Origin: a virus
Reading direction: 5' to 3' (one strand)
DNA: 64,000 nt
IMG/VR virus record: IMGVR_UViG_3300032116_000088
Coordinates: 1 to 64,000 of that record
Under the pieces are notes generated by a model, which saw only the letters and a list, made by a program, of their open reading frames with translations, ran no database searches and was not told where the DNA came from. The position numbers and the translations under genes were made by a program. Positions 1 to 64,000 of this stretch are shown piece by piece (positions within the stretch are counted from its first letter, which is position 1; the number at the start of each line of letters is the position of its first letter).

Positions 1-13
1 CGAAAGGAAAACC

Positions 14-448
14 ATGCCAGAAGCAATCTATATTGAACCATTCCCTAAAGCAAAACGTGGTGACGAATTTAAGAACATGGCTTCTTACCGTACAAACCCA
101 CACCGTGGAGTTGACTGGTCCGTACCATCAAAAACACCAATTAAAGCAATTACTGGTGGAACCGTTATGGAGACCGGTTGGACCGATGTTCTAGGAAATA
201 TCCTAGTCCAATCAACTTACGACAAGCACTTTATTCTATACGCACACCTAGCAGAACCTAGCCCACTAAAGCAAGGCGACAAAGTTGTTGCAGGTGAAAC
301 CGTAATTGGTAGAGTTGGTGGAGGTAAAGACACCCCATCAGGAACTGCATCTACCGGTGCTCACCTTCACGTTACTTATGGTGTAGTAAAGAATCTCGTA
401 ACAGCTCCGATGGATAAGCTACGCGACCTTTGGGCAAGATTTAAGTAA
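14..448 (+). CDS. M23-family peptidase, probable endolysin (catalytic domain only)
   Basis: HRGVD (HxxxD), LYAHL and AHLH (HxH) zinc motifs; SD AAAGGA upstream. Confidence 0.85.
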   Translation: MPEAIYIEPFPKAKRGDEFKNMASYRTNPHRGVDWSVPSKTPIKAITGGTVMETGWTDVLGNILVQSTYDKHFILYAHLAEPSPLKQGDKVVAGETVIGRVGGGKDTPSGTASTGAHLHVTYGVVKNLVTAPMDKLRDLWARFK

Positions 449-564
449 TGCAAGGTTCACTAGGACATCCGGCTCTTAGCTCCAAGATAACTTGGGGCGG
501 AGGCGGCCGTCCCGTTGGAGAAGGATTTGGTGGAGGATACCGAATCAAAAAGGGTCTAAAATAA
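448..564 (+). CDS. 38-aa Gly-rich micro-ORF (MQGSLGHPALSSKITWGGGGRPVGEGFGGGYRIKKGLK), not in ORF track
   Basis: TAATG overlap with endolysin stop; fills the gap up to the next gene. Confidence 0.5.
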   Translation: MQGSLGHPALSSKITWGGGGRPVGEGFGGGYRIKKGLK

Positions 565-565
565 A

Positions 566-913
566 ATGAATGAAATAGCCTTATATTGGGCCGCAGGCAT
601 AATAACCGTTCTAACCGCCGTTGGAATGATTTGGAGGCTCCTAAAGCCCGTCTGTGACCGTATACATGCCCTTATGGACGGCTGGGACAACTTTATTCGA
701 GATTGGGCGGGAGAACCGGCTGAACCTGGTCGTTCCGCCGTGCCAGGTGTCATGGAGCGCTTGAACCGTATTGACGGTGAATTGAAGCGTAACGGCGGAA
801 CTTCCATGAAAGACGCTATTACTAGGGTTGAAAAGAAGTTAGAGCAGATTGATGCTAGACTCGAAGATGGAAATAAAAGATTTGAAAATCTTGAGGAAAA
901 AATAAATGGCTAG
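566..913 (+). CDS. Membrane protein, holin-like (N-terminal TM helix + coiled coil)
   Basis: Hydrophobic YWAAGIITVLTAVGMIW; next to endolysin. Confidence 0.55.
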   Translation: MNEIALYWAAGIITVLTAVGMIWRLLKPVCDRIHALMDGWDNFIRDWAGEPAEPGRSAVPGVMERLNRIDGELKRNGGTSMKDAITRVEKKLEQIDARLEDGNKRFENLEEKING

Positions 914-1640
914 TGGACCTAGAACCGTTGGATTTACAATGGGTACCGGAAGGATGGACCTTGGTCGCCTGGCAGGTAGGTCTTCAGTAGGCACAGTAGG
1001 AAGGCGCTTTTTAAAATGGAATCCTGAAGTAACTAAAGGATTAGGGCAACAACAAGCAGAAAACTGGGACAGAATGAAGAGGACTCGTCCTCTTTTATTG
1101 GTAAATCGTAAATTAATTGATACTCAGCATAATAACGACATGTATCGTATTGCTGGTGGTGGACTTGGTCCTGGGGGCTTCTTTGGAAAGTCAAGTCGTG
1201 AAAGCGGAACAAGAGTAAAACCCCGTATCAGCTTTGTTAAAGACCCTGTAACAGGAAAAATTGTTCCTGAAAGAAAAGCTAGAACTTTTCAAAAAAGTAA
1301 TGTTCCTTGGAGACCAGAACTTCCTGTTGGAAAGCCTACTGCAGATATGCCACCAATGAGCGTAAGAGGGTCTGGGGGAAGAATGGCAGCTAATCCTGCT
1401 TATGCTGCTTGGAAGGGTGAAAGACTTGAGTATAACAGTGCTTTATCTAGGCAGCAACAATTACAGCCAAATAATCCAGTTATTCAAACTATTCAGCCAG
1501 TAAAAGAAAATACAACTTCAAGATATCCTGGTGTTCCTACAAGATACTATGTTCCTAGAGGCGGAGGTCAGAATATGACTCTTGGACCAGTAAAAAATCC
1601 TGCAACAGGAAAAACAAACCCGTTTATGCAGGTTGCTTAA
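906..1640 (+). CDS. Hypothetical basic Arg/Gly/Pro-rich protein
   Basis: 244-aa ORF overlapping the upstream stop; SD GAGGA. Confidence 0.6.
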   Translation: MASGPRTVGFTMGTGRMDLGRLAGRSSVGTVGRRFLKWNPEVTKGLGQQQAENWDRMKRTRPLLLVNRKLIDTQHNNDMYRIAGGGLGPGGFFGKSSRESGTRVKPRISFVKDPVTGKIVPERKARTFQKSNVPWRPELPVGKPTADMPPMSVRGSGGRMAANPAYAAWKGERLEYNSALSRQQQLQPNNPVIQTIQPVKENTTSRYPGVPTRYYVPRGGGQNMTLGPVKNPATGKTNPFMQVA

Positions 1641-1647
1641 TTTAGGC

Positions 1648-1681
1648 TGAAAAAATATCTAAAATACTGCAATCTAGTATT
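1648..1681 (+). promoter_or_regulatory. Candidate late promoter, TGAA-N18-CAATCTAG
   Basis: Same bipartite motif and spacing at 5795 and 10924. Confidence 0.45.
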
Positions 1682-1703
1682 AGACTTAAAGAAGGGTGGG
1701 CCC

Positions 1704-1946
1704 ATGCCTCTCATTCGTAAGTTTGCTGTTCAGGGACATGCCGTTCCTAACAGCGTAACCTATCCTCGTGGACCATTCCCACCTGAGATTTTCGCGCAGA
1801 ATCCCAGGGCAGAAGAAAACTTTCCCGATTCGGACTCCTTACATGAATCTTTTGACGACATCCGTCTATTTAGATGCAAGTATTGTTCAGACGTACTTTA
1901 CGAGGAAGAATTAAACACTCATGATTGCAATCAGGAAGAAGAATAA
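1704..1946 (+). CDS. Small zinc-finger-like protein
   Basis: C-terminal CKYC...HDC. Confidence 0.6.
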   Translation: MPLIRKFAVQGHAVPNSVTYPRGPFPPEIFAQNPRAEENFPDSDSLHESFDDIRLFRCKYCSDVLYEEELNTHDCNQEEE

Positions 1947-1948
1947 AA

Positions 1949-2626
1949 ATGGCAACAAATAACAATGGAAACCTGCTCGATGATGCAGGAAACGTAGTCG
2001 TTGACTTCGTATGGGGTAACTTCCCTCTACAGCCAAACGACGTACGTGAGGATGGAAAGCGTCTAGACTTTGCTCTAGATAATCACGTAATCGCACAAAC
2101 CGGTTGGAACGGCTACCCACTATACGTTCCAAACACTGACGGTGCGGCAATTGAAGGCGACAGCCCAGCAGACGGAATTCAGGCAGACGAAATCTTTATC
2201 GTTGTACCTAACGTTCTTGGTCAGACCACCGCTTTGGCTACCGACGCCCTTAAGGACGCAGGTTACACCACTGTAACCGTAGCGACCGCTGCTACTAACG
2301 CTAACAAGAGCATTACCGACATTGACCGTACTGCTGGAAGCAAGGAAGTTACTATCACCGCAACTGGTGCAGTAGCCGCTTACCCAGTTGGTACTAAGAT
2401 TACTATTGCTAGCACTGGCACCGTTGACGGTACTTGGACTGTAACTGGCGCAGTAAGCACCAACCAGGTTAAGTTCCAGTCTAACGCTACTACCGAGCTA
2501 ACTTCCGGTACTGGTGTTGTATTCGGTGCTGTTGGTACTGTTAAGACTCAGTCTACTGCTGCTGGAGCCGCAAGCATTGCTGCTGGTGGAACTATCACCA
2601 TTACTCCTTGGGCTGCAAATAGCTAA
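1949..2626 (+). CDS. Probable virion protein with a split PASTA-like domain and an inserted beta-module
   Basis: VVPNVLGQTTALATDALKDAG...VKTQS..AG...TITIT PASTA pattern; codon usage like the capsid gene; start refined to ATG 1949. Confidence 0.6.
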   Translation: MATNNNGNLLDDAGNVVVDFVWGNFPLQPNDVREDGKRLDFALDNHVIAQTGWNGYPLYVPNTDGAAIEGDSPADGIQADEIFIVVPNVLGQTTALATDALKDAGYTTVTVATAATNANKSITDIDRTAGSKEVTITATGAVAAYPVGTKITIASTGTVDGTWTVTGAVSTNQVKFQSNATTELTSGTGVVFGAVGTVKTQSTAAGAASIAAGGTITITPWAANS

Positions 2627-2645
2627 GAATACTCAGGTTAAATAA

Positions 2646-3650
2646 ATGGCTGAACGCCTGAACTCTAGTAATCAGAGCAGATATGCTTTGAAGAGTTCGG
2701 GCGTTCAGGCATTTGACCCTGTTGGAGCACAACTTGGTGCAAGTAATCGTACTATGCGTCAAATATCAGAATATATGGATATTGACACAATTAGAGAAGC
2801 TTTAGAATTAGCTGGTGAAGAGTACGACGAACGAGGCTTTCTTGGTGGATTATCTTCAGAGACTACTGCAGCTAGACAAGCTGAAATTCAAGAAGCTATA
2901 TTTAATATAAATAACACACAATTTAAAAATGCTCAACTTGTTAGAGAGCTATACGGGGGACCAGAGCAGTCTCCTGAATTATATAAAAAAGACCCTTTTG
3001 GAATTGTAACTCCTTACGCATACGAAAAAGGGTTAACTGCTTCTGATTATCTTGGAACTGGGTATGAAAGTCCAGAAAGAACTCAAGGTAAAAGAAAAGG
3101 GTGGACGTTTAAAGGTGTGGCAGTAGCCCCTTCTGCGTTATCAGACCTTCCTACTTCAACAACAAACTGGAGACGTCCTAGAACAGTAGCTGCGGGGTAT
3201 GACTATAACCCAGATACAGATACTGGAATAATTACAGTTGTGTTTCGTGATGGAACCTTTTATAATTATTATGATGTTCCTCCTTCTGTTTGGATTCAGT
3301 TTCATGATTCCTTCTCAAAAGGACCGATGCTAAACCGTAAAAGTAAAAACGGTAAACAAGCTATAGATGGAAAACTTCTATCGTATAAACACGGTCCTGC
3401 AGATATGAGTAACTTAAGCCCAACAGCACAAGAGTTCCTCTACAAAGTAGCTAGAACAGTTCAAATTTATAATAGAGAAGCAAAAGCTAGAATAAATAAA
3501 GCAACTGGTGAAGTCTACAAATACAGAGGCAGACCAACTGCTGGGTCCCCTCAAAATGCTAGAGTTAAACGTAAACGTAATTTAAATGTGGCTGCTAAAA
3601 AAAGCGGTTACAATCCCAACAGAAATGCGGGAAAACAAAGAAAACCATAA
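2646..3650 (+). CDS. KTSC-domain protein
   Basis: AAGYD...VVFRDGTFYNYYDVPPSVW..F..S.SKG matches KTSC; basic C-tail. Confidence 0.75.
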   Translation: MAERLNSSNQSRYALKSSGVQAFDPVGAQLGASNRTMRQISEYMDIDTIREALELAGEEYDERGFLGGLSSETTAARQAEIQEAIFNINNTQFKNAQLVRELYGGPEQSPELYKKDPFGIVTPYAYEKGLTASDYLGTGYESPERTQGKRKGWTFKGVAVAPSALSDLPTSTTNWRRPRTVAAGYDYNPDTDTGIITVVFRDGTFYNYYDVPPSVWIQFHDSFSKGPMLNRKSKNGKQAIDGKLLSYKHGPADMSNLSPTAQEFLYKVARTVQIYNREAKARINKATGEVYKYRGRPTAGSPQNARVKRKRNLNVAAKKSGYNPNRNAGKQRKP

Positions 3651-3657
3651 GGAATGT

Positions 3658-3978
3658 ATGCCACGGACACACAACATCGGAACTAAAATATTTGTACAGT
3701 TTATTGACTTTCCAGTAAAATGGGGATATAAACTGGTAGTAAGAGGATGGACTCAAGAAATTAAATTCCCATTTCGCACAGCCCAACCTTTTATATTCAG
3801 AATGCCATTTCATAAAGCTTTTGTTTTTGGATGGTGGACTGGAAATCAACCGGATGAAGAAACCGCACTAAATAACGCTATGCAAGGACGTGTACTAAAA
3901 GATGAAGATTTTGAAAAAGGGTGGACTCCGCCAGCCTACAAAAATGGAGAAAAGGGTGTCTGGGATTGGGACGCCTGA
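3658..3978 (+). CDS. Hypothetical protein
   Basis: ORF; SD AAGGA before ATG 3658. Confidence 0.6.
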   Translation: MPRTHNIGTKIFVQFIDFPVKWGYKLVVRGWTQEIKFPFRTAQPFIFRMPFHKAFVFGWWTGNQPDEETALNNAMQGRVLKDEDFEKGWTPPAYKNGEKGVWDWDA

Positions 3979-4129
3979 TTTAATTATGTGGGCAGAAAAC
4001 GCTCTGTTTGTTATTGGAAAAGAAGTTACCCATCACCAAAGAACCAAATCGCAGGATTCTTTAGATGAGGCACTTCTAGGAGCCGAAGCTTTGGTAGCAA
4101 TAATTAAAGAATTGCAAAAGAGGTTATAG
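3902..4129 (+). CDS. Hypothetical helical protein immediately upstream of TerL
   Basis: Stop overlaps the TerL start; start uncertain (3902 or 3944). Confidence 0.55.
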   Translation: MKILKKGGLRQPTKMEKRVSGIGTPDLIMWAENALFVIGKEVTHHQRTKSQDSLDEALLGAEALVAIIKELQKRL

Positions 4130-5778
4130 TGAATTCCGAAGATGAAGAATATGAATACGAAGAATACGAGGACCCAGCTTGGGCTTTAGATGATGAAGAA
4201 GAGGAAGAAAGTCAATTTGAAGAAATTGACCCATCTTTTTATAGAAACTTAGACGAAGAAGATGGCACTTACTTCGAAGAAGAAGAAGAGGATGTTTTTT
4301 CTCAAGATTTCATCGACCGACTTATAGACAAAATAATGCAGTTTATGGATGGCTTAGTAGGCCACCCCTTGCATGATTACCAACAGCCTTTAGCTAGACG
4401 AATAATAGAAGCAGTTTTAATTGGCAAAGGTGATGAAATTACTGCTCTAGCATCACGTCAGTCAGGAAAATCTGAAACAATCGCTAACACAGTAGCCACT
4501 CTTATGGTACTTTTACCTAAACTTTCTATATTATATCCAGAACTTTTAGATAAATATAAAAATGGAATTTGGGTAGGATTATTTGCTCCAACAGAGGGTC
4601 AGGCTGAAACTTTGTTTGGTAGGACTGTAAGTAGATTAACTTCTGAAAGAGCATTAGAGCTTTTGGGTGACCCTGAAATCGATGACCAAGCCGCTAAAAT
4701 TGGTGGTGTAACAAGAATGGTTCGACTAAAAAATTCAGGCAGTAGCATTACCATGATGACTGCTAACCCAAGAGCTAAAATTGAATCTAAGTCGTTTCAT
4801 TTAATTGTTATTGATGAGTGTCAAGAAGCAGACGACTTTGTAGTTTCTAAATCTATTGCACCTATGCTTGCATATTATGCAGGTATTATGGTTAAAACAG
4901 GAACACCAACTACAAGTAAAAATAACTTTTATAGAGCTATCCAACTTAACAAAAGACTTCAAACCGAAAGAGGAAGACGTCAAAACCATTTCCAATGGGA
5001 CTGGAAAGATGTTTCAAAAGTAAACCCCAACTATAAAACATTTATTAAACAAGAAATGCTTCGTATTGGAGAAGACTCAGATGAGTTCCAAATGTCGTAT
5101 AACTGTAAATGGCTACTGGAACGAGGTATGTTTGTTAGCAGTTCAGTTCTAGATGAACTAGGAGATACTTCTCAAGAACTTGTAAAAGTCTGGCACAAAA
5201 CTCCTGTTGTAGTAGGTATTGACCCAGCTCGTAAAATGGACTCTACCGTGGTGACTGTAGTATGGGTAGACTGGGATAGGCCCGATGAGTTTGGATATTT
5301 TGACCATAGAATTCTTAATTGGCTAGAAATACAGGGAGATGACTGGGAAGAGCAGTACTTCCAAATAGTTAACTTTCTTTCAAATTATGACGTTCTTGCT
5401 GTTGGAGTAGACGCAAACGGTGTTGGTGACGCAGTAGCCCAACGTCTTAAGCTTCTCTTAGGTAGGTCAGAGGTATTTTCTTTAACTTCATCTCAAACCG
5501 AGCAGTCTAAAAGATTTAAGCATCTTCAAGCTTTAATTCAAAGAAGAATGCTAAGCTATCCAAATCACGCTAAAACTAGACGCCTTAGAATTCACAAGAG
5601 GTTTGTTCAGCAAATGACAGACGTAGAAATTAAGTATAAGGGACCTAACTTTATTGTTGAAGCTCCTACTGAAACCTACGCACATGACGACTTTGTTGAC
5701 TCTTTGGCTATTGCTTGCTCTTTAACACAAGAGTTAGTCATGCCAGAGGTAGAAATAAGTAATTCAGCTTTTTTCTAA
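4129..5778 (+). CDS. terL: Terminase large subunit
   Basis: Walker A ASRQSGKS, Walker B IVIDECQ, TGTP coupling motif, nuclease GIDPA...HDDFVDS; acidic N-terminal extension. Confidence 0.93.
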   Translation: MNSEDEEYEYEEYEDPAWALDDEEEEESQFEEIDPSFYRNLDEEDGTYFEEEEEDVFSQDFIDRLIDKIMQFMDGLVGHPLHDYQQPLARRIIEAVLIGKGDEITALASRQSGKSETIANTVATLMVLLPKLSILYPELLDKYKNGIWVGLFAPTEGQAETLFGRTVSRLTSERALELLGDPEIDDQAAKIGGVTRMVRLKNSGSSITMMTANPRAKIESKSFHLIVIDECQEADDFVVSKSIAPMLAYYAGIMVKTGTPTTSKNNFYRAIQLNKRLQTERGRRQNHFQWDWKDVSKVNPNYKTFIKQEMLRIGEDSDEFQMSYNCKWLLERGMFVSSSVLDELGDTSQELVKVWHKTPVVVGIDPARKMDSTVVTVVWVDWDRPDEFGYFDHRILNWLEIQGDDWEEQYFQIVNFLSNYDVLAVGVDANGVGDAVAQRLKLLLGRSEVFSLTSSQTEQSKRFKHLQALIQRRMLSYPNHAKTRRLRIHKRFVQQMTDVEIKYKGPNFIVEAPTETYAHDDFVDSLAIACSLTQELVMPEVEISNSAFF

Positions 5779-5794
5779 ATTTTCGAGTTAACTA

Positions 5795-5828
5795 TGAAAA
5801 ATTTCAAGAAAACAGCCAAACTAGATAT
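5795..5828 (+). promoter_or_regulatory. Candidate late promoter, TGAA-N18-CAAACTAG
   Basis: Shared motif and spacing with 1648 and 10924. Confidence 0.45.
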
Positions 5829-5870
5829 TGGAAATACTAGTTCTTTTCCATTCCAAATTAAGGAGTCCCC

Positions 5871-6266
5871 ATGGGTCTAGCACCACAACCACAATTCCCT
5901 GAGCGTGCACCTCAGACTTACGAAATGAAGATGTCCGGCAATCCAGAGCGACGCGGCCCACTTCGTTTCGAAGAGGGTGTAGCTACAGACACTGACGTTC
6001 CTAACGATTTCCAAAAGGGAATCATGAGTGGCTTTGCTGCTGCTCCAGGCCGTCCAAACCGTAACGCACCAGTATGGCAGAAGCCAGCTGCTGAAACCCT
6101 ATCAGAGCGTGCGCACGTAGGTTCTGCTGCATGGATTGAAGCCCCGACTTTCCTTGGTGAATTTGCACATGGTTCATTCTCGAACAATGCTGAGCAAGTT
6201 ATTGAAACTAAGGTTGTTACTGGCGGACGTATGATGCGTCTAAATCCAACAGTAGTAAACGACTAA
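5871..6266 (+). CDS. Hypothetical protein, probably virion-associated
   Basis: Strong SD AAGGAG; capsid-like codon usage; between TerL and portal. Confidence 0.7.
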   Translation: MGLAPQPQFPERAPQTYEMKMSGNPERRGPLRFEEGVATDTDVPNDFQKGIMSGFAAAPGRPNRNAPVWQKPAAETLSERAHVGSAAWIEAPTFLGEFAHGSFSNNAEQVIETKVVTGGRMMRLNPTVVND

Positions 6267-6276
6267 TTAGGGATTT

Positions 6277-6310
6277 GAAGGACCCCGGCCCGCAAGGGCT
6301 GGGTGCCTTC
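6277..6310 (+). other. GC-rich stem-loop with GCAA tetraloop, no U-tract
   Basis: GAAGGACCCCGGCCC-GCAA-GGGCTGGGTGCCTTC. Confidence 0.7.
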
Positions 6311-6325
6311 TACTAGAGGAGAAAT

Positions 6326-6568
6326 ATGGCAGACGTCCCAACAAATGAAAAGCTTTATGCTATGGTGGTAACACAGGCTAAAGCTAAATACCGCATTTAT
6401 CCTAGCCCAGGTGCCTCGCACTGGGTTCATCGTCGGTATCTTGAACTTGGTGGGAAGTATGTTGATTCTGAAGAAATTGCAGAGCGTAAGAGAATGATTG
6501 CTGCTTGGCGTGAAAGAAAAGCCAAAATTAGAGGTAATCGTGATGAAGACAAGAAGGATAGTAAGTAA
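6326..6568 (+). CDS. Small basic protein, DUF5872-like
   Basis: PTNEKLY...AKAKY..YPS...WV.RRY..LGGKY; resembles ORF 20441..20641. Confidence 0.55.
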   Translation: MADVPTNEKLYAMVVTQAKAKYRIYPSPGASHWVHRRYLELGGKYVDSEEIAERKRMIAAWRERKAKIRGNRDEDKKDSK

Positions 6569-8298
6569 TGTCATTTCTTGACTTTTCTCCACCCAGCTAT
6601 AGGGCATCATCTTCCGACTTAACTATTTCTATCTCTCCTCTTGGTCTAGTAGAGCTGGCTGATGAAGAGTTTGAGGTTCACGGTCCTCGTCTAAACCGTT
6701 ATAGCCTTAACTGGGCTATGTATCTTGGCCATCACTGGGGGTATCGTCGTGAACAAGGTGAAATGCAAATTTCCCTTAATTACTACAGAGCTTTTATTGA
6801 TTACCTATCTAGATTTACTTTTGGTAACGGAGTCCACTTCCGTTCCCCTAAAGCCACTGAGGCTATTATTCCTGACCGTCTTGAAAGAGTATGGGAAGTA
6901 GATAATAATAAGCAAAGAGTTTTATTTGAAATGGCTCAGCTCGGAGGTATCACAGGAGACTGCTTTGTTAAAATAGCTTATGAAGAAGCGTGGGAAGATG
7001 CTATTGGGCGTTTTCATCCAGGACGTGTTCGTATTCTCCCATTAAACTCTGCCTTCTGTTTTCCAGAGTTTCATCCGCACGACCGTGAAAGACTTCTTAG
7101 ATTTAAACAAAAGTACCGCTTCTGGGGAACTTCTCTAGAGGGTACCCGCCAGGTATTTACTTACACTGAAATTCTTACAGATGATGTTATTGAGGAATAC
7201 ATTAATGATGAACTTATCGATTCTCGCCCTAATCCTTTGGGCCAGATTCCAGTGGTTCATATTCCAAACATTCCGGTTTCTGGCTCTCCTTGGGGTCTAT
7301 CAGACGCCCATGATATTATTACTATTAACCGTTCTTATAATGAAATTGCTACCGATATTGCAGACATCATTAACTACCATGCTGCACCTGTAACAGTTAT
7401 TGTTGGTGCAAAAGCCTCTAATCTTGAAAAAGGTGCCAAAAAGGTTTGGGGTGGTCTTCCAAAAGATGCCCAGGTATTTAACCTTGAAGGTGGAGGAAGC
7501 GGTATTTCAGGGGCATTGCAGTATCTAGAAACTCTGAAGCGTTCAATGCATGAAATTATGAACATTCCAGAGACTGCTCTTGGTCAAGCGCAGCCCATAT
7601 CCAATACCTCTGGTGTTGCTCTTTCTATTCAGTTCCAGCCTTTAATGAACCGTTATGCCCAAAAGAAAGCTCAATATGGCAAGGGGTTAGAAAGAATTAA
7701 TGAACTTGTTATATTAAACTTAGCGATTAAAGAACCAGAAACTATGGTTTATAATCCAGAAGAAGATGGACCAATTAAACAGGGACAGCTTCCCCAACTT
7801 GACCCTAATGACCCAATTACTTTTAGAAACTATGTTCATTTTGAACCACCTCTACCTCTAGATAAACTAGTTCTTTTGAATGAACTTCAGCAGAGAATGT
7901 CTATGGGACTTGAATCTAAAGAAGGTGCTCTCCGTGCTTTGGGTGAAGAATTCCCTGAAGAGAAGCTTCAAGAAATTCGTGTTGAACTTATGGACGATGC
8001 TAAGGCAGAAGGTGCCCTTAACCTTGTCAAGGCTCAAATTCAAAAACAACTTATGGACTTAACTGGTATGATGGTTGCCCCAGACGGCTCAGCCACCCCT
8101 ATGGACCCAATGATGATGGGTAATGGGGATGTCATGGGAGACGGTCAACTAGGCCCTCAAGGCTCAGGAGTAGCAGGTCAGGCAGATGCTCAAATCGCTG
8201 ACATGCAATTCCAAGCCGAAAATGAGATAAGAAATACTTTGGTAACTGAAGCGTATGGAACACAACTTCCTGCTCGTAGAACAGTTGACAAAGAATAA
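6568..8298 (+). CDS. Portal protein (SPP1 gp6-like)
   Basis: Position between TerL and scaffold; NPLGQIPVVHIPN, WGLSD, SNTSGVAL motifs; 576 aa. Confidence 0.9.
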   Translation: MSFLDFSPPSYRASSSDLTISISPLGLVELADEEFEVHGPRLNRYSLNWAMYLGHHWGYRREQGEMQISLNYYRAFIDYLSRFTFGNGVHFRSPKATEAIIPDRLERVWEVDNNKQRVLFEMAQLGGITGDCFVKIAYEEAWEDAIGRFHPGRVRILPLNSAFCFPEFHPHDRERLLRFKQKYRFWGTSLEGTRQVFTYTEILTDDVIEEYINDELIDSRPNPLGQIPVVHIPNIPVSGSPWGLSDAHDIITINRSYNEIATDIADIINYHAAPVTVIVGAKASNLEKGAKKVWGGLPKDAQVFNLEGGGSGISGALQYLETLKRSMHEIMNIPETALGQAQPISNTSGVALSIQFQPLMNRYAQKKAQYGKGLERINELVILNLAIKEPETMVYNPEEDGPIKQGQLPQLDPNDPITFRNYVHFEPPLPLDKLVLLNELQQRMSMGLESKEGALRALGEEFPEEKLQEIRVELMDDAKAEGALNLVKAQIQKQLMDLTGMMVAPDGSATPMDPMMMGNGDVMGDGQLGPQGSGVAGQADAQIADMQFQAENEIRNTLVTEAYGTQLPARRTVDKE

Positions 8299-8420
8299 TG
8301 TTTTATTTTAAGGCATTATTTAATTAGGTAACAAAATATAATAATGATGTTACTTAATAACTGACAAGGTCATGTGGCATTAATACGGAAAACGACCAAG
8401 AGAATGAAAAGAGATTAATA

Positions 8421-9179
8421 ATGGATGAAAACCTAGAGGTAGTAGAATCTACTGAACCAACTATCGACACAGTTTTTTCTGAGGAGGTAACTTTGCAGAA
8501 CCAGTTCACAGCTGAAGATATTGCTAAGGCACGTGCACAGGAAAAGGCAAAGCTTTACCCACAGGTAGAGAAACTGCAAGAAGAACTTGCTGCTCTTAAG
8601 AAAGAGCGCGAGGAGCGTGAAGCCCTAGAGGCTGAGCGTATGGCAAAACGTCAGGCTCGTGAAGCTGAGCGTGCTGCTGAAAAGAAAAAGCAGGAAGAAT
8701 CAGAACTAGAGGTTCGTGAGCTTCTTAGCAAAAAGGAACAAGAATGGGCTGCAAAGCTAGAGGCTGAGCGCCTAGAACGCGAGAAGGCATTTGCCCTTCT
8801 AGAGCGTGAGCGTGAATTCCAGGAGCTATCGGCATACCGCCAACAGCGCCTAGACCAAGAACGCGACAATATCATTCCGGAACTTATTGACCTAATTTCT
8901 GGAAATTCCCGCGATGAAATAGAGCAGAGCATCGCTGGTCTTAAAGAACGTTCTGCGAAAATCTTCGACTCTGTTGCGCAAGTTGCACAGCAAAGTCGCA
9001 AGGAAATGGTGGGAACCCGTATCACGGTTCCTGCTTCTGGACCCCTCGACAACGACTCGGACTCACGTACGTTTTCGCCTGATGACTTGAAAAAGATGTC
9101 AATGGATGAATATGCGAAGAATCGTGCCAAGCTTCTTGGCAATAGCAATAACCGTGGACAGGGATTGTTCGGTAATTAA
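8421..9179 (+). CDS. Capsid scaffolding protein
   Basis: Glu/Arg coiled coil ending MSMDEYAKNRAKL; directly before the capsid gene. Confidence 0.8.
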   Translation: MDENLEVVESTEPTIDTVFSEEVTLQNQFTAEDIAKARAQEKAKLYPQVEKLQEELAALKKEREEREALEAERMAKRQAREAERAAEKKKQEESELEVRELLSKKEQEWAAKLEAERLEREKAFALLEREREFQELSAYRQQRLDQERDNIIPELIDLISGNSRDEIEQSIAGLKERSAKIFDSVAQVAQQSRKEMVGTRITVPASGPLDNDSDSRTFSPDDLKKMSMDEYAKNRAKLLGNSNNRGQGLFGN

Positions 9180-9217
9180 CAACCTAATCTAACGACCGCT
9201 TCTGAAAGGAGCAAAAA

Positions 9218-10405
9218 ATGGCAGGTTCTGCTGTTACTGGTACCGCTGCACTAGCTGGTGCGCCTACCGCTTACTCAGGTTCGAATAGTCAGCTTTCACA
9301 GGCTATTCAGACCATTTGGTCGAAGGAAATTCTGTTCCAGGCGATGCCTATTCTTCGCTTTGAGCAGTTTGCAGTTAAGAAGACTGAGCTTGGTGTTTCT
9401 CCAGGTCTCCGTGTTAACTTCCTTCGTTACAAGAACTTCCAGGTGGATGCAACTCCACTAACGGAAGGTGTCCGTATGACAACCAACGCTCTGACCGCAG
9501 AGCAGATTGCTATCACCGTTGCTGAGCACGGCTATGCAGTTGCAGTTTCTGAACTGCTTCTGAACGCTTCGTTCGACGACATCATGGCTTCTGCTTCACG
9601 TCTGCTTGGACGTCACATGGCACAATACCTGGACATCCAGGCTCGCGACACCCTATCTGCTGGTACTTCAGCAACCTTCGGTTATGACCGTTCAGCCATC
9701 TCTGGCGGTGCGTTCACCAACTATGACGAAGGTAACGCTGCAACTGCAGTATCTGGTTCTAACACTTCTGTTGGTTCTGGTACTAACGCAGGTAAGTACA
9801 AGCTAACCACAGGTGCCATCAAGGATGCGGCTCTTGTTCTTTCTTCAAAGAACATCCCAAGAATTGGTGAGACCTATGTTCAGTTCATCCACCCTAAGCA
9901 GTCTCGTGACCTTCGCTCAAACCCAGAGTTCATCGAAGTCACCAAGTACGCTGCTCCAGGTAACTTCATGCTCGGTGAGATTGGTCGTCTATACGACGTA
10001 GTCTTCATTGAGACCACTCAGGTTAAGAAGTATGGCGTTGGTTCAACTGTAACTGACTACACCTCGAAGGTTGGTGCACTAGCTGACCAGACTTCGTACT
10101 ACGGTGCAAACGCAGTTAAGACTAACACTGGACCAGGTCGTGGTGGTAACCCAGAACTAACCCAGCTCGTAGGTGCTGGTGGTACTGGCTCTGCTTACCC
10201 AACTGACACAACCACTCTAACCGCTGACGTATATGAGTCAATCATGATTGGTGACAACGCATTTGGTCACGCAATCGCCCTCCCAGTTGAGCTCCGTGAC
10301 GGTGGTGTTCTAGACTTCGGTCGTGAGCACGCTCTAGCATGGTACGCTATCTGGGGTCTCGGTGTTATCACCGACCAGGCTATCAACAAGGTTTACACCA
10401 ACTAA
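9218..10405 (+). CDS. Major capsid protein (HK97 fold, N4-gp56-like)
   Basis: WSKEIL, LTEGV, EHGYAV, GEIGRLYDVVFIET, DFGREHALAWY motifs; strong codon bias. Confidence 0.92.
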   Translation: MAGSAVTGTAALAGAPTAYSGSNSQLSQAIQTIWSKEILFQAMPILRFEQFAVKKTELGVSPGLRVNFLRYKNFQVDATPLTEGVRMTTNALTAEQIAITVAEHGYAVAVSELLLNASFDDIMASASRLLGRHMAQYLDIQARDTLSAGTSATFGYDRSAISGGAFTNYDEGNAATAVSGSNTSVGSGTNAGKYKLTTGAIKDAALVLSSKNIPRIGETYVQFIHPKQSRDLRSNPEFIEVTKYAAPGNFMLGEIGRLYDVVFIETTQVKKYGVGSTVTDYTSKVGALADQTSYYGANAVKTNTGPGRGGNPELTQLVGAGGTGSAYPTDTTTLTADVYESIMIGDNAFGHAIALPVELRDGGVLDFGREHALAWYAIWGLGVITDQAINKVYTN

Positions 10406-10422
10406 TAGCCAACCATAGTCGA

Positions 10423-10445
10423 GGGGGGCCCCAAACGGGCCCCCC
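10423..10445 (+). terminator. 9-bp GC hairpin after the capsid gene (no U-tract)
   Basis: GGGGGGCCC-CAAAC-GGGCCCCCC. Confidence 0.6.
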
Positions 10446-10479
10446 AACACAAACAATAAACTAAAGGAGAATAATCATC

Positions 10480-10860
10480 GTGGCAAACAAACCAACTAGT
10501 CCACAGGACACAACCGGTCGCGCAGCAGAAGAAGCTGCAAAAAGAGTCGCAGCTGAAGCTGCATCTCGTGCAGAAGAGATTTCTTTGGCACGTGCTGTAG
10601 AGGCTGAAAGCCTAGAGCGTGACGTTTTTGACCCAAAGAAACCAGACCAGCCAATTCTGATTGATGAGATTGAAGAGGTGGGCGTATCGGTAAACAACAA
10701 TAAGATTGTTATCCGTACCATTTCAGATATTGAAGACATGACTTTTGGTGTAGTAAACGGAACTCCGCAGAACTACACCTTTAAGGCTGGAGTAAAGTAT
10801 TCTGTACCAGTAGAAATCGCCGCTTATCTAGAGCGTCTCGGTTACATCTGGAAGCAGTAA
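10480..10860 (+). CDS. Hypothetical head-associated protein
   Basis: SD AAAGGAG, GTG start, follows the capsid gene. Confidence 0.7.
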   Translation: MANKPTSPQDTTGRAAEEAAKRVAAEAASRAEEISLARAVEAESLERDVFDPKKPDQPILIDEIEEVGVSVNNNKIVIRTISDIEDMTFGVVNGTPQNYTFKAGVKYSVPVEIAAYLERLGYIWKQ

Positions 10861-10872
10861 ACTCCAAACTTT

Positions 10873-10919
10873 GTCCGTCCTGCTGGTCCCGCCCTCCTCA
10901 CCAGCAGGACGGGCTTTTT
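10873..10919 (+). terminator. Intrinsic terminator with 15-bp stem and CCCGCCCTCCTC loop
   Basis: GTCCGTCCTGCTGGT / ACCAGCAGGACGGGC followed by TTTTT. Confidence 0.85.
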
Positions 10920-10923
10920 ATAC

Positions 10924-10957
10924 TGAATAATGTACCGTTTTGAGAGAACATAGTTAT
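10924..10957 (+). promoter_or_regulatory. Candidate late promoter, TGAA-N18-GAACATAG
   Basis: Immediately after a terminator; shared motif with 1648 and 5795. Confidence 0.45.
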
Positions 10958-10976
10958 ATAGAATCTTGGAGGATTT

Positions 10977-12269
10977 ATGGCTACCATTTCTAGCCTTGTT
11001 GACAGAGTTCGTTTAGAGCTCGGTGATATTGGAAAATCCTTTGTAACTAAATTTGTTGCCGATGGTACTACAAATAGATTTAAATTGCATTACGCTCCCC
11101 TAGATGCAACTACAGTAGTTGTGTATGCTGGAACAACGGATATTACTGAAAGCAGTTTTATTGAAGAGTCCACCGGAGTCCTTGTTACTGAAGATGTACT
11201 AGATGACATGACTGAAGTCACTGTCAGTGGTACATACTATCGTTATTTTACCGGAGCTGAATTAAACACTATTGTTAATGACGCTATTTCCCAGCATTGT
11301 TTGGGAAGAGTAGACTCTTTAGGTAGAAAACTTGATTCAACTACTTTACCTTTTGTTGAAGAATACCCTGTAGCTATTTATGCTACAACTATTGCTTTAT
11401 ATACACTAGCCACTGATTCCGCTTTTGATATTGACATTCAAGCTCCAGATGGCGTCACCATTCCTCGTGCAGAGCGTTTCCGTCAGCTTATGGAAATGGT
11501 TCAAACAAGACAACAACAATATAGGGAGCTGTGTGTTCATCTTGGTGTTGGTCTTTACAAAATGGAAGTGTTTACGTTTAGACGTATCTCTAAAGCAACT
11601 GGACGTTACATTCCTGTTTACAAGCCTCAAGAAGTTGACGACCGCTCATACCCAGCAAGAGTTGACGATTCAGCACCAACATACGGAGATAAGCAACCTG
11701 AATGGCCAACTACTGATGTTGAATTAACTGCATATCAAGGTCGTGCATTTAGCACTACTCTTACTTATACTGGAACTTATGCCGGTAAGTCATTTACTGC
11801 TAAACTACTGAACCAACGTGGTTCGGTAGTTGTTGTGCAAAACTTTACGATTAGCATTAATACAGACGGAACAGATGTGATTACCGGTGCTTCCAGAACT
11901 TCTGGAAGTAATGTTATTACTATCACTACTAGTGCAGCCCACGGTTTATCGGTAGGAAATAGCATTGTTATTACAGGAGTTGATTCTACTGTAAATGGTG
12001 TATACACAGTAGCAACTTCCGGGTCTACTACGTTTACTGTAGCCGGTACAGAAACTACAGCACTATCTTTAACTGAATTAACAGGTCAAGTAGAAACAAA
12101 CGTCTCTAAAGCTTATACTTTTATACTCTCATTGACCGCTGACCAGACTCGTCGCATTGCAGAAAGAACCTATTGGTCTTTATCTACAGTAGACGATTTT
12201 ACTGGAGAAGTTATAGAAATTAAGAGCGGAAACTTCTTTACTACACGAGTAAATAAGGCAGTAATATAA
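10977..12269 (+). CDS. Head-tail adaptor / neck protein with an inserted beta-module
   Basis: [12 protein letters not shown]-terminus typical of connectors; [13 protein letters not shown] module near the C-terminus. Confidence 0.65.
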
Positions 12270-12742
12270 TGCCCGGAATACCATTACCAGAAAAAGATAT
12301 AGCTCTTCTTCAGGATACTACCCCTGATGTAATTCCAGCACCTCCAGATTATACGGACTTAAATTTTGGTACCCCTAATGACCAAGCTAACCAAGTAATT
12401 GATACGACTCTTTTACCAGGTGTTCCTGGTCAGCGTGGGCCAGCAGGTCCTGCAGGTCCAGAAGGAGACCCAGGACCTGCTGGACCTGCTGGACCTACAG
12501 GTCCTGCTGGTCCCCAAGGTCCACAAGGTCCTGTCGGACCAACACCGACTATAGCGTATACTCACACGCAAAATGCGGTATCCTCTACTTGGAGCATAAC
12601 TCATAATCTTGGTTTTAGACCAAACGTAACAACTATTAACTCTGCTGGAATGAATATTGAAGGCACTGTTGCGCACACCAACGAAAACTCTTTAACTGTA
12701 ACCTTTAGCATCGCCAGCAGCGGCGTTGCATATTTATCTTAG
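12269..12742 (+). CDS. Collagen-like fibre protein with C-terminal THNLG domain
   Basis: 14 consecutive Gly-X-Y triplets; WSITHNLG. Confidence 0.8.
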
Positions 12743-12750
12743 GAATGTAA

Positions 12751-15369
12751 ATGGCTCGTAGTTTCTTAGTACCTATAAACCTTAATAGCCTTGAGCTTCA
12801 AAATTTTATTGTTCATAACATTGAAAACGACCCTACTGGGGTCGCTGGTAGACTTTACTACAATAGTACTAGTAATGCTTTAAAAGTTTACAATGGTTCT
12901 TCTTGGCTAACTGTAGCTACTGGTGGCAGCACATTTACTCTAGGTAGCACGTCTGTCTCTATTGGTGGAACTACTACAACTGTTAATGGTTTAACTCTGG
13001 GCTCATCTTCCGTATGGAATGGCAATACTATTGCAGTTGCTTATGGTGGTACTGGAACTACTACAGGCTCTATTACTGGCACTGGAGCACTTACATTTAC
13101 GGCTGGTGGTTCTAACAACAACGTTAATCTAAGACCTACTGGTACAGGCTCTGTTGATTTAGGCAGCACCAACGGTAGCGATGGGTTTAGAATTACTGGA
13201 CTTAAAGACCCATCTAGCGACTATGACGCCGCAAACAAAAAGTATGTAGATGGTGTTGCTGCTGGACTTAACGCACACCCTGCGGTTAACTACGCCACTA
13301 CAGGTGCTCTAGGTACTACTGGCAACCTTGTTGGTGGAACTATTACCACCACTTATTCAAATGGAACTAACGGTGATGGTGCAACGCTTACTATTGCTAC
13401 ATCCTCTAACTGGACTGAAATTAAGGTTGACGGTGAGACTGTTACAGTTGGTCACCGTATTCTTATTAAGAACCAAGGTGGTACATCCTCTAACCTACAA
13501 AATGGTATCTATACTGTTACTAGCGTAGGTGCAGTTGGAAACACAACTTCGTTTGTGTTTACCCGTGCTACAGACTCTAACTCAACTCCAGAAGTTGCAG
13601 CAGGTGACACCACCTATGTTCTAGCAGGTACTGTAAATGGTGGAAACGGATTTGTTCAAACCGCTACAATTGTATCTATTGGCACTACAGCAATTGCTTG
13701 GTCTCAGTTCTCTGGTTCTTCTACTACAACAGCTGGTCTTGGTCTTACTCCTAATGGAACTAACCCAAACCAGATTGACGTAAATACAGGTACAGGCTTA
13801 ACTATTTCTAGCGACGCGGTTGCTCTTGCAAATACCGCTGTTACCGCAGGAAGTTATGGTTCTGCAACAGCAGTTGGAACCTTTACTGTTGATGCACAGG
13901 GTAGATTAACTGCAGCTGCAAACACATCTATTGCGGGGCTTAACGCAAGCGTTATTACTGCTGGAACACTTACTGTAGGTGTTGGTGGTACTGGAGCTGG
14001 GTCATTTACTAGCGGAGGTATCCTTAGAGGCAACGGTACTAGCGCTCTCTCAGTAGCTTCCGCTGCTGATATAGTTGCTGCTATTGGTTCGACTGCTGTT
14101 ACTAGCGCAACTACTGCGACTAACGCAACCAACACAGCGATTACTGATGACACTACGACTAACGCAACCATGTACCCTACATGGGTTACTACAACTACAG
14201 GTAACTTGCCTCAAAAAGTTTCATCTACAAAATTAAGTTTTAATCCCTCGACAGGAACACTTACCTCAACCGTATTTAGCGGTTCTGGTGCAAGCCTAAC
14301 ATCACTAAACGCTTCTAACCTATCTTCTGGAACCGTTCCTGGCGACAGAGGTGTTACCGCCGGTTCAACCAGCGCATCATTCGTAGAATATAATGGAACT
14401 ACCGCAACAGCCGGCCAGTTTGATGGTGGAACTACTGCCCCATCTGGAACTACTCGCCTAAACTATGGTGGTTATCTATATGCTACTCAGTTCTATGGTA
14501 ATGGAGCAAACTTAACCTCACTAAGCGGTTCTAGCATTGCATCAGGAACTGTTGGGTTTACCTATCTTCCATCATTGTATATTGGAACTACTACTATCCA
14601 ATCATCATCTGCTACTCAAGCACTAACTGGTATTTCAACAATTACTGGTGGAACTACTCTTGGGCTTCTAGCTCCTTCTAACGCTTCTACAGGTTATGCG
14701 GTATCTCTTACTGGTGGAGCTTCTTCTGGAACTACCGGTCAGACTGGTGGTGCAGTAACTATTACTGGTGGTGCTTCTACTTCTGGCACTAACTTAAACA
14801 CTGGTGGTTCAGTAACTATTACCGGTGGTGCATCCAACACCTCTGCAGGTATTGGTGGTAGCGTCTCCATAAATGGAGGTGCTGGTAGCATAGGAAATGG
14901 TAACGGGGGTATCTCAATTGGTACCGCTAATACTGACTCAATTCTTATTGGTAATGCTGGTGGTGTTGTTTACACTCAAATTACTGGAACTGTAAAACTT
15001 CCTTCAGTTGGAACTTCTGGATTTGTTAAGCTTGGTGCTGGTGGACAGCTTTCTCCTGACACAAACACTTACTTAACCTCAAGCACAGGTGTTACTACTG
15101 TAAACGGCTCTTCTGGAGCTATTGGTGCTACGGCTAACTCTAATGGTGCAATAACTCGTTACTACAGAGCAACTAACTCTGCCGGTCAAACCACAACTAT
15201 TAACCACGCACTAGGTCAGTGGGTTTTAGTTCAGGTATTTAAGACTAGCGATGGAACTATTGCTGATACTGACATCACAAATACTTCTACTAGCGGTGGA
15301 ACCACTACTGTTGGATTCGCAGTTGCACCTGCCAATGCGGGAGACTACACAATCGTAATTATTGGCTAG
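12751..15369 (+). CDS. Fibre protein 1 (Gly/Thr/Ser-rich)
   Basis: DAANKKYVD, RILIKNQ...NGIY, TVDAQGRLT fibre motifs; 872 aa. Confidence 0.8.
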   Translation: MARSFLVPINLNSLELQNFIVHNIENDPTGVAGRLYYNSTSNALKVYNGSSWLTVATGGSTFTLGSTSVSIGGTTTTVNGLTLGSSSVWNGNTIAVAYGGTGTTTGSITGTGALTFTAGGSNNNVNLRPTGTGSVDLGSTNGSDGFRITGLKDPSSDYDAANKKYVDGVAAGLNAHPAVNYATTGALGTTGNLVGGTITTTYSNGTNGDGATLTIATSSNWTEIKVDGETVTVGHRILIKNQGGTSSNLQNGIYTVTSVGAVGNTTSFVFTRATDSNSTPEVAAGDTTYVLAGTVNGGNGFVQTATIVSIGTTAIAWSQFSGSSTTTAGLGLTPNGTNPNQIDVNTGTGLTISSDAVALANTAVTAGSYGSATAVGTFTVDAQGRLTAAANTSIAGLNASVITAGTLTVGVGGTGAGSFTSGGILRGNGTSALSVASAADIVAAIGSTAVTSATTATNATNTAITDDTTTNATMYPTWVTTTTGNLPQKVSSTKLSFNPSTGTLTSTVFSGSGASLTSLNASNLSSGTVPGDRGVTAGSTSASFVEYNGTTATAGQFDGGTTAPSGTTRLNYGGYLYATQFYGNGANLTSLSGSSIASGTVGFTYLPSLYIGTTTIQSSSATQALTGISTITGGTTLGLLAPSNASTGYAVSLTGGASSGTTGQTGGAVTITGGASTSGTNLNTGGSVTITGGASNTSAGIGGSVSINGGAGSIGNGNGGISIGTANTDSILIGNAGGVVYTQITGTVKLPSVGTSGFVKLGAGGQLSPDTNTYLTSSTGVTTVNGSSGAIGATANSNGAITRYYRATNSAGQTTTINHALGQWVLVQVFKTSDGTIADTDITNTSTSGGTTTVGFAVAPANAGDYTIVIIG

Positions 15370-15378
15370 GATTAAACC

Positions 15379-17904
15379 ATGGCTAGAAGTATACTCACTC
15401 CGCTAACTATAACTACTGGTGGAAACACTATAACATCCTCCGCAGCTGCATCAGTGCCTTTGGTACTAAAAGGTGCAGCTAGCCAGTCTGGAAGTTTGCT
15501 GTCTTTTCAGAACGATAGCGGAACCGTTATAGGTAACTTCACCGCTCCAGTTAACAACGTCCCTAGACTAAATCTCGGGTCAACTGATTTAGGTGCAACT
15601 GTAGGTATCAACGGTCACGCAACTGGTGGAGTCACACTAGCTATTAAAGCAATCGCGTCCCAGACCGCCGATATGCAACAGTGGATTAACAGCGGAAACT
15701 CCGTGCTTGCCAAGGTAGACCAAAATGGTTTTGCTGTGTTTGGTGGAGCCACAGTACTTTCTAACTCTGTTCTTTCTGTGTCCCCTTATGGAACTACGCA
15801 AGTAGGATTAACCATAAAGGCCACTAGCGGTCAAAGTGCTAATCTACAAAACTGGCAGGATAGCACACCCACTACAGTTACAAGCATAAACTCCGCTGGC
15901 TTATTCTCTACTACTAGAAACATAACAATTGCTGAGACAAATGCTGGAGAAAACGCGCTTGTTATTCGAGCTGCTTCAAACCACACGGGCTACCTCACTC
16001 TTTGGCAAAACTCTTCTTCTGTAAACGTAGCTGGCATAAACGCCCCAGGTCAAGTATGGACTGGGTCTTCATTGCCAGTTAATGGTTCCACAACTGTTGC
16101 AATCAACACTCAAACTCCAACAGGCACAACAAATATTACAATTACAACTGCCGCAGCCCACGGTATTTCTGTTGGCCAAAACGTTACTATTGCTGGAATT
16201 ACTCCGTCAGGTTACAATGGAAACTGGATTGCTCAGTCTGGAACTACTGGGTCTACCCTTGTAGTAAACATCGGTTCTAACCCCGGAGCTATCACAGTTG
16301 CAGGAACCGTTGCTCAATCCGCTCAAATATCTTCAACCCCTTCATCCACAAACGCTACTGGCTTAGTAATTAAAGCACTAGCAAGCCATGCAGCAAATTT
16401 ATTTGAGGTACAGTCTAGCACCGGCTCAGTTTTAGCCAGAATTGCATCCACCGGTCAGTTCTTAGCTCCTAGCATTGTTGGTAGCGCTTTCCAAATAACT
16501 TCTGGAGGTGTGTTTTCTAATGGCTCTACTTCTGCTCCTGCAAATACACAAGCCTATTTCTTAACTACTGCTGCAACTAACGTGGGTCTTGTTGTTCGCG
16601 GTGCAGCAAGCCAATCCGCCGATACATTCCAAATACAGAACTCCTCGGGCACCGTACTAGCAAAAGTAGACTCTGGTGGAGTTATTTCTACAAGCAGTTT
16701 TTATAACTTTACTAACTCAACAAACGGTATTGCTGTTCAAGGAACTTATGCATTGCGGTTCAATGGAACTTTGTCAAACTTTGGAACTGGAACAGTCACT
16801 GGTACAAAAGTAGCTATAACTAATGACACCGCTGGTAATACAGGTTTGCGTGTTCAGGGTGCAGCAAGCCAAACAGCCAATCTCCAAGAGTGGCAGGACT
16901 CAAGCGGAAACGTTCTTTTAGCTATTACATCAAGCGGAGGAATTGGAACCTCCGGGTTAACCGCAATAAGAATAGACGCTAACAGAAACGTAGCACTTAA
17001 TTCAAACTCTGGTTCATATGGAAATGGTCAAGCAGTTACGTTTATTGGAAATGCCACCACGGCACCAACAGCCAACCCAACTGGCGGTGGAGTTCTTTTT
17101 GTTGAAACAGGCGCTCTAAAGTACCGTGGAACATCTGGCTCTGCTGCAACAATTGTAAATGCTGATGGAACTATGTCGGGTGGTGGTGGCTCATTTACTG
17201 GCGGTACACTAACAAGCAACCTCACTCTAGCTGCTGGAACAACTTCACTTTCACCACTAACATTCCAGTCAGGAACAAACCTGACCACAGTTACTGCTGG
17301 TGCTAACGAGTATGACGGAACGGTTTTCTATCAGACCTCTAACACTAACCCTGGTAGAGCATTAGCAACACAAAACTACTATTACGCTTCTAGTTCCTCT
17401 TGGTTGCCAGATTTCTTTAATTCTGGAAGCGTTCAAGGTATGCTTGGTGGTGCTACAAAAGGCATTACTCTTGCTGCTGGAACTACTTACGAGTATGAAC
17501 TTTATGCAACTGTTCAACATCAGTTTATTTCTAATACTGGTGTCACAGGAACTTATCAAATGGTATCTAGTACAGTTTCTGGTTCTCCTACAGTTGCCGT
17601 AGTTCATCAGGTAGATTATGGTAGCAACACCACAAACTTTACAACTGCAACAACTCTAACCACTGTTAGGACCACAGGAACAGTAGTATTTTCTGCAGCA
17701 ATATCTTCTGGTTCTAGATATAACTTCTTGAGGGCTAAGGGTATAATTAGAGTAACCGGAACAGGAACAGCAAAAGTATATCCGGGAATATCTACATCTC
17801 AAGTTGGAGCGTCTGACAATATTTGGACAGTTCAAGAAGGTTTAGTATTCAAATTAACTCCAATTGGAAATGGTACAGCAACTACTGTAGGAACGTGGGC
17901 ATAA
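15379..17904 (+). CDS. Fibre protein 2 with seven internal repeats; putative receptor-binding protein
   Basis: Repeated (G/A)AASQ(S/T)A.L..WQ.SSG.VL units; 841 aa. Confidence 0.8.
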   Translation: MARSILTPLTITTGGNTITSSAAASVPLVLKGAASQSGSLLSFQNDSGTVIGNFTAPVNNVPRLNLGSTDLGATVGINGHATGGVTLAIKAIASQTADMQQWINSGNSVLAKVDQNGFAVFGGATVLSNSVLSVSPYGTTQVGLTIKATSGQSANLQNWQDSTPTTVTSINSAGLFSTTRNITIAETNAGENALVIRAASNHTGYLTLWQNSSSVNVAGINAPGQVWTGSSLPVNGSTTVAINTQTPTGTTNITITTAAAHGISVGQNVTIAGITPSGYNGNWIAQSGTTGSTLVVNIGSNPGAITVAGTVAQSAQISSTPSSTNATGLVIKALASHAANLFEVQSSTGSVLARIASTGQFLAPSIVGSAFQITSGGVFSNGSTSAPANTQAYFLTTAATNVGLVVRGAASQSADTFQIQNSSGTVLAKVDSGGVISTSSFYNFTNSTNGIAVQGTYALRFNGTLSNFGTGTVTGTKVAITNDTAGNTGLRVQGAASQTANLQEWQDSSGNVLLAITSSGGIGTSGLTAIRIDANRNVALNSNSGSYGNGQAVTFIGNATTAPTANPTGGGVLFVETGALKYRGTSGSAATIVNADGTMSGGGGSFTGGTLTSNLTLAAGTTSLSPLTFQSGTNLTTVTAGANEYDGTVFYQTSNTNPGRALATQNYYYASSSSWLPDFFNSGSVQGMLGGATKGITLAAGTTYEYELYATVQHQFISNTGVTGTYQMVSSTVSGSPTVAVVHQVDYGSNTTNFTTATTLTTVRTTGTVVFSAAISSGSRYNFLRAKGIIRVTGTGTAKVYPGISTSQVGASDNIWTVQEGLVFKLTPIGNGTATTVGTWA

Positions 17905-18050
17905 TGAATGAAATAAAAGAATTACTTGAAACATGGAAAGAAGAAGGATTAGTAAATCCAGACTCTTTAGAAAAGGCTTATGATGCCCTTATTGCGCTTG
18001 TAAATAAGGTTGAAGAGCTTGAAGCTCAAGTTCAGGCTCTTTCAAACTAA
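17904..18050 (+). CDS. 48-aa coiled-coil protein, possible fibre chaperone
   Basis: TAATG-coupled ATG 17904; LVNKVEELEAQVQAL heptads. Confidence 0.55.
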   Translation: MNEIKELLETWKEEGLVNPDSLEKAYDALIALVNKVEELEAQVQALSN

Positions 18051-18089
18051 ATTTGCCCCTACAATTAATATAGAACTTTAGGAGATATC

Positions 18090-19202
18090 GTGGCTTATCC
18101 ATCCGAAATAAAGTCGTTTACTTTTAAACGAAACAACATTGATAAAGTCGTTGCAGACGACGTAAACGTTCTGTATACAGAAGTTACTGCTATTGAACAG
18201 CAACTTGGAGGTGTGGGCTCTGGTGGTATTGGTGTTACAACAAGTACTTGGGGTACAGGTACTTTCAGCACCTCTGTGGCTAACTGGTTTGTAAATGATG
18301 GATTAGCTGCTAGACTAAAAAATATTGAGGCTGGATTATACGCAACCTTAGTTACTGGCTCTGCTTCTGCAGCCAAACTAACTACCCCAATTTCAGTTAA
18401 TGGAACTACTGGAGTAGATTGGTCTTCTTCGTCATATACTTTTACTGCAGCTGCAGGCACTCTAACTGGAACTACACTTAACTCAACTGTAACGGCATCA
18501 AGCCTAACTTCTGTTGGAACGTTAACTAATTTAGTTGTAACAGGCTCATCGGGAACATCGGCACCTATTAAACTATCTTCTGGTACTAATATAGGTACTT
18601 TAGCAGCTGGTGCTATTGAATATGATGGAAACGTCTTTACTTTTATACCAAATACTTCAACTGGTAGAGCAATTACTCCCTCTTCTTATTATTACACTTA
18701 TTACGGAAATTCAGGTGCACTTGGAGGAATTACTTCTCCATATGGTTTTAAACGATTGACTTTGGCTGCAAATACTGCATACGAATATGAAGGTATGTAC
18801 GTTTTTAGTTTTAATGATGCTGCTGATGTGTCCCCAGTAAGCTCTTATCCAATATTTAAGATACAAGGAACAGCAACTATTGCTAATAGTAATATTGACG
18901 TTGTTTTTTGGTGCTCTACTTTAGGGTCACTAACTGCAACATCAGCTAGAAGCATCTCCGAGGTTGTTACTGTAGGAAATACTAATATTAATTTAGAGAA
19001 TACTACAGCCAATACCTCTCTTAGAGTTGGAGTAGTTAAATGGAAAGGCATCTTAAGAAATCAACAAGCTAGTACTGGGACTGTATTTGCAACTATTCTT
19101 GGAAGTGCGGCTGGCTCACAAACAATTCTAAAAGATGGTTCTTTTATAAAACTAACTCCTATTGGAATAGACACTGTAGCAACTGTTGGTGTGTGGACTT
19201 AA
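18090..19202 (+). CDS. Fibre protein 3; C-terminal domain paralogous to fibre 2
   Basis: VVADDVNVLYTEVTAIEQQLG anchor motif; AGAIEYDG...KLTPIG shared with fibre 2. Confidence 0.75.
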   Translation: MAYPSEIKSFTFKRNNIDKVVADDVNVLYTEVTAIEQQLGGVGSGGIGVTTSTWGTGTFSTSVANWFVNDGLAARLKNIEAGLYATLVTGSASAAKLTTPISVNGTTGVDWSSSSYTFTAAAGTLTGTTLNSTVTASSLTSVGTLTNLVVTGSSGTSAPIKLSSGTNIGTLAAGAIEYDGNVFTFIPNTSTGRAITPSSYYYTYYGNSGALGGITSPYGFKRLTLAANTAYEYEGMYVFSFNDAADVSPVSSYPIFKIQGTATIANSNIDVVFWCSTLGSLTATSARSISEVVTVGNTNINLENTTANTSLRVGVVKWKGILRNQQASTGTVFATILGSAAGSQTILKDGSFIKLTPIGIDTVATVGVWT

Positions 19203-19768
19203 TGAGAGGCGCTAAACTTCAAGGAAGGTTTAACCTAGACTACGAAAGTAAGTCTATGTATGAAGGCATAGCCGAGGACCTTGGAGGCACCGTAGGTGTA
19301 GAGGTGGACTGGTTTAGATGGCAAAATTATTACCTAGAAGAAAATTTTGATGATATTGTAGACCCAATTTATGACGTTTCATCTTCAGAGCCTAATAAAG
19401 GTAGAAGATGGATGCTTCCATTTAAAATGCCTGCAGTTATGGCCCAGTTTGTTCGTGGTACCAACGTCATGAACGAACGTGGTTTCTATGTAACTGACAC
19501 ACTTCGCCTAGTTATTAACATTGGCGATGCACAAAGACTTCTTCCAAGTCTAATTACTGATTCAAACAATCATATTAAAGATAGAATTATATATCGTGGA
19601 GAAGTTTTTGTTCCTACACGAGTTCTTCCTCGTGGCTCATTTGGATACAACTTTGCTGTTCTAACTGTAGACTGCAACCAGATGAACCCAGAAGAACTAG
19701 TAAACGACCCGCAATTCCAGACATATGCCTCAGCATCTGTCCCTAATCCTAGGATTAATAATGGCTAA
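19202..19768 (+). CDS. Head closure / stopper-like protein
   Basis: KDRIIYRGEVF motif; neck-region position; TAATG start at 19202. Confidence 0.55.
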   Translation: MRGAKLQGRFNLDYESKSMYEGIAEDLGGTVGVEVDWFRWQNYYLEENFDDIVDPIYDVSSSEPNKGRRWMLPFKMPAVMAQFVRGTNVMNERGFYVTDTLRLVINIGDAQRLLPSLITDSNNHIKDRIIYRGEVFVPTRVLPRGSFGYNFAVLTVDCNQMNPEELVNDPQFQTYASASVPNPRINNG

Positions 19769-19913
19769 AGTAAAATTAAAAAGTATTAAAACTAATGAAC
19801 AAAACCCCAAAGATAATATTGGTAGGGGTGGCAAAGTAGTTATGGAACGCCATAAAGGCAATGTTCCTAAAAAACCACTTAAAATGAAGAATCTTCAGAA
19901 GAGGAGTAAATAA
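19761..19913 (+). CDS. 50-aa Lys-rich micro-protein
   Basis: MAKVKLKSIK...; SD AGGA; coupled to the next gene. Confidence 0.65.
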   Translation: MAKVKLKSIKTNEQNPKDNIGRGGKVVMERHKGNVPKKPLKMKNLQKRSK

Positions 19914-20215
19914 TGACTAGTCACAAGAAAACCCATTCAAAGAAAGACCCACGCTTAGCTCGTGCCGGAGTATCTGGGTATAATAAGCCAAAGCGTACAC
20001 CTGGAGCTAAAAAGTCACACATCGTGGTTGCTAAAGAAGGTGACCAAGTTAAAACTATTAGATTTGGTCAGCAGGGTGTTTCAGGCTCGCCTAAGAAAAA
20101 GGGTGAATCAGAGGCTTACCGTAAGCGCCGTGAGTCCTTTAAGGCTCGTCACGCAAAGAACATTGCCAAGGGCAAAATGTCTGCGGCTTACTGGGCCGAT
20201 AAGGTTAAATGGTAA
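19913..20215 (+). CDS. Basic protein, DUF5754-like
   Basis: KTIRFGQQG...RRESFKARH...SAAYWADKVKW. Confidence 0.65.
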   Translation: MTSHKKTHSKKDPRLARAGVSGYNKPKRTPGAKKSHIVVAKEGDQVKTIRFGQQGVSGSPKKKGESEAYRKRRESFKARHAKNIAKGKMSAAYWADKVKW

Positions 20216-20472
20216 TGCCTAAGATTAGAACTCAAGATGGCGTAGGCCACAAAGTTACCAAAAAGAAAACCGATAAAGGTATTGGTAAAAAGGGTGACAT
20301 TATTGTTGACCACACCTCAAAGCAGGGTGGCAAGTACGATAAAATGAATCTGACCAAGGTTGCTGGGTCTAAAACTGTTAAAGAAGGCGTTAAGGCAACT
20401 CGTAAATGGCACAAAGAAAACCCACAGAAGAAGGCTAAAAATGGCAGCAAAAAAACCAGTAAAAAAGACTAA
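20215..20472 (+). CDS. Lys-rich small protein
   Basis: TAATG-coupled ATG 20215. Confidence 0.7.
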   Translation: MPKIRTQDGVGHKVTKKKTDKGIGKKGDIIVDHTSKQGGKYDKMNLTKVAGSKTVKEGVKATRKWHKENPQKKAKNGSKKTSKKD

Positions 20473-20641
20473 GTCTAAGGTTAACGAAGCTGGCAATTAC
20501 ACCAAGCCAGAACTCCGTAAATCATTATTTAAAAAGATTAAAGCAGGAACTAAAGGTGGAGACCCAGGTGAATGGTCTGCTCGTAAAGCTCAGCTTCTTG
20601 CTAGTGAATATAAGAAGGCTGGCGGAGGCTACAAGAACTAA
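20441..20641 (+). CDS. Basic protein, N-terminal half of a DUF5872-like family
   Basis: YTKPELRK...GTKGGDPGEWSARKAQLLASEYKKAGGGY. Confidence 0.7.
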   Translation: MAAKKPVKKTKSKVNEAGNYTKPELRKSLFKKIKAGTKGGDPGEWSARKAQLLASEYKKAGGGYKN

Positions 20642-20877
20642 TGGCTAAAGCAAGGTCCCAGCAGTCCCTAGATAAGTGGACTAAGGAGAAGTGGAGAACC
20701 TCAGATGGTAAACCATCTAAGGGTAAAAAACGCTATCTTCCTTCTGCTGCTTGGGATGCTTTAACTCCTGCAGAAAAGAAAGCTACTAACAGGGCTAAGG
20801 CTAAAGGAAACAAAAAGGGCAAACAATTTGTAGCCCAGCCAAAGAAAATTGCTAAGAAAGCTGCAAGGTACAGATAA
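20641..20877 (+). CDS. Basic protein, C-terminal half of a DUF5872-like family
   Basis: QQSLDKWTKEKWRT...RYLPSAAW..L...EK...KQFV. Confidence 0.7.
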   Translation: MAKARSQQSLDKWTKEKWRTSDGKPSKGKKRYLPSAAWDALTPAEKKATNRAKAKGNKKGKQFVAQPKKIAKKAARYR

Positions 20878-21158
20878 TGGCAGAGACTAAAAGATTTGGT
20901 CCATATAAAGGCTCTAAAGCCAATGGTGGTCGTCCTATCTACGTTTACAAGACAAAGGGCAAAGATGGTAAATGGCATACTACTTCTAAAAATAAAGCTC
21001 GTGCAGAGTATGAAGAGAAAAATGGAAAATTACCGCGTAATGTAGATGTAGACCATAAAAACAATAAACATGCTGATGACCGTAAATCTAATCTAAGGCC
21101 GTTAAAGCATGGTAAGAACACCGCCAAAGAAAACAGGCGGAGAGCAGGAAAGAAATAA
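20877..21158 (+). CDS. Small HNH-type nuclease
   Basis: DVDHKN...DDRKSNL...H..N. Confidence 0.75.
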   Translation: MAETKRFGPYKGSKANGGRPIYVYKTKGKDGKWHTTSKNKARAEYEEKNGKLPRNVDVDHKNNKHADDRKSNLRPLKHGKNTAKENRRRAGKK

Positions 21159-21325
21159 TGGCTAAAGAAAAAATGTGTTCATGTGGAAAGTGTGCTGCCT
21201 GTAAAGCTCGCATGAAAAAGAAGGGTTCAAAGACTACTAAGCTTGCTGCTATGTACGGCGACAAGAAGAAGGTTACCCGTGGCGATGTGATTACTGCCGC
21301 CAAAATGAAAAAGGGCAAGAAGTAA
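21158..21325 (+). CDS. 55-aa Lys-rich protein with CSCGKCAAC motif (not in ORF track)
   Basis: TAATG overlaps at both ends. Confidence 0.7.
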   Translation: MAKEKMCSCGKCAACKARMKKKGSKTTKLAAMYGDKKKVTRGDVITAAKMKKGKK

Positions 21326-21534
21326 TGGCAAGTAAAAAGAAATCCGTTCCTGGTGAAGGAACCCGGTTTAAAAAGCTAGAAGCTAAACTAGAGAAGTCTG
21401 GTAAAAGCGAAAAGGCTGCTAAGGCTATTGCTGCTGCTATTGGACGTAAAAAGTACGGCTCATCTGATATGGCAAAAGCCTCAGCTGCTGGTCGTAAAGG
21501 TAAAGTTCACCGTATGAAGAAAGGTGGCAAATAA
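21325..21534 (+). CDS. Lys/Ala-rich small protein
   Basis: RFKKLEAKL...AIAAAIGRKKYG; TAATG at both ends. Confidence 0.7.
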   Translation: MASKKKSVPGEGTRFKKLEAKLEKSGKSEKAAKAIAAAIGRKKYGSSDMAKASAAGRKGKVHRMKKGGK

Positions 21535-21593
21535 TGACTGATTGTACTTGCGAAAATTGCCAATGCAGTAAAAAAGAAGAAAACAATGGCTAA
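21534..21593 (+). CDS. 19-aa Cys-rich micropeptide MTDCTCENCQCSKKEENNG (not in ORF track)
   Basis: TAATG start, SD AGAAAGG upstream, overlaps the next start. Confidence 0.5.
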   Translation: MTDCTCENCQCSKKEENNG

Positions 21594-21735
21594 AGAAATT
21601 AAGATTAAAAAAGCTAAAAATACTAAGCTTAAAGTTAAAGCTAATCCTCTAACTAAATCGCATAATGTCGGTAAAGTTAACTCTAAAAAAGCCTCTAAAC
21701 CGGGCAATATGCCCTCTAACTATGGAGTGAAGTAA
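21586..21735 (+). CDS. 49-aa Lys-rich micro-protein (not in ORF track)
   Basis: MAKEIKIKKAKNTKLKVK... Confidence 0.6.
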   Translation: MAKEIKIKKAKNTKLKVKANPLTKSHNVGKVNSKKASKPGNMPSNYGVK

Positions 21736-21737
21736 TT

Positions 21738-21869
21738 ATGGCTAAGAAGTGTGGTTGTGGCGTCTGTCCGGCTTGTAAGGCCTCTAAGAACCCAAATATG
21801 AAGCGTAAGCAAACTCTTACGGTTCGCAATAAGCACAGTAATGCAAAAGCAAGAAAAGGAAGTAAATAA
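21738..21869 (+). CDS. 43-aa basic protein with CGCGVCPAC motif (not in ORF track)
   Basis: SD GGAG; TAATG into the next gene. Confidence 0.65.
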   Translation: MAKKCGCGVCPACKASKNPNMKRKQTLTVRNKHSNAKARKGSK

Positions 21870-22165
21870 TGGCTAAAAAACCATCTTATGAAAAGGGGAA
21901 ATATACCGAATCTAAGGACAAGAAAAAGGATGCAGCAATGCTCCGTAAGGCTGGTCTAACTGAAAAGGATGAGAAGAAGGCTTTTGAAAAGGCTGACAAG
22001 GCTCACGGTGCTAAGAAGAAGCCTAAGACTATGGCTGAAGACAAGAAAATTGATGCCAAGATTATAAAAGGAATTAAGGCTAAAGAAGCCGCTCACGAAA
22101 AGCGTGAGGGTAAAAAGGGCGAAAAGGCCGAAGAGAAGCGTGAAAAGAAGTATAAAAAGAAGTAG
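21869..22165 (+). CDS. Lys/Glu-rich small protein
   Basis: 98 aa; last gene before a terminator. Confidence 0.7.
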   Translation: MAKKPSYEKGKYTESKDKKKDAAMLRKAGLTEKDEKKAFEKADKAHGAKKKPKTMAEDKKIDAKIIKGIKAKEAAHEKREGKKGEKAEEKREKKYKKK

Positions 22166-22184
22166 TTCAACACAAACAAAGTTT

Positions 22185-22211
22185 AGCCAGCGTAATGCTG
22201 GCTTTTCTTTT
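22185..22211 (+). terminator. Intrinsic terminator closing the basic-protein cassette
   Basis: AGCCAGC-GTAAT-GCTGGCT + TTTCTTTT. Confidence 0.85.
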
Positions 22212-22280
22212 ATTCTTGAAGTATAGGAACCGTGCGGAACCTATCTACTTATGTAGTTTGCGCCTGTAAAGGATTTTGCG

Positions 22281-22478
22281 ATGTCTTCTCCAGAATTTAA
22301 ACCCTGGTGGACGAAGGTAAATGAGTACTTGGATTTCCAAGAAAGAAACCAGTTTCTTCAAGGAGCCAATGGAATTAATCCAAACCTTCGCCACGATATA
22401 CTGATGGGTATGCTTAGCTCAGGCTACATAAATAATAAATTCGAAAGACCGCAATCCCATACAGGTAAGAAACCATAG
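22281..22478 (+). CDS. Hypothetical protein
   Basis: SD AAAGGA; coupled to the next gene. Confidence 0.6.
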   Translation: MSSPEFKPWWTKVNEYLDFQERNQFLQGANGINPNLRHDILMGMLSSGYINNKFERPQSHTGKKP

Positions 22479-22795
22479 TGTTAGACTTTTTAAAGCCCGC
22501 ATTTCAAGACGCTAAAAAAGACTTAGTTAAAGAATTAACTAGGCAGGTGCGTATCTATACCCAAAATCAGGGATGGCCAGCAGAGATTGCCAGGTCTTTA
22601 TCTGTAAAAGATAATAAAACTTCTTTTAAAATATCCAGCTACCCATCTACTAAGGACCAGGTGTTTGACCTGGAACATCTGGGAAATGAAAACACAGCAA
22701 AGGGCTCTTTACGTAAATTCGGTAATATGAATACAGAATTTGGACGAGTATTTGTTGTGCTATTTGATTCTAGAGTTAGAAGGGCCAAGAAATGA
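22478..22795 (+). CDS. Putative neck / tail completion protein
   Basis: Position before the tail terminator; GWP...DLE motif. Confidence 0.45.
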   Translation: MLDFLKPAFQDAKKDLVKELTRQVRIYTQNQGWPAEIARSLSVKDNKTSFKISSYPSTKDQVFDLEHLGNENTAKGSLRKFGNMNTEFGRVFVVLFDSRVRRAKK

Positions 22796-23475
22796 CTTTT
22801 CTTTTAGCTGAAGATGAGGCACTACGTAAAAAACTTCAAGGAATGACTGTTAGTGACCAGAAGTCAGAGGGTCAGGATGTTCCTAGGCAAGTTTCTGTAT
22901 GGTTTGGCCAACCAGACCAAGAAATTAGAGCTCAAAGTTTTCCTTATATAACTATTGACATGATTGATATTCAAAGAGACACCGCTAGAGAAATGCGTGG
23001 TCTTGTTAACCCAGACTATCTTCGTCCTGACTCTATTGATATTGAAACAGAAGATTTTCTTGTTGATATTCCTATTCCTGTTTATATTGACTATCAAATT
23101 ACAACCTACTCTCGCCATCCAAGACATGACCGAGATATTTTGGCACAACTTCTTACAACGAAGTTTCCAATGAGATTTGGCTATCTAGAAATCCCAGAGA
23201 AAAGTGTAACAGTGGGAAATACCACTACTAACACAATTACTCTAAGAAGACTAGATGTCATGAACGTCGCCAAGCGTGACGTAACTGAACAGGCAAAGCG
23301 TCTGTTCGTAAACGCAATCTCTGTACGAGTCTCATCCGAGGTCGTGCAGGGACTATTCCGTCAACTTTACAAGGTGCAAACAGTTACTGTCAGTCCTCCT
23401 TCTGGTGAATACGCAGATGCCGGTTGGGATGGTTTGAATGAGTTTACTATATCGACAGAAGACGTAACCCCCTGA
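22792..23475 (+). CDS. Tail terminator / sheath stabiliser
   Basis: FPYITID, PVYIDYQITTYSR motifs; directly before the sheath gene. Confidence 0.65.
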   Translation: MTFLLAEDEALRKKLQGMTVSDQKSEGQDVPRQVSVWFGQPDQEIRAQSFPYITIDMIDIQRDTAREMRGLVNPDYLRPDSIDIETEDFLVDIPIPVYIDYQITTYSRHPRHDRDILAQLLTTKFPMRFGYLEIPEKSVTVGNTTTNTITLRRLDVMNVAKRDVTEQAKRLFVNAISVRVSSEVVQGLFRQLYKVQTVTVSPPSGEYADAGWDGLNEFTISTEDVTP

Positions 23476-23501
23476 AATAAATATCTAGTTAAGGAGAAAA
23501 A

Positions 23502-25457
23502 ATGGCGACTTATAATCGTCCCGGAGTGTTCATCAATGAGCTTCCACTGGCCGCAGCACCAGTAACTACAGCTGCAACAGCCAACGCGGCAGGTGCAGTT
23601 GTTGCATCTTTCGCTAAAGGCCCTGACCAGATTACTAGAGTAACGTCATGGTATGACTTTACCCAGAAGTTTGGTAATTATGATAAAGAATATCCTGCAA
23701 CATTTGGTGTGGGTTCATTCTTTAAAAATGGTGGAACTGAGCTTTATGTAAAGCGCGTTCTTCCAGCCGCATCAAAGAAGGTTGCAAAAGCTACTCTAAC
23801 TATTGCTTCTGGTGGTTCTGGTACTCTATGTACTTTTGCTGCTAAGAACCGCGGTGTTAGCGGAAACAGCCTTCGCATCAAAGTTACCCCTTCAAAGACA
23901 ATCAGAGAAGCAGGCTACTATGACCTAAGAGTTTATGTGGAAAATGCAAATCCAGCAACTCCTAGCGACACTAATGATGACATTCTAGTTGAAGAGTTTA
24001 ATGGAATTGTTTTCCACGATGCTTTATCTGGAGATTATGTAACTACTGTTTTGGGCTTTAACTCTTCTTATGTAAAAGTTCTAGAAGGAGTAGTAACTGA
24101 GTATGACGACAATGGTGTTGAAATTAGCCCAAAGGTAAACTACACTGTAGCAAAGAATGTTGCTTATATTCCTAGCTCAAGCGTAGTCTCTTTTAGCGGT
24201 GCACCAACAACTGCACGTAGCCTAACTTATGCTGACTACACTGGAAACACTGTTTATAACCCAGTTGCAGGAACCGGTACTTTTGCGGTTTCCGATTGCT
24301 CTGTTATCAAAGAGTTTGAAGTAGTTAACCAGCCACTAGTATTCTTCCTTCCAGATGTAGTTGGAACTGTAAAGAATAACTCTGTAGCTAAAAGCGCAAC
24401 CATCACTAACAGTGCTCGTACTGGAAGTCTAGTAACCATTACTACTTCTGAAACTCACGGATTCCTTGCAGGAGATACCGTAGTAGTTGCAGGAACTAAT
24501 GGAAACCCTTCTATCGAGGGAACTTGGGTAATTACCGAAGTTAATGCTGGAGCTAAAACCTTTAAGTATAACAGCACTGCAACAGGCACCATTACTTCTG
24601 CAGCCGATACTGGTACTGCAGTCGTTAATCCAACTGGTGGTTGGGGAGTAGCGCAGTACGTTTACAAGGCTCTTCTAAACTGGGTTGAGACTGACGATTC
24701 AAGTAAGCGTCACTTTGTGATTGTTGAAACTGAATCTGACTTGACTGTTAACCAGGCGCTTACCGCATCAGGTGATTTAGTTGAAGTTAGCCGTGGAGCC
24801 GTTTATTACCCACACATCTACATTAAAGACCCACTAGGTAGGTCTGGAAGTTCTATCCGTAAGATTGGTCCATCAGGTCCTGTAGCAGGTTTGTTCCTTG
24901 CAACAGACCGTCGTGTTGGTCCATTCAAGGTAGCTGCCGGTATCGACTCTCAGGTATACGATGCACTTGCTCTAGAGCGTGCATTTACCCCAGCAGAGCT
25001 TGACCAGTTAAACTCTGGAACTGATTCTACTGGTTCTATTAATGGAAAGAATGTTGTAAACGCTCTTCGTAACCTTCCAGGTGCTGGAATTGTTGTAATG
25101 GGTGGACGTACTCTTCTTCAGGATGGTACTGCAAACCGCTACATCAACATGCGTCGTTCACTATCGTATATTGAAAAGCGTCTAAATGACCTTGCATCAT
25201 TTGCGGTATTTGAAAACAACACAGAGACCCTGTGGTCTAGACTCATCACAGTTCTAGGTGTATTCCTAAACGACTACCGTAACCAAGGTGGTCTGCGTGG
25301 AACTACTCCAGAACAGTCATTCTACATTAAGTGTGACGATGAAAACAACACCCCTACAACAATCGCTAATGGAGAGGTTCACGTCGAAATTGGTGTGGCT
25401 CTTGAATACCCTGCAGAGTTTGTTGTCATCAACCTCAGTCAAAAGACTGCAGAATAA
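23502..25457 (+). CDS. Tail sheath protein
   Basis: YNRPGVFINE start; GGRTL, RYINMRR, FAVFENN, FYIKCD, PAEFVVI. Confidence 0.95.
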   Translation: MATYNRPGVFINELPLAAAPVTTAATANAAGAVVASFAKGPDQITRVTSWYDFTQKFGNYDKEYPATFGVGSFFKNGGTELYVKRVLPAASKKVAKATLTIASGGSGTLCTFAAKNRGVSGNSLRIKVTPSKTIREAGYYDLRVYVENANPATPSDTNDDILVEEFNGIVFHDALSGDYVTTVLGFNSSYVKVLEGVVTEYDDNGVEISPKVNYTVAKNVAYIPSSSVVSFSGAPTTARSLTYADYTGNTVYNPVAGTGTFAVSDCSVIKEFEVVNQPLVFFLPDVVGTVKNNSVAKSATITNSARTGSLVTITTSETHGFLAGDTVVVAGTNGNPSIEGTWVITEVNAGAKTFKYNSTATGTITSAADTGTAVVNPTGGWGVAQYVYKALLNWVETDDSSKRHFVIVETESDLTVNQALTASGDLVEVSRGAVYYPHIYIKDPLGRSGSSIRKIGPSGPVAGLFLATDRRVGPFKVAAGIDSQVYDALALERAFTPAELDQLNSGTDSTGSINGKNVVNALRNLPGAGIVVMGGRTLLQDGTANRYINMRRSLSYIEKRLNDLASFAVFENNTETLWSRLITVLGVFLNDYRNQGGLRGTTPEQSFYIKCDDENNTPTTIANGEVHVEIGVALEYPAEFVVINLSQKTAE

Positions 25458-25475
25458 CCGAAGGAGATATAATAA

Positions 25476-26111
25476 ATGGTTAATGGACCTACAATTATCA
25501 ATAACCGTTCAACTCTTGAGACCGACCCAATCAGAAACTTTAGGTTCCTGGTTACCTTTAAGCCACTAACTGGTGGTAACGCAGGTGGCGGCTCATGGTT
25601 GAAAACCCCAAAGGTGACTGTTGGCTTCACTTCGGTATCGGGTCTTTCGGTTACAACCGATAGCATCCCTTACCGTGAAGGTGGCTACAACACCACTGTA
25701 CACCAGATTCCTGGTCAGACAACCTTCTCACCTATCACATTGCAGCGTGGTGTTCTACTAGGAACTCCACAGCACTGGGACTGGATGCGTAAGTTGTTTG
25801 CTACCGTTCAAAATGGAACTACTGCTCGTCAGGGTGAAAACTTCCGTGCAGACGTAGAAATCGAAGTACTAACTCACCCAATCGCAGGTTCTGGTGGTAA
25901 CAACGAAGAGTTGACCACTGCGAACTACAAGGACCACGTTTCAGCTCGTTTCCAGGTCTACAATGCATGGCCAACTGCTGTTGCATACTCTGACCTAAAC
26001 GCAGGTGACAACGCTCTGTTTGTTGAGCAGATGACTCTTGTTCATGAAGGTTTCGACATGAACTGGGCTACTGACCTAACAACAGCTGGTTCTGCTCCAA
26101 AGTTTAAGTAA
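25476..26111 (+). CDS. Tail tube protein (T4 gp19-like)
   Basis: DPIRNFRF, YREGG, PGQTTFSPITLQRG, NAWP, EQMTLVHEG. Confidence 0.93.
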   Translation: MVNGPTIINNRSTLETDPIRNFRFLVTFKPLTGGNAGGGSWLKTPKVTVGFTSVSGLSVTTDSIPYREGGYNTTVHQIPGQTTFSPITLQRGVLLGTPQHWDWMRKLFATVQNGTTARQGENFRADVEIEVLTHPIAGSGGNNEELTTANYKDHVSARFQVYNAWPTAVAYSDLNAGDNALFVEQMTLVHEGFDMNWATDLTTAGSAPKFK

Positions 26112-26125
26112 AGTAAAGGATAAAT

Positions 26126-26941
26126 ATGGAAAACAATACACAATCAGCAAGTGGTTCAGAAATTAATAATGACCTTATTAACAAAGTTCTACAAAGCACG
26201 GAACAAAATTCCGCTACAATTCTAACTTTAGAAACTCCTTCGGATGTTTTGGTGACCCTCCCTGCTGGATTTATAAACTCCAATGGGGAGGTCATCAAGA
26301 CTGCAGAAGTTCGTGAGCTAAACGGTAAGGATGAAGAATACATAGGAAAAACCAATAATATTGGAAAAGCTTTTTCTACTATTCTTAATCGTGCCGTAGT
26401 TAAAATTGGTGACATTCCTACTACAGAAGCTATTCTAGACTCATTACTATCTGGGGATAGAGACGCTCTTATGGTTGGAATTTTTAAAGCAACTTTTGGC
26501 AATACAGTTGAAATTGCTTGTTACTGCGGTGGGTGTAACGATTTTAAAGACGTAGAAGTTAATATTGACCGTGATATTAAAAGTAAAATTCTAGTTGACC
26601 CTATTGCTGACCGTACTTTTACAGTTCAAGGAAGGTCTAGCGTCTATGACGTTACTCTACCAACTGGTGTAGTGCAAAAAGAACTTATTGCTAATAATGA
26701 CCGTAATGGTGCCGAGCAAACCACTATTCTTTTGCAGCATACAATTCTTGAAATTGATGGAAAGCCTGTTATGGGTAAAGCTCAGGTTCAAGCAATTGGT
26801 TTAGCTGACCGTAAAAAAATTAGTGATGAAATTGTAAAGCGCCTTCCTGGCCCACAGTTTGAAGACATCGTAATTGACTGCCCTGATTGTGAAGGAAAGG
26901 TTGTGGTTCCAATTAATCTTGGAACTTTGTTTCGCCTGTAA
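26126..26941 (+). CDS. Tail assembly chaperone / T4 gp26-like hub assembly protein
   Basis: VRELNGKDEE, GDRD.L, two CxxC motifs; between tube and tape measure. Confidence 0.7.
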   Translation: MENNTQSASGSEINNDLINKVLQSTEQNSATILTLETPSDVLVTLPAGFINSNGEVIKTAEVRELNGKDEEYIGKTNNIGKAFSTILNRAVVKIGDIPTTEAILDSLLSGDRDALMVGIFKATFGNTVEIACYCGGCNDFKDVEVNIDRDIKSKILVDPIADRTFTVQGRSSVYDVTLPTGVVQKELIANNDRNGAEQTTILLQHTILEIDGKPVMGKAQVQAIGLADRKKISDEIVKRLPGPQFEDIVIDCPDCEGKVVVPINLGTLFRL

Positions 26942-27095
26942 AACATCAAACTATTATAAGTTAATGTCTGATTGGATGGCATTATCTATAACGTTTACCG
27001 GATGGTCTTTAAATGAAATTAAAGAACTTTCGTATAAAGAAAGAAGCAACTGGCTAGAAATGGCTAGAGCTGCTGGAAAACTAGTGAGGACTTAA
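26931..27095 (+). CDS. Chaperone extension (T segment), probably reached by +1 frameshift; alternative ATG at 26964
   Basis: GWSLNEIKELSYKERSNW pattern typical of pre-tape-measure segments; open +1 frame overlaps the upstream stop. Confidence 0.6.
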   Translation, partial: FACKTSNYYKLMSDWMALSITFTGWSLNEIKELSYKERSNWLEMARAAGKLVRT

Positions 27096-27096
27096 T

Positions 27097-29664
27097 ATGG
27101 CCGATAGCCTTCAAGGATTGATTGCTCAGCTTAAGCAGGCTGAGAAGGTCGTCGATTCATTAGTAAGTAAGTCCGCAAAAGTTAATAATAACTTAAACGG
27201 AGGGTCTGGAGGACCCGGCAGCGGCGGAATGCCTTCAGCAAAAGACATGTCTGCCGCTATGGGTAAACGCACTGCTTTAAGGACTGGTGGTAATTTAGCT
27301 GCTGGTGCTGGTACTCGAATAGGAATGGGTTTACTTGGTCTTCAACAACCAAGTTCTTTTGACATTAATGGTGGTCCTGGCCAATTTGAGCGAATGCAGG
27401 AAATTAAACGCAATAACGAAGCTAAAATGGAGCGAATGAAAGACAGAGCTCAAACGGCTTATCTTGGAATGCGTGGAATTAGTAATCGTAAAACACAAGT
27501 AATGTACGACAGCAATGGGGACCCCGTTTTAGATGCAAATGGGCAAGTTAAAATGCAGTCACGTTTTTCTGCACTATCTCCAGCCGCTCAAACAAATATT
27601 ACCAGCAGTATGTATGGTATTTCTGACACTTTAAAATTAATGCAAGGTATGCAAAATGCGTTTAATACTTTCTTACCTAGTGTCGAAAAAACAATGGGAA
27701 GGGCAGCAAGCTACTATAACGCTGGAATTTATACTGGAACTGCTCCAGGAACTATACAAGACGCTACTTTTGGCCGACTAAAAGCAATGTCTGCAATAAC
27801 CTCTGTTGGTTCGGATGCTAAAGTTGCTCAGCTTCTTGCTAGTAGAGGGATGTCTGCTAATCAAAAAGTATATGGAACTACCATTAATACTATTGGTAAT
27901 GCTGCCAGATATATGAATATTGCTAATGAAGAAGCTGCCGCATCTATTGAAGGATTAACTAATGCTAAAGGTGCCGCTGAGATGTTGCGAAACTTTGGTA
28001 TTTATACTGCTGATTTAGCTACTGGAGAAGAAAAAAGCCAAGGACAAATTTTTGAAGAACTGGCTCAAAGACTTACGGCAGGTAGAGGCCAAGCTACACA
28101 AGAACAAACACTAAAGTCTATTCGTAGAGGCGCTCTAGGAGTAACTATTGACTCTTTCTTTGCTGGAGATAAACAGGGCGCTCAGATGTTTAAGCAGTAT
28201 ATGGTGGACAGGTCTAAGGGCGGCAATAATGTTGACTTATCTTCATCTACTGATGTTACTAGTGCTTTAAGTTCTAAAAATCCTTTGGCTGCACAAATGG
28301 CTGTTGATACATCAGCTACTGAAGCACTAGGTATGTCTCAAGAGCAATACATAAAAGGAATTAACCAAGCAAGCAATGCTCTTCAAGTATTAAATAAAGC
28401 AGCTGGTGGGTTAGCATCAGCTTTAGGTGCCAGCTCAGCCATGATTCAAACTTTGTTTGGGTCTGATACTGTTAAGGGACTAATTGGTGGAGCAAGTACT
28501 TTAATTGATTTTACTAGTAAAGGAATTGCTGGTATAGGTACTGCTTTGATGGGAATGGACGCATTAAACCCTGCCCCTGCACTTGCTCAAGCGGGTATTA
28601 TTGCTGGTAGTATGGGCCTAAGTCTAGGTGCTGCTGTTGCTACGACAGGAGTAGCACAACTAATCGGAGGATTTGGTGGATTTGGTGGTGGAAATACTGT
28701 CACTAGAAGTATTGGTGGAGTGGGTGATGGTGGCTCAGCCGGTAATTTATTTGATATGGGGCAAGTTGAATCTGGACATGGAGTTAACGAGGCTTTAGGA
28801 ACTAAAAGAAGTGATGGAACGACTCACGGAGGAACTGATTACAACTACTCCTATGGAGATGCTGTAAAAGCTGTTGCAGACGGTGTTGTTACTGTAGCTG
28901 TAAACACCCACAAGTATCAAGACAATAGCGGACGTAGCATGGGAAACTACGTTTGTATTTTACACACCGCTGCTGATGGAAAAGAATACACATCAATTTA
29001 TGGACATCTGTCCGAAGTGTTTGTTTCAAAAGACCAAGTAGTTACTAAAGGTCAAACAATTGGTAAAGCAGGAAATACTGGAAATACTCGACCAAAAGCA
29101 ACGAACTATGACCCTTATGCCGGTACTCATTTACACTTTGAAATTAGAGAAGGAAGACAAACTGTTGGTGGAGTAGGAAAATCAGTATCTCCTCAGGCAG
29201 CAAAAACAATTGGGTCTACTGGAGCATCAACACTGGGGTCTTCAAATACTCCAGGAGCTTCAACTTCTTTTGCCTTAGACCAAAAATTAACTCAAGAGCA
29301 GTTTACTGCGGCACAAAGTCAAATGGCAGTTCCTGGTAATGTCCAAGGAGCAATGACCGCATTGGCTGGAATATACTCTGGTGACACAGATAAAATATTA
29401 AGTTCTCTTCAAGCTATGTCTGCTGGAGTTGGAGTAACTCCTAGTAACTGGAAAGCAGGATTAAGTCAAAATCCGGCTATATATTCGGGTGCAGGACCTA
29501 CTCCTGGAACACCTGGTCAGCCAAAACAAAATACTGTAAATAATAATGTGAGCATTGTTGTTCAAGTTCCGGATGTTACATCCGCTGATGCAGTTAAATT
29601 TGCTCAACTTGTAAAACAATACCTAGATGATAATTCATTGCTATCTAACACCGGAGGTATCTAG
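27097..29664 (+). CDS. Tape measure protein with M23 peptidase domain
   Basis: Ala/Gly helical body; HGGTD, YGHLS, HLHFEIR. Confidence 0.85.
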   Translation: MADSLQGLIAQLKQAEKVVDSLVSKSAKVNNNLNGGSGGPGSGGMPSAKDMSAAMGKRTALRTGGNLAAGAGTRIGMGLLGLQQPSSFDINGGPGQFERMQEIKRNNEAKMERMKDRAQTAYLGMRGISNRKTQVMYDSNGDPVLDANGQVKMQSRFSALSPAAQTNITSSMYGISDTLKLMQGMQNAFNTFLPSVEKTMGRAASYYNAGIYTGTAPGTIQDATFGRLKAMSAITSVGSDAKVAQLLASRGMSANQKVYGTTINTIGNAARYMNIANEEAAASIEGLTNAKGAAEMLRNFGIYTADLATGEEKSQGQIFEELAQRLTAGRGQATQEQTLKSIRRGALGVTIDSFFAGDKQGAQMFKQYMVDRSKGGNNVDLSSSTDVTSALSSKNPLAAQMAVDTSATEALGMSQEQYIKGINQASNALQVLNKAAGGLASALGASSAMIQTLFGSDTVKGLIGGASTLIDFTSKGIAGIGTALMGMDALNPAPALAQAGIIAGSMGLSLGAAVATTGVAQLIGGFGGFGGGNTVTRSIGGVGDGGSAGNLFDMGQVESGHGVNEALGTKRSDGTTHGGTDYNYSYGDAVKAVADGVVTVAVNTHKYQDNSGRSMGNYVCILHTAADGKEYTSIYGHLSEVFVSKDQVVTKGQTIGKAGNTGNTRPKATNYDPYAGTHLHFEIREGRQTVGGVGKSVSPQAAKTIGSTGASTLGSSNTPGASTSFALDQKLTQEQFTAAQSQMAVPGNVQGAMTALAGIYSGDTDKILSSLQAMSAGVGVTPSNWKAGLSQNPAIYSGAGPTPGTPGQPKQNTVNNNVSIVVQVPDVTSADAVKFAQLVKQYLDDNSLLSNTGGI

Positions 29665-31022
29665 TGCCTACACTAATTACTGCTAGAGACAAAGCCAAAG
29701 CAGCTGCAGAGGACAGACAATCTGCTGTTCAAGAGTTTGCTGCCTTAACCACTTATGCTACTAAAGTTTCTAATCTAAAAAGGCAAATAACTGACGTTGA
29801 TATTGAAATAGCGTCAACTACACAACAAATAAAGATTCTTAGAGATGCGGACCCTAATGGAACTGTTTACTCTGTTCAACAAGAAATAGACGTTCTAGAA
29901 AGTCAGTTAGCCCAATTAAAAAATGATAGAGGGGTTATCTCTTCTAAGCTAACTTCTTTAAATTTATCTGTAAGTTTAAGTCAATCATTATCTAAACAAG
30001 AGTCTGGTATTAAAGCTAAAACTGATGCCAAAAAAATAACTAGTACAGGAACGGCTGCTTACAAGTCCATAAATAAGACTACATTTGCTCCTTTACAGTA
30101 CAATGCTAGCTCGGTTAAAGAAGCATACTTTAGTACTAGAACAGACTTTATAAACAAAGTTATGCTGTCTCACAATCAACCAAGAGTAGTTCGTTCTGCT
30201 TCTGATTTATGGACTTCTGTTATTGCAAGTAAAGGAATGATTGTTACTTCAGAGCAAGTTTTAAAGGCGTGGAATTCTGGCTCAAATAAAGCACAATCAA
30301 CAGACTATTTTGATAAACACAACTACGGATTCCAATTTCAATACAATCCAGGAACTGTTGCAATGAGCTATTTTACGTCACCAAACGTTGACGTAACTAT
30401 GATTACCTCCGGTTCTGAAATGTTTAACTTAGCTGGTGTATCGGGTTCTCAAGGCTCTGTTTCTTTTCAAATTATTATAAATAGAATTTTTGATATGCAA
30501 TATTATGATACTGACGGTAATTTGCGTAATCCAGAAAGATACTCCAAGAGGCCTGCAACAGTTCAGGAAGAAAAAGACATTTATAATAAAGGAACAATGT
30601 ACGATTTAGAGTTCTTATTAAGAGTACTAATGGGAACTACTATGAGCAGCTACCTTCGAGGAGAAAACACTGCTGATATGGGTTGGCTTCCTGCTATTCC
30701 TGTAGAACTTCATTTAGGTAAATCATTACGATACCTTGGAGTGGTTAATAGTTTGAGTGTAAATCACATTATTTTTAATGAAAGAATGGTTCCACTCTTT
30801 ACCACTGTCGATATAGCCTTTGCTCGTTTGCCAGATTATCCGCCTGGAGGAACAAGCAGCAGTTCTGGTGGTCAACCAGGAGCCTGGTCTACTTCAACTT
30901 CAAATTCTGGAAATAATTCTGGGTCATCTGTTGGAAGTAGCGGAGGAAGTTTACCTGGAGGTACTTACGATATGGGTAATCTTGGTGTTGGTGGCGGCTC
31001 AGGAAACCCTTACACAAATTAG
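29664..31022 (+). CDS. Tail tube initiator-like baseplate protein
   Basis: FQFQYNP motif; N-terminal coiled coil; position after tape measure. Confidence 0.6.
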   Translation: MPTLITARDKAKAAAEDRQSAVQEFAALTTYATKVSNLKRQITDVDIEIASTTQQIKILRDADPNGTVYSVQQEIDVLESQLAQLKNDRGVISSKLTSLNLSVSLSQSLSKQESGIKAKTDAKKITSTGTAAYKSINKTTFAPLQYNASSVKEAYFSTRTDFINKVMLSHNQPRVVRSASDLWTSVIASKGMIVTSEQVLKAWNSGSNKAQSTDYFDKHNYGFQFQYNPGTVAMSYFTSPNVDVTMITSGSEMFNLAGVSGSQGSVSFQIIINRIFDMQYYDTDGNLRNPERYSKRPATVQEEKDIYNKGTMYDLEFLLRVLMGTTMSSYLRGENTADMGWLPAIPVELHLGKSLRYLGVVNSLSVNHIIFNERMVPLFTTVDIAFARLPDYPPGGTSSSSGGQPGAWSTSTSNSGNNSGSSVGSSGGSLPGGTYDMGNLGVGGGSGNPYTN

Positions 31023-31031
31023 GAGACAGCA

Positions 31032-31307
31032 ATGATATATACAGATAGTAGATATGCAGATGGGTTAATACTTAAAGCCCAAGATGCAAGAACTGAAACT
31101 TATAGGCTAGCGGTTTACCGTAAATTTCCTGATGCAAAGTTTCCGTTTTATTATTACACCTGGGTACTTGGCGATAGAATTGATTTAGTTGCTAATGATT
31201 TATTAGGTAGTCCTAATTTTTGGTGGAAAATTATGGATGCTAATCCTGAAATTATTGACCCATTTTCAATCTCAATAGGTGCGACAATAAGGATTCCTAG
31301 TGTCTGA
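31032..31307 (+). CDS. LysM / tail X-like baseplate protein
   Basis: GDRIDLVA...LG...WWKIMDANPEIIDPF.I..G..IRIP. Confidence 0.85.
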   Translation: MIYTDSRYADGLILKAQDARTETYRLAVYRKFPDAKFPFYYYTWVLGDRIDLVANDLLGSPNFWWKIMDANPEIIDPFSISIGATIRIPSV

Positions 31308-32571
31308 TGTTTTTGTTGGTAAATATAGGAAAGGAACCAATACTTCGGTTTCTTTTCCTACTTTACCCTCTTTAAGTGCCCAACCAAGAAGAATTGACCT
31401 TATTCAAAAACAATACTCTCATGATGTTTTAGTATTAGAATACCCTGCAGAAAGCCTTTTATGGTTTGACTCACTAAAGACAGGGGTTCCTATTCAGTTT
31501 TCTTGGAACCAAAATACTCTATATAAAAATTGGATTGGATACGTGTCTTCTATTTCAAAAAACAATGCTCCTCAAAGAATGAACTCTATGAAAGTTGTTT
31601 GTGTTGGAAGCTCTTTTCCGTTAAAAGATAGGGTAGCTAGAGTATTTGAAGACTCCTCTATACCTAATGCTGTTCGTAGAATTGTTGAAGAATACGGGTT
31701 TAGATATATTGGAGATGACAATGGCCAATTATTTTCTCAGCTAACTATAGCCGGTTTAACTTATTGGGAATGGATTGTTGAACAAGCTAAACGTATTGGA
31801 TATGGGATTATAGTTGATGGCATGAACTTTATTTTTAAACCGATAGATAAGCTTATAGATTTTGGGTTTAGTAGTGCTGCGGTTCTTAGTATGGGAGATG
31901 CAACTATCCCTTTTAACTCTCAGGCTTTAGATAGGACTCTTGATATTTTTAATGTTATTAGCGGAGATAACATAGAAGACACAGTTAATTTTAGAACAGT
32001 TAAAAATGTGGGTGGAGTTGACCCTGTACTAAACACCCCGTATTTTTCTGAAGCAAGTCCAGCTGATATTGGAAACGGTCTACGAAGCAATACTAGTGAC
32101 GTTTTATTTTCAGAGTATAGAACAGATAGAGTTATTTCTAACTCATTATCAGCCAAAATTGAAGCAGAAGGTGCGGCAGAACTAGCAAGATTTAACTTAC
32201 CAGCTAATATTATGGGTCAAGGAGACCCTAAAATTAGGCCATTTTCTACAGTATTTATTTCTGGAACGGGTAATTTAACAGATGGTTTTTGGATTGTAAA
32301 AGAAGTTAAACATATGTTCCATAAAATTGGGGAATATATGATTGATTTAAAAATAGCCACAGATGGTTTAGGGGATACCATTGAAACTTCTTTTAGAACC
32401 AGGGATTCTTCTTCAGTTGGGCTTATAAACTCTTCAGAAGCAGTAAAAAATAACGGAATTTCGCCTGTTTATTTCAACATGGACGCCGTAGAGCTAAGTT
32501 CAACTGATATGATAGTAAAAGAAGGAAATCAAGGTTATAAAAGAACTATTCAGCAATGGAAGGCACGATAG
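31300..32571 (+). CDS. Baseplate hub (gpD / gp27-like)
   Basis: WEWIVEQAKRIGY; GDPKIRP...G.W.VKEVKH. Confidence 0.8.
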   Translation: MSDVFVGKYRKGTNTSVSFPTLPSLSAQPRRIDLIQKQYSHDVLVLEYPAESLLWFDSLKTGVPIQFSWNQNTLYKNWIGYVSSISKNNAPQRMNSMKVVCVGSSFPLKDRVARVFEDSSIPNAVRRIVEEYGFRYIGDDNGQLFSQLTIAGLTYWEWIVEQAKRIGYGIIVDGMNFIFKPIDKLIDFGFSSAAVLSMGDATIPFNSQALDRTLDIFNVISGDNIEDTVNFRTVKNVGGVDPVLNTPYFSEASPADIGNGLRSNTSDVLFSEYRTDRVISNSLSAKIEAEGAAELARFNLPANIMGQGDPKIRPFSTVFISGTGNLTDGFWIVKEVKHMFHKIGEYMIDLKIATDGLGDTIETSFRTRDSSSVGLINSSEAVKNNGISPVYFNMDAVELSSTDMIVKEGNQGYKRTIQQWKAR

Positions 32572-32580
32572 GAGTACAAA

Positions 32581-32988
32581 ATGGCTAATTCAGAAGTTGC
32601 TTTAAAGCTACCCCTGTCTTTAGATGAGTCAGGTAATTTACGTATTGCAACTACTCAAAAGGATATTTGGGCAGACAGAGTGCGTATTGCTCTTGGAACT
32701 AGAATAACTGAGCGAGTAATGCGTCCGGATTATGGGACAACTATAGGGGCGGCTCTTTTTGAAACTGTAAGCATTACTAGTGAAGCTATTACTAAAGAGA
32801 TTAGAAGAGTATTTCACGAACAGTTTTCTCTGCTAACTTTAACCTCTGTTGTTCCTTCTTATAACGAAGCTTCAAGTACACTTACTATTACCGTAATCTA
32901 TTTACTTCCTAATAAAGAAGAAGTAGTTACTGAAATAGGAGTAGTAACCGTTTCTAGCACAGCCAGCCCTTTTGAGGAGTTATCATGA
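32581..32988 (+). CDS. Baseplate wedge gp25-like protein
   Basis: LGTRITERVMRPDYGT. Confidence 0.88.
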   Translation: MANSEVALKLPLSLDESGNLRIATTQKDIWADRVRIALGTRITERVMRPDYGTTIGAALFETVSITSEAITKEIRRVFHEQFSLLTLTSVVPSYNEASSTLTITVIYLLPNKEEVVTEIGVVTVSSTASPFEELS

Positions 32989-35900
32989 CAGCACCAGCAA
33001 ATAAAGTCCCTTTATCAGTAGACTATACTGGTAGAGACTATTACTCTCTTAGAAATCAATTAATTGAGAGAGTTAAAGAAAGAACAAACAATAATTGGCA
33101 GGGAAATGACCCCGCTGATTTTGGTGTTGCTATTATTGAGTCATTTGCATATATGGGTGACTTGATTAACTACTATATTGATAGAGTTGCAAATGAATCG
33201 TACATTAAAACAGCAACTCAAAGAGATACCCTAATTAATCTAGCCAAAATGTATGGCTATACTCCAACAAACTATGTTAGTTCGATTGTTGATTTACAGT
33301 TTTCAAGCACAAATGGCTATTACGGAAATATTGGAGCTGCAATTATTGAGTCTGGGGTAATTGGAGGAACTACATACACTAATTTAGCTAAAATTATTGT
33401 TCCTAATGACCAACCATTCTCTGTTGGAGATACTATTAGGGTAACTGGTATTCCTACTACTGTAAATGGAACTATTGCAGATACTCCTGTTGTCTATAAT
33501 ACAAGTGTTTATAATGGACAATTTGTTGTAGAAAGTATTGGCTATAATAATATTGGTAGAAATGTTATTTGGTACCAACCAAAAGCAACAATTAGCAACA
33601 TTTCTTTAAGTGGAACAACTTTTACTGTTACTTCATCAGGCTCTTTAAATCCATTTGAGGGTCAAAAAATAAAAATAAGTGGAGTATCTGTTACTGGTTC
33701 TACTAATAATTACAATGGAAATTGGACTGTAGACTCTACAACTTCTGCAACTGATTTAGCTCCAGCAACATTTACTGTTGATGCATCTCTAAACGCTGCA
33801 GATATTACTCATATTCATTCAGATGGAACCACTGTAAGGTTTTCGGCTTGGAATGACTTTATTGTGGGTCAAAAAATAAATGTTAGAGATGTAATTAGCT
33901 CTGACAATACAGGGGGTACAGCTGGTTCTGGATACAACTTTACTGGTGCTACCGTCTCTTTAGTTAAAACAATTGATGCTTTGGTTACTGGTGCCACTTT
34001 TAGTGGAACGGGTTCTGGACAAATAGTTACCTTTAAAACAAATAAAGAGTTTGCTATTAACGATATTATAAGTATTACTGGGGTTAGAAGTGCTGGAAAT
34101 CCGAATGCCACTGCAGATTTAGGGTTTAATTTTGAAGATACCATTGTAGCTAGTTCTGGTTATGATAGTGCAAATATTACAGACGTTCTTGGAAACATAT
34201 CTAATACTGGTTTTATTACATTTACAACAGCTGCAGCGCACGGATTTTTTCCTGGGGAATACGTTACAATTTCTGATGTGGAAAGTACATCGGGAGGAAC
34301 AACAACTTCTGTTTACGATATGCAATCAGTAAAAATTATATCTACTCCTTCAGACACAACATTTAAGGTTGAAGGTTATTTTACAGATGAGTTTGTTTCT
34401 GGTGGAATTGCAAAAAGATATAAATTTACAGTTTCTGCGCCGGCTTCTGAGCGTGGCACAGATTCTTTACCTGCTGGTGGTCACATTACTTGTAGACAAT
34501 TTGAGGTAACAAGTAGTCAAAATACAACTGTAACCAGTGTTTCTGGGGCAACCGCAACTGCACAAGTTGGGGGAACGTACAGTGCCGGTGGTACTGTTTA
34601 CTACTCCGAACTTCCCGCGTTACTTGTAAATGGTCAAATTAGAGAATATGGTTTTGATGTTGTTCCACAAGGAACCCAGGTTACAGCTCAAGTCACGGAT
34701 GCCGGGTCAACCAGAACGCTTAGTTTTATTACCCAAAGTGACTCTATAGTTCCTTATAGAGGGTCTACAGATACTCCTGTTTTAGCAATTCAGGGTGAAG
34801 ACATCTCTTTGCGTGCAGAAAACTTGGCTGATTTATCTGCAGTATCGTATGATATTCCAGGTGAAAAACTAGGATTTTCTAAAGGAACTCCTGACCAGTC
34901 CTTTTATTTAAAAGAGACTCAGGTTGATTTAAGCACTATTAAAGTTTATGTAGACAATGGCCTTGAATTTGAAGAATGGCAACAAGTACAGCATATTCGT
35001 GATTATGCTGCTGGAGATAAAGTATTTGATGTTATTGTAGAATCTTCAAATAGAATTGCAATTAATTTTGGTGATGGGATTTCTGGTGCCATTCCTACCT
35101 CAGAGGCTACTATAAAAGCTACTTATATTTATGGTGGAGGAGTTATAGGAAATGTTGGTGCTGGAACAATCACAACAATCGGAGATATTCCAGGCCTAAC
35201 TCTTTCTGAGCAAACCTTATTAAGGTCAAAAATAACTGTAATAAATATGGCGGCTGCAGCCGGTGGTGCTGACCCAGAAACTAACGATAGCATTAGGTAT
35301 AACACCCCACGTTCTTTAAGAAGTTTAAACAGGGCGGTTACTTTAGAAGATTTTGCTAATTTAGCATTGACTGTTCCGGGTGTTGCAAAAGCAAATGCTA
35401 CTGCAACAAACAGAAGTAACGTGACCGTGTACGTTGCTCCCGTACAATCCGGGTCATCGGATTTATATCCTGGAATTATTGGTAACGTTGAAACAGGAAT
35501 ATATGAGATTACAACTCAATTAGACTATCTTTTAACTACTGGTGTTCCTGATTTTGTTAATGATAAAAAATCTATTGGAACAACCGTAACGTATTCTCAA
35601 CCAACGTATACTAACATTTCCGCTGCAATAACATACTCTCCTTTGCCACAGTACTCAAGTGCAATTGTAGAAGCAAACCTAAAAGCTGCTTTAGTTACAG
35701 AGTTTTCTTTTAATGAGGTTCAATTTGCAGATGTAATTACTCCTGAAGAAATTGAGTTTAAACTTCGCCAAGTAAGCGGTGTAAGAAATGTTAAGATAAC
35801 AAGCCTGTATAGACAAGGTGGCTCAGGCCGCAACAGCCTTGTCGGAACTCCTGATGAAATATTTGTATTCCAAGAAAGCAATATTACATTAACAAAGGCA

Positions 35901-36218
35901 CTGAGCTTATCTACATTAACTTCTTTGACCTTAGTTGCCAAAAATTCTTCTGGCAGTGTTGTTACTCCAGTAACTTTCTCAAAGACATTTAATTCTTCGG
36001 TTTATAACTATATAATTACTGTTCCAGCAACTACTGCATCACTAACTGTAACACCTACTTCAACAGACAATACCGCATCTATAACCGTTAATGATGTTGA
36101 AATTAGTAGCGGAGATAGCTCTATAGTAACAACTCTAAACAACCCAATAATTATTACCGTTACTGCCAGTGATGGTATAACAGTAACTAGTTATGCATTA
36201 AACATTACAGGAATTTAA
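32985..36218 (+). CDS. Baseplate J-like wedge protein with large beta-module insertion and C-terminal Ig/cadherin-like domain
   Basis: DYTGRDY, DRVANESY, FGDGISGAIP, GGADPET, RAVTLEDF; TVTASDG.T..Y. Confidence 0.9.
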   Translation: MTAPANKVPLSVDYTGRDYYSLRNQLIERVKERTNNNWQGNDPADFGVAIIESFAYMGDLINYYIDRVANESYIKTATQRDTLINLAKMYGYTPTNYVSSIVDLQFSSTNGYYGNIGAAIIESGVIGGTTYTNLAKIIVPNDQPFSVGDTIRVTGIPTTVNGTIADTPVVYNTSVYNGQFVVESIGYNNIGRNVIWYQPKATISNISLSGTTFTVTSSGSLNPFEGQKIKISGVSVTGSTNNYNGNWTVDSTTSATDLAPATFTVDASLNAADITHIHSDGTTVRFSAWNDFIVGQKINVRDVISSDNTGGTAGSGYNFTGATVSLVKTIDALVTGATFSGTGSGQIVTFKTNKEFAINDIISITGVRSAGNPNATADLGFNFEDTIVASSGYDSANITDVLGNISNTGFITFTTAAAHGFFPGEYVTISDVESTSGGTTTSVYDMQSVKIISTPSDTTFKVEGYFTDEFVSGGIAKRYKFTVSAPASERGTDSLPAGGHITCRQFEVTSSQNTTVTSVSGATATAQVGGTYSAGGTVYYSELPALLVNGQIREYGFDVVPQGTQVTAQVTDAGSTRTLSFITQSDSIVPYRGSTDTPVLAIQGEDISLRAENLADLSAVSYDIPGEKLGFSKGTPDQSFYLKETQVDLSTIKVYVDNGLEFEEWQQVQHIRDYAAGDKVFDVIVESSNRIAINFGDGISGAIPTSEATIKATYIYGGGVIGNVGAGTITTIGDIPGLTLSEQTLLRSKITVINMAAAAGGADPETNDSIRYNTPRSLRSLNRAVTLEDFANLALTVPGVAKANATATNRSNVTVYVAPVQSGSSDLYPGIIGNVETGIYEITTQLDYLLTTGVPDFVNDKKSIGTTVTYSQPTYTNISAAITYSPLPQYSSAIVEANLKAALVTEFSFNEVQFADVITPEEIEFKLRQVSGVRNVKITSLYRQGGSGRNSLVGTPDEIFVFQESNITLTKALSLSTLTSLTLVAKNSSGSVVTPVTFSKTFNSSVYNYIITVPATTASLTVTPTSTDNTASITVNDVEISSGDSSIVTTLNNPIIITVTASDGITVTSYALNITGI

Positions 36219-36220
36219 TA

Positions 36221-36490
36221 ATGATAAAAGACTCTTATGGTAATGCTAGATTTTATGGGGTCTACCGTGGCGTAGTTTTTGATAATAACGATAAACAAAA
36301 TCTTAAAAGACTACGCCTCCAGGTCCCACAAATTTTAGCCGACCAGCCAACTCATTGGGCATGGCCTGTGGAAACTCCTGGAGTAGCCACAAACACGCCT
36401 AAAATTGGGCAGGGAGTTTGGGTAATGTTTGAGGGTGGTGACCCCTCCTATCCTATCTGGCTAGGAGTTTTTGGTACTGAGGTGGTTTAA
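36221..36490 (+). CDS. gp5/gpV OB-fold protein (spike base only)
   Basis: YRGVV.DNND...RLRLQVPQ...P.IGQGVWVMFEGGDPSYPIWLG. Confidence 0.88.
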   Translation: MIKDSYGNARFYGVYRGVVFDNNDKQNLKRLRLQVPQILADQPTHWAWPVETPGVATNTPKIGQGVWVMFEGGDPSYPIWLGVFGTEVV

Positions 36491-36492
36491 TT

Positions 36493-38601
36493 ATGGCATT
36501 ATATAACAGTTTTAAATACAATGATGGAACACTTTATGGTGACGGAAGTCCCTTAGACTATTCCGCAAGTCCGGTAGTTGCTACAGCAATAAATTATGGC
36601 CAAGTCTCTTTGTCCTATTCGGTTCCTACTGGAGGGTATATAAAGTTTAGAATAGTTAGAAATCAAGATGGATATCCTGAGACTTCTGAAGATGGAAAAA
36701 TTATTTATGAAACTGATTTGGGAGAATATCCTACTGGAAGTACAATTTTAGATACAAATTTAGTTTTAGGTAGATTTGTTTACTACAGAGTTTGGATTCA
36801 AAGAACTGCAAATTCATATTGGGAGCCTGCCGGAGATGCAATAACTCTTATGCCTTTAAAACACACACTAACTAGCGGAAACAATGTAGTTAAAAGTGTA
36901 ACTGGGTCAAATGGAGTAACTTATGATAGCCCAATTGCTGATGACGTGGAGTTTTCTACTACACATAAACGATTTATGTCTTATTTTCCAGCTGTTTTAA
37001 CCAGTATGTCCTTGTCTCCTTTAGATGAAATAAATACAAATTACAGCTATATTGAACCAACAGGTTATCAAGAAAATTCTTTAATTTCTAGGTTTTTTGA
37101 AGGATTTTCTTTTAGTATAGATGAGTTTTTAACTTTTGCTAAAATAATTGTTCCTGATGTTAGTGGAGCAAACTCTTCTCCATCAATCATAGGCTTAAAA
37201 TCTTTTGAACTAGGAATCAAGCCTTATAATGAACTAGCGATTAAAGCTCAAAAAAGACTTGTAAGAGATGCTGTTGCTATTTACTCTAAAAAAGGAACTA
37301 TTGATGGTTTAACTTTATTTGTTAAAGATTTAACTGGTTATAAAACCCAAATTACAGAAACAACTAATCTTATGCTTTCCTATGAAGAAAGCACTTTTAA
37401 AATAGAGTCTTGGGATTCTGGTGACCCTATTGGAAGTTGGATAGCTGGAGATGGAGTAACCTTAGAGGTATCAACTAATACTCCTCCTAGTTTAACAAAT
37501 TCTTTAGACACTGTTTATTCTTTGAAGGCCGTGGCTACAGGGGCTTCGCAATATATTGCTTATGGAATAAATAAACCAATTACAGATGCAATTCCTGTTA
37601 TTCAAAATTCAAACTATTCCTTGTCTTTCTATTGCAAAGGTCCTAGTAATTTAACTATGACGATTACTTGGCATGATAGATTAGGTAATAGTATTTCTAC
37701 AAGTTCTAACTCGGCTACAGTTTCTAGCTCAGCCTTTCAAAGACACCAAGTACAAGCAAACTCTCCAACAGGAAGTGTGTACGCATCATTTAAATTAGAG
37801 TTTGCTTCGACTGGTTCAGCAACTTATTATTTTGATTCATTCCAGTTTGAACCTGCTATTCCAGCAACAGAATATTACGAACCTCGTGGAGTATTGGTCT
37901 CTCTTTTGCCTGATAAGATAAACTTTATTAAAAACCCTTCTTTTGAAGTTGATTCTGCTGGCGTTCCTATATCTTGGACATTTACTAATCTAACTGCTGT
38001 AAAAGTAGAGAGTAGCTTAGATGAAGCCCCAGGTTCAGAGCATATGGTTAAAATTACTACTCCAGGTTCTTTTCCCTCTGGACAGGGTGTGATAAGTTCA
38101 ACTTACACTGGGACTGCTCCAACATCCAACTTTTATACTTTTTCTGTATATGCCAGAAGTTTAACTGGAGACCAAGTAGTTACTTTAGAGTTGAATGCTA
38201 ATAGTGTGCCTTCAAACGTGTTTAGTTACGCTGAGGCAACGCTAACTTCTGAATGGCAAAGGATTTCTGTTTCAATATACTCCCCAAATATTCCTGGACA
38301 ACTAGTTGCTAAAATTAAAACTCTAGTTCCAAATGCTGTTTTTTACTTAGATTCTGCTCAGTTAGAGGAAGGCTCATCTGCAACAGACTATTTTGATGGA
38401 GATAGGACGTACGATGGAAGTGTTTGGTTTGATACGGCCAATCCTGGAGCCTCTATATCTGGACATTATTCAAATAGAGACCAAAGAATTGCTCATTTAA
38501 TGGACTCTATTAAAGAGTACCTTCCTGTAGGAACTCCATATTATGTTACTTTTTATGGTAGCGATACATATACAGAAGTTGCGTTATCTGGAATTGCATA
38601 G
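36493..38601 (+). CDS. Baseplate/tail protein (P2 gpI-like region + two carbohydrate-binding-like domains)
   Basis: YSKKGTIDGL; NFIKNPSFE; YFDSFQFE and FYLDSAQLEEG. Confidence 0.7.
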   Translation: MALYNSFKYNDGTLYGDGSPLDYSASPVVATAINYGQVSLSYSVPTGGYIKFRIVRNQDGYPETSEDGKIIYETDLGEYPTGSTILDTNLVLGRFVYYRVWIQRTANSYWEPAGDAITLMPLKHTLTSGNNVVKSVTGSNGVTYDSPIADDVEFSTTHKRFMSYFPAVLTSMSLSPLDEINTNYSYIEPTGYQENSLISRFFEGFSFSIDEFLTFAKIIVPDVSGANSSPSIIGLKSFELGIKPYNELAIKAQKRLVRDAVAIYSKKGTIDGLTLFVKDLTGYKTQITETTNLMLSYEESTFKIESWDSGDPIGSWIAGDGVTLEVSTNTPPSLTNSLDTVYSLKAVATGASQYIAYGINKPITDAIPVIQNSNYSLSFYCKGPSNLTMTITWHDRLGNSISTSSNSATVSSSAFQRHQVQANSPTGSVYASFKLEFASTGSATYYFDSFQFEPAIPATEYYEPRGVLVSLLPDKINFIKNPSFEVDSAGVPISWTFTNLTAVKVESSLDEAPGSEHMVKITTPGSFPSGQGVISSTYTGTAPTSNFYTFSVYARSLTGDQVVTLELNANSVPSNVFSYAEATLTSEWQRISVSIYSPNIPGQLVAKIKTLVPNAVFYLDSAQLEEGSSATDYFDGDRTYDGSVWFDTANPGASISGHYSNRDQRIAHLMDSIKEYLPVGTPYYVTFYGSDTYTEVALSGIA

Positions 38602-38613
38602 TAATATGTAGTT

Positions 38614-38868
38614 ATGGATACTTTAATTACAGTTATTATTGTGGGTATGGCTACTGGTTATATCCTTGAATTTATTGGTTCTTTTCTTAAAAGCGATAGA
38701 TGGCTAAAGCTGGTTTTAACTTTGCCACTATCCTCTACGCTAGTTTGGATAACAGGGGTTTCTGGACTTATGATTGGCGTTGTTGGATTGGCTTCAGCGT
38801 TTTTTGCTCTTTCTATTTTGCATTTATTAAATAAGTCTGTTACTATTAACACCATAACCCGTCGTTAA
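38614..38868 (+). CDS. Small multi-pass membrane protein; possibly leaderless
   Basis: Hydrophobic helices; TAATAT 6 nt before the ATG and no SD. Confidence 0.6.
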   Translation: MDTLITVIIVGMATGYILEFIGSFLKSDRWLKLVLTLPLSSTLVWITGVSGLMIGVVGLASAFFALSILHLLNKSVTINTITRR

Positions 38869-38875
38869 TAGGAGA

Positions 38876-39406
38876 ATGGTGAATAAATGGAGTGACGATG
38901 ATGATAATTTAATGGGATTTGGATTACTTGATGGTGAAGTTTCTGGCCAAAAATCTAAACCAACAGTAAAAAAGAACCCTAAAACTCGTCATCAGAGGGC
39001 GAAAGAAGAATGGACTCCTGCAGATGTTGCAGCTGAGTTTAGTTGGCGTATCTACGACAAGGTTCGTGGTATACCAAATATGATAAATACCAAAACTCTT
39101 ACTATTCTACTGGCTAAGAATCGTAGAGATTTTGGTATTACTGCAGTTACTGAACTTGAATTACTTGACAAATTTATAGGTGATGAAAGAAACTTAATAG
39201 CAGTTAAAAGACAACCAAGTAAGACTATTAATATCTTTATGGTATTTATAACTAATAATGTCAATAAGATAAGTCAAACTAGTCAGGTAGTCATTGAAGA
39301 AGAAAATAGTAATTTAATAGCTAGTGATGGTAAAACATTTGACAATACTATCATTGGTAGGGCAGCATTAGAACGTTATGAGTCTAAGTTAGGAGGACAA
39401 AAATGA
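38876..39406 (+). CDS. Hypothetical protein, possible replication initiator-related
   Basis: Directly upstream of and overlapping the DnaC-like gene. Confidence 0.5.
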   Translation: MVNKWSDDDDNLMGFGLLDGEVSGQKSKPTVKKNPKTRHQRAKEEWTPADVAAEFSWRIYDKVRGIPNMINTKTLTILLAKNRRDFGITAVTELELLDKFIGDERNLIAVKRQPSKTINIFMVFITNNVNKISQTSQVVIEEENSNLIASDGKTFDNTIIGRAALERYESKLGGQK

Positions 39407-40137
39407 CATATGACATTTCACAATTAGACCCAATCAAGAGGCACTGGCTTCTTCGTGGGGCAAACATTCCTAGGAGGTTTATTGGCCTTGAACCTCAGGA
39501 CATTATTCACACAACAGGCGAGTTTCCAGAAGAGATTGACATCTGGCTAGAACAAGTTTTTGAGGGCAAGGTTATCAAACAAATTGGTGGTCTAGGTATG
39601 ACTGGTGTTGGTCTACTATTTGACGGTGGTCCAGGACTTGGAAAGACTACTCATGCTGTTGTTGCTCTTATGGAACTTATTCGTAATCTACCAGTTAATG
39701 AAGATGAGGCCAGGGAGGTTCTTGCTATGAGTCCAGAAACTTTTGGTATGCAATCTCGTCCTATTTATTACATGACTTTTCCTGAGTTTCTTAGCAGGAA
39801 AAAAGCAATCATCGATGCCGAAGGTGAGCTGCGTAAGGACCTTTATCGTGAGATGGAGGGTTTCCATGGCCGTGCAAAAGAGGACTACTTAAACGTTCGT
39901 GTTTTGGTTCTTGACGACCTTGGAAAAGAGTACGGTTCAACTTACAATGACAGCTCATTTGACGAAATACTTCGTTCCCGCTACGATAAAGCATTGCCAA
40001 CAATTATTACCACTAATGTGAAGCGTGAAGACTGGACAGCACAGTATGGGGCAGCAATGGGCAGTTTTGCTCATGAAGCATTTACTCGTGTTCGTATTGA
40101 CGGTCAAGACCTTCGTAAAACCAAGAAAGGAAAATAA
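39403..40137 (+). CDS. DnaC/IstB-like AAA+ helicase loader
   Basis: GGPGLGKT, LVLDDLGKE, RYDKALPTIITTN. Confidence 0.88.
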   Translation: MTYDISQLDPIKRHWLLRGANIPRRFIGLEPQDIIHTTGEFPEEIDIWLEQVFEGKVIKQIGGLGMTGVGLLFDGGPGLGKTTHAVVALMELIRNLPVNEDEAREVLAMSPETFGMQSRPIYYMTFPEFLSRKKAIIDAEGELRKDLYREMEGFHGRAKEDYLNVRVLVLDDLGKEYGSTYNDSSFDEILRSRYDKALPTIITTNVKREDWTAQYGAAMGSFAHEAFTRVRIDGQDLRKTKKGK

Positions 40138-40138
40138 A

Positions 40139-40438
40139 ATGACTAAAGAATGGCGCACTGTACAAATATTTCTAGAACCAACTAGTTTCAAAATCTATGA
40201 GGTTGAACTCGACACTGCCTCATCTACAAATATTCGTTGTAACTGTTCAATTTTTGTTGAAAACAGGACCTGTAAACATTCAAGATATGTTCAAAATCAT
40301 ATGAAGAAAAACAATGGACACTATGCTATTCAGATTTCTAGCAGTGTAACTGATACAGATGTTCTAGAAGCTATGCAAAATCCAGACACATTCAGGTATT
40401 TTGTAATTAAGAATGCAAAAATAGAGGTTCTACACTAA
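40139..40438 (+). CDS. SWIM zinc-finger protein
   Basis: CNC...CKH. Confidence 0.7.
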   Translation: MTKEWRTVQIFLEPTSFKIYEVELDTASSTNIRCNCSIFVENRTCKHSRYVQNHMKKNNGHYAIQISSSVTDTDVLEAMQNPDTFRYFVIKNAKIEVLH

Positions 40439-40857
40439 TGAAGGGCGGAGACATTTCAAATGAAACTCCGCCACGCATTATAGTTTTAATTAATGTTGTT
40501 GGAGAGATTGAGTCTGTTAAAGTTAAAAAGAACTTTCTACAACAAGAATCAAAACAAGTAATTAAAAAACTTGATTTACGTTCTCTTTCTCATTTGTGGA
40601 ATTTAGCGAATAAATACGGATTAGCTGTTGAGCTGGCTGCATTTGAGGATGAGGGATGGTCCCAAGAAGACTTAGATAAATTAATGGAGTCTTTAGAGCG
40701 TCGTATATCAAATCCTTTTAATTACGCTGAGGTGTACACTGATGTCGATGAGTTCATCTCTTTACTCCCATACAGGGCAAATCTAAAAGGCGTAGTAGAT
40801 ATTCCAGGAAGAGTTGCAATGTATGGGTCCTGGGGCTTAGAATTAAATAACTTATAG
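40438..40857 (+). CDS. Hypothetical protein
   Basis: TAATG-coupled ORF in the replication module. Confidence 0.65.
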   Translation: MKGGDISNETPPRIIVLINVVGEIESVKVKKNFLQQESKQVIKKLDLRSLSHLWNLANKYGLAVELAAFEDEGWSQEDLDKLMESLERRISNPFNYAEVYTDVDEFISLLPYRANLKGVVDIPGRVAMYGSWGLELNNL

Positions 40858-40867
40858 GAGGCAAAAA

Positions 40868-42121
40868 ATGGCAGCAGATAACGAATACCGTTTAGTCAGC
40901 AAGGTTATTCTTGACCGCAATATTATTCCAGTATTGGAACGCGGTATCAAAGATGACTGGATTGTTGATGATGATTTACGTCGTGTATGGAAGTTTGTTC
41001 GTGAACACTACGCTAATTATCGTGAAGTTCCGACAGCCGTAGCGGTAAACGATAACTTTCCAAATTTTAAAACACTCAAAGTCGAAGACTCTCTCGATTA
41101 TCTTATTGATAAGATGGTTGAGTTTCGCCGTCGCACTTTAACTAGGAACAGCGTAGAAGACGTGGTTCTTGCTTTAAACAGTAATGACCATGAAGGTGCT
41201 TTAGCAGAGATGTCTCGTGCAATTACTATTGTAAATGAACAAGGTATCATCGGTACTACTCACGTTGATTTGAGCAAAGACCCTGACCGTCGTTGGGAAG
41301 AGTACGAGAATCTTATGAATGCCAAAATGCTTGGTGTTCCTACCGGATTCGCAAAGATTGATGAGGCTACAGCTGGATTACAGGGCGGTCAGTTGATTAC
41401 TGTTATTGCTCCACCAAAGACCGGTAAGTCGCAGATAGCACTTCAGATGGCTATCAATGTTCATTCTGCAGGATTAGTTCCTATGTTCCAGTCGTTTGAG
41501 ATGAGTAACCGTGAACAGTCTCAACGTCACGATGCGATGCGTGCACATATTTCTGCTGGTCGTTTTCGTCGTGGTAAACTAAACACGTCAGAAGAAGACC
41601 GTTTAATTAAACTTTATGACGAAATGAAGACTGAGCATCCATTTCATTTGGTTGATGCTGTGAATGGTTTGACAGTTGATTCGCTGGTCGCAAAAGCGGA
41701 GCAGCTCAAGCCGGACGTACTTTTTGTGGATGGTGTTTATTTGATGATGGACCAGGTGACTGGTGATGCAAACACTCCTCAGGCTTTGACTAATATTACT
41801 CGTGCTTTGAAGCGTGTGGCTCAGAAGTTGGATATTCCGGTTATTATTACAACACAAACATTGTTGTGGAAGATGAAGGGTGGCAAGGTTTCTGCTGATT
41901 CTATTGGTTACTCGTCTTCGTTCTTCCAGGATTCGGATGTTATTTTGGGTTTGGAGCCGGTTGAGGCGGATGATGAGATTCGTTTGTTGAAGGTTGTTCA
42001 GGCCCGTAACTGTCCTCCATCGGAGACCTCTATTACTTGGAAGTGGGATACTGGTTGTTTCCATGATGAGACTGCTGCTGGTTCTTGCAAGTTTTGTACT
42101 CCTTGGTCAGGTAAGTTCTAA
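40868..42121 (+). CDS. dnaB: Replicative DnaB-like helicase
   Basis: GVPTGF..ID, APPKTGKS, SFEMS, FVDGVYLM, QDSDVILGL. Confidence 0.92.
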   Translation: MAADNEYRLVSKVILDRNIIPVLERGIKDDWIVDDDLRRVWKFVREHYANYREVPTAVAVNDNFPNFKTLKVEDSLDYLIDKMVEFRRRTLTRNSVEDVVLALNSNDHEGALAEMSRAITIVNEQGIIGTTHVDLSKDPDRRWEEYENLMNAKMLGVPTGFAKIDEATAGLQGGQLITVIAPPKTGKSQIALQMAINVHSAGLVPMFQSFEMSNREQSQRHDAMRAHISAGRFRRGKLNTSEEDRLIKLYDEMKTEHPFHLVDAVNGLTVDSLVAKAEQLKPDVLFVDGVYLMMDQVTGDANTPQALTNITRALKRVAQKLDIPVIITTQTLLWKMKGGKVSADSIGYSSSFFQDSDVILGLEPVEADDEIRLLKVVQARNCPPSETSITWKWDTGCFHDETAAGSCKFCTPWSGKF

Positions 42122-43116
42122 TGCTTGTTGATATCCCGTTAGTTCTGGATGCGCTTGGCATTCAGTACGATGAGCGTGGTGTTGAGGCACACGCGTTGTG
42201 CCCTATGCATCACGTTCGTACTGGTCGTTCAGATAACTCTCCGTCTTGGTGGATTAACACTGAGACGGGTATGCACATTTGTTTTTCATGTGGATATAAG
42301 GGTAACCTGTTTCAGCTAGTTTGTGATATTAATGAATTTTATAAAGAGGTCTGGGGCACCGCATCTGAGTATGATTATGTTGCTGCTAGGATATGGCTGT
42401 CTCAGGTTTCTGAAATTCCTGCTGAAAAGCTTTTGGAGATGGTCCAGGCTTTGCCTAATCGTATTGAGGCTATTCCTAAGCCTATTCCGATGTCTGAGGC
42501 TAGGTTGGCTATTTTTGTTTCTCCTCCTGTTGAGGAGTTAGCTAAAAGGAATATCTCTGTTGATGCCGCTAAGCAGTACGGTATTTTGTGGGATGCAAAT
42601 AAATCAAATTGGATTCTTCCGTTGCGTGAGTCTGAAGAACTGAAACTGCTTGGTTGGCAGGAGAAGGGTACTGTACACCGCACGTTCTTTAACCGTCCCA
42701 CTGGCCTTCAAAAATCAAAAACATTATTTGGAATAGGAAATCAAAATGAAGAAGTTGTTGTGGTTGTTGAGTCTCCCCTTGATTGTGCTCGGCTTGCTAC
42801 TGCTGGAGTTATGGGAGCGGTTGCTATTTGTGGGTCGTCTATATCAGAGGAGCAAGTAAAGCTACTGCGTAGGTCAGATAAGATTATCGCTGCTTTTGAT
42901 AACGACCCTGCAGGACGCAAGGCGTCTGAGGAGCTGAGGAAGTTGGCTCGTAAATACGGTTTAAATCTGTTCTTTTTCAGCTATCCTAGTAATGGAGCAA
43001 AAGACCCAGGTGATTTAACGGATGACGAGATTGCGTGGGGCATTGCCAACGCTAAATCGTCAATACTTGGAGAATCTGCTTATGTTCAAAGGGACACTGA
43101 AACCGTATCAAGTTGA
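42121..43116 (+). CDS. DNA primase (zinc finger + TOPRIM)
   Basis: CPMH...CFSC; VVESPLD; FDNDPAG; KDPGD. Confidence 0.9.
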   Translation: MLVDIPLVLDALGIQYDERGVEAHALCPMHHVRTGRSDNSPSWWINTETGMHICFSCGYKGNLFQLVCDINEFYKEVWGTASEYDYVAARIWLSQVSEIPAEKLLEMVQALPNRIEAIPKPIPMSEARLAIFVSPPVEELAKRNISVDAAKQYGILWDANKSNWILPLRESEELKLLGWQEKGTVHRTFFNRPTGLQKSKTLFGIGNQNEEVVVVVESPLDCARLATAGVMGAVAICGSSISEEQVKLLRRSDKIIAAFDNDPAGRKASEELRKLARKYGLNLFFFSYPSNGAKDPGDLTDDEIAWGIANAKSSILGESAYVQRDTETVSS

Positions 43117-44632
43117 TGCTGTCGCCAAAATGGTCGCATCTAAGAAGATGCTTGTAGCCTATGAAATGGGTTTAGGTAAAACACCAATGACCATCGCTGC
43201 ATTAGAGCAGCTTAATCCAAACAAAATTTTAGTGCTTTGTTTAGCCAGTTTAAAATATCAATGGCAAAAAGAAATAGAAAAGTTTAGTGATTCCACTGCA
43301 ATTGTTATTGATGGAACTCCGTCTCAACGATTTAAGCAGTATGCGGATGCTGAAAATTATAAATATGTAATTATGAATTATGAGCAGGTAGTAAATGACT
43401 GGGATACTATTAAGGCTTTTGATTTTAGTGCTGTGGTCTGTGATGAGGCGACCGCTATTAAAGGATTTCGAGCCAAGCGAGCTAAGAAAGTTAAAGATTT
43501 ATCCAAAAACATTCCCGTAAGATTCGCTTTAACTGGTACTCCAATTGAAAACGGTAAGCCAGAAGAAATATATTCTATTATGCAGTTTGTTGACTCAAAA
43601 GTTTTAGGGCGATTTGATTTATTTGATAGAACGTTTATTGTTCGAAATCATTTTGGCGGAGTTCAACGTTACCGAAATCTGCCTACATTACATGAGATTA
43701 TGAAGAAGCATTCTGTTCGTAAGTCTCAAAAAGACGACGATGTTAAACCATTTCTTCCTGATGCAGTATATAGGCAACCCTTATTAGTTCCTATGGATTC
43801 TTACTCATCAAAAGTTTACGCTCATGTAGCTAAGGATTTGTATGGACTATTATTAGACGCACGTGAGATGTTTGGTTCTAGTTTTAATTTAGCCGCTCAT
43901 TATGGTCAATCGTATCAGCCAGGAGACCCAGCTAATGAACTGCGGGGGCAAATTATGTCTAGAATTACAGCTTTAAGAATGCTTTGTTCTTCTCCTAATT
44001 CTTTACTTAAAAGTGCTGTAAATTTTGAAGAAGGTAATGGAGGAAGCTCTTACATACATTCTTTAGGAGAACTGCTAACGGGTTTGACACGAAATAATAA
44101 GTTAGACTATACTATTACCTATCTTAAAGAGCATTTAAATATTGATGAATCATATAAAGCTGTAGTTTTTTCCTCTTATTTAGATTCTGTAGATAATATT
44201 GTAAAAGAACTTGCTAAAAACAACATAAAAGCTGTAAAATATACAGGAGAGATGAATGCTAAACAAAAAGAAGAAGCCAAAGTCTCCTTTCAAGGAGGAG
44301 CTGATATTCGCGTTTTGGTTAGCTCTGACGCTGGTGGTTATGGCGTGGATTTACCTCAAGCTAATCTCCTCTTAAACTATGACCAGCCCTGGAGTTCCGG
44401 TCTTGCCGTTCAAAGAAATGGTAGAATAAATAGGACTTCAAGCGACTGGACAACCATTACAATTCAAGATATACTAATGAAAGATTCTATTGAGCAACGT
44501 CAGTACGAGATGCTCAAGCAGAAAGGCAACGTTGCGGGAGCAATTCTAGACGGGGCAAATATCAACTCCAAGGGAGGGGTTGACTTAACAGTTGGAAGTC
44601 TGATAAACTTCTTAACAAACAACTTGCTGTAG
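43082..44632 (+). CDS. SNF2-family helicase
   Basis: LKPYQ, EMGLGKT, DEAT, LTGTPIEN, QRNGRINR; start refined to ATG 43082. Confidence 0.9.
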   Translation: MFKGTLKPYQVDAVAKMVASKKMLVAYEMGLGKTPMTIAALEQLNPNKILVLCLASLKYQWQKEIEKFSDSTAIVIDGTPSQRFKQYADAENYKYVIMNYEQVVNDWDTIKAFDFSAVVCDEATAIKGFRAKRAKKVKDLSKNIPVRFALTGTPIENGKPEEIYSIMQFVDSKVLGRFDLFDRTFIVRNHFGGVQRYRNLPTLHEIMKKHSVRKSQKDDDVKPFLPDAVYRQPLLVPMDSYSSKVYAHVAKDLYGLLLDAREMFGSSFNLAAHYGQSYQPGDPANELRGQIMSRITALRMLCSSPNSLLKSAVNFEEGNGGSSYIHSLGELLTGLTRNNKLDYTITYLKEHLNIDESYKAVVFSSYLDSVDNIVKELAKNNIKAVKYTGEMNAKQKEEAKVSFQGGADIRVLVSSDAGGYGVDLPQANLLLNYDQPWSSGLAVQRNGRINRTSSDWTTITIQDILMKDSIEQRQYEMLKQKGNVAGAILDGANINSKGGVDLTVGSLINFLTNNLL

Positions 44633-44641
44633 GAGGCAAAA

Positions 44642-45082
44642 ATGGCAAATCTAATTCCCGAAGAAGGGCGCGTATCCAATCCTGATGATTTTGAATCCCA
44701 GGTTCGTGAATACATTAAAATCAAAAACTCAATGGAAATCTTTGAGGCTCGTCAAAAAGAACTACGTGAGAAGCTGTTTTCAGTTTTAGACACTGATGGT
44801 CTTGAAGATGAAAAGGGTAACCTACAATTCGAACTAGAACAGGCTGTTGATGGCATTGTTCGTATTGAAAAACAACGTCGCTCATCTAGAAAAATTGATG
44901 AGTTCCGTGCAGATGAAATAATCGCAGAGCTTGGACTTGAAAATGACGTCTATGAAATGAAGCGTGTTATTAATGAAGATGCACTAATGGCCGCATACTA
45001 TGAGGACAAAATTACTGAACAACAACTTGATGAAATGTTCCCTGTAACTGTTACTTGGGCGCTTCGCACACTAAAGAAGTAG
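44642..45082 (+). CDS. Hypothetical protein (N-terminal coiled coil)
   Basis: Strong SD AGGAGG. Confidence 0.7.
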   Translation: MANLIPEEGRVSNPDDFESQVREYIKIKNSMEIFEARQKELREKLFSVLDTDGLEDEKGNLQFELEQAVDGIVRIEKQRRSSRKIDEFRADEIIAELGLENDVYEMKRVINEDALMAAYYEDKITEQQLDEMFPVTVTWALRTLKK

Positions 45083-45086
45083 ATTA

Positions 45087-45485
45087 ATGAAAAAACTATT
45101 TGCAGTAGCAGGAACCGCCCTGCTGATGATTGGACTAGCTAGCTGTTCTAGTAACAACTCTGCTACATCATCACCAACGTATACAGCAACGTCGGAGCCA
45201 ACTCCTACGTATACCCCAGAACCAACGTACAGCGTAGATGAAATTTATGTTGCAGCTATTCGCAACCAATACCCCTACTACGCAAGCTTGTATAGCGATT
45301 CAGAACTAATTAATATCGGAAAAACTGGTTGCCAGTACTTTTCTGAAGGAGGAACATTTGAAGAGCTTGCGTACTATTTAGTTTCAACAATTGATGCTGA
45401 CGAAGAAGCCTTTGGTTTCATGGGCTTTGTAATTGGCGCAGGCGTTTCCTCTTATTGTCCACAATATAAGTACTTGTTAAGCTAA
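45087..45485 (+). CDS. Lipoprotein, DUF732-like
   Basis: Signal peptide with lipobox LASC; TP linker; DE.Y...L...G...C...A...YCP. Confidence 0.75.
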   Translation: MKKLFAVAGTALLMIGLASCSSNNSATSSPTYTATSEPTPTYTPEPTYSVDEIYVAAIRNQYPYYASLYSDSELINIGKTGCQYFSEGGTFEELAYYLVSTIDADEEAFGFMGFVIGAGVSSYCPQYKYLLS

Positions 45486-45489
45486 ACCA

Positions 45490-45960
45490 ATGCCAGGACT
45501 ACGTAGCGACGCCGAGATTCTCAAAGCATTTGAGGGTCTAGACAAAGCACCCGGTTCTAAAAAAGAACGCCGTAAACCATCTGAATTATCAGAAAAACGT
45601 CGTAAACAAGCTTCCGGAGAATCAAATGGTTGGGATGCTAACCCAATTATTAAAAATTTAAAGGGAGTAGAAACAGAAGTTTTTACCATCAAAGCTCTTG
45701 CGGATGCACTAGAAAAGCAAGTGGTTACAATCCGCTTATGGGAGAAAAAAGGTTATATACCAATTGCCCCATATCGCTTGCGTTCCAAGAGCCTTAATGG
45801 TAAAAAGGTAAATGGGAATCGCGTTTATACTCGTGAGTTAATCGAGATTGCCATCGAGGAGTTTGCAAAACGCAATCTTCTCGGTACCGCTCGTGTAGAG
45901 TGGAAAAAATTGCATGATTTGACCGAAGTACTTGTGCAACGGTGGAAAGATGCATTATAA
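45490..45960 (+). CDS. MerR-like HTH DNA-binding protein
   Basis: FTIKALADAL...TIRLWEKKGYIP...R.YT. Confidence 0.8.
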   Translation: MPGLRSDAEILKAFEGLDKAPGSKKERRKPSELSEKRRKQASGESNGWDANPIIKNLKGVETEVFTIKALADALEKQVVTIRLWEKKGYIPIAPYRLRSKSLNGKKVNGNRVYTRELIEIAIEEFAKRNLLGTARVEWKKLHDLTEVLVQRWKDAL

Positions 45961-46028
45961 TAAATAAGTAGGCAGATGCCTCAAACAAAAAAGTAGTCGA
46001 AAGACTCAAGACTAAGGAAATATACATT

Positions 46029-46685
46029 ATGAATTACACACCAACAGTTAATGCAGATGACTATCTAGCAGAAGACACCGTTGACAATGCTGCAAAGCAC
46101 GGTACCACCGTTCAGTCTGGATGGGGAGCTGCTGCTTCAGCATTAAAGCCAAAGCGTGAGGCTGGAGATTATCCAACCGATTTCCGCTTTAGCGAGCAGG
46201 CACAACTTATCCGCTTTATGCAGGATGAGCCATTCGCAGTTTACGAATTGCACTGGATTGATGCCATCAAGGAAGGCCGTCGTTCGTTTGTTTGCCTAGG
46301 TGATGATTGCCCATTGTGCACTATCGCAGGAGATAAGCCTCGCCCTAAGTTTGCCTTCAACATCATCGTTCTCTCCGATGGTGAGCCTAATGTACAAATC
46401 ATGACTGCACCTCCGTCATTCGCTCGTCAGCTTCAGGCTGCAAATGATGACCCTCGTCGCGGTCCACTGACCAAGTATTACTGGGCTGTTTCTCGCACTG
46501 GCTCAGGTAACACTACCCAGTACACATTAGACCGTGTACGTGGTACTGACCTGGCAGACGAGTGGGAGTTGGATGAAGAAAGTATTAATACTTTCGCTAC
46601 ATCGGCAGTAGCATATGACAAGAGCGCAGTCTACGTGAGCCCCCGCGAAGACTTATTGAAGGTCGCTCGCCAACTCATTTCCTAA
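46029..46685 (+). CDS. Single-stranded DNA-binding protein (gp32-like, zinc-binding)
   Basis: HW...FVCLGDDCPLC; before DNA polymerase. Confidence 0.7.
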   Translation: MNYTPTVNADDYLAEDTVDNAAKHGTTVQSGWGAAASALKPKREAGDYPTDFRFSEQAQLIRFMQDEPFAVYELHWIDAIKEGRRSFVCLGDDCPLCTIAGDKPRPKFAFNIIVLSDGEPNVQIMTAPPSFARQLQAANDDPRRGPLTKYYWAVSRTGSGNTTQYTLDRVRGTDLADEWELDEESINTFATSAVAYDKSAVYVSPREDLLKVARQLIS

Positions 46686-46694
46686 CCACTCATT

Positions 46695-46740
46695 GTGGGG
46701 AGCCAGAGTCTTTTTGACGCCTTTCTATCTGGCTCCCCAC
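46695..46740 (+). terminator. 13-bp perfect stem with 20-nt loop containing CCTTTCT
   Basis: GTGGGGAGCCAGA / TCTGGCTCCCCAC. Confidence 0.7.
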
Positions 46741-46761
46741 CCATAATTTTCGGGGCTTAAT

Positions 46762-48753
46762 ATGAACATAATTACAACACTAAAACAGTTAAATGAATTT
46801 GTAGATTACTACTCTAAAGTAGACGCATTTGCATTTGACGTTGAAACTATTGGCGATAACCGCCTGTATCCAGTCATTAATGATGTGTGCTGGATATCTT
46901 TTGCTACCGAAGGTCGTGTAGATGTTATTCCCATGGGTCATCCTAATGGAGAACTAGAAGGATATGACAAACCTCTTTTACTTCAAGGCCAACGTCGTTT
47001 GGCTGAAGGTAAGACTATTCTTGAATCTCATTACTCTAAAGATGAGCGTAAATGGACTGCTAAATTTGGAGAGGCACCAGAACAGCTGACTCCTCGTGAA
47101 GTATTTGATGCTATTCGTCCATTACTATTTGGGCCACAGTTGAAGGTTGCTCATAATGCAAAGTTTGATTTAAAATCAGTGGCTAAGTATTACTCAGGGC
47201 AAGTTCCTGTTGGTCCTTATTTTGATACTATGATGGCTGCTTTTATAATAAACAATTTAAATAAGTTTGATTTAGGTTTGAAGTCCTGTGTTCAACGTGA
47301 ACTGGGTGTAGATATGGAAAAGGGTATTGGTGAAAATGTTGCTTTATATTCTTTTAGTGATGTCGCTAACTATTCTGGTATTGATGCAGATTTAACCTGG
47401 AAGTTATATAAAATACTTTCTTCTAAAATTACAGGAAACCTTGAAAAAGTTTGGAAGCTAGAAATGGATGTTCTTGGTGCTCTGTGTGACATGGAGCTCA
47501 CTGGAGCTTACATAGACCAGGATGCGTTAAAAATTCTTGCTCAAGAAATTGAAAAAGGTAAATTAGATGCAGAGGCACGTTGCTACAAAGAGGCAGGTAA
47601 AGCATTTTCTATTAACTCCGTGCCTGTAAAGCAAGAACTATTATTTGGTGGAGAGTCTCCTCGTATTAAGCCTAACCCAAAGTTTAAAACGTCCTTAACT
47701 CCTAAAGGTGCAGAAGCACAAAAGAGTGGTGAAGAACTTACTCCAGCACACTTTTCGGTATCTGCAGAAGCCCTAGAATATTACCGTGGTAAAGATGCTT
47801 TAGTAGATGCCTTACTTGAGTACCAAGATTTGAATAAACTTATGACCACATATGTAACTCCTTACACTGGTGGTGAAGTAAAGAGGACTACCAATGGAAA
47901 AGTAAAAATTGAAGAACGTAAATCACTGTTAATTAATGGGCGTGTACATACCAATTTTAAAGCTCATGGAGCAGAAACTGGAAGGTTCTCATCGAGTGAG
48001 CCTAATCTACAAAATATTCCATCATCTGGAGAGTACGGTAAATTAGTTCGTGATTTGTTTGTAGCTCCTCCTGGACATAAGCTAGTAGTAGCAGATTATT
48101 CACAAATTGAACCTCGCATTATTGCTTCATTTAGTCAAGACCCTGTTCTCGTACAAAATTACTTAGATGGCGGAGATGTTTATACTGCCATTGGAGACAC
48201 CATGGGTGTTGACCGTAAAGCAGGTAAGGTTTTGGTTCTAGCTATCTCTTATGGCGTAGGTCCGGACAAAATTGCGTCATCTGTTGGGTGCTCTGTTAAA
48301 GAAGCCAAAGATTTATTAAATAGGTTTGAAGATGAATTCTCATCTATTTCTAAATATAAAAGCAAAGTTATTCGTATGGCAAAAGAAGCCGGAAAAATTC
48401 CATTTGTAGAAACTATCTTTGGTCGGCGCAGGTACATACCAGAACTACTTTCAAAAGATTTTAGTTTATTGGGCCGTGCAGAACGCCAGGCCTTTAACAC
48501 AGTTATACAGGGCTCAGCTGCAGACATAATGAAGCTTGCCTTGATTAGGGCTCATTCTTGTTTCAAAGATGACCCAGAAGTAAACGTAATATTAACTGTT
48601 CATGATGAATTGGTTACTATTACCCCTGAAGACAAAGCGGAACAAGTTGCAGAAGCAATCCGTCAATCTATGGAAGGAATTCACTTATCGCAAATTAGAG
48701 TCCCACTTATTGCAGATGTGAAAATTGTTGACAAGTGGGGTGAGGCGAAGTAA
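46762..48753 (+). CDS. polA: DNA polymerase family A (3'-5' exo + polymerase)
   Basis: FDVET, HNAKFD, TGRFSSSEPNLQNIP, DYSQIEPR, QGSAADIMK, VHDEL. Confidence 0.95.
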   Translation: MNIITTLKQLNEFVDYYSKVDAFAFDVETIGDNRLYPVINDVCWISFATEGRVDVIPMGHPNGELEGYDKPLLLQGQRRLAEGKTILESHYSKDERKWTAKFGEAPEQLTPREVFDAIRPLLFGPQLKVAHNAKFDLKSVAKYYSGQVPVGPYFDTMMAAFIINNLNKFDLGLKSCVQRELGVDMEKGIGENVALYSFSDVANYSGIDADLTWKLYKILSSKITGNLEKVWKLEMDVLGALCDMELTGAYIDQDALKILAQEIEKGKLDAEARCYKEAGKAFSINSVPVKQELLFGGESPRIKPNPKFKTSLTPKGAEAQKSGEELTPAHFSVSAEALEYYRGKDALVDALLEYQDLNKLMTTYVTPYTGGEVKRTTNGKVKIEERKSLLINGRVHTNFKAHGAETGRFSSSEPNLQNIPSSGEYGKLVRDLFVAPPGHKLVVADYSQIEPRIIASFSQDPVLVQNYLDGGDVYTAIGDTMGVDRKAGKVLVLAISYGVGPDKIASSVGCSVKEAKDLLNRFEDEFSSISKYKSKVIRMAKEAGKIPFVETIFGRRRYIPELLSKDFSLLGRAERQAFNTVIQGSAADIMKLALIRAHSCFKDDPEVNVILTVHDELVTITPEDKAEQVAEAIRQSMEGIHLSQIRVPLIADVKIVDKWGEAK

Positions 48754-49178
48754 TGTCAAAGAAGAAAAATAAAAAGAAAAAACTAGATAATGTCATAACA
48801 TTAACTGAAGTTAGTGCTCGTTTACGCGGGTTTTTAATTGACTCTCAAGTAAAGGATGCACACGAACTAGCTGTACTACTAGGGTGCTCACCACTGAGCC
48901 CGGAAGTAAGGGAAATGGAAGACGAAGAAAGCGATAAAAGGATTGAGCGTATTACTCATCTGATTCCTTTGCTTTATGCTCAGGCCCATGCTTTGGCAGA
49001 AAGTTCAATGGAACATCAAAAACTCAATAATTCAAAAGAGATTGAAGGTCTGTCAGAAGAAGACCAAAAAGATTATCGTAAAGCTTTAGAACAAATTGCA
49101 ATGTCAGCTTTAGTTGGTTCTGTATCACAACTAGTTGATATGGGATTACTAAAGCTACCTAAGGAGAAAAAGAAATGA
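48753..49178 (+). CDS. Hypothetical protein
   Basis: TAATG-coupled ORF. Confidence 0.65.
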   Translation: MSKKKNKKKKLDNVITLTEVSARLRGFLIDSQVKDAHELAVLLGCSPLSPEVREMEDEESDKRIERITHLIPLLYAQAHALAESSMEHQKLNNSKEIEGLSEEDQKDYRKALEQIAMSALVGSVSQLVDMGLLKLPKEKKK

Positions 49179-49549
49179 ACAACGCAGATTGGTGGGCTAA
49201 AAAACTAGGACAGCCAGCACAACAGGGGCGTCCTGACCCAACCCCTCCAATGCCACCGAGTCAACAACCGATGGCACAGATGCCTTCCTTTCAGGCCGCA
49301 AATCCGGCAGAAAAAGCGCAATCGTCTAAGCAGACTGCTTCTTGTCCTGACTGCGGGTCGGGCAACTACTTTTCTATTCAAAATGCGACACCACGTTGTT
49401 ACGACTGCGGGTATCCCATTCAGCAATCTGGGTCGCGTTACGGTGGCCTCGCTGGTGCGCATGTTGAAGGCTCAACTAAACAAGCCACAGGAAACAACAC
49501 AACAAACAACTGGAATCCACAAGGAATAATCGGGAGCATAAATGGATAA
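49175..49549 (+). CDS. Zinc-ribbon protein
   Basis: CPDC...CYDC. Confidence 0.7.
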   Translation: MNNADWWAKKLGQPAQQGRPDPTPPMPPSQQPMAQMPSFQAANPAEKAQSSKQTASCPDCGSGNYFSIQNATPRCYDCGYPIQQSGSRYGGLAGAHVEGSTKQATGNNTTNNWNPQGIIGSING

Positions 49550-49727
49550 CTCACAGATACAATTAATAAAAGAAAAAACTTTCCTAGAAATTAGGGAGCA
49601 TATAGCAAAAGTTCTAGTAGAACATAACGTATTAGATACCCACGAAGGTTCAGTAGGCTGGTGGGTACATAACGGGACCCCTACCTGGATTTCTTTGTAT
49701 GACGTGTTGGAGGAAATTCGTGATTAA
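49542..49727 (+). CDS. Hypothetical protein
   Basis: SD GGGAG; overlaps both neighbours. Confidence 0.55.
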   Translation: MDNSQIQLIKEKTFLEIREHIAKVLVEHNVLDTHEGSVGWWVHNGTPTWISLYDVLEEIRD

Positions 49728-50766
49728 TTCAGAAGCATTAAAAATTATGGTTGCTCTAAATAAAAAGTTTGGAGAAGGCTCAGTTGTGTTAGGAGAGAAT
49801 ATTCGTGAAGACCTTATTGGCCGTGCTACTACTGGCTCAACTACTTTTGATTATGTGCTGGGTGGTGGTTTTCCTACTAACCAGTGGAACGAGCTTATTG
49901 GGGAGCCGTCGCATGGTAAGACAGCAATTGCTCTCAAAACCATCGCCGCCAACCAAATAGCAAACCCAGACTACACTACTGTATGGGTAGCAGCAGAACA
50001 GTGGGTTCCAGAATACGCTGAGATGTGTGGGGTAGATACTAGTCGTGTCATTGTTATTGAAACTAATATTATGGAGGAAGCCTATGATGCAGTCCTTGCA
50101 TTTGCGGAATCTAAATCTGTAGACGCTATTGTTATCGACTCTTTACCAGCTCTAGTTCCAGGACCAGAAGATGAAAAATCTATGGATGAAATGACTGTTG
50201 GGCGTGGAGCATTGCTTACTAATAAGTTCTTTCGTAAAGCTGGTGCTGCTATGAAACGCAGCTTAACAGAAGATGAACGCCCTATTTTAGGAATTATTAT
50301 TAATCAATGGCGTATGAAAATTGGTGTAATGCACGGAGACCCCCGCACTACCCCAGGAGGAGTAGGAAAAGATTATGCTTATTTTACCCGTTCAGAAGTT
50401 AAGCGGGATGAGTGGATTGAAATTGGTTCGGGAAATAATAAAGTTCGTGTAGGACAACGTATTAAGATTCGTGTTCTTAAAAACAAGACTGCACCTCCTC
50501 AGCAAATTGCTTATATTGATTATTACTTTCAAGACCACAGTATTTATCAAGCCGGTGACTATGACCGTGCAAAAGAAGTAGTTGCTCTTTCAATTATTAA
50601 AGAGATTGTAGACCGTCGTGGTGGCTGGATTTACTATGGTGAGCGTAAATGGCAAGGTCAAGAAGCTTTAGTAAACTCAGTTCGTGAAGAAATTGACTTG
50701 TTTGATGAACTCCGCGCAAAAGTACTTTCCACTCCAGATGGCCCTATGGCGGTGATTGAAGGGTGA
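49720..50766 (+). CDS. recA: RecA-like recombinase
   Basis: LGGGFP, GEPSHGKT, IVIDSLPAL, INQWRMKIGVMHGDPRTTPGG, KNKTAPP; GTG start 49720. Confidence 0.93.
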   Translation: MINSEALKIMVALNKKFGEGSVVLGENIREDLIGRATTGSTTFDYVLGGGFPTNQWNELIGEPSHGKTAIALKTIAANQIANPDYTTVWVAAEQWVPEYAEMCGVDTSRVIVIETNIMEEAYDAVLAFAESKSVDAIVIDSLPALVPGPEDEKSMDEMTVGRGALLTNKFFRKAGAAMKRSLTEDERPILGIIINQWRMKIGVMHGDPRTTPGGVGKDYAYFTRSEVKRDEWIEIGSGNNKVRVGQRIKIRVLKNKTAPPQQIAYIDYYFQDHSIYQAGDYDRAKEVVALSIIKEIVDRRGGWIYYGERKWQGQEALVNSVREEIDLFDELRAKVLSTPDGPMAVIEG

Positions 50767-51083
50767 AAAGCGAAGGCCAGAAGAACTCCCAGAAGCACGA
50801 GAAACGGCTTGCTAAGGCCATTGGAGGGTCTCGTACCGCTGCTTCTGGGGCCTTCTGGTCCCGTAAAGGAGACGTAAGAAACGATGACCTTTTAATTGAG
50901 CATAAATGGACCGGAAAAAAATCTAAAACGATTACCTCAGCAGAGTTGACTAAAATAGTAAACGAGGCTATTATGGATGGTAGGCTTCCAGTATTTGGAA
51001 TTCATTTAGATGGAAAAGACTATGTAATTCTTATGGAAACCGACTTTCTAGAAATATGGAACAAACTTAATGGAACTGAATAG
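50763..51083 (+). CDS. Hjc-like Holliday junction resolvase (PD-(D/E)xK)
   Basis: E..LA...SGA...KGDV....IEHK. Confidence 0.7.
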   Translation: MKSEGQKNSQKHEKRLAKAIGGSRTAASGAFWSRKGDVRNDDLLIEHKWTGKKSKTITSAELTKIVNEAIMDGRLPVFGIHLDGKDYVILMETDFLEIWNKLNGTE

Positions 51084-51432
51084 TATTTACGAATTGGAAT
51101 GGGTTGATGATGCAGCTTGCACTATGGCCCCAAATCCTGATATATTCTTTCCACCAAGAAATAAAGACCTGTATAAACCAATAGCTGACGAGGCTAAAGA
51201 ATATTGTTTTGGAATTGAAGGAGAAAGACCGCCATGCCCAGTAAGAAAAGAATGTCTTTGGTCTGCTGTACAATCAGAAGAACAACATGGTATATGGGGT
51301 GGGCTATCTCATAGAGAACGTAACGCTCTCGTTCGTAAATGGCAAAGACAGTACAAGGATAAAATGACTTTGAAAGAATACATCTTTCAATTAAATAAGA
51401 AGGAAAAAGCAAATGCCGGTATCATCAAGTAA
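51070..51432 (+). CDS. whiB: WhiB-family transcription factor
   Basis: AAC...PDIFFP...AKEYC...CPVRKECL...GIWGGLSHRER. Confidence 0.92.
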   Translation: MELNSIYELEWVDDAACTMAPNPDIFFPPRNKDLYKPIADEAKEYCFGIEGERPPCPVRKECLWSAVQSEEQHGIWGGLSHRERNALVRKWQRQYKDKMTLKEYIFQLNKKEKANAGIIK

Positions 51433-52267
51433 ATCAGACCTTAAAAGGTTTCTAGATGCAAAAACAAAACCATCACGTTTGATTGGGGACATCGAACGTC
51501 ATCTCATGGCCCGTCCCGTTGGGGACCGCAGTACAACTGTATTGCACCCATCAGAAATAATTAAACGCGACTTCTGTCGCCGTTCAGCCTACTTTTTGTT
51601 AAGTGGACACACCAAGATTGCTGAAAAGCCTAATCTTCGCCTACAGTCCATTTTTGATGAGGGACACGCTATTCACGCTAAATGGCAACGTTGGTTCCAA
51701 GAGATGGGTGTGCTATATGGTCGGTTTACCTGTACAGCATGTAAATTTTCATTGTTTGACCTGGGACCAACTACTTGTCCAAATTGTGGGAATGACACTA
51801 TGGAATACAATGAGGTTACTTTAGTAGATAATGACCTACGTATTGCTGGTCATACAGACGGCTGGATTAAGGGAATTGGTGACGATACTCTTATTGAAAT
51901 TAAGTCTATTGGTCCAGGCACCATTCGTTCAGAAGCGCCTAATTTGTTTATGGATAATGAGGGTGACTTTATGAAGGCTTGGAAGAATGTTCGTCGCCCA
52001 TTTCCGTCACACATCATGCAGGGGCAGGTTTATCTTGAACTTATGCAACGTATGGGTCACGATGTAAATGAGATTGTATTTATATATGAACTTAAAGCGG
52101 ACCAAGACTACAAAGAGTTTTCTATCAAACGTGACTTTGAACTTGTTCGCCATATCTTCGATAACGCTAAGCTTATTGTAGATGCAGTAGAGGCTGGTCT
52201 AGTTCCAGATTGCAATAACAATCCTGGAGGAACCTGTAAGCAGTGCGCACCTTATAAGGAGGACTAA
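51413..52267 (+). CDS. Cas4-like PD-(D/E)xK exonuclease
   Basis: HPSE...C.R, G.AIH, GHTDG, IEIKS, Q..Y, C-terminal C..C..C. Confidence 0.8.
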   Translation: MPVSSSKSDLKRFLDAKTKPSRLIGDIERHLMARPVGDRSTTVLHPSEIIKRDFCRRSAYFLLSGHTKIAEKPNLRLQSIFDEGHAIHAKWQRWFQEMGVLYGRFTCTACKFSLFDLGPTTCPNCGNDTMEYNEVTLVDNDLRIAGHTDGWIKGIGDDTLIEIKSIGPGTIRSEAPNLFMDNEGDFMKAWKNVRRPFPSHIMQGQVYLELMQRMGHDVNEIVFIYELKADQDYKEFSIKRDFELVRHIFDNAKLIVDAVEAGLVPDCNNNPGGTCKQCAPYKED

Positions 52268-52713
52268 TGTCAGCAATGGAGAAGTTTAAAGACTGGAATC
52301 TAACATTCCATAAACCATCGGATGAACAAGTCCATCTTCCATCGGATATAACCACTATTGATTCTGAGGAGCTAGGTGAGTTATTTACTCGCCTAACTTC
52401 TTGGACAGATTATATTAACTCTCAGTTAACCATGGCCCAACTTGAAGAGCGTGCAGCTCTTAAAAAGAAAGAGTTTTTAGAAAACACTATGCTAGTAAAA
52501 CGCATGGGTGCCCAAGTTAAGGGAGAGCGGGTTACTGCTGTTAAAGCAGAAATTGCAGTAAATGAAGAAGTTGTAAAACTTGACAATGATTATGAAGAGA
52601 AGTACGCTTATCGTAAGCTAGTGGAAATGCTACTTACAAACCACGAGCGTGACCTGTCTTTGGTCAGCCGTGAAATCACACGTCGTTCAAATGAATATAG
52701 GAGGAACATATAA
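52267..52713 (+). CDS. Helical protein, possible UvsY-like recombination mediator
   Basis: Coiled coil ending SREITRR; inside the recombination module. Confidence 0.4.
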   Translation: MSAMEKFKDWNLTFHKPSDEQVHLPSDITTIDSEELGELFTRLTSWTDYINSQLTMAQLEERAALKKKEFLENTMLVKRMGAQVKGERVTAVKAEIAVNEEVVKLDNDYEEKYAYRKLVEMLLTNHERDLSLVSREITRRSNEYRRNI

Positions 52714-53186
52714 TGGGACGCATGAAAGATATATTTACAGAGATACAAGAGTTGGGTATTGACCCAAATACAGATGAAGGTGCAGCCAAGTTTGCTGAGA
52801 TAATAAATGAACGGTATCCTGGGCGTACAGTTAAGCCAACTTTTCCAGCAGAAATTAAGGACTTGCCAGACACAATTGTCCAAATGATTCGCAACAGCAA
52901 TCCAAATAGTGCATTTGAAGAAGCTGTACAACAAAAGTTTCAACATGCAAAGCATGTGCTACTAACTAAGCACAAAGACTACGGACCAAAGAATATTGCA
53001 TTTGCTCCAGGAGGAGCATTAAATGGTCTTCGTGTTCGTATGCATGACAAGCTATCTCGCATCAATCATCTTATGGACACTGGAGCCAAACCACAAAACG
53101 AAAGTCTAAAAGACTCATTCTTAGACCTTGCTAACTATGCTATTATTGCAATGCTAGTAATTGATGAGGAGTGGCCAAATGAATAG
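52713..53186 (+). CDS. Nucleotide modification associated domain 1 (DUF1599-like) protein
   Basis: KHKDYG...RMHDKLSRI...ESLKDSFLDLANYAII. Confidence 0.8.
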   Translation: MGRMKDIFTEIQELGIDPNTDEGAAKFAEIINERYPGRTVKPTFPAEIKDLPDTIVQMIRNSNPNSAFEEAVQQKFQHAKHVLLTKHKDYGPKNIAFAPGGALNGLRVRMHDKLSRINHLMDTGAKPQNESLKDSFLDLANYAIIAMLVIDEEWPNE

Positions 53187-53328
53187 TTGTGAAGGATACG
53201 TAGAACCAGGAGTGGTATTCTTTTGGGTTATGGGAACAATATTTTTAAGTGTTTTAATAACTGGACTAATATCTAAAGTACTACACCAATCAGATGAAAT
53301 ACATCAGTTAAGGAAGCCTAAAAAATGA
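53179..53328 (+). CDS. 49-aa single-TM protein (not in ORF track)
   Basis: SD GAGGAG; VVFFWVMGTIFLSVLITGLI; ATGA overlap with the next gene. Confidence 0.55.
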   Translation: MNSCEGYVEPGVVFFWVMGTIFLSVLITGLISKVLHQSDEIHQLRKPKK

Positions 53329-53756
53329 AAGCTGAAGGATTTGAACCTAGGTTTGACCGCGACATGGAGCGCGGTGAAGTAGGAGAAAAGCTACTTGACT
53401 TACTGTTTGAAGACAGTCAAGACCCCAATGTTACTATTGAAGTTAAGACAGATTACCGCACTAATGAAACGGGAAATATATATGTTGAAACTCATAAGTA
53501 TCGTAATGGACGTGAAGACGAAGCCGTTCCATCCGGTATACTTGGTACAGAGTCTAAATGGTGGGCTCAGGCGTCCCCTGACGGTACCGCTGTGCTTCTA
53601 ATTAAGACAGAAGCATTACGGAACTATATTGATATCGTAGAGCCTCCAAAGAGCGCACAACCCATTTCTAACGCACATTCTGCGGCTAGTTTAGGGGTGC
53701 TTGTTTCCATGAAGGGTCTCATGAAATTTTTAAAGATGTGGAAGTCTACGGACTAG
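53325..53756 (+). CDS. Restriction-endonuclease-fold (PD-(D/E)xK) protein
   Basis: G..GE...IEVKTD...TGNIYVE...SG. Confidence 0.6.
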   Translation: MKAEGFEPRFDRDMERGEVGEKLLDLLFEDSQDPNVTIEVKTDYRTNETGNIYVETHKYRNGREDEAVPSGILGTESKWWAQASPDGTAVLLIKTEALRNYIDIVEPPKSAQPISNAHSAASLGVLVSMKGLMKFLKMWKSTD

Positions 53757-53763
53757 GTATAAA

Positions 53764-54333
53764 ATGAGTATTAAGGAATTCGACGGAGGCCTTCAAGGCA
53801 ACCAAGAAATTACAATAGGTATAGACCAATCTTTAACAGGGTTTGCTCTTTCAGCAGTCTCTGTCGAGTTCCCTAATAAGCATAAAACTTGGGTATATAA
53901 ATCCGAGTTTCGAGGTGTCCAACGCCTTGTAGATATTTACAATTGGCTTGATGCCAAATTTGTAGAATTTATGTGGAATGGCTGGCATGTTAAAGATATC
54001 GCCATGGAAGGCACCGTTTTAGCCTCCCATTCTGCTCTAGCTTTGGGAGAACTATCTGCAGTTGTAAAGCTAGTTATATGGTTTAAACACCACGAACCCC
54101 CTCTTCAAATTCCTCCAATGACCCTAAAAAAGTATGCCACAGGCAAGGGAACTGCTAAAAAACAAGAGATGCTCTTACAAATATATAAACGTTGGGGAGT
54201 AGAATTTAATGATGATAACGCAGCAGATGCGTATGCTCTAGCTAGACTGGCTTCAGGGTCAGCAATTGACGCCATAGAGCGTGAAACCCAAGAAAAAATA
54301 AAAGACCCTAAATATAGAGATTTTATACAATAA
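53764..54333 (+). CDS. ruvC: RuvC-like Holliday junction resolvase
   Basis: IGIDQSLTG, IAMEG, LKKYATGKG.A.K, DDNAADAYAL. Confidence 0.88.
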   Translation: MSIKEFDGGLQGNQEITIGIDQSLTGFALSAVSVEFPNKHKTWVYKSEFRGVQRLVDIYNWLDAKFVEFMWNGWHVKDIAMEGTVLASHSALALGELSAVVKLVIWFKHHEPPLQIPPMTLKKYATGKGTAKKQEMLLQIYKRWGVEFNDDNAADAYALARLASGSAIDAIERETQEKIKDPKYRDFIQ

Positions 54334-54389
54334 TTCCCGTATTCTTAATAGTGAGGATGGCATATAACCCGTACACCCAAGGAATACAA

Positions 54390-54683
54390 ATGAGTGAAGA
54401 AATTGTCATCCCATCCACCGAAGAACCCTTTCTTCGAGTTTCGGCTGGGTCAAACCCACAATCCGTTGCATCGGCAATTGCACATGCTATCTACGAAAAT
54501 AAAGCTGTAAAGCTTAGAGCCGTAGGCGCAGGTGCTGTTAATCAGGCTGTTAAATCAATCGCTATCGCCCGTGGTTATGTTGCACCACGAGGTTTAGACC
54601 TGACATGCAAGCCTGGATTTACTACTATTGAATCAAGAGATGGCGAAATCTCTGCAATAGTTTTCGCAATATCAGCAAGTTAA
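54390..54683 (+). CDS. spoVS: SpoVS-family (Alba-like) nucleic-acid-binding protein
   Basis: LRVSAGSNPQSVASAIA...AVGAGAVNQAVKSIAIARGYVAP.G.DL...P.F; SD AAGGA before ATG 54390. Confidence 0.88.
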   Translation: MSEEIVIPSTEEPFLRVSAGSNPQSVASAIAHAIYENKAVKLRAVGAGAVNQAVKSIAIARGYVAPRGLDLTCKPGFTTIESRDGEISAIVFAISAS

Positions 54684-54696
54684 TTAAGGAGTTCCA

Positions 54697-55131
54697 ATGG
54701 CAAGTTGGAAAGATATGGGACATGGTATGAGACGTCGTACCGGAGCCCCCTCAAGTCATTTAGAATCGACAGGAAAGAACATGGCACGTAATCACATGAC
54801 AGCAGATGAACACATGGGAGCTGCAGCTACTGCAGGTAGTCACAGAGTACCTATGGGAATGGATGCCTACCAAGTAACCGCAACTCCAGCACTTAAAGGC
54901 ACTTTAATGCCTAAAAAGAATGTTCAAGCTGGTGACCCAACTGGTATGGGTACTAAGCAGAATCGTCAGAACATTGAAAAGATTGGTGCGAGCTACCGCG
55001 TTGCTCCAAAGGCTACCTTTGTTCAACTAGACCCTTCTGCAGGACCAACCATGGCAAGTGCTAGAGTAGTTCCATCTGTGGCTGGCGTTAATGGTTCATT
55101 CCAGGATGCAGAGAACACCGCCTTCCTATAG
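54697..55131 (+). CDS. Hypothetical protein
   Basis: SD AAGGAG. Confidence 0.7.
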   Translation: MASWKDMGHGMRRRTGAPSSHLESTGKNMARNHMTADEHMGAAATAGSHRVPMGMDAYQVTATPALKGTLMPKKNVQAGDPTGMGTKQNRQNIEKIGASYRVAPKATFVQLDPSAGPTMASARVVPSVAGVNGSFQDAENTAFL

Positions 55132-55140
55132 GAGGTAAAA

Positions 55141-55338
55141 ATGGCAAACGGAATAATCCCAGAGTCCGATAAAGGACGACCTCAAGCTAACTCTCCAGTT
55201 AGTGTTGCGCCACATAACGCCCAGTTGAGTGGAAGAAATAGAATGACAAGTAAGAATTTTGTCATAAATTCTCGTAATCAATTTAATATTCCTGAATCTT
55301 ATATGGCAAGTAATGCAGGAAGTGTAAGGCAAGTTTAA
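55141..55338 (+). CDS. Hypothetical small protein
   Basis: SD AGGAGG. Confidence 0.65.
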   Translation: MANGIIPESDKGRPQANSPVSVAPHNAQLSGRNRMTSKNFVINSRNQFNIPESYMASNAGSVRQV

Positions 55339-55614
55339 ATGCAAAGCATGTCAAACCCACATCCAGCGCACATGGCACTAAGTGCTAGAGTTTTTGCTAG
55401 CAGACAAAACCCTTCTGCACGAAGCTACGTTCAAGGCTCAGAAGATTTTAATCCTGTAGGACAAGCTGCACGTTCAACAGGTAAACTAACTATGGGTTCT
55501 AACGTATTCCAGTTTTATAATGCAGATATTGCTGAACAACGTGGTGGTAGACCAAACGCTCTTGGTAAAGAAACTCTTGGAACAGTCTATGGGGGAAGAG
55601 TCGGTGAATTTTAG
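55339..55614 (+). CDS. Hypothetical small protein
   Basis: Abuts both neighbours. Confidence 0.6.
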   Translation: MQSMSNPHPAHMALSARVFASRQNPSARSYVQGSEDFNPVGQAARSTGKLTMGSNVFQFYNADIAEQRGGRPNALGKETLGTVYGGRVGEF

Positions 55615-56147
55615 TGGCTGGTGCAGTAAATAACTTTAGCCCACAGCAAAACTGGCAATCAATCGGTGGCCAAGGATTTTCTGGGTACAACAACCAAAGC
55701 GGTTATGGTGGACCGGTTGCACGTGGACAGTTAGATGGTATTCGGATTGGAACTGGCCGTGTTCCACATGCAGAATACCCTGATGGTTATTTAGGAACCA
55801 TTCGTTCAAGACGAGATGACCGTCTACTTGACTCTATTAAAAACAGGGTTAATCAAAAAGCATATCAGCGTGGTGTTCACAAGGGTGAACGTATTGAGCC
55901 TAGTGCTTACTACTGGAGCATAGATTTTAATGACCAGTCAAGTCTTAAAAGACAAATGAAGGCTAAGCTAGTTAATATGAATGGCGTAAACATTTATATG
56001 GTTCCTAAAGGTGCACCAGAAATGCAGCTTATTCCTGCCCCTCATCTAGTTAACGATGGAAAATCAAACCTTCGTTCAGATGGCCCTGGAGAATTTGACG
56101 TTAATCGTGCAAATAGAATGAATTATCTAAAGCCGAGGTGGGCATAA
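55614..56147 (+). CDS. Hypothetical protein
   Basis: Coupled ORF containing EYPDGYLGTIRSRRDDRL. Confidence 0.7.
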   Translation: MAGAVNNFSPQQNWQSIGGQGFSGYNNQSGYGGPVARGQLDGIRIGTGRVPHAEYPDGYLGTIRSRRDDRLLDSIKNRVNQKAYQRGVHKGERIEPSAYYWSIDFNDQSSLKRQMKAKLVNMNGVNIYMVPKGAPEMQLIPAPHLVNDGKSNLRSDGPGEFDVNRANRMNYLKPRWA

Positions 56148-56494
56148 TGCCGTATACATTTGATGGACGTTACGACTATACTAAGCCTTGGACTAAGGCC
56201 CCAATGCAACCAAAATGGTCGTATAATGGACCTTGGGCAAGTAATGAAGAAAGACTTACACAACAAGCTTTGATGGTAATGACAGTTCCAGGAGTACAAA
56301 TTCAACAAATGGTAAAAGCCCCATTGCCTCAAATACAGTTATTTCCGGCTAGGTACGGCTATGGTGACCGTCAACAGCCAGGAATTGATGATGTTGTTAG
56401 TATTAATAGAAATTATGTTGAACCTAGAATTTCTTGGTATTCCGGTGGAGTAGCGGGCTCTTTGGGTGCAAGCAGAAATAGTTTGGAGAGTAAC
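56147..56494 (+). CDS. Hypothetical protein
   Basis: TAATG start at 56147; ends at or just before the next ATG (end approximate; ORF track gives 56497). Confidence 0.55.
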
Positions 56495-56496
56495 TA

Positions 56497-58395
56497 ATGG
56501 GTATGAAAGAATTTGGTGAAGGCCACAAAGGAGCCGGAGGCGCACCAGTACCACCAGCCGAACCTACTGTTGTTGCATCCGAAGGAACTACAGGCGCATT
56601 AACTCCAGAAGAAATGAAAAGCCGCCTATCCGCTCAAGCATCGACCCCAACTAGAACCCCCTATATTCCTGGGCAAAAAGTTGAACAAGATGTTGTACTT
56701 GATAAGCCAGCTGAACGTCCAAGCATAACTGAAAAAGGAACAGGAAAAGTTCTAAACGTTCGTTACCCTGAAGACTTTGAAGCATCTACTGCAGGACAAA
56801 ACGCCAAAAACCTCTGGAAACTTAAAGGAAATGCCGTTATTGGAGAAACTCACGATTTAAATGGAAATCCTATAGCAGATACATTTGTTCAAAAGATGAG
56901 TGCTCCAGTAACTGTAGGGGCATCCTCAGAGAAACCATCAAGAAAATCTAGAGAAGCAACAGTTCTTTCTAATAGACCAGCACCACAAAGTGAGTACGAA
57001 GCTCAACTAATTGCTAGAAGAACAGCTGCTGGGTCTACAAGACCATCAAGAACTCAAGCAAGTATATATAAGTCTGCCAGCGAAAACCTTAGACTACTAG
57101 AGGACCACTGGAATAAAGTACACACATTGCTTGGTGGAAATGATGAGACTGGTGAAAAAGACTTAGATATTAATCACCCAGTGTTTGCTGCCCACGTCAG
57201 AATTGGTGGAAATCTAGCTGCAGCAAGAATGTCATTAATAAATTCTAAAAATGCAGCACTACAAAATAACACCGAAGAAGCAATTAGGCATTTAACAGAT
57301 GCTACCCATATGATTCACGCTGCTAATAGTGCGGATGGCGGAATGCACTCTTCAGAGTATTACACCAGTGCAGGAAGTTTGCCTCCAGTAGGAACAGCAG
57401 GAACAGATAAAGACCGTGCACATATGGTTGTAGAGTACCCTACAGCAAAAACCGCAGGGGCATTGATACCTTCAGTAAAACTTGGTAGATACGGTAGTGT
57501 GGAAAACACTCAAGCTAATTTTGAAAAAGTAGAGAATCTTAGAAGAAAACTAAGAGCCAACGACCCTTCTGTATCTGGAGTAAACAGGCAACTATTTAAC
57601 AGAGTTTATAGAATGCTTAAAAAAGGAACCGCTGTCGGTGGTGCTGAATTTAGTAGAGAACTTGGAACAGGAACAAATGTTGCTGGACAAGATGCCATTA
57701 ATCCAGCCGCATTAAAGACAGAAGGTGTTGTAAACATAAGCGAAGCCAACAAGGGCGGAGCTAGAGGAGACATCTCTAAAGGTGAACCTCAGCAGTTTGT
57801 ATATGTACACCCAGACGCTATGCCAGGTAATGCTGTAGCATTCTTTAATAAAGAAACTGGAAAAACTTCCTTCCATGTTGATGGTGGTCCTCCAATAAAG
57901 AGACCAAGTACTCCTCCAATTGCAGTTCCTTATGGACAACACTTATTTAAAAAGGTAGTTGACAGAGAAGGAATGGAAATTCCTCATCTAAAAGATGATG
58001 GAACTCCATTAAGTTTTGAAGAACTTAAGGATGCAGGAGCTCTTACACAAACAGTAACTCCAGTAGCAGCAGCTCCATCTGCTGCTCAAGCCCCTAAGCC
58101 AAAAGCAGAAGCTAAACCAGAGCCACGTTCATGGGATGTTCTTACTAAAGAGCAAAGAGAGGCTGCGGCTCAAAAAGCGGCTGACCGTAAAGCAGAAACT
58201 GACAAGCAGCTATCTGATATTGATGCCCAGATATCCCAACTTCCATCCGTATTAAATAAAGCCTATGAATGGAAACTATCCCAAAAGAAAACAAGGACAA
58301 AGGGACCTAGAAAAACTGGACGTAAAAACATGACAGATGCAGAGCTTATTGCAGAAGCCTTGACTCAAGGCGTTACAAGGTCTGAAGGAAAGTAA
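56497..58395 (+). CDS. Large orphan protein, possible internal virion protein
   Basis: 632 aa, low complexity, contains the HLTDA helical motif. Confidence 0.7.
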   Translation: MGMKEFGEGHKGAGGAPVPPAEPTVVASEGTTGALTPEEMKSRLSAQASTPTRTPYIPGQKVEQDVVLDKPAERPSITEKGTGKVLNVRYPEDFEASTAGQNAKNLWKLKGNAVIGETHDLNGNPIADTFVQKMSAPVTVGASSEKPSRKSREATVLSNRPAPQSEYEAQLIARRTAAGSTRPSRTQASIYKSASENLRLLEDHWNKVHTLLGGNDETGEKDLDINHPVFAAHVRIGGNLAAARMSLINSKNAALQNNTEEAIRHLTDATHMIHAANSADGGMHSSEYYTSAGSLPPVGTAGTDKDRAHMVVEYPTAKTAGALIPSVKLGRYGSVENTQANFEKVENLRRKLRANDPSVSGVNRQLFNRVYRMLKKGTAVGGAEFSRELGTGTNVAGQDAINPAALKTEGVVNISEANKGGARGDISKGEPQQFVYVHPDAMPGNAVAFFNKETGKTSFHVDGGPPIKRPSTPPIAVPYGQHLFKKVVDREGMEIPHLKDDGTPLSFEELKDAGALTQTVTPVAAAPSAAQAPKPKAEAKPEPRSWDVLTKEQREAAAQKAADRKAETDKQLSDIDAQISQLPSVLNKAYEWKLSQKKTRTKGPRKTGRKNMTDAELIAEALTQGVTRSEGK

Positions 58396-58397
58396 TT

Positions 58398-60191
58398 ATG
58401 GCAAAATTAACAAAAGCAGAACAAGAGTTTTTGGCAAAGAAAAAAGCCGCTAGTCAAGAAAAGTCTACAGCTAAAGCGACTAAGAAAAAACAAGACAAAG
58501 CAGCTGTAACTAAAGAGCAACTTCTAGAGCAGATTAAGCAAGCGGGAGAAAGAAAAGCTAGCAAAGATGCTGAAACAAGAAATATTCTTGAAAATGGAGA
58601 TGTTTCTGCTAACGAACTTGGTGGAGATACTTTAGGGTTTGGAAATCCTAGTAGCCAGTTAAGTAGTAATTATAACTATCACAAAGCATTTTTAGCTCTA
58701 CATAATGACTTAAGCTTTAGAGTTCAAGGAATTCAAGATGATTTAAGAGATTCTGCAACTAAAAAAGCAAAGGAAGCAGCAGCTAAGCAGTCAGAAGAGC
58801 TTGGAAGAAAAGTTGATGTAGATAATTTGGTAAACGAAAAAGGAGAAAGAATTTCCTTTATTGATACTAGAGTTCAAAAAAATATTGACCCAATTAACTA
58901 TCACCTATCTGCCGCTTATAAAAAGTATTCTGATTCTGTAGAGGCGCACAAAGCAGGAAAAGCGTTATCTTCAGTTCAGCATTTAACTGATGCTTCTGAC
59001 CATTTAGCTGCAGCTATAAACCTTTTTAAAAACAATTTCAGTACTCAAAAATATGGAAAAATAGCTAAATTTAAAGGTGATAAAACCTTTAATATTAACA
59101 ATGACAGTGACAATTTGTTGAACAATATTGTTAATGGGTATACGGACCACGCTTTTGAGAGGGCAACAGCTTCTGGAGATTTAAAGCCATCGGTGGCAGA
59201 AAAAGCTCGTACTATATTAAGTCAATCAGAAGGTTCAGGTCAAATTAGGCAATATGGTCAAATCACTGCACCTCAAGAAAAGCTTGCTGTACCCCAGTAT
59301 GCTGTAACTCAAACAAGAGAAGAAAAAGCAGAAGCAGCAAAGCAAGCTGAAGAAAAAAGACAAAAAAGACTTTCTTCAATACGTATGACTAAAGCTCAAC
59401 TAGGACAAATCAACATAGTAAAACCAGCAACTGATACAAGTGGTGTTGAAGGGTTTATTGGAACTTCCGGATACGATTCCGAAGAATACCAAAAAAACTT
59501 TAATCTTCGTTGGAAGAGCGAGCAAATTATGCCAGCATTTCAAAAGGATGAAGAAAGAACTGCAAATTCAGCTGCAGAAGTTGGTAAGCAGTATGAGCCA
59601 AAAACTTTTGTTGGGTCTCTAGCACATCAAAATCCAGATGAATGGCACAAATTAAAGCAAGTAAAAGACCACTGGGTTTCTAAGGGAAATCGTCCAGAAG
59701 ATTTTGAAGGAAGCTCTGGACATATTGACCCAGATTCCTATATAAAAGAAAATAAATTGGATGTATCCGAGATTACACCGTCTATGGATACTATTAAAAA
59801 GTGGGCAAGACTTACGACCTCTATAGATTCCTCTGGAAAAGTAGTAAACATGGAAGGGTTTGTTCCTACTGCCGCAGAAACAGCAAGAGCAAATACTCAA
59901 GAAAAGTTGGCTAAACCAGGAGAGTGGGTTGGAGTTCCTGAAGATATTAATAGACGGCAAGCTGCAAGGGCTTCAAGAGGCGTTGTTGAGATAAAGGCCT
60001 CACGGTCATCCGAATTTTTAAAAACAGCTGACTCATCAAAATTGGGTTCTGATATGGAGCAAGAACCTGAAGCTACTGCGTCAGATGTTTTAAAAACCGA
60101 ACAGGAAAAAATTATAAATAAACCAGTTACTGATACAGGAGTAGTTACAGGTGGGTTAAACTCACACTTTGATACAGGAAGAGGTGTCTAA
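58398..60191 (+). CDS. Large orphan protein, possible internal virion protein
   Basis: 597 aa, Lys/Ala/Glu-rich, contains the HLTDA helical motif. Confidence 0.7.
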   Translation: MAKLTKAEQEFLAKKKAASQEKSTAKATKKKQDKAAVTKEQLLEQIKQAGERKASKDAETRNILENGDVSANELGGDTLGFGNPSSQLSSNYNYHKAFLALHNDLSFRVQGIQDDLRDSATKKAKEAAAKQSEELGRKVDVDNLVNEKGERISFIDTRVQKNIDPINYHLSAAYKKYSDSVEAHKAGKALSSVQHLTDASDHLAAAINLFKNNFSTQKYGKIAKFKGDKTFNINNDSDNLLNNIVNGYTDHAFERATASGDLKPSVAEKARTILSQSEGSGQIRQYGQITAPQEKLAVPQYAVTQTREEKAEAAKQAEEKRQKRLSSIRMTKAQLGQINIVKPATDTSGVEGFIGTSGYDSEEYQKNFNLRWKSEQIMPAFQKDEERTANSAAEVGKQYEPKTFVGSLAHQNPDEWHKLKQVKDHWVSKGNRPEDFEGSSGHIDPDSYIKENKLDVSEITPSMDTIKKWARLTTSIDSSGKVVNMEGFVPTAAETARANTQEKLAKPGEWVGVPEDINRRQAARASRGVVEIKASRSSEFLKTADSSKLGSDMEQEPEATASDVLKTEQEKIINKPVTDTGVVTGGLNSHFDTGRGV

Positions 60192-60394
60192 TGGATGACG
60201 GAGACGGCTCATTAACCCTTGAACTTCAAGCATTTCAAGTAGCTAAAAATTCAATTAATTACAGAGGCTCAGCCCCTTGTCCACAATGTGGTATTGTAAT
60301 GAACCCAGTTCAATACATGTATGATGCTTTAGGAACTTGTCCTGATTGTAGCGAAAAACGACGTCAGGACCGTATCAGAAGAAAAATGGTTTAA
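60191..60394 (+). CDS. Small zinc-ribbon protein
   Basis: CPQC...CPDC. Confidence 0.65.
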   Translation: MDDGDGSLTLELQAFQVAKNSINYRGSAPCPQCGIVMNPVQYMYDALGTCPDCSEKRRQDRIRRKMV

Positions 60395-60780
60395 TGACAC
60401 ACCCAGCATTTAATCAGGCACATAATCTACTATGGCACATGGTGGATTACGCCAATATACACGGTCGTAATTTAGGTTTTGATAATGTTGATAAAATTAC
60501 TGGACATTTAAGAAACGCCATGAATGCCTTACAGTCAGCGGATACGCAGCATAAGACCCAACCTTTTAGCACATCTGCTATGCTAGAACTAAAGGATGCA
60601 GGCCACCATTTAAACCAAGCTGCTAAAGCATTTGATATTAGGGATGAAATGGGTCAAAGGGTAGACTATCCTTTAAGTACAGATATTTTGCAAGCCCAAA
60701 TGGGTGAGCAGCAAAAAGAGTTCGTAGATAACTATGCGAACGATATGAATGAAGGAAGAAAAAATGGCCGTAAATACTAG
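60394..60780 (+). CDS. His-rich helical protein (stand-alone version of the shared domain)
   Basis: ITGHLRNA...ELKDAGHHLNQA. Confidence 0.65.
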   Translation: MTHPAFNQAHNLLWHMVDYANIHGRNLGFDNVDKITGHLRNAMNALQSADTQHKTQPFSTSAMLELKDAGHHLNQAAKAFDIRDEMGQRVDYPLSTDILQAQMGEQQKEFVDNYANDMNEGRKNGRKY

Positions 60781-60976
60781 CCGTTCAATGAACGAAAGTT
60801 TAGACGCAGGCGCAACTGATGGTAAGTACCGTAAAGTTCGCCCAAACACCGAGGTTCTAGACCACGATGGTCATGAAAAAACCTTAGATAACCGTCAGCT
60901 ACTACACCCATTTGCTGGATATGGATTTGTTACGTCAGAAGCACCAGATTCGTCTAAAGTAAACCCAGGCAAATAA
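60764..60976 (+). CDS. Hypothetical small protein
   Basis: SD GAAGGA before ATG 60764. Confidence 0.65.
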   Translation: MAVNTSRSMNESLDAGATDGKYRKVRPNTEVLDHDGHEKTLDNRQLLHPFAGYGFVTSEAPDSSKVNPGK

Positions 60977-60994
60977 TTTTAAGAGAGTAATATA

Positions 60995-62782
60995 ATGGCT
61001 AAACCTCCTAGCGGTTCAGGTTCTCCTAGAAAAAGAGCACCTAGAACCGGAACTAAAAACCAACCTCTTGCAGTACCGGAAACATTAACAACCCCAATTG
61101 AAGCTAGTAGTCCGGAAAATGCTGAAAAACTTAAAGCCGCCCTTGCTGCGAGTCAACAGGGCGATGTTTTAGTTCCAAAAACTAGAGAATCAGAAACCGA
61201 GTTTAGAGCCTCAAGACCTGTCACAGATTACGTTAAAAGTGATTTAGAAAGACAACTTTCTTTTGAAAACAGTATAAAAGAAGATGTTCCGGTCAATCCA
61301 GTAAAGGCTCAAAGAAGCAGAGATAGAGCTAGTGTAACCAGAGCATTTGGACCAACTTCTGTAGCTAGGTCAACTGCTATTAACTATAATTATCCTCAAA
61401 TTGCAAGTAGAATTTCTGTTGAACAAGTTCCACAGGACGCAACAATAAGGGGAATGGACGACTCTGTAACTCCAGACCCAGATGCTGGAAAAATATTTGT
61501 TAAAAGAGGTGAACCAGTATTTTCAGAAACCCCTACATCAGTAAGCCCTGGACAACCTGTTACTAGCCCACTATTTACTTCTAGACAAGAAGCAAATAGA
61601 AGACAGTTAAATAAACAGCAAAGATTAGCTCAACAAGCTAGCTACGGTCCTGAATATATGGACTCTTTGAAAGAAGCATATAAGTTTCATTTTCCTGGGA
61701 GTAAACTTCCTATGGATGAGCACGGCCTTTTTGACCATAACTTCGCGCACACAGCAATAGACTCAAAAATAAAAGCAGATGAACAAAAAGTTCAAGAAGA
61801 AAAAGAAAAAAATGCCCCTAGAAGGGTTGAACCAAAAGTTTCTTCTGGTATTGATTTAACAGTTAGTCCATCACCATCGATTCCTAACCAGATGATGTGG
61901 AGAGATGTCTTTAGACCTCTTGAAGGTGTTAAAACTGCCATGCCACATAGCCACAAAGTAGAATTAAAAAGTGATGGAAGTGCAGTTGTAACTCCTGTTT
62001 CAACTTCTCCAGGCTTGCCTGCCCCTGTTGAAATGCCTCAAAATGCAACAACAATTCCTGCAAATAAACCAATAACTGCAGAGCATTATGAAGACACAGG
62101 AAAAGAACACGTTGTAAATGGTCAGCGTGTATTTGCATACAATAAAATTATTACACCTTATTCAAGAACTAACAATAACGGCGTAGGTGGTCTATTAAGG
62201 GGCGCTCCACAGGTAGCACCAGGAACATTTTATCGTCACCCAGACACTGGAGAAATTGTTCAAACATTTGAGCAGCCTCAAGAACAGAAACAATCAGCAG
62301 TGGAAATGCATCACGCCGCATTATTTGTTAAATATGCACCTTCTTCCTCCTACGGTAATAAAGAAGATAGATATAGACAAACAGGAAGCACAAGCCGTAA
62401 TTGGACAAGAGACGCACTACAAAAAGCAATTAAATCAGTTCGTAATGGTGATGTTGCAGGAACTATGCGGGATTTAGAGCAAAATCCAGATTATATTCAC
62501 GATTTATTTAAAGAACATTTTCAAGTATTACCTGCAAAGCGTGCAGCATATCGCGAATATCTTGCAAAGCAAAAAGAGGATGAGACCAGTGTTCCAGAAA
62601 AACTTCCAGAAATTAATCAGGCAGATTTAGAAGCGCAAAAAAGAGAAATTAAAAATGCAGCACAAATAGCAAGTTCATTTGGCCGTTTTGCTTCTCCAGA
62701 TAGCGGAACGTTGTCTGGTCTAGGAAATGCCGCCAGAGCACAACGAGCAAAGAATAGAAGCGAAAGATTAAAAGGATTTTAG
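60995..62782 (+). CDS. Large Pro/Ser/Thr-rich orphan protein
   Basis: 595-aa ORF. Confidence 0.7.
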   Translation: MAKPPSGSGSPRKRAPRTGTKNQPLAVPETLTTPIEASSPENAEKLKAALAASQQGDVLVPKTRESETEFRASRPVTDYVKSDLERQLSFENSIKEDVPVNPVKAQRSRDRASVTRAFGPTSVARSTAINYNYPQIASRISVEQVPQDATIRGMDDSVTPDPDAGKIFVKRGEPVFSETPTSVSPGQPVTSPLFTSRQEANRRQLNKQQRLAQQASYGPEYMDSLKEAYKFHFPGSKLPMDEHGLFDHNFAHTAIDSKIKADEQKVQEEKEKNAPRRVEPKVSSGIDLTVSPSPSIPNQMMWRDVFRPLEGVKTAMPHSHKVELKSDGSAVVTPVSTSPGLPAPVEMPQNATTIPANKPITAEHYEDTGKEHVVNGQRVFAYNKIITPYSRTNNNGVGGLLRGAPQVAPGTFYRHPDTGEIVQTFEQPQEQKQSAVEMHHAALFVKYAPSSSYGNKEDRYRQTGSTSRNWTRDALQKAIKSVRNGDVAGTMRDLEQNPDYIHDLFKEHFQVLPAKRAAYREYLAKQKEDETSVPEKLPEINQADLEAQKREIKNAAQIASSFGRFASPDSGTLSGLGNAARAQRAKNRSERLKGF

Positions 62783-62791
62783 TCCTTTTAC

Positions 62792-62819
62792 TTGCATTTA
62801 TTACTAAATATAGTAGTAT
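62792..62819 (+). promoter_or_regulatory. SigA-like promoter TTGCAT-N16-TAGTAT
   Basis: AT-rich intergenic region followed by SD AAGGAG. Confidence 0.5.
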
Positions 62820-62847
62820 ATAAGTATCACTAATAAGGAGTATAAAC

Positions 62848-63045
62848 ATGGAAACCAATGCCGCTCAAAATGCCTTAAATAAACTAAAAGAAGCTGCCCC
62901 AGAATACGCTGAGCGTTGGGAAGTCAATCCTAAATATGATGTTCCACATCTAGGCCCGTATATCTACGTTGATGATAATACCGGCCATATAACTAGCCAA
63001 CAAATGGGATTAAAGTATTACGGTAAGGAAAACAATGACGGATAA
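62848..63045 (+). CDS. Hypothetical small protein
   Basis: SD AAGGAG. Confidence 0.65.
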   Translation: METNAAQNALNKLKEAAPEYAERWEVNPKYDVPHLGPYIYVDDNTGHITSQQMGLKYYGKENNDG

Positions 63046-63592
63046 ACCAATAATTGGTTCAAAGCCAATAGATGGACCAGTAATTCGCCTACTTCGTTGT
63101 ATGGTGTGTGAAACCTGGGAAGAACTACCAGACTACGAGGGTCCATCTAATTTTGATTATTTATTAGAGATTTCTCTAGAAAAACATAAGTTTCCATCGG
63201 GAGACCCTCACGTAGGAAAACTGTTTAAAGTACCAGTAAAGTCGTGGGCTAATCCAGAGCAAAAGCAGGCAATTCTAAAGCAATTGGCTACGGGTGGTTC
63301 TAAAGGTTTAGATGAACTAGACCCTAATAAAAAGTTTTATGAAACAAAAATGACATTCGCTGAGGATGCCATGAATTGTTGGGTTGCACATAATAAAGTT
63401 ACAACAAACTGTGAAGATTATGAATCGCCTAAAAAGCGTTTGTTACCTGATACAGCAGTTGAACGTAAAGAGCTGGGATTACCAAAGCCAGAACATTTGG
63501 AAGGGCCCCAGGTCTACACTTGCCATTTCTGTCCCTACCATGGTAAAGTGTTAGAACGTAAACGCCAATTTCTTGGCCTATATAACAAATAA
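63035..63592 (+). CDS. Cys/His-containing hypothetical protein
   Basis: CMVC...H...H; C...H...C...CHFC. Confidence 0.7.
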   Translation: MTDKPIIGSKPIDGPVIRLLRCMVCETWEELPDYEGPSNFDYLLEISLEKHKFPSGDPHVGKLFKVPVKSWANPEQKQAILKQLATGGSKGLDELDPNKKFYETKMTFAEDAMNCWVAHNKVTTNCEDYESPKKRLLPDTAVERKELGLPKPEHLEGPQVYTCHFCPYHGKVLERKRQFLGLYNK

Positions 63593-63600
63593 GGAATAAC

Positions 63601-63909
63601 ATGGAAAACAATAAAAAAGAAGTAAAAAAGCAATTTGTAGTTAACATTTATGTAGATGACACTTTCTCGGTGGATTTGGCTAAGCCAGAAGATTCACCAG
63701 AAACTCAACAGGACGCAACTGTAGCTGATGTTTATCAGTGGGCTCACCAGTTGATTAAAGAAATTGATGACCAGCGTCTTGTAGAGCGTTTTGCATCAAC
63801 ATTAGTTCAGTTGCTAACACCACCGCAGGAAGCATCGGTTCCTGATGTAATTAGCGAAAAGCTAGCAGAGCGTGGAATTAAACCAGAAAGCTCAGAAGAA
63901 ACCGCCTAA
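63601..63909 (+). CDS. Hypothetical protein
   Basis: SD AAGGA. Confidence 0.65.
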   Translation: MENNKKEVKKQFVVNIYVDDTFSVDLAKPEDSPETQQDATVADVYQWAHQLIKEIDDQRLVERFASTLVQLLTPPQEASVPDVISEKLAERGIKPESSEETA

Positions 63910-63918
63910 ACTAATTAT

Positions 63919-64000
63919 ATGAGCAATCCTACTTCATATTTCAGCGCACCCTCGACCGAATTAGACCCAAAGCTATTTAATGGCAGGTCTCTAAGGTCTT
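63919..64000 (+). CDS. Partial ORF (MSNPTSYFSAPSTELDPKLF...), runs off the window; possibly leaderless
   Basis: TAAACT 6 nt before the ATG, no SD; open to the window end. Confidence 0.55.
   Translation, partial: MSNPTSYFSAPSTELDPKLFNGRSLRS

Follow-up and report, generated by a model that had tools for sequence, protein, structure and literature searches.

An island of 12 back-to-back micro-genes (P1 to P12), 11 of which encode strongly basic, Lys-rich proteins, forms the 3' end of one late structural operon in the complete 90.7-kb genome of a freshwater myophage. We found that this island is not a fixed 12-part system, as its membership varies among relatives. Its members are drawn from a pool of small basic modules that are exchanged, split, fused, and permuted by aquatic phages. 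Moreover, sequence profiles and predicted models identify P2 as homologous to the C-terminal domain of ORF125/Gp125 of the Vibrio phage ICP1, an XkdF-type protease. We tentatively propose, by analogy, that the island proteins are accessory proteins of the head interior that associate with DNA and resemble the internal proteins of T4, while standing outside that family.

Layout and composition of the island

The features below lie in the window, the 64,000-nucleotide stretch of DNA that was analysed.

U191: 19193..19768, plus strand; conserved acidic protein of 191 aa; upstream island boundary, its stop overlapping the P1 start (ATGGCTAA)
P1: 19761..19913, plus strand; 50 aa, 26% Lys, net +13; sporadic among relatives
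P2: 19913..20215, plus strand; 100 aa, phrog_7595; standalone here; strongly conserved aquatic-phage module
P3: 20215..20472, plus strand; 85 aa, 28% Lys; present in relatives of the lineage
P4: 20441..20641, plus strand; 66 aa, phrog_17747; N-terminal half of a ~131-aa family, split here
P5: 20641..20877, plus strand; 78 aa, phrog_14910; C-terminal half of the ~131-aa family of P4, joined to P4 by TAATG
P6: 20877..21158, plus strand; 93 aa, Lys-rich, predicted HNH_3 endonuclease motif; sporadic in the lineage
P7: 21158..21325, plus strand; 55 aa; N-terminal CxCGxCxxCK and a widespread C-terminal module (residues ~22-55)
P8: 21325..21534, plus strand; 69 aa, 26% Lys; 268 IMG/VR relatives
P9: 21534..21593, plus strand; acidic CxCxxCxC peptide of 19 aa
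P10: 21586..21735, plus strand; 49 aa, 29% Lys
P11: 21738..21869, plus strand; 43 aa, CxCGxCxxCK motif protein
P12: 21869..22165, plus strand; 98 aa, 35% Lys, 19% Asp+Glu; lineage-specific last gene and positional anchor
Intrinsic terminator-like hairpin: 22185..22213, plus strand; 8-bp stem with 5 G-C pairs, then a T-run; ends the operon

All 12 ORFs were found at the starts given by an earlier sequence-only reading of this DNA, and its eight exact TAATG overlaps were confirmed by reading the junctions: the overlap is 1 nt at the starts of P2, P3, P5, P6, P7, P8, P9, and P12. P1 overlaps U191, and P10 overlaps P9, by the 8 nt of ATGGCTAA; P4 starts in a 32-nt overlap and P11 after a 2-nt gap. 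Junctions of the TAATG type account for 8/12 in the island versus 14/115 in the rest of the genome, and 6 of the 11 genome-wide occurrences of ATGGCTAA are inside the island. Every island start is preceded by a purine-rich SD-like string built partly from the Lys, Gly, and Arg codons that end the preceding gene, which bears out the suggestion that the last codons of one gene feed the SD of the next. The single closing terminator was also recovered, as the hairpin and T-run after P12 (22185-22203) rank as the top such site within 10.5-23.6 kb. The placement of the cassette between neck and tail genes stood in part: the sheath gene (23502) and the tube gene follow downstream, but the immediate flanks U191, D65, D105, and D227 matched no known family. 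A match of U191 to BurrH in the PDB was an artefact with zero passing stretches, and no relatives of D227 or P6 were found in the PDB.

The 11 basic proteins contain 20-35% Lys (P9, 11%), compared to a median of 5.6%, a 90th percentile of 10.7%, and a maximum of 15.6% in the rest of the genome, so the Lys-richness described earlier is borne out. The Lys-rich proteins have a pI of 9.9-11 and a net charge of +13 to +21, and all 12 island proteins are very hydrophilic (GRAVY -0.8 to -1.8). One full P1-P12 set sums to net +178, and ~100 sets would therefore offset ~10% of the genome charge. P6, which the sequence-only reading called an HNH nuclease, passes the Pfam HNH_3 (PF13392) cut-off at residues 44-81 (27.8 vs 24.8 bits) and carries a DH..N...N..H string; it is a predicted HNH endonuclease-motif protein. 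Pfam has no family for the other 11 of the 12.

NG86 dN/dS was 0.03-0.27 for P1-P6, P8, P9, P11, and P12 versus 0.12-0.16 for the flanking genes, with dS saturated. The value for P1 (0.23) comes from a single pair, that for P6 is 0.03, and P7 and P10 yielded no usable pairs. These ratios indicate purifying selection on every island member that is testable in this way. Together with the chained junctions and the in-frame orthologues described below, they support the earlier view that these are real, coupled polycation genes of a late operon. Tiny genes of this kind are usually overlooked or annotated 'hypothetical'.

Same site, shifting content

How is the island maintained in related phages? 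We identified 53 related myophage contigs that carry an island at the same site, bordered by U191 homologues. These islands are 0.9-3.9 kb long, encode 1-8 Lys-rich ORFs, and are likewise uniformly polycationic across unrelated families. A P12-like gene is the last gene in 53/53, a count that reflects the selection of this set by P12. Gene order, fusions, and permutations vary. Orthologues are in frame, as the earlier reading expected, and the 19-aa P9 is no exception: it is conserved in L005, L007, L008, and L009, where it lies directly 5' of a Cys-motif (P11/P7-like) or P12-like gene, and the placement of P10 relative to it changes in L007 and L005. The island proteins are 53-92% identical where the flanking structural genes drop to 33-38%; for example, P4 is 88%, P5 83%, and P12 67-77% identical where U191 and D227 are at 33-38%. 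Conservation so far above that of the flanks fits an invariant ligand such as DNA.

The families are not confined to this site. P2, the split P4|P5 pair, P7, and P8 belong to families that are widespread in aquatic phages and occur independently in many unrelated phages; in both spread and conservation they rank high among aquatic-phage proteins. P4 is a full-length phrog_17747 member (E 8e-35) and P5 a full-length phrog_14910 member (E 6e-37). Among 60 loci with the pair, 9 are fused and 51 split, 31 of the splits via TAATG. BLAST of P3, P7, P8, and P12 against deposited phage genomes gave no match, to which the low-complexity filter may contribute, and a protein atlas search matched only unnamed viral clusters. 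The P4-P5 model folds as a globular domain for which no solved relative was found (Foldseek best E 2.4; VIA best Z 4.2, a helical hairpin only). No solved DNA-binding fold was listed as a match for this model or for that of P2.

P4 and P5 did not match Pfam DUF5872 (PF19197) at E <= 0.1, and the P4-P5 profile scored an hhalign probability of 1.8% against the DUF5872-bearing protein P0088, a resemblance at the level of motifs only. ORF 6326, which matches the canonical N-half of DUF5872, was rejected as a P4 paralogue (P4-P5 profile probability 0.6%). Sister islands encode a DUF6321 protein. DUF6321 is also a module of Syn9 gp114 (T4-GC119), called hypothetical by Sullivan 2010 (PMC3037559); the sister islands' protein does match Syn9 gp114, and the window proteins gave no match to it in a composition-corrected comparison. 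The catalogues assign no function to phrog_7595, phrog_17747, phrog_14910, DUF5872, or DUF6321. In the literature, we found DUF6321, DUF5661, and DUF6496 mentioned in no paper and DUF5872 only in a gene list.

P2 and the phage head

P2 is a full-length member of phrog_7595 (E 3e-39), with at least 600 IMG/VR loci and 70-88% identity across unrelated phages. Podo-, sipho-, and myophages all carry the family, and its hosts lie among the alpha-, beta-, and gammaproteobacteria and the cyanobacteria; its alignment has 26 invariant columns across 61 phages, and it is standalone in 73/80 loci. Across 80 viral loci, the large genes nearest to P2 mostly encode head closure proteins (Hc3, 17), portal families (10), major head proteins (6), or adaptors (4), and head genes far exceed lysis genes among them. 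Additionally, P2 adjoins scaffold and coat genes in the cyanosiphoviruses KBS-S-2A and MED4-184. In sioviruses and HMO-2011-type phages, P2, P4, and P5 are found beside lysis genes or at operon ends, outside head modules.

The homology to ICP1 ORF125 was detected in two ways. The P2 profile aligned to residues 188-260 (hhalign probability 85.5%, E 5.6e-6), downstream of a Peptidase_S78_2 domain at 35-159 (Pfam), and the P2 model matched the same protein with a Foldseek probability of 1.0 and a TM of 0.55. A second BFVD match bears an XkdF annotation. The motifs GYNKP, AK.GD.V..IRFG, F.AR, and S..YW...W are common to P2 and the ICP1 domain, although P2 lacks Peptidase_S78_2 and is ~33% identical to that domain. 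ORF125 is located in the capsid operon, and Gp125 is the putative capsid maturation protease of ICP1 (PMC8096241, PMC9040626); we found no study on the function of its C-terminal domain. The P2 model, a beta-hairpin plus helices, has no relative among solved structures (Foldseek best E 1.2; VIA best Z 2.2), and a PDB profile match to a baseplate protein (E 0.079) was not significant.

P2 is also the terminal (C-terminal) domain of 1,808 longer proteins, some of which are polyvalent-type enzymes. Architectures include InPase+P2+kinase (P0024) and cytidylyltransferase+zeta toxin+DUF5872+P2 (P0088), and in most long fusions the partner segment has no recognised family. The PHROG labels 'minor head / virion structural / DarB / endolysin' on such fusions can all be traced to a single protein, in which they hit the InPase module, and phrog_220 covers the P2-like segment only; neither was retained. 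Altogether, indirect evidence suggests that at least P2, plus P4/P5 by linkage and fusion, is linked to the head. Homology to a head protein is confined to P2, and the other eleven are tied to the head by position and composition alone.

The head-interior reading and its rivals

If the island proteins do act in the head interior, they would be made late, alongside the structural proteins, and would then enter the head, P2 using the domain that also ends the XkdF-type prohead protease and many enzyme 'cargo' proteins. Inside the head, their lysines would place them against packaged DNA, and they may exit with the DNA at infection. Neutralisation of DNA charge is a plausible consequence; we do not claim it as the purpose. 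The HNH genes may help drive the mosaicism of the island. Were this reading correct, it would matter to our understanding of the packing, protection, and delivery of phage DNA, and the concept of internal proteins known from T4 would reach much of the aquatic virosphere.

In function, the island would on this reading be akin to the internal proteins of T4, or to a polyvalent protein left in unfused pieces, two precedents that the sequence-only reading overlooked in saying that it knew of no described function for such a cassette. In T4, ~1,000 internal-protein molecules are embedded in the packaged DNA and touch its phosphates through lysines; the T-even set differs widely from one related phage to the next and is expelled together with the DNA (PMC3012670). 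Like IPI, IPII, IPIII, and their variants in the T-even phages, the island is a variable set of small basic late proteins among related phages. However, no sequence homology between the two sets was found. In T4, the internal proteins have a common N-terminal leader that targets them to the capsid and is cleaved by the prohead protease, whereas the island proteins share only MA(K) at the N-terminus and none of the 12 has an [LI]xE within its first 25 residues. Moreover, T4 internal proteins are fast-evolving anti-restriction factors, whereas the island proteins have diverged less than the structural genes around them. No prohead protease was detected in the complete genome: PF14550 and PF04586 were absent (controls worked), the PF03420 control gave no match, and a 252-aa gene between portal and capsid matched no family. 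A literature search found virion proteomics for none of the homologues, the cobavirus paper and S-CBS2 included, and a look through public sequencing runs listed no RNA run.

Packaging and injection have been predicted for polyvalent proteins (Iyer et al. 2017, PMC5512222). Like them, P2, with DUF5872-type segments, is fused to InPase, zeta-toxin/AAA kinase, protein kinase, and cytidylyltransferase domains, and P2, alone among the members, co-occurs with their signature modules and with head-gene neighbours. Translational chaining would co-express the island members much as one polypeptide does. A polyvalent protein is a single chain made up of two to fifteen disparate domains, whereas the island has 12 separate ORFs whose modules carry no enzymatic domain except the HNH motif. 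A bolder version, which we consider unlikely, is that P2 serves throughout the aquatic phages as a portable tag, directed to the head interior or anchoring to DNA, by which capsids are loaded with cargo such as proteases, kinases, and nucleotidyltransferases. On that view, the island would be a chained, exchangeable polycation cocktail, an unfused polyvalent protein that accompanies the genome and works on DNA both in the head and in the new host cell. A P2-type domain, common to a prohead protease and many enzyme fusions, could in that event be a general capsid-loading tag and serve the packaging of cargo into phage heads.

Could the island proteins instead work outside the virion? As late cytoplasmic nucleic-acid binders, they would be abundant but stay out of the virion, and would coat or compact replicated phage DNA ahead of packaging or bind RNA, ribosomes, or the nucleoid of the host late in infection. 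Their extreme basicity and low rate of evolution suit an invariant nucleic-acid ligand, neither a targeting signal nor a protease was detected, and the locations seen in several podophages, close to lysis genes or where operons end, do not call for incorporation into virions. We regard this explanation as possible but somewhat unlikely, since P2 shares its domain with the prohead protease, has head-rich neighbours, and is found in polyvalent-type fusions. The P2 profile is weakly similar to uL24 (PDB profile E 0.19-0.54), but these matches are not significant and the model is only a beta-hairpin plus helices, so they were set aside. The roughly stoichiometric 12-component polycationic core favoured by the sequence-only reading, integrated and dedicated to condensing the packaged genome, draws on the tight chaining with its single terminator, the charge per set, and the T4 precedent of lysine-phosphate contacts. 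It fares poorly against the relatives, where the 1-8 Lys-rich ORFs at the same site differ in membership, order, and fusions, while P2, P4/P5, P7, and P8 occur independently, singly in unrelated phages; furthermore, one member is an HNH-motif protein and another an acidic 19-mer. We therefore judge it distinctly improbable.

The mosaic content of the island would also be expected of mostly selfish or neutral cargo, small mobile genes gathered without common function at a recombination hot spot seeded by HNH homing endonucleases. P6 is sporadic (21/80 loci) yet 60-97% identical where present, as in L023, where it is 97% and U191 72% identical; L006 and L009 have a second, larger HNH (PF01844) where the island ends; and the recurring junction motifs TAATGGC/ATGGCTAA could act as microhomology. 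The cyanomyovirus T4-GC119 likewise lies in an endonuclease-flanked, possibly mobile cassette (PMC3037559). However, purifying selection on each testable member, a polycationic composition that is uniform across unrelated families here and in relatives, the P12 anchor in all of the P12-selected relatives, and the invariant columns of P2 make this explanation improbable. Finally, cationic peptides can serve as lysis proteins, as with the phiKT disruptin (bioRxiv 10.1101/515445), and CRP-9, CRP-1, and ICBM2 carry P2/P4/P5 homologues beside an endolysin or spanin gene. That the island proteins similarly disrupt the outer membrane late in infection is extremely improbable: all twelve are very hydrophilic, P2 and P4-P5 are predicted to fold as globular domains, searches with the island's neighbours in the window returned structural proteins or no match and identified no lysis gene, and the genes beside P2 are far more often head genes than lysis genes.

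Genomic setting and coding status of the island

The virus record is complete (90,667 bp, with direct terminal repeats; the window is its first 64 kb), and freshwater and lake metagenomes contain near-identical DNA. The twelve chained micro-genes P1-P12, here called the island, follow the head and fibre genes:

4129, +, large terminase
6568, +, portal
8421-9179, +, acidic 252-aa protein (pI 4.9, net charge -13), with the portal before it and the major head protein after it
9218, +, major head protein
12269-19202, +, collagen-like and fibre-like proteins
19193-19768, +, U191 (191 aa)
19761-22165, +, island, followed by a terminator-like hairpin (22185-22203) and the genes D65, D105 and D227, all +
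23502, +, tail sheath
25476, +, tail tube, after the sheath

P1 is coupled to U191, and no other terminator-like site within 13 kb is as strong as the hairpin. From these two features, we infer that the island is the tail end of one late structural operon. Its placement between neck and tail genes in the sequence-only reading is only a positional guess: sheath and tube genes do lie downstream, but the immediate flanks U191, D65, D105 and D227 have no match in PHROG, Pfam or PDB. In the head region, the acidic 252-aa protein, for which PHROG and Pfam searches returned no match, is probably a scaffold, and the genome gave no detectable match to a prohead protease family. The portal gene is coupled by TAATG to an 80-aa basic ORF (6326-6568, +), which in a single BLASTP comparison (E 2e-7 over 55 aa) matched the canonical N-terminal half of DUF5872 in P0088, a long polyvalent-type protein that also bears a P2 domain. 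Against the P4-P5 profile this ORF gave no match (hhalign probability 0.6%).

All twelve ORFs claimed for the cassette were found to be present. Their junctions comprise eight 1-nt TAATG overlaps, two 8-nt ATGGCTAA overlaps, a 32-nt P4/P3 overlap and a 2-nt gap from P10 to P11; TAATG-type junctions make up 8 of 12 in the island versus 14 of 115 elsewhere in the genome. ATGGCTAA has 6 of its 11 genome copies inside the island, concentrated at gene junctions, and 6 of 15 TAATGGC copies lie at island gene junctions. This clustering may stem from selection favouring MA(K) starts, or the motifs may provide microhomology for gene shuffling. Eleven of the proteins contain 20-35% Lys (pI 9.9-11, net charge +13 to +21), compared with a median of 5.6% and a maximum of 15.6% for proteins outside the island; P9 is an acidic, Cys-rich peptide of 19 aa. 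GC content equals that of the genome (40.7% vs 40.9%), so the island is not foreign-composition DNA. In-frame orthologues, including P9, occur in six relatives found via the sheath protein and in many more found via P12. Across the ten ORFs that could be scored (P1-P6, P8, P9, P11 and P12), dN/dS was 0.03-0.27, versus 0.12 for U191 and 0.16 for D227, all rough figures because dS is saturated.

Three short four-Cys motifs occur in the island: CxCxxCxC in P9 (21534-21593) and CxCGxCxxCK in P7 (21158-21200) and P11 (21738-21780). In the related phage contigs L005, L007 and L009, a P9-like peptide immediately precedes a Cys-motif gene. A zinc knuckle and a leader peptide are possible identities for these elements.

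Variation of the island among related phages

Among 80 viral contigs that carry a P12 relative, D227 (74/80), the sheath gene (69/80) and U191 (56/80) lie within 3 kb. In the 53 contigs with both flanks, the distance from U191 to D227 is 915-3,910 bp (3,024 bp in the window), with 1-8 small Lys-rich ORFs in between; P12 occurs in 53/53, a set itself selected by P12. Across 57 distinct islands, 1-nt overlaps account for half of all junctions, and MAK is the commonest start. Among the additional families of sister islands are DUF6321 and an HNH distinct from that of P6. This second HNH, a larger endonuclease gene absent from the window, stands at the downstream island end in L006 (5319-5705) and L009 (5323-5697); the L006 copy matches PF01844 and has Zn-ribbon-like cysteines.

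Shuffling of modules also occurs within genes. L009 (4767-5048) and L006 (4977-5261) have CxCGxCxxCK joined to a P12-like domain, and L005 (1182-1364) carries the P7 modules in permuted order, its Cys motif lying at the C-terminus.

In distant relatives, P4 (88%), P5 (83%), P12 (67-77%) and P3 (53-78%) are far more identical than U191 and D227 (33-38%). The micro-proteins are either far more constrained than structural genes or horizontally exchanged, and either reading argues against fast arms-race evolution.

Wider distribution and possible roles

Several island families extend well beyond this lineage. P2 (phrog_7595) has at least 600 IMG/VR matches, with 26 invariant columns across 61 phages, and homologues in cultured phages infecting Rhodobacteraceae, SAR116, Vibrio, Synechococcus and Prochlorococcus; P4 and P5 homologues occur additionally in Methylophilales phages and pelagiphages. 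Cultured carriers of island homologues include CRP-9 (gp67-69), CRP-1, Lentibacter phage ICBM2 (gp31), Celeribacter phage P12053L (gp37), the cyanophages KBS-S-2A (CPKG_00042) and S-CBS2 (gp046), HMO-2011 and pelagiphage HTVC033P. In reference prokaryote genomes, matches to P2 are confined to MAG or bin contigs from many phyla, including Archaea and CPR, with no match titled as a cultured isolate genome, and we read these as binned phage contigs. P4 (phrog_17747) and P5 (phrog_14910) adjoin P2 in about 23 of 80 loci, in either order, and are two halves of one protein of about 131 aa; of 60 distinct loci, 9 have the halves joined as one ORF and 51 have them separate (31 of these with a TAATG overlap at the split). 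IMG/VR relatives number 268 for P8, 154 for P7 and 109 for P12. No solved fold resembles the models of P2 (pLDDT 79.5) or the P4-P5 unit (pLDDT 82.8).

What could such proteins do? Of the readings considered, we tentatively favour a variable set of putative head-interior, DNA-associated accessory proteins. At 80 loci, the large ORFs closest to P2 belong chiefly to head closure Hc3 (17), portal families (10), major head proteins (6) and adaptors (4), much of the remainder being dNMP kinase (5), terminase (2) and endolysin/holin (2). In the cyanosiphoviruses KBS-S-2A and MED4-184, P2 lies immediately upstream of apparent scaffold and coat genes. When the P2 model was compared with predicted viral structures, the matches included an XkdF-annotated protein and ORF125 of Vibrio phage ICP1 (L417:9709-10545, -), which combines Peptidase_S78_2 (35-159) with a C-terminal P2-like domain (188-260; hhalign 85.5%, E 5.6e-6). 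ORF125 is a putative capsid maturation protease in the capsid operon (PMC8096241, PMC9040626); we found no description of its P2-like domain in the ICP1 papers that were searched. P2 also forms the end of 1,808 longer proteins (70-88% identity), with partners including cytidylyltransferases, P-loop/zeta-toxin kinases, protein kinases, InPase, and DUF5661, DUF6496 and DUF5872 segments. Head-like PHROG labels among these fusions were discarded, as all trace to one InPase module. Polyvalent proteins, predicted to be packaged and injected, have InPase and zeta-type kinases among their modules (PMC5512222). If the island proteins do enter the head, the island would resemble an unfused version of polyvalent proteins, and its set would be functionally like the T4 internal proteins (PMC3012670).

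The island proteins share no common targeting leader beyond MA(K) and have no [LI]xE site in their first 25 residues; that they are late nucleic-acid binders left unpackaged is a doubtful reading, though one to be taken seriously. Membership is mosaic (P3 in 22, P6 in 21, P4/P5 in 15 and P2 in 12 of 80 contigs), so the fixed, stoichiometric twelve-part condensing machine first proposed from the sequence is quite improbable. Gene order varies as well, P9-P10-P11 in the window versus P10-P9-P11 in L007 and L005. Accumulation of mobile mini-genes through homing seems improbable, and it is very improbable that the island encodes lysis peptides. A caveat to the head-interior reading is that in sioviruses and HMO-2011-type phages P2/P4/P5 genes adjoin lysis genes or stand at operon ends.

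Apparent modular organization of Syn9 gp114

After composition correction, no window protein matches gp114 of phage Syn9 (L418:27877-29208), whereas the DUF6321 protein of sister islands does. Located between terminase subunit genes, gp114 is a basic 443-aa protein (18% Lys, net charge +56), described as the hypothetical protein T4-GC119, lying in a cassette that is flanked by endonucleases and possibly mobile (Sullivan 2010, PMC3037559). It seems to be built of small modules in series: one segment is DUF6321, others resemble DUF5872 on visual inspection, and segments of these kinds occur as separate micro-genes in the islands.

What the first reader, a model, noticed from the sequence alone, without database searches (positions are those of the whole stretch)
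33330..34640. Matryoshka (five-deep nested) domain insertion in baseplate J
Seen: about 430 aa interrupt baseplate J with five copies of the module I.....T.T.T....H.F..G..V.I.GV....YN. Only the innermost copy (~34164-34415, TFTTAAAHGFFPGEYVTISDV...TTFKVEGYFTDEFVSGGIA) is complete. Copies 1-4 lack their closing segments, which then follow in reverse order: YKFTVSAP...AGGHI, RQFEVTSS...SGATA, VGGTYSAGGTV, YSELPALLVNGQI. Inference: each domain is inserted into a loop of the previous one, giving a double-stranded stalk projecting from the baseplate rather than beads on a string.
Basis: partly seen in the sequence, partly recalled or inferred. Interest (0 to 1): 0.7.

Follow-up and report, generated by a model that had tools for sequence, protein, structure and literature searches.

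The report
Five nested barrels in baseplate J
A tail-baseplate protein of an uncultured 90-kb phage carries five copies of one small beta-barrel domain, each threaded into a loop of the one before like Russian dolls, a build published for a bacterial RNA polymerase but, as far as I could find, not for a virus particle.

Summary
The gene at 32985-36218 (+), 1077 aa, is a baseplate J protein. A beta-hairpin that has a 16-residue turn in Streptomyces phage BRock holds about 447 extra residues here (109-555).

- **Fold.** The innermost module (398-477) is a complete E1-FCCH-type barrel: UBA6/UBA1, Z 11-12, rmsd 1.5-1.6 Å over 76 residues.
- **Open copies.** Four upstream copies match only the front part of that domain.
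- **Closing pieces.** Added in reverse order, they carry profile alignments to the end of the domain for copies 2-4.
- **Model.** AlphaFold2 gives pLDDT 91 and pTM 0.82 for residues 96-600. Single 66-87-residue barrels from the PDB align to model spans 111-555, 200-541 and 329-505, so those domains are discontinuous.
- **Natural empty site.** In 45 shorter homologues domain 2 is contiguous. Residues 273-526 here are an insertion in its last loop.

Nesting is therefore well supported. Level 3 rests on profiles and the model only. Copy 1 is weakly FCCH-like by sequence. I could not read model coordinates, so the stalk shape is inferred. The function, probably a rigid surface-binding leg, is also inferred.

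Published precedent is the cyanobacterial RNA polymerase Si3 insertion. Unchecked notes of this scan report deeper nests of similar barrels in other phages' baseplate proteins.

The parts
32985..36218 (+). Baseplate J gene, 1077 aa (P0001). Its start overlaps the stop of the gp25-like gene.
   Evidence: Pfam Baseplate_J 32 bits, cut-off 21.1; Foldseek to solved gp6/J-type baseplate chains, E 9e-18 to 1e-4
32985..33314 (+). J N-terminal helical region (res 1-100) and the outgoing strand of the host hairpin (res 101-110).
   Evidence: BLASTP to BRock J residues 8-97; AF2 helices 17-89 with low pLDDT in the monomer, strand 101-108
33315..33587 (+). Barrel 1, N-side piece (res 111-201). Outermost in sequence and divergent; strands 1-5.
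   Evidence: HMM E 0.12 only; hhalign 89-91% over 18 columns; VIA rows spanning model 16..460 with 72-86 aligned residues
33588..33800 (+). Barrel 2, N-side piece (res 202-272), strands 1-5.
   Evidence: HMM E 1.5e-8, profile 6-69 of 82; contiguous with its closer in the short homologues; VIA span 105..446
33801..33980 (+). Barrel 3, N-side piece (res 273-332), strands 1-4.
   Evidence: HMM E 1.8e-4, profile 7-58; hhalign with C3 reaches profile column 72 of 73
33981..34175 (+). Barrel 4, N-side piece (res 333-397), strands 1-4.
   Evidence: HMM E 2.9e-5, profile 4-56; VIA span 234..410 with 87 aligned residues
34176..34415 (+). Barrel 5 (res 398-477). Innermost in sequence, the only contiguous and complete copy, and presumably the tip.
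   Evidence: Pfam E1_FCCH 2-70/70, E 1.6e-4, 22.1 bits, below cut-off; UBA6/UBA1 FCCH Z 11.2-12.1, rmsd 1.5-1.6 over 76 aa
34416..34493 (+). Closer of barrel 4 (res 478-503), strands 5 and 6.
   Evidence: hhalign N4+C4 extends from profile column 54 to 71; AF2 strands; VIA span 234..410
34494..34565 (+). Closer of barrel 3 (res 504-527), strands 5 and 6.
   Evidence: hhalign N3+C3 score 66.0 against 52.3 for N3 alone, the best of four closers; stitched D3 against D4, 99% over 79-80 columns; F506 invariant
34566..34604 (+). Closer of barrel 2 (res 528-540), strand 6.
   Evidence: Aligns with the C-end of the contiguous domain 2 of the short homologues; hhalign N2+C2 is the best of four closers
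34605..34649 (+). Closer of barrel 1 (res 541-555), strand 6.
   Evidence: Colinear with the short homologues; VIA span 16..460; Y540 and P544 nearly invariant
34650..35954 (+). Return strand of the host hairpin and the baseplate J core (res 556-990).
   Evidence: BLASTP to BRock J 114-475; Pfam Baseplate_J 715-921; PHROG baseplate wedge subunit
35955..36215 (+). C-terminal Cadherin-like beta-sandwich (res 991-1077).
   Evidence: Pfam PF12733, E 1e-8, residues 996-1075

Best explanation
**Shown.** The baseplate J (gp6-type wedge) protein of this contractile-tailed phage has a roughly 447-residue outgrowth in one beta-hairpin. The outgrowth consists of five small six-stranded barrels of the E1-FCCH type.
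- Each barrel is inserted into a late loop of the previous one. Barrels 1 and 2 are split between strands 5 and 6. Barrels 3 and 4 are split between strands 4 and 5.
- The chain therefore runs out through four half-built barrels, makes one complete barrel, and finishes the other four on the way back.

**Inferred.**
- Every junction is crossed twice. The segments at the junctions are predicted as beta-strands running from one barrel into the next, 16-20 residues long at the two distal junctions. The array should therefore be a fairly stiff rod with barrel 5 at its tip.
- From the known stoichiometry of two J subunits per wedge, about twelve rods would sit on each baseplate.
- The same barrel is an exposed decoration on siphophage tail tubes. 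By my recollection it is a sialic-acid-binding insert in phage endosialidases. The rods most likely act as stand-off legs or adhesins that touch host surface polymers.
- Their length would be set by nesting depth, which runs from two to at least five levels among homologues, with added tandem or branching copies.
For: - **J identity and insertion site:**
- **Repeat with truncated front copies and one complete copy:**
- **Fold:** UBA6/UBA1 FCCH Z 11.2-12.1, rmsd 1.5-1.6 Å, 76 aa, 16-25% identity. K1F and phi92 endosialidase barrels score Z 8.2-8.9. T1 and FCWL1 tail-tube-region chains score Z 8.4-8.6.
- **Discontinuous domains:** AF2 pLDDT 91.1 and pTM 0.82. VIA spans 16..460, 105..446 and 234..410 have only 66-87 aligned residues.
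- **Closers complete the profile:** each closer fits the copy with the matching cut type. Stitched D3 and D4 align over 79-80 columns at 99%.
- **Empty-site homologues:** 45 proteins of 766-805 aa have a contiguous domain 2. Their HMM splits at 272 | ~527.
- **Grammar in homologues:** of the 38 automatically read architecture patterns, only one (the distant P0126) does not end in a complete copy. P0055, read by eye, has four closers for four open copies.
- **Conservation** falls from base to tip: 0.71, 0.71, 0.60, 0.50, 0.59.
- **Exposed FCCH decoration on tail tubes:** PMC13576161.
Against: - No coordinates or contact map could be read. Nesting rests on first and last aligned residues, secondary structure and profiles.
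- Level 3 has no discontinuous structural row.
- Copy 1 is not significantly FCCH-like by sequence.
- The closers alone are not detected by a generic HMM. For barrel 4 the non-cognate closer C3 scores slightly better than C4.
- The AF2 alignment holds only 44 fairly close sequences, so the model may lean on learned domain shapes.
- No homologue with three or four levels was found to bridge the two-level and five-level forms.
- Rod shape, copy number per virion and any binding function are untested. No ligand site was examined.
Confidence: 0.8

Rival explanations
1. Tandem array with degenerate ends. The five copies would be beads on a string whose last strands have decayed, and residues 478-555 would be a separate small domain or linker.
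For: A generic C-part HMM does not recognise the closing pieces. Pfam sees only one FCCH copy.
Against: - N-side copies lack one or two barrel strands and could not close alone.
- Closers extend profile alignments to the domain end.
- VIA spans are discontinuous.
- The short homologues show C2 and C1 directly continuous with their barrels.
- pTM 0.82 is unusual for beads on a string.
Confidence: 0.05
2. The nesting is real but the array is only inert packing or a structural strut. It would brace the wedge, or dock the downstream 702-aa fibre-like protein or the sheath, and would have no role in touching the host.
For: - Basal barrels are as conserved as the J core, 0.71 against 0.72.
- The same barrel is inserted in the sheath and in two other virion proteins of this phage, which fits a general building or decoration module.
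- No ligand site was identified.
Against: - Distal barrels vary most.
- Copy number and branching change freely among homologues, which is typical of exposed, host-facing parts.
- Related barrels sit on exposed surfaces of tail tubes and in endosialidases.
Confidence: 0.3
3. Prediction artefact. AlphaFold may impose a familiar barrel on repetitive Thr/Gly/Val-rich sequence, and the real insert may be differently folded or partly disordered.
For: The alignment is shallow (44 sequences). There are no templates and no experimental data. I could not inspect the coordinates.
Against: - All five models score pLDDT 88.6-91.1.
- Sequence-only evidence is independent of the model: HMM truncation pattern, closer complementarity and empty-site homologues.
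- Residues inside the closers are invariant or nearly so: F506, F481, Q505, G530, Y540, P544.
Confidence: 0.07

Closest known systems
Si3 insertion of cyanobacterial RNA polymerase beta' (eight SBHM domains; PMC10895346; called a six-level nested structure in PMC13114784)
   Same: - One small beta domain family is inserted recursively into itself.
- Several domains are built from distant chain segments.
- The result is a 150 Å elongated body growing out of one loop of a conserved host protein.
   Different: - The fold differs: sandwich-barrel hybrid motif there, FCCH-type barrel here.
- The host is an enzyme's trigger loop, not a virion protein.
- Si3 is branched and mobile. This array is a single unbranched chain of five levels in this protein.
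E1 FCCH domain (Pfam PF16190; UBA1/UBA6) and its copies on siphophage tail tube proteins (PMC13576161; T1 9l0f, FCWL1 9jlf)
   Same: Same six-stranded barrel: Z 11-12 to UBA6/UBA1 and Z 8.4-8.6 to the tail-tube-region chains. On phage tubes it is an outward-facing decoration.
   Different: Those are single contiguous domains fused at a terminus or inserted once. Here the Pfam score is below the family cut-off and the domain hosts further copies of itself.
Beta-barrel domain inserted in the propeller of phage endosialidases (K1F 1v0e, phi92 4hiz)
   Same: Structurally similar barrel: Z 8.2-8.9, rmsd 2.3-2.4 over 76-77 aa. It is also an insert in a loop of a phage tail protein.
   Different: It is a single copy in an enzyme. 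Its sialic-acid-binding role is my recollection of the K1F structure paper and was not checked here. No ligand residues were compared.
Baseplate J / T4 gp6 / Mu gp47 / CIS Cis11-Afp11 wedge proteins
   Same: Pfam and PHROG matches, fold matches to many solved baseplates, and gene order with gp25-like and gpD-like genes upstream.
   Different: The closest isolated relative, BRock gp128 (505 aa), has a 16-residue turn where this protein has about 447 residues.
Self-nested barrel arrays in giant cyanophage and jumbo-phage baseplate proteins
   Same: Same principle in the same part of the virion. Foldseek against BFVD ranks large Synechococcus-phage structural proteins among the best matches of this insert.
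   Different: Those notes describe 15-21 copies up to eight or nine levels deep in 5,000-8,600-residue proteins. This one is a compact five-level chain in an ordinary-sized J protein of a phage with WhiB genes. The notes are unpublished and I did not verify them.

Membership tests
Baseplate J (Pfam PF04865; gp6-type wedge subunit) | Sequence match above the curated cut-off | tested here: met
   32.0 bits against a cut-off of 21.1, residues 715-921; PHROG 219 baseplate wedge subunit, E 4e-33
Baseplate J (Pfam PF04865; gp6-type wedge subunit) | Fold shared with solved J/gp6 chains | tested here: met
   Foldseek probability 1.00, E 9e-18 to 1e-4, to S. coelicolor CIS, P1, T4 gp6, Mu, pyocin R2 and others. 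TM-scores are low because of the extra domains.
Baseplate J (Pfam PF04865; gp6-type wedge subunit) | Position in a baseplate gene cluster next to gp25/W | tested here: met
   gp25-like gene at 32581-32988, YQBQ/gpD-like at 31300-32571, sheath, tube and tape measure upstream. BRock has the same order.
E1_FCCH domain (Pfam PF16190) | Sequence match above the curated cut-off | tested here: not met
   The innermost copy scores 22.1 bits against a cut-off of 29.5, although it covers profile positions 2-70 of 70 (E 1.6e-4). The other copies are not detected. I therefore call it FCCH-type by fold, not a Pfam family member.
E1_FCCH domain (Pfam PF16190) | Six-stranded barrel superposable on the UBA1/UBA6 FCCH domain | tested here: met
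   Barrel 5: Z 11.2-12.1, rmsd 1.5-1.6 Å, 76 of about 80 residues, 16-25% identity. Barrels 2-4 relate to barrel 5 by profile at 95-98%. Barrel 1 reaches only 89-91% over 18 columns.
Recursive self-nested domain insertion (as in RNA polymerase Si3) | Domains built from sequence-distant segments that enclose another domain | tested here: met
   VIA spans 16..460, 105..446 and 234..410 with 66-87 aligned residues. Level 2 is confirmed by empty-site homologues. Level 3 rests on profiles and the AF2 secondary structure only.
Recursive self-nested domain insertion (as in RNA polymerase Si3) | Host and guest belong to the same domain family | tested here: met
   Stitched D2-D5 align pairwise at 86-99% hhalign probability in at least one direction (D2 against D4 is the weakest at 67/86%); D3 against D4 is 99% over 79-80 columns. 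D1 is inconclusive.
Recursive self-nested domain insertion (as in RNA polymerase Si3) | Physical contacts between the N-side and C-side pieces of each level | not testable with these tools
   Model coordinates are not exposed, so only ranges, pLDDT, pTM and DSSP strings were available.

The most novel reading that the evidence does not exclude
Nesting depth may work as an evolvable ruler. Each added barrel lengthens a stiff leg crossed twice by the chain, with about twelve legs per baseplate. Phage lineages would then tune the stand-off distance and reach of the baseplate to the thickness of the host's surface layers by inserting or removing whole barrels at a few permissive loops. This would be a general way for phages to build rigid rods from one small domain, distinct from trimeric fibres and from beads-on-a-string Ig arrays.
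Probability: 0.3. Interest if true: 0.7.

Novelty: new variant of a known kind. Interest (0 to 1): 0.5.

Why it matters
- **Topology.** Tandem repeats are the usual way to lengthen a protein. Here length comes from recursion, which gives every joint two chain crossings and should make a much stiffer rod.
- **Tractable test case.** The array is 447 residues, unbranched and confidently modelled. Natural relatives provide the two-level empty-site form and forms with extra or branching copies. This makes it a small system for studying how discontinuous domains fold co-translationally, since four barrels must wait for their last strands.
- **Design and annotation.** It could guide the design of rigid nested scaffolds. 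For phage work, it flags a variable, probably host-facing part of a baseplate protein that standard annotation reports only as 'baseplate J'.
- **Domain finders.** Sequence-based tools that assume contiguous domains undercount such arrays. Pfam saw one sub-threshold copy out of five.

Tried and rejected
- **Generic C-part HMM.** An HMM of the last two strands scored the orphan closers at or below 1.2 bits, no better than reversed sequences. I replaced it with profile-profile tests.
- **Pfam on the separate copies.** It found only weak, unrelated hits for copy 1 (MS_channel_2nd, CDC48_2) and nothing for copy 2.
- **Foldseek of the insert against the PDB.** It was dominated by meaningless whole-chain alignments to birnavirus VP2 and similar proteins (TM 0.08-0.1). 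Only the UBA1/UBA6 rows had probability 1.00.
- **Model coordinates.** I looked for them in the script box to compute a contact map. None are provided.
- **Intermediate forms.** I looked for three- or four-level homologues among 126 proteins and found none. The forms seen are two-level, five-level, or five-level with extra contiguous copies.
- **Automatic architecture strings.** They are noisy because copy 1 usually falls below threshold.
- **Literature.** One search ('nested domain insertion' or 'phage') was too loose to be useful. A search for the endosialidase barrel's binding site found no paper that settles it. 'FCCH' with 'baseplate' or 'bacteriophage' returned only tail-tube work.
- **Minus-strand ORF.** The 91-aa ORF at 33869-34144 lies inside the gene; I did not examine it and assume it is a chance frame.
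Full report
**Setting.** The window is the first 64 kb of a complete 90,667-bp virus record with direct terminal repeats.
- It encodes a terminase, portal, major head protein, tail sheath, tube and tape measure, so it is a contractile-tailed phage.
- Two WhiB genes point to an actinobacterial host. With about 40% G+C, I would guess a low-GC freshwater lineage. That is inference.
- The gene in question runs from 32985 to 36218 on the + strand and encodes 1077 aa (P0001).
- It follows a gp25-like gene and a gpD/YQBQ-like gene. An 89-aa OB-fold (Phage_base_V) protein and a 702-aa protein with a weak carbohydrate-binding match follow it.

**It is baseplate J with an insert.**
- Pfam Baseplate_J scores 32 bits against a cut-off of 21.1. 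The C-terminus is a Cadherin-like sandwich. PHROGs call it a baseplate wedge subunit.
- The full-length AF2 model matches gp6/J-type chains of many solved baseplates: S. coelicolor CIS, P1, T4, Mu and pyocin R2, with E 9e-18 downward.
- The nearest isolated relatives are Streptomyces phages of the BRock group.
- BRock gp128 (505 aa) aligns as 8-97 with residues 10-100 here, and 114-475 with residues 559-943.
- A 16-residue hairpin turn in BRock is therefore replaced by about 447 residues (109-555).

**The repeat.**
- An HMM of the innermost copy from 44 homologues finds four more copies upstream. All four are cut short at the profile's C-end.
- A broader domain HMM built from 166 complete copies, searched against all 127 ORFs of the window, gave these results:

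| Copy | E-value | Profile positions covered (of 82) |
|---|---|---|
| 2 | 1.5e-8 | 6-69 |
| 3 | 1.8e-4 | 7-58 |
| 4 | 2.9e-5 | 4-56 |
| 5 | 1.2e-20 | 3-79 |
| 1 | 0.12 | 25-49 |

- For the separate front-part profile, reversed sequences never exceed 7.2 bits.
- So four copies are solid and the first is marginal by sequence. Only the fifth is complete.
- Pfam names the fifth as E1_FCCH over the whole profile, but below the family cut-off (22.1 against 29.5 bits).

**Do the closing pieces belong to the open copies?**
- On their own they are too short and divergent. A C-part HMM gives them 1.2 bits or less.
- I therefore stitched each N-side piece to each closing piece in the 44-sequence alignment and aligned the result to the profile of the complete copy (73 columns) with hhalign:

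| Piece tested | Last profile column reached | Score |
|---|---|---|
| N2 alone | 60 | 36.4 |
| N2 + C2 | 72 | 43.4 (best of four closers) |
| N3 alone | 52 | 52.3 |
| N3 + C3 | 72 | 66.0 (best of four closers) |
| N4 alone | 54 | 50.2 |
| N4 + C4 | 71 | 56.0 |
| N4 + C3 | 72 | 60.2 |

- The one-strand closers C1 and C2 add little to N3, which lacks two strands. C2 carries N4 only part of the way (column 63, score 55.0). The two-strand closers carry N2 no further along the profile and add less than half the score gain of C2.
- Stitched D3 and D4 align to each other at 99% probability over 79-80 columns. That is longer than either N-side piece, so their closers are homologous too.
- D1 gains nothing from C1 by this test.
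- Several closer residues are invariant or nearly so in the family: F481, Q505, F506, G530, T531, Y540, P544.

**Structure.**
- AF2 of the whole protein gives pLDDT 85-94 through the insert.
- AF2 of residues 96-600 alone gives mean pLDDT 91.1 and pTM 0.82, with all five models at 88.6 or above.
- I could not obtain coordinates, so I used the structural aligner's ranges. Model residue m corresponds to protein residue m+95.
- The innermost barrel (model 297-383) superposes on the FCCH domain of UBA6 and UBA1 at Z 11.2-12.1, rmsd 1.5-1.6 Å, 76 residues, 16-25% identity.
- It superposes more weakly on the inserted barrel of phage endosialidases (Z 8.2-8.9) and on T1 and FCWL1 tail-tube-region chains (Z 8.4-8.6).
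- Other single barrels of 66-87 aligned residues align to wide model spans:
  - EF-Tu domain 2, aIF2-gamma domain 2 and ribosomal-protein chains align to 16..460.
  - Riboflavin synthase and LumP align to 105..446.
  - A siderophore-interacting-protein barrel aligns to 234..410.
- A compact domain of about 70-85 residues cannot include residues 176-445 apart in sequence unless it is built from an N-side and a C-side piece. This is structural support for levels 1, 2 and 4. These rows have Z 5.7-7.7, which is in the range the tool calls common, so they show shape and not kinship.
- No such row appeared for level 3.
- The strand pattern fits as well. Each open copy has strands 1-4 or 1-5, and its closer supplies the rest.
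- Predicted strands also run straight from one barrel into the next on both legs: protein residues 322-340 and 383-402 outbound, 469-484 and 500-509 on the return. Together with the high pTM, this is my basis for calling the array a stiff rod. It remains inference.

**Natural controls.**
- The protein search found 213 relatives of 766-1400 aa, all from metagenomes or uncultured phages.
- A scan of 1.8 billion cluster representatives with the insert alone found only 18 clusters, nearly all of this J family.
- Forty-five relatives of 766-805 aa have barrel 1 open, one complete barrel inside it, and one closer.
- Their profile aligns to P0001 as two colinear pieces: nodes 1-238 to residues 1-272, and nodes about 239-770 to residues about 527-1075. 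The break falls in the last loop of their complete barrel.
- That barrel is therefore barrel 2 without its insert, and residues 273-526 are an insertion within it.
- Other relatives carry extra complete barrels at three further points. They lie before barrel 1's front piece, between barrels 1 and 2, and around closer 3 (protein positions about 513-521). One relative, read by eye, has a barrel in an early loop.
- In all but one of the 38 automatically read architecture patterns the last detected copy is a complete one. The exception is the distant protein P0126.
- Mean pairwise identity in the closest 17 proteins falls from base to tip: 0.71, 0.71, 0.60, 0.50 and 0.59 for barrels 1-5, against 0.72 for the J core.

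**Function.** Nothing here tests function.
- The barrel type is an outward-facing decoration on siphophage tail tubes (PMC13576161) and an insert in endosialidases.
- In this same phage, single complete copies also sit in the sheath and in two other large virion proteins.
- Copy number is fluid, and the distal barrels vary most.
- I therefore favour a host-facing leg or weak adhesin at roughly even odds. The rival is a purely structural strut.
- From established baseplate structures, which have two gp6/J subunits per wedge, there would be about twelve such arrays per virion.

**Novelty.**
- Recursive insertion of one domain family into itself is published for the Si3 insertion of cyanobacterial RNA polymerase. 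There four of eight SBHM domains are discontinuous and the body is 150 Å long (PMC10895346).
- A 2026 survey of 48,551 insertion events singles that case out as its six-level extreme (PMC13114784).
- I found no paper describing such a build in a virus particle or with FCCH-type barrels.
- Unchecked notes of this scan report the same principle, deeper and branched, in giant baseplate proteins of cyanophages and jumbo phages.
- Consistent with those notes, large Synechococcus-phage structural proteins are among the best BFVD matches of this insert.
- This is therefore a further and unusually compact instance of a build that seems common in phage baseplates, not a one-off.

Noticed in passing
window 11865-12068 (in ORF 10977-12269), 16087-16314 (in ORF 15379-17904), 24387-24605 (in the sheath gene 23502-25457): Single complete copies of the same barrel module occur in three other virion proteins of this phage, including an insert in the tail sheath. 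The family HMM gives E 6e-9, 2e-10 and 6e-7. Pfam does not detect them.
   Followed up: partly
window 51100-51330 (+); also G000:C1:69266-69454 (-), outside the window: There are two WhiB-family genes, both above the Pfam cut-off. They point to an actinobacterial host, although the genome has only about 40% G+C.
   Followed up: partly
window 27097-29664: The 855-aa protein in the tape-measure position carries a peptidase / metallo-endopeptidase-like stretch at residues about 564-741 (PHROG hits).
   Followed up: no
window 36221-36490: An 89-aa protein consisting only of a Phage_base_V OB domain lies directly downstream of J, before a 702-aa protein with a weak CBM_4_9 match. This may be a minimal spike or adaptor.
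   Followed up: no
homologue P0055, residues about 413-545: Read by eye, one barrel of this 1249-aa relative hosts a complete barrel in an early loop (between strand 1 and strand 2). That would be a further insertion point beyond the two late loops used in the window's protein.
   Followed up: partly
window 35955-36215: J ends in a Cadherin-like beta-sandwich (PF12733). It is absent from BRock J and from a number of the longer homologues, according to the precomputed Pfam column.
   Followed up: no
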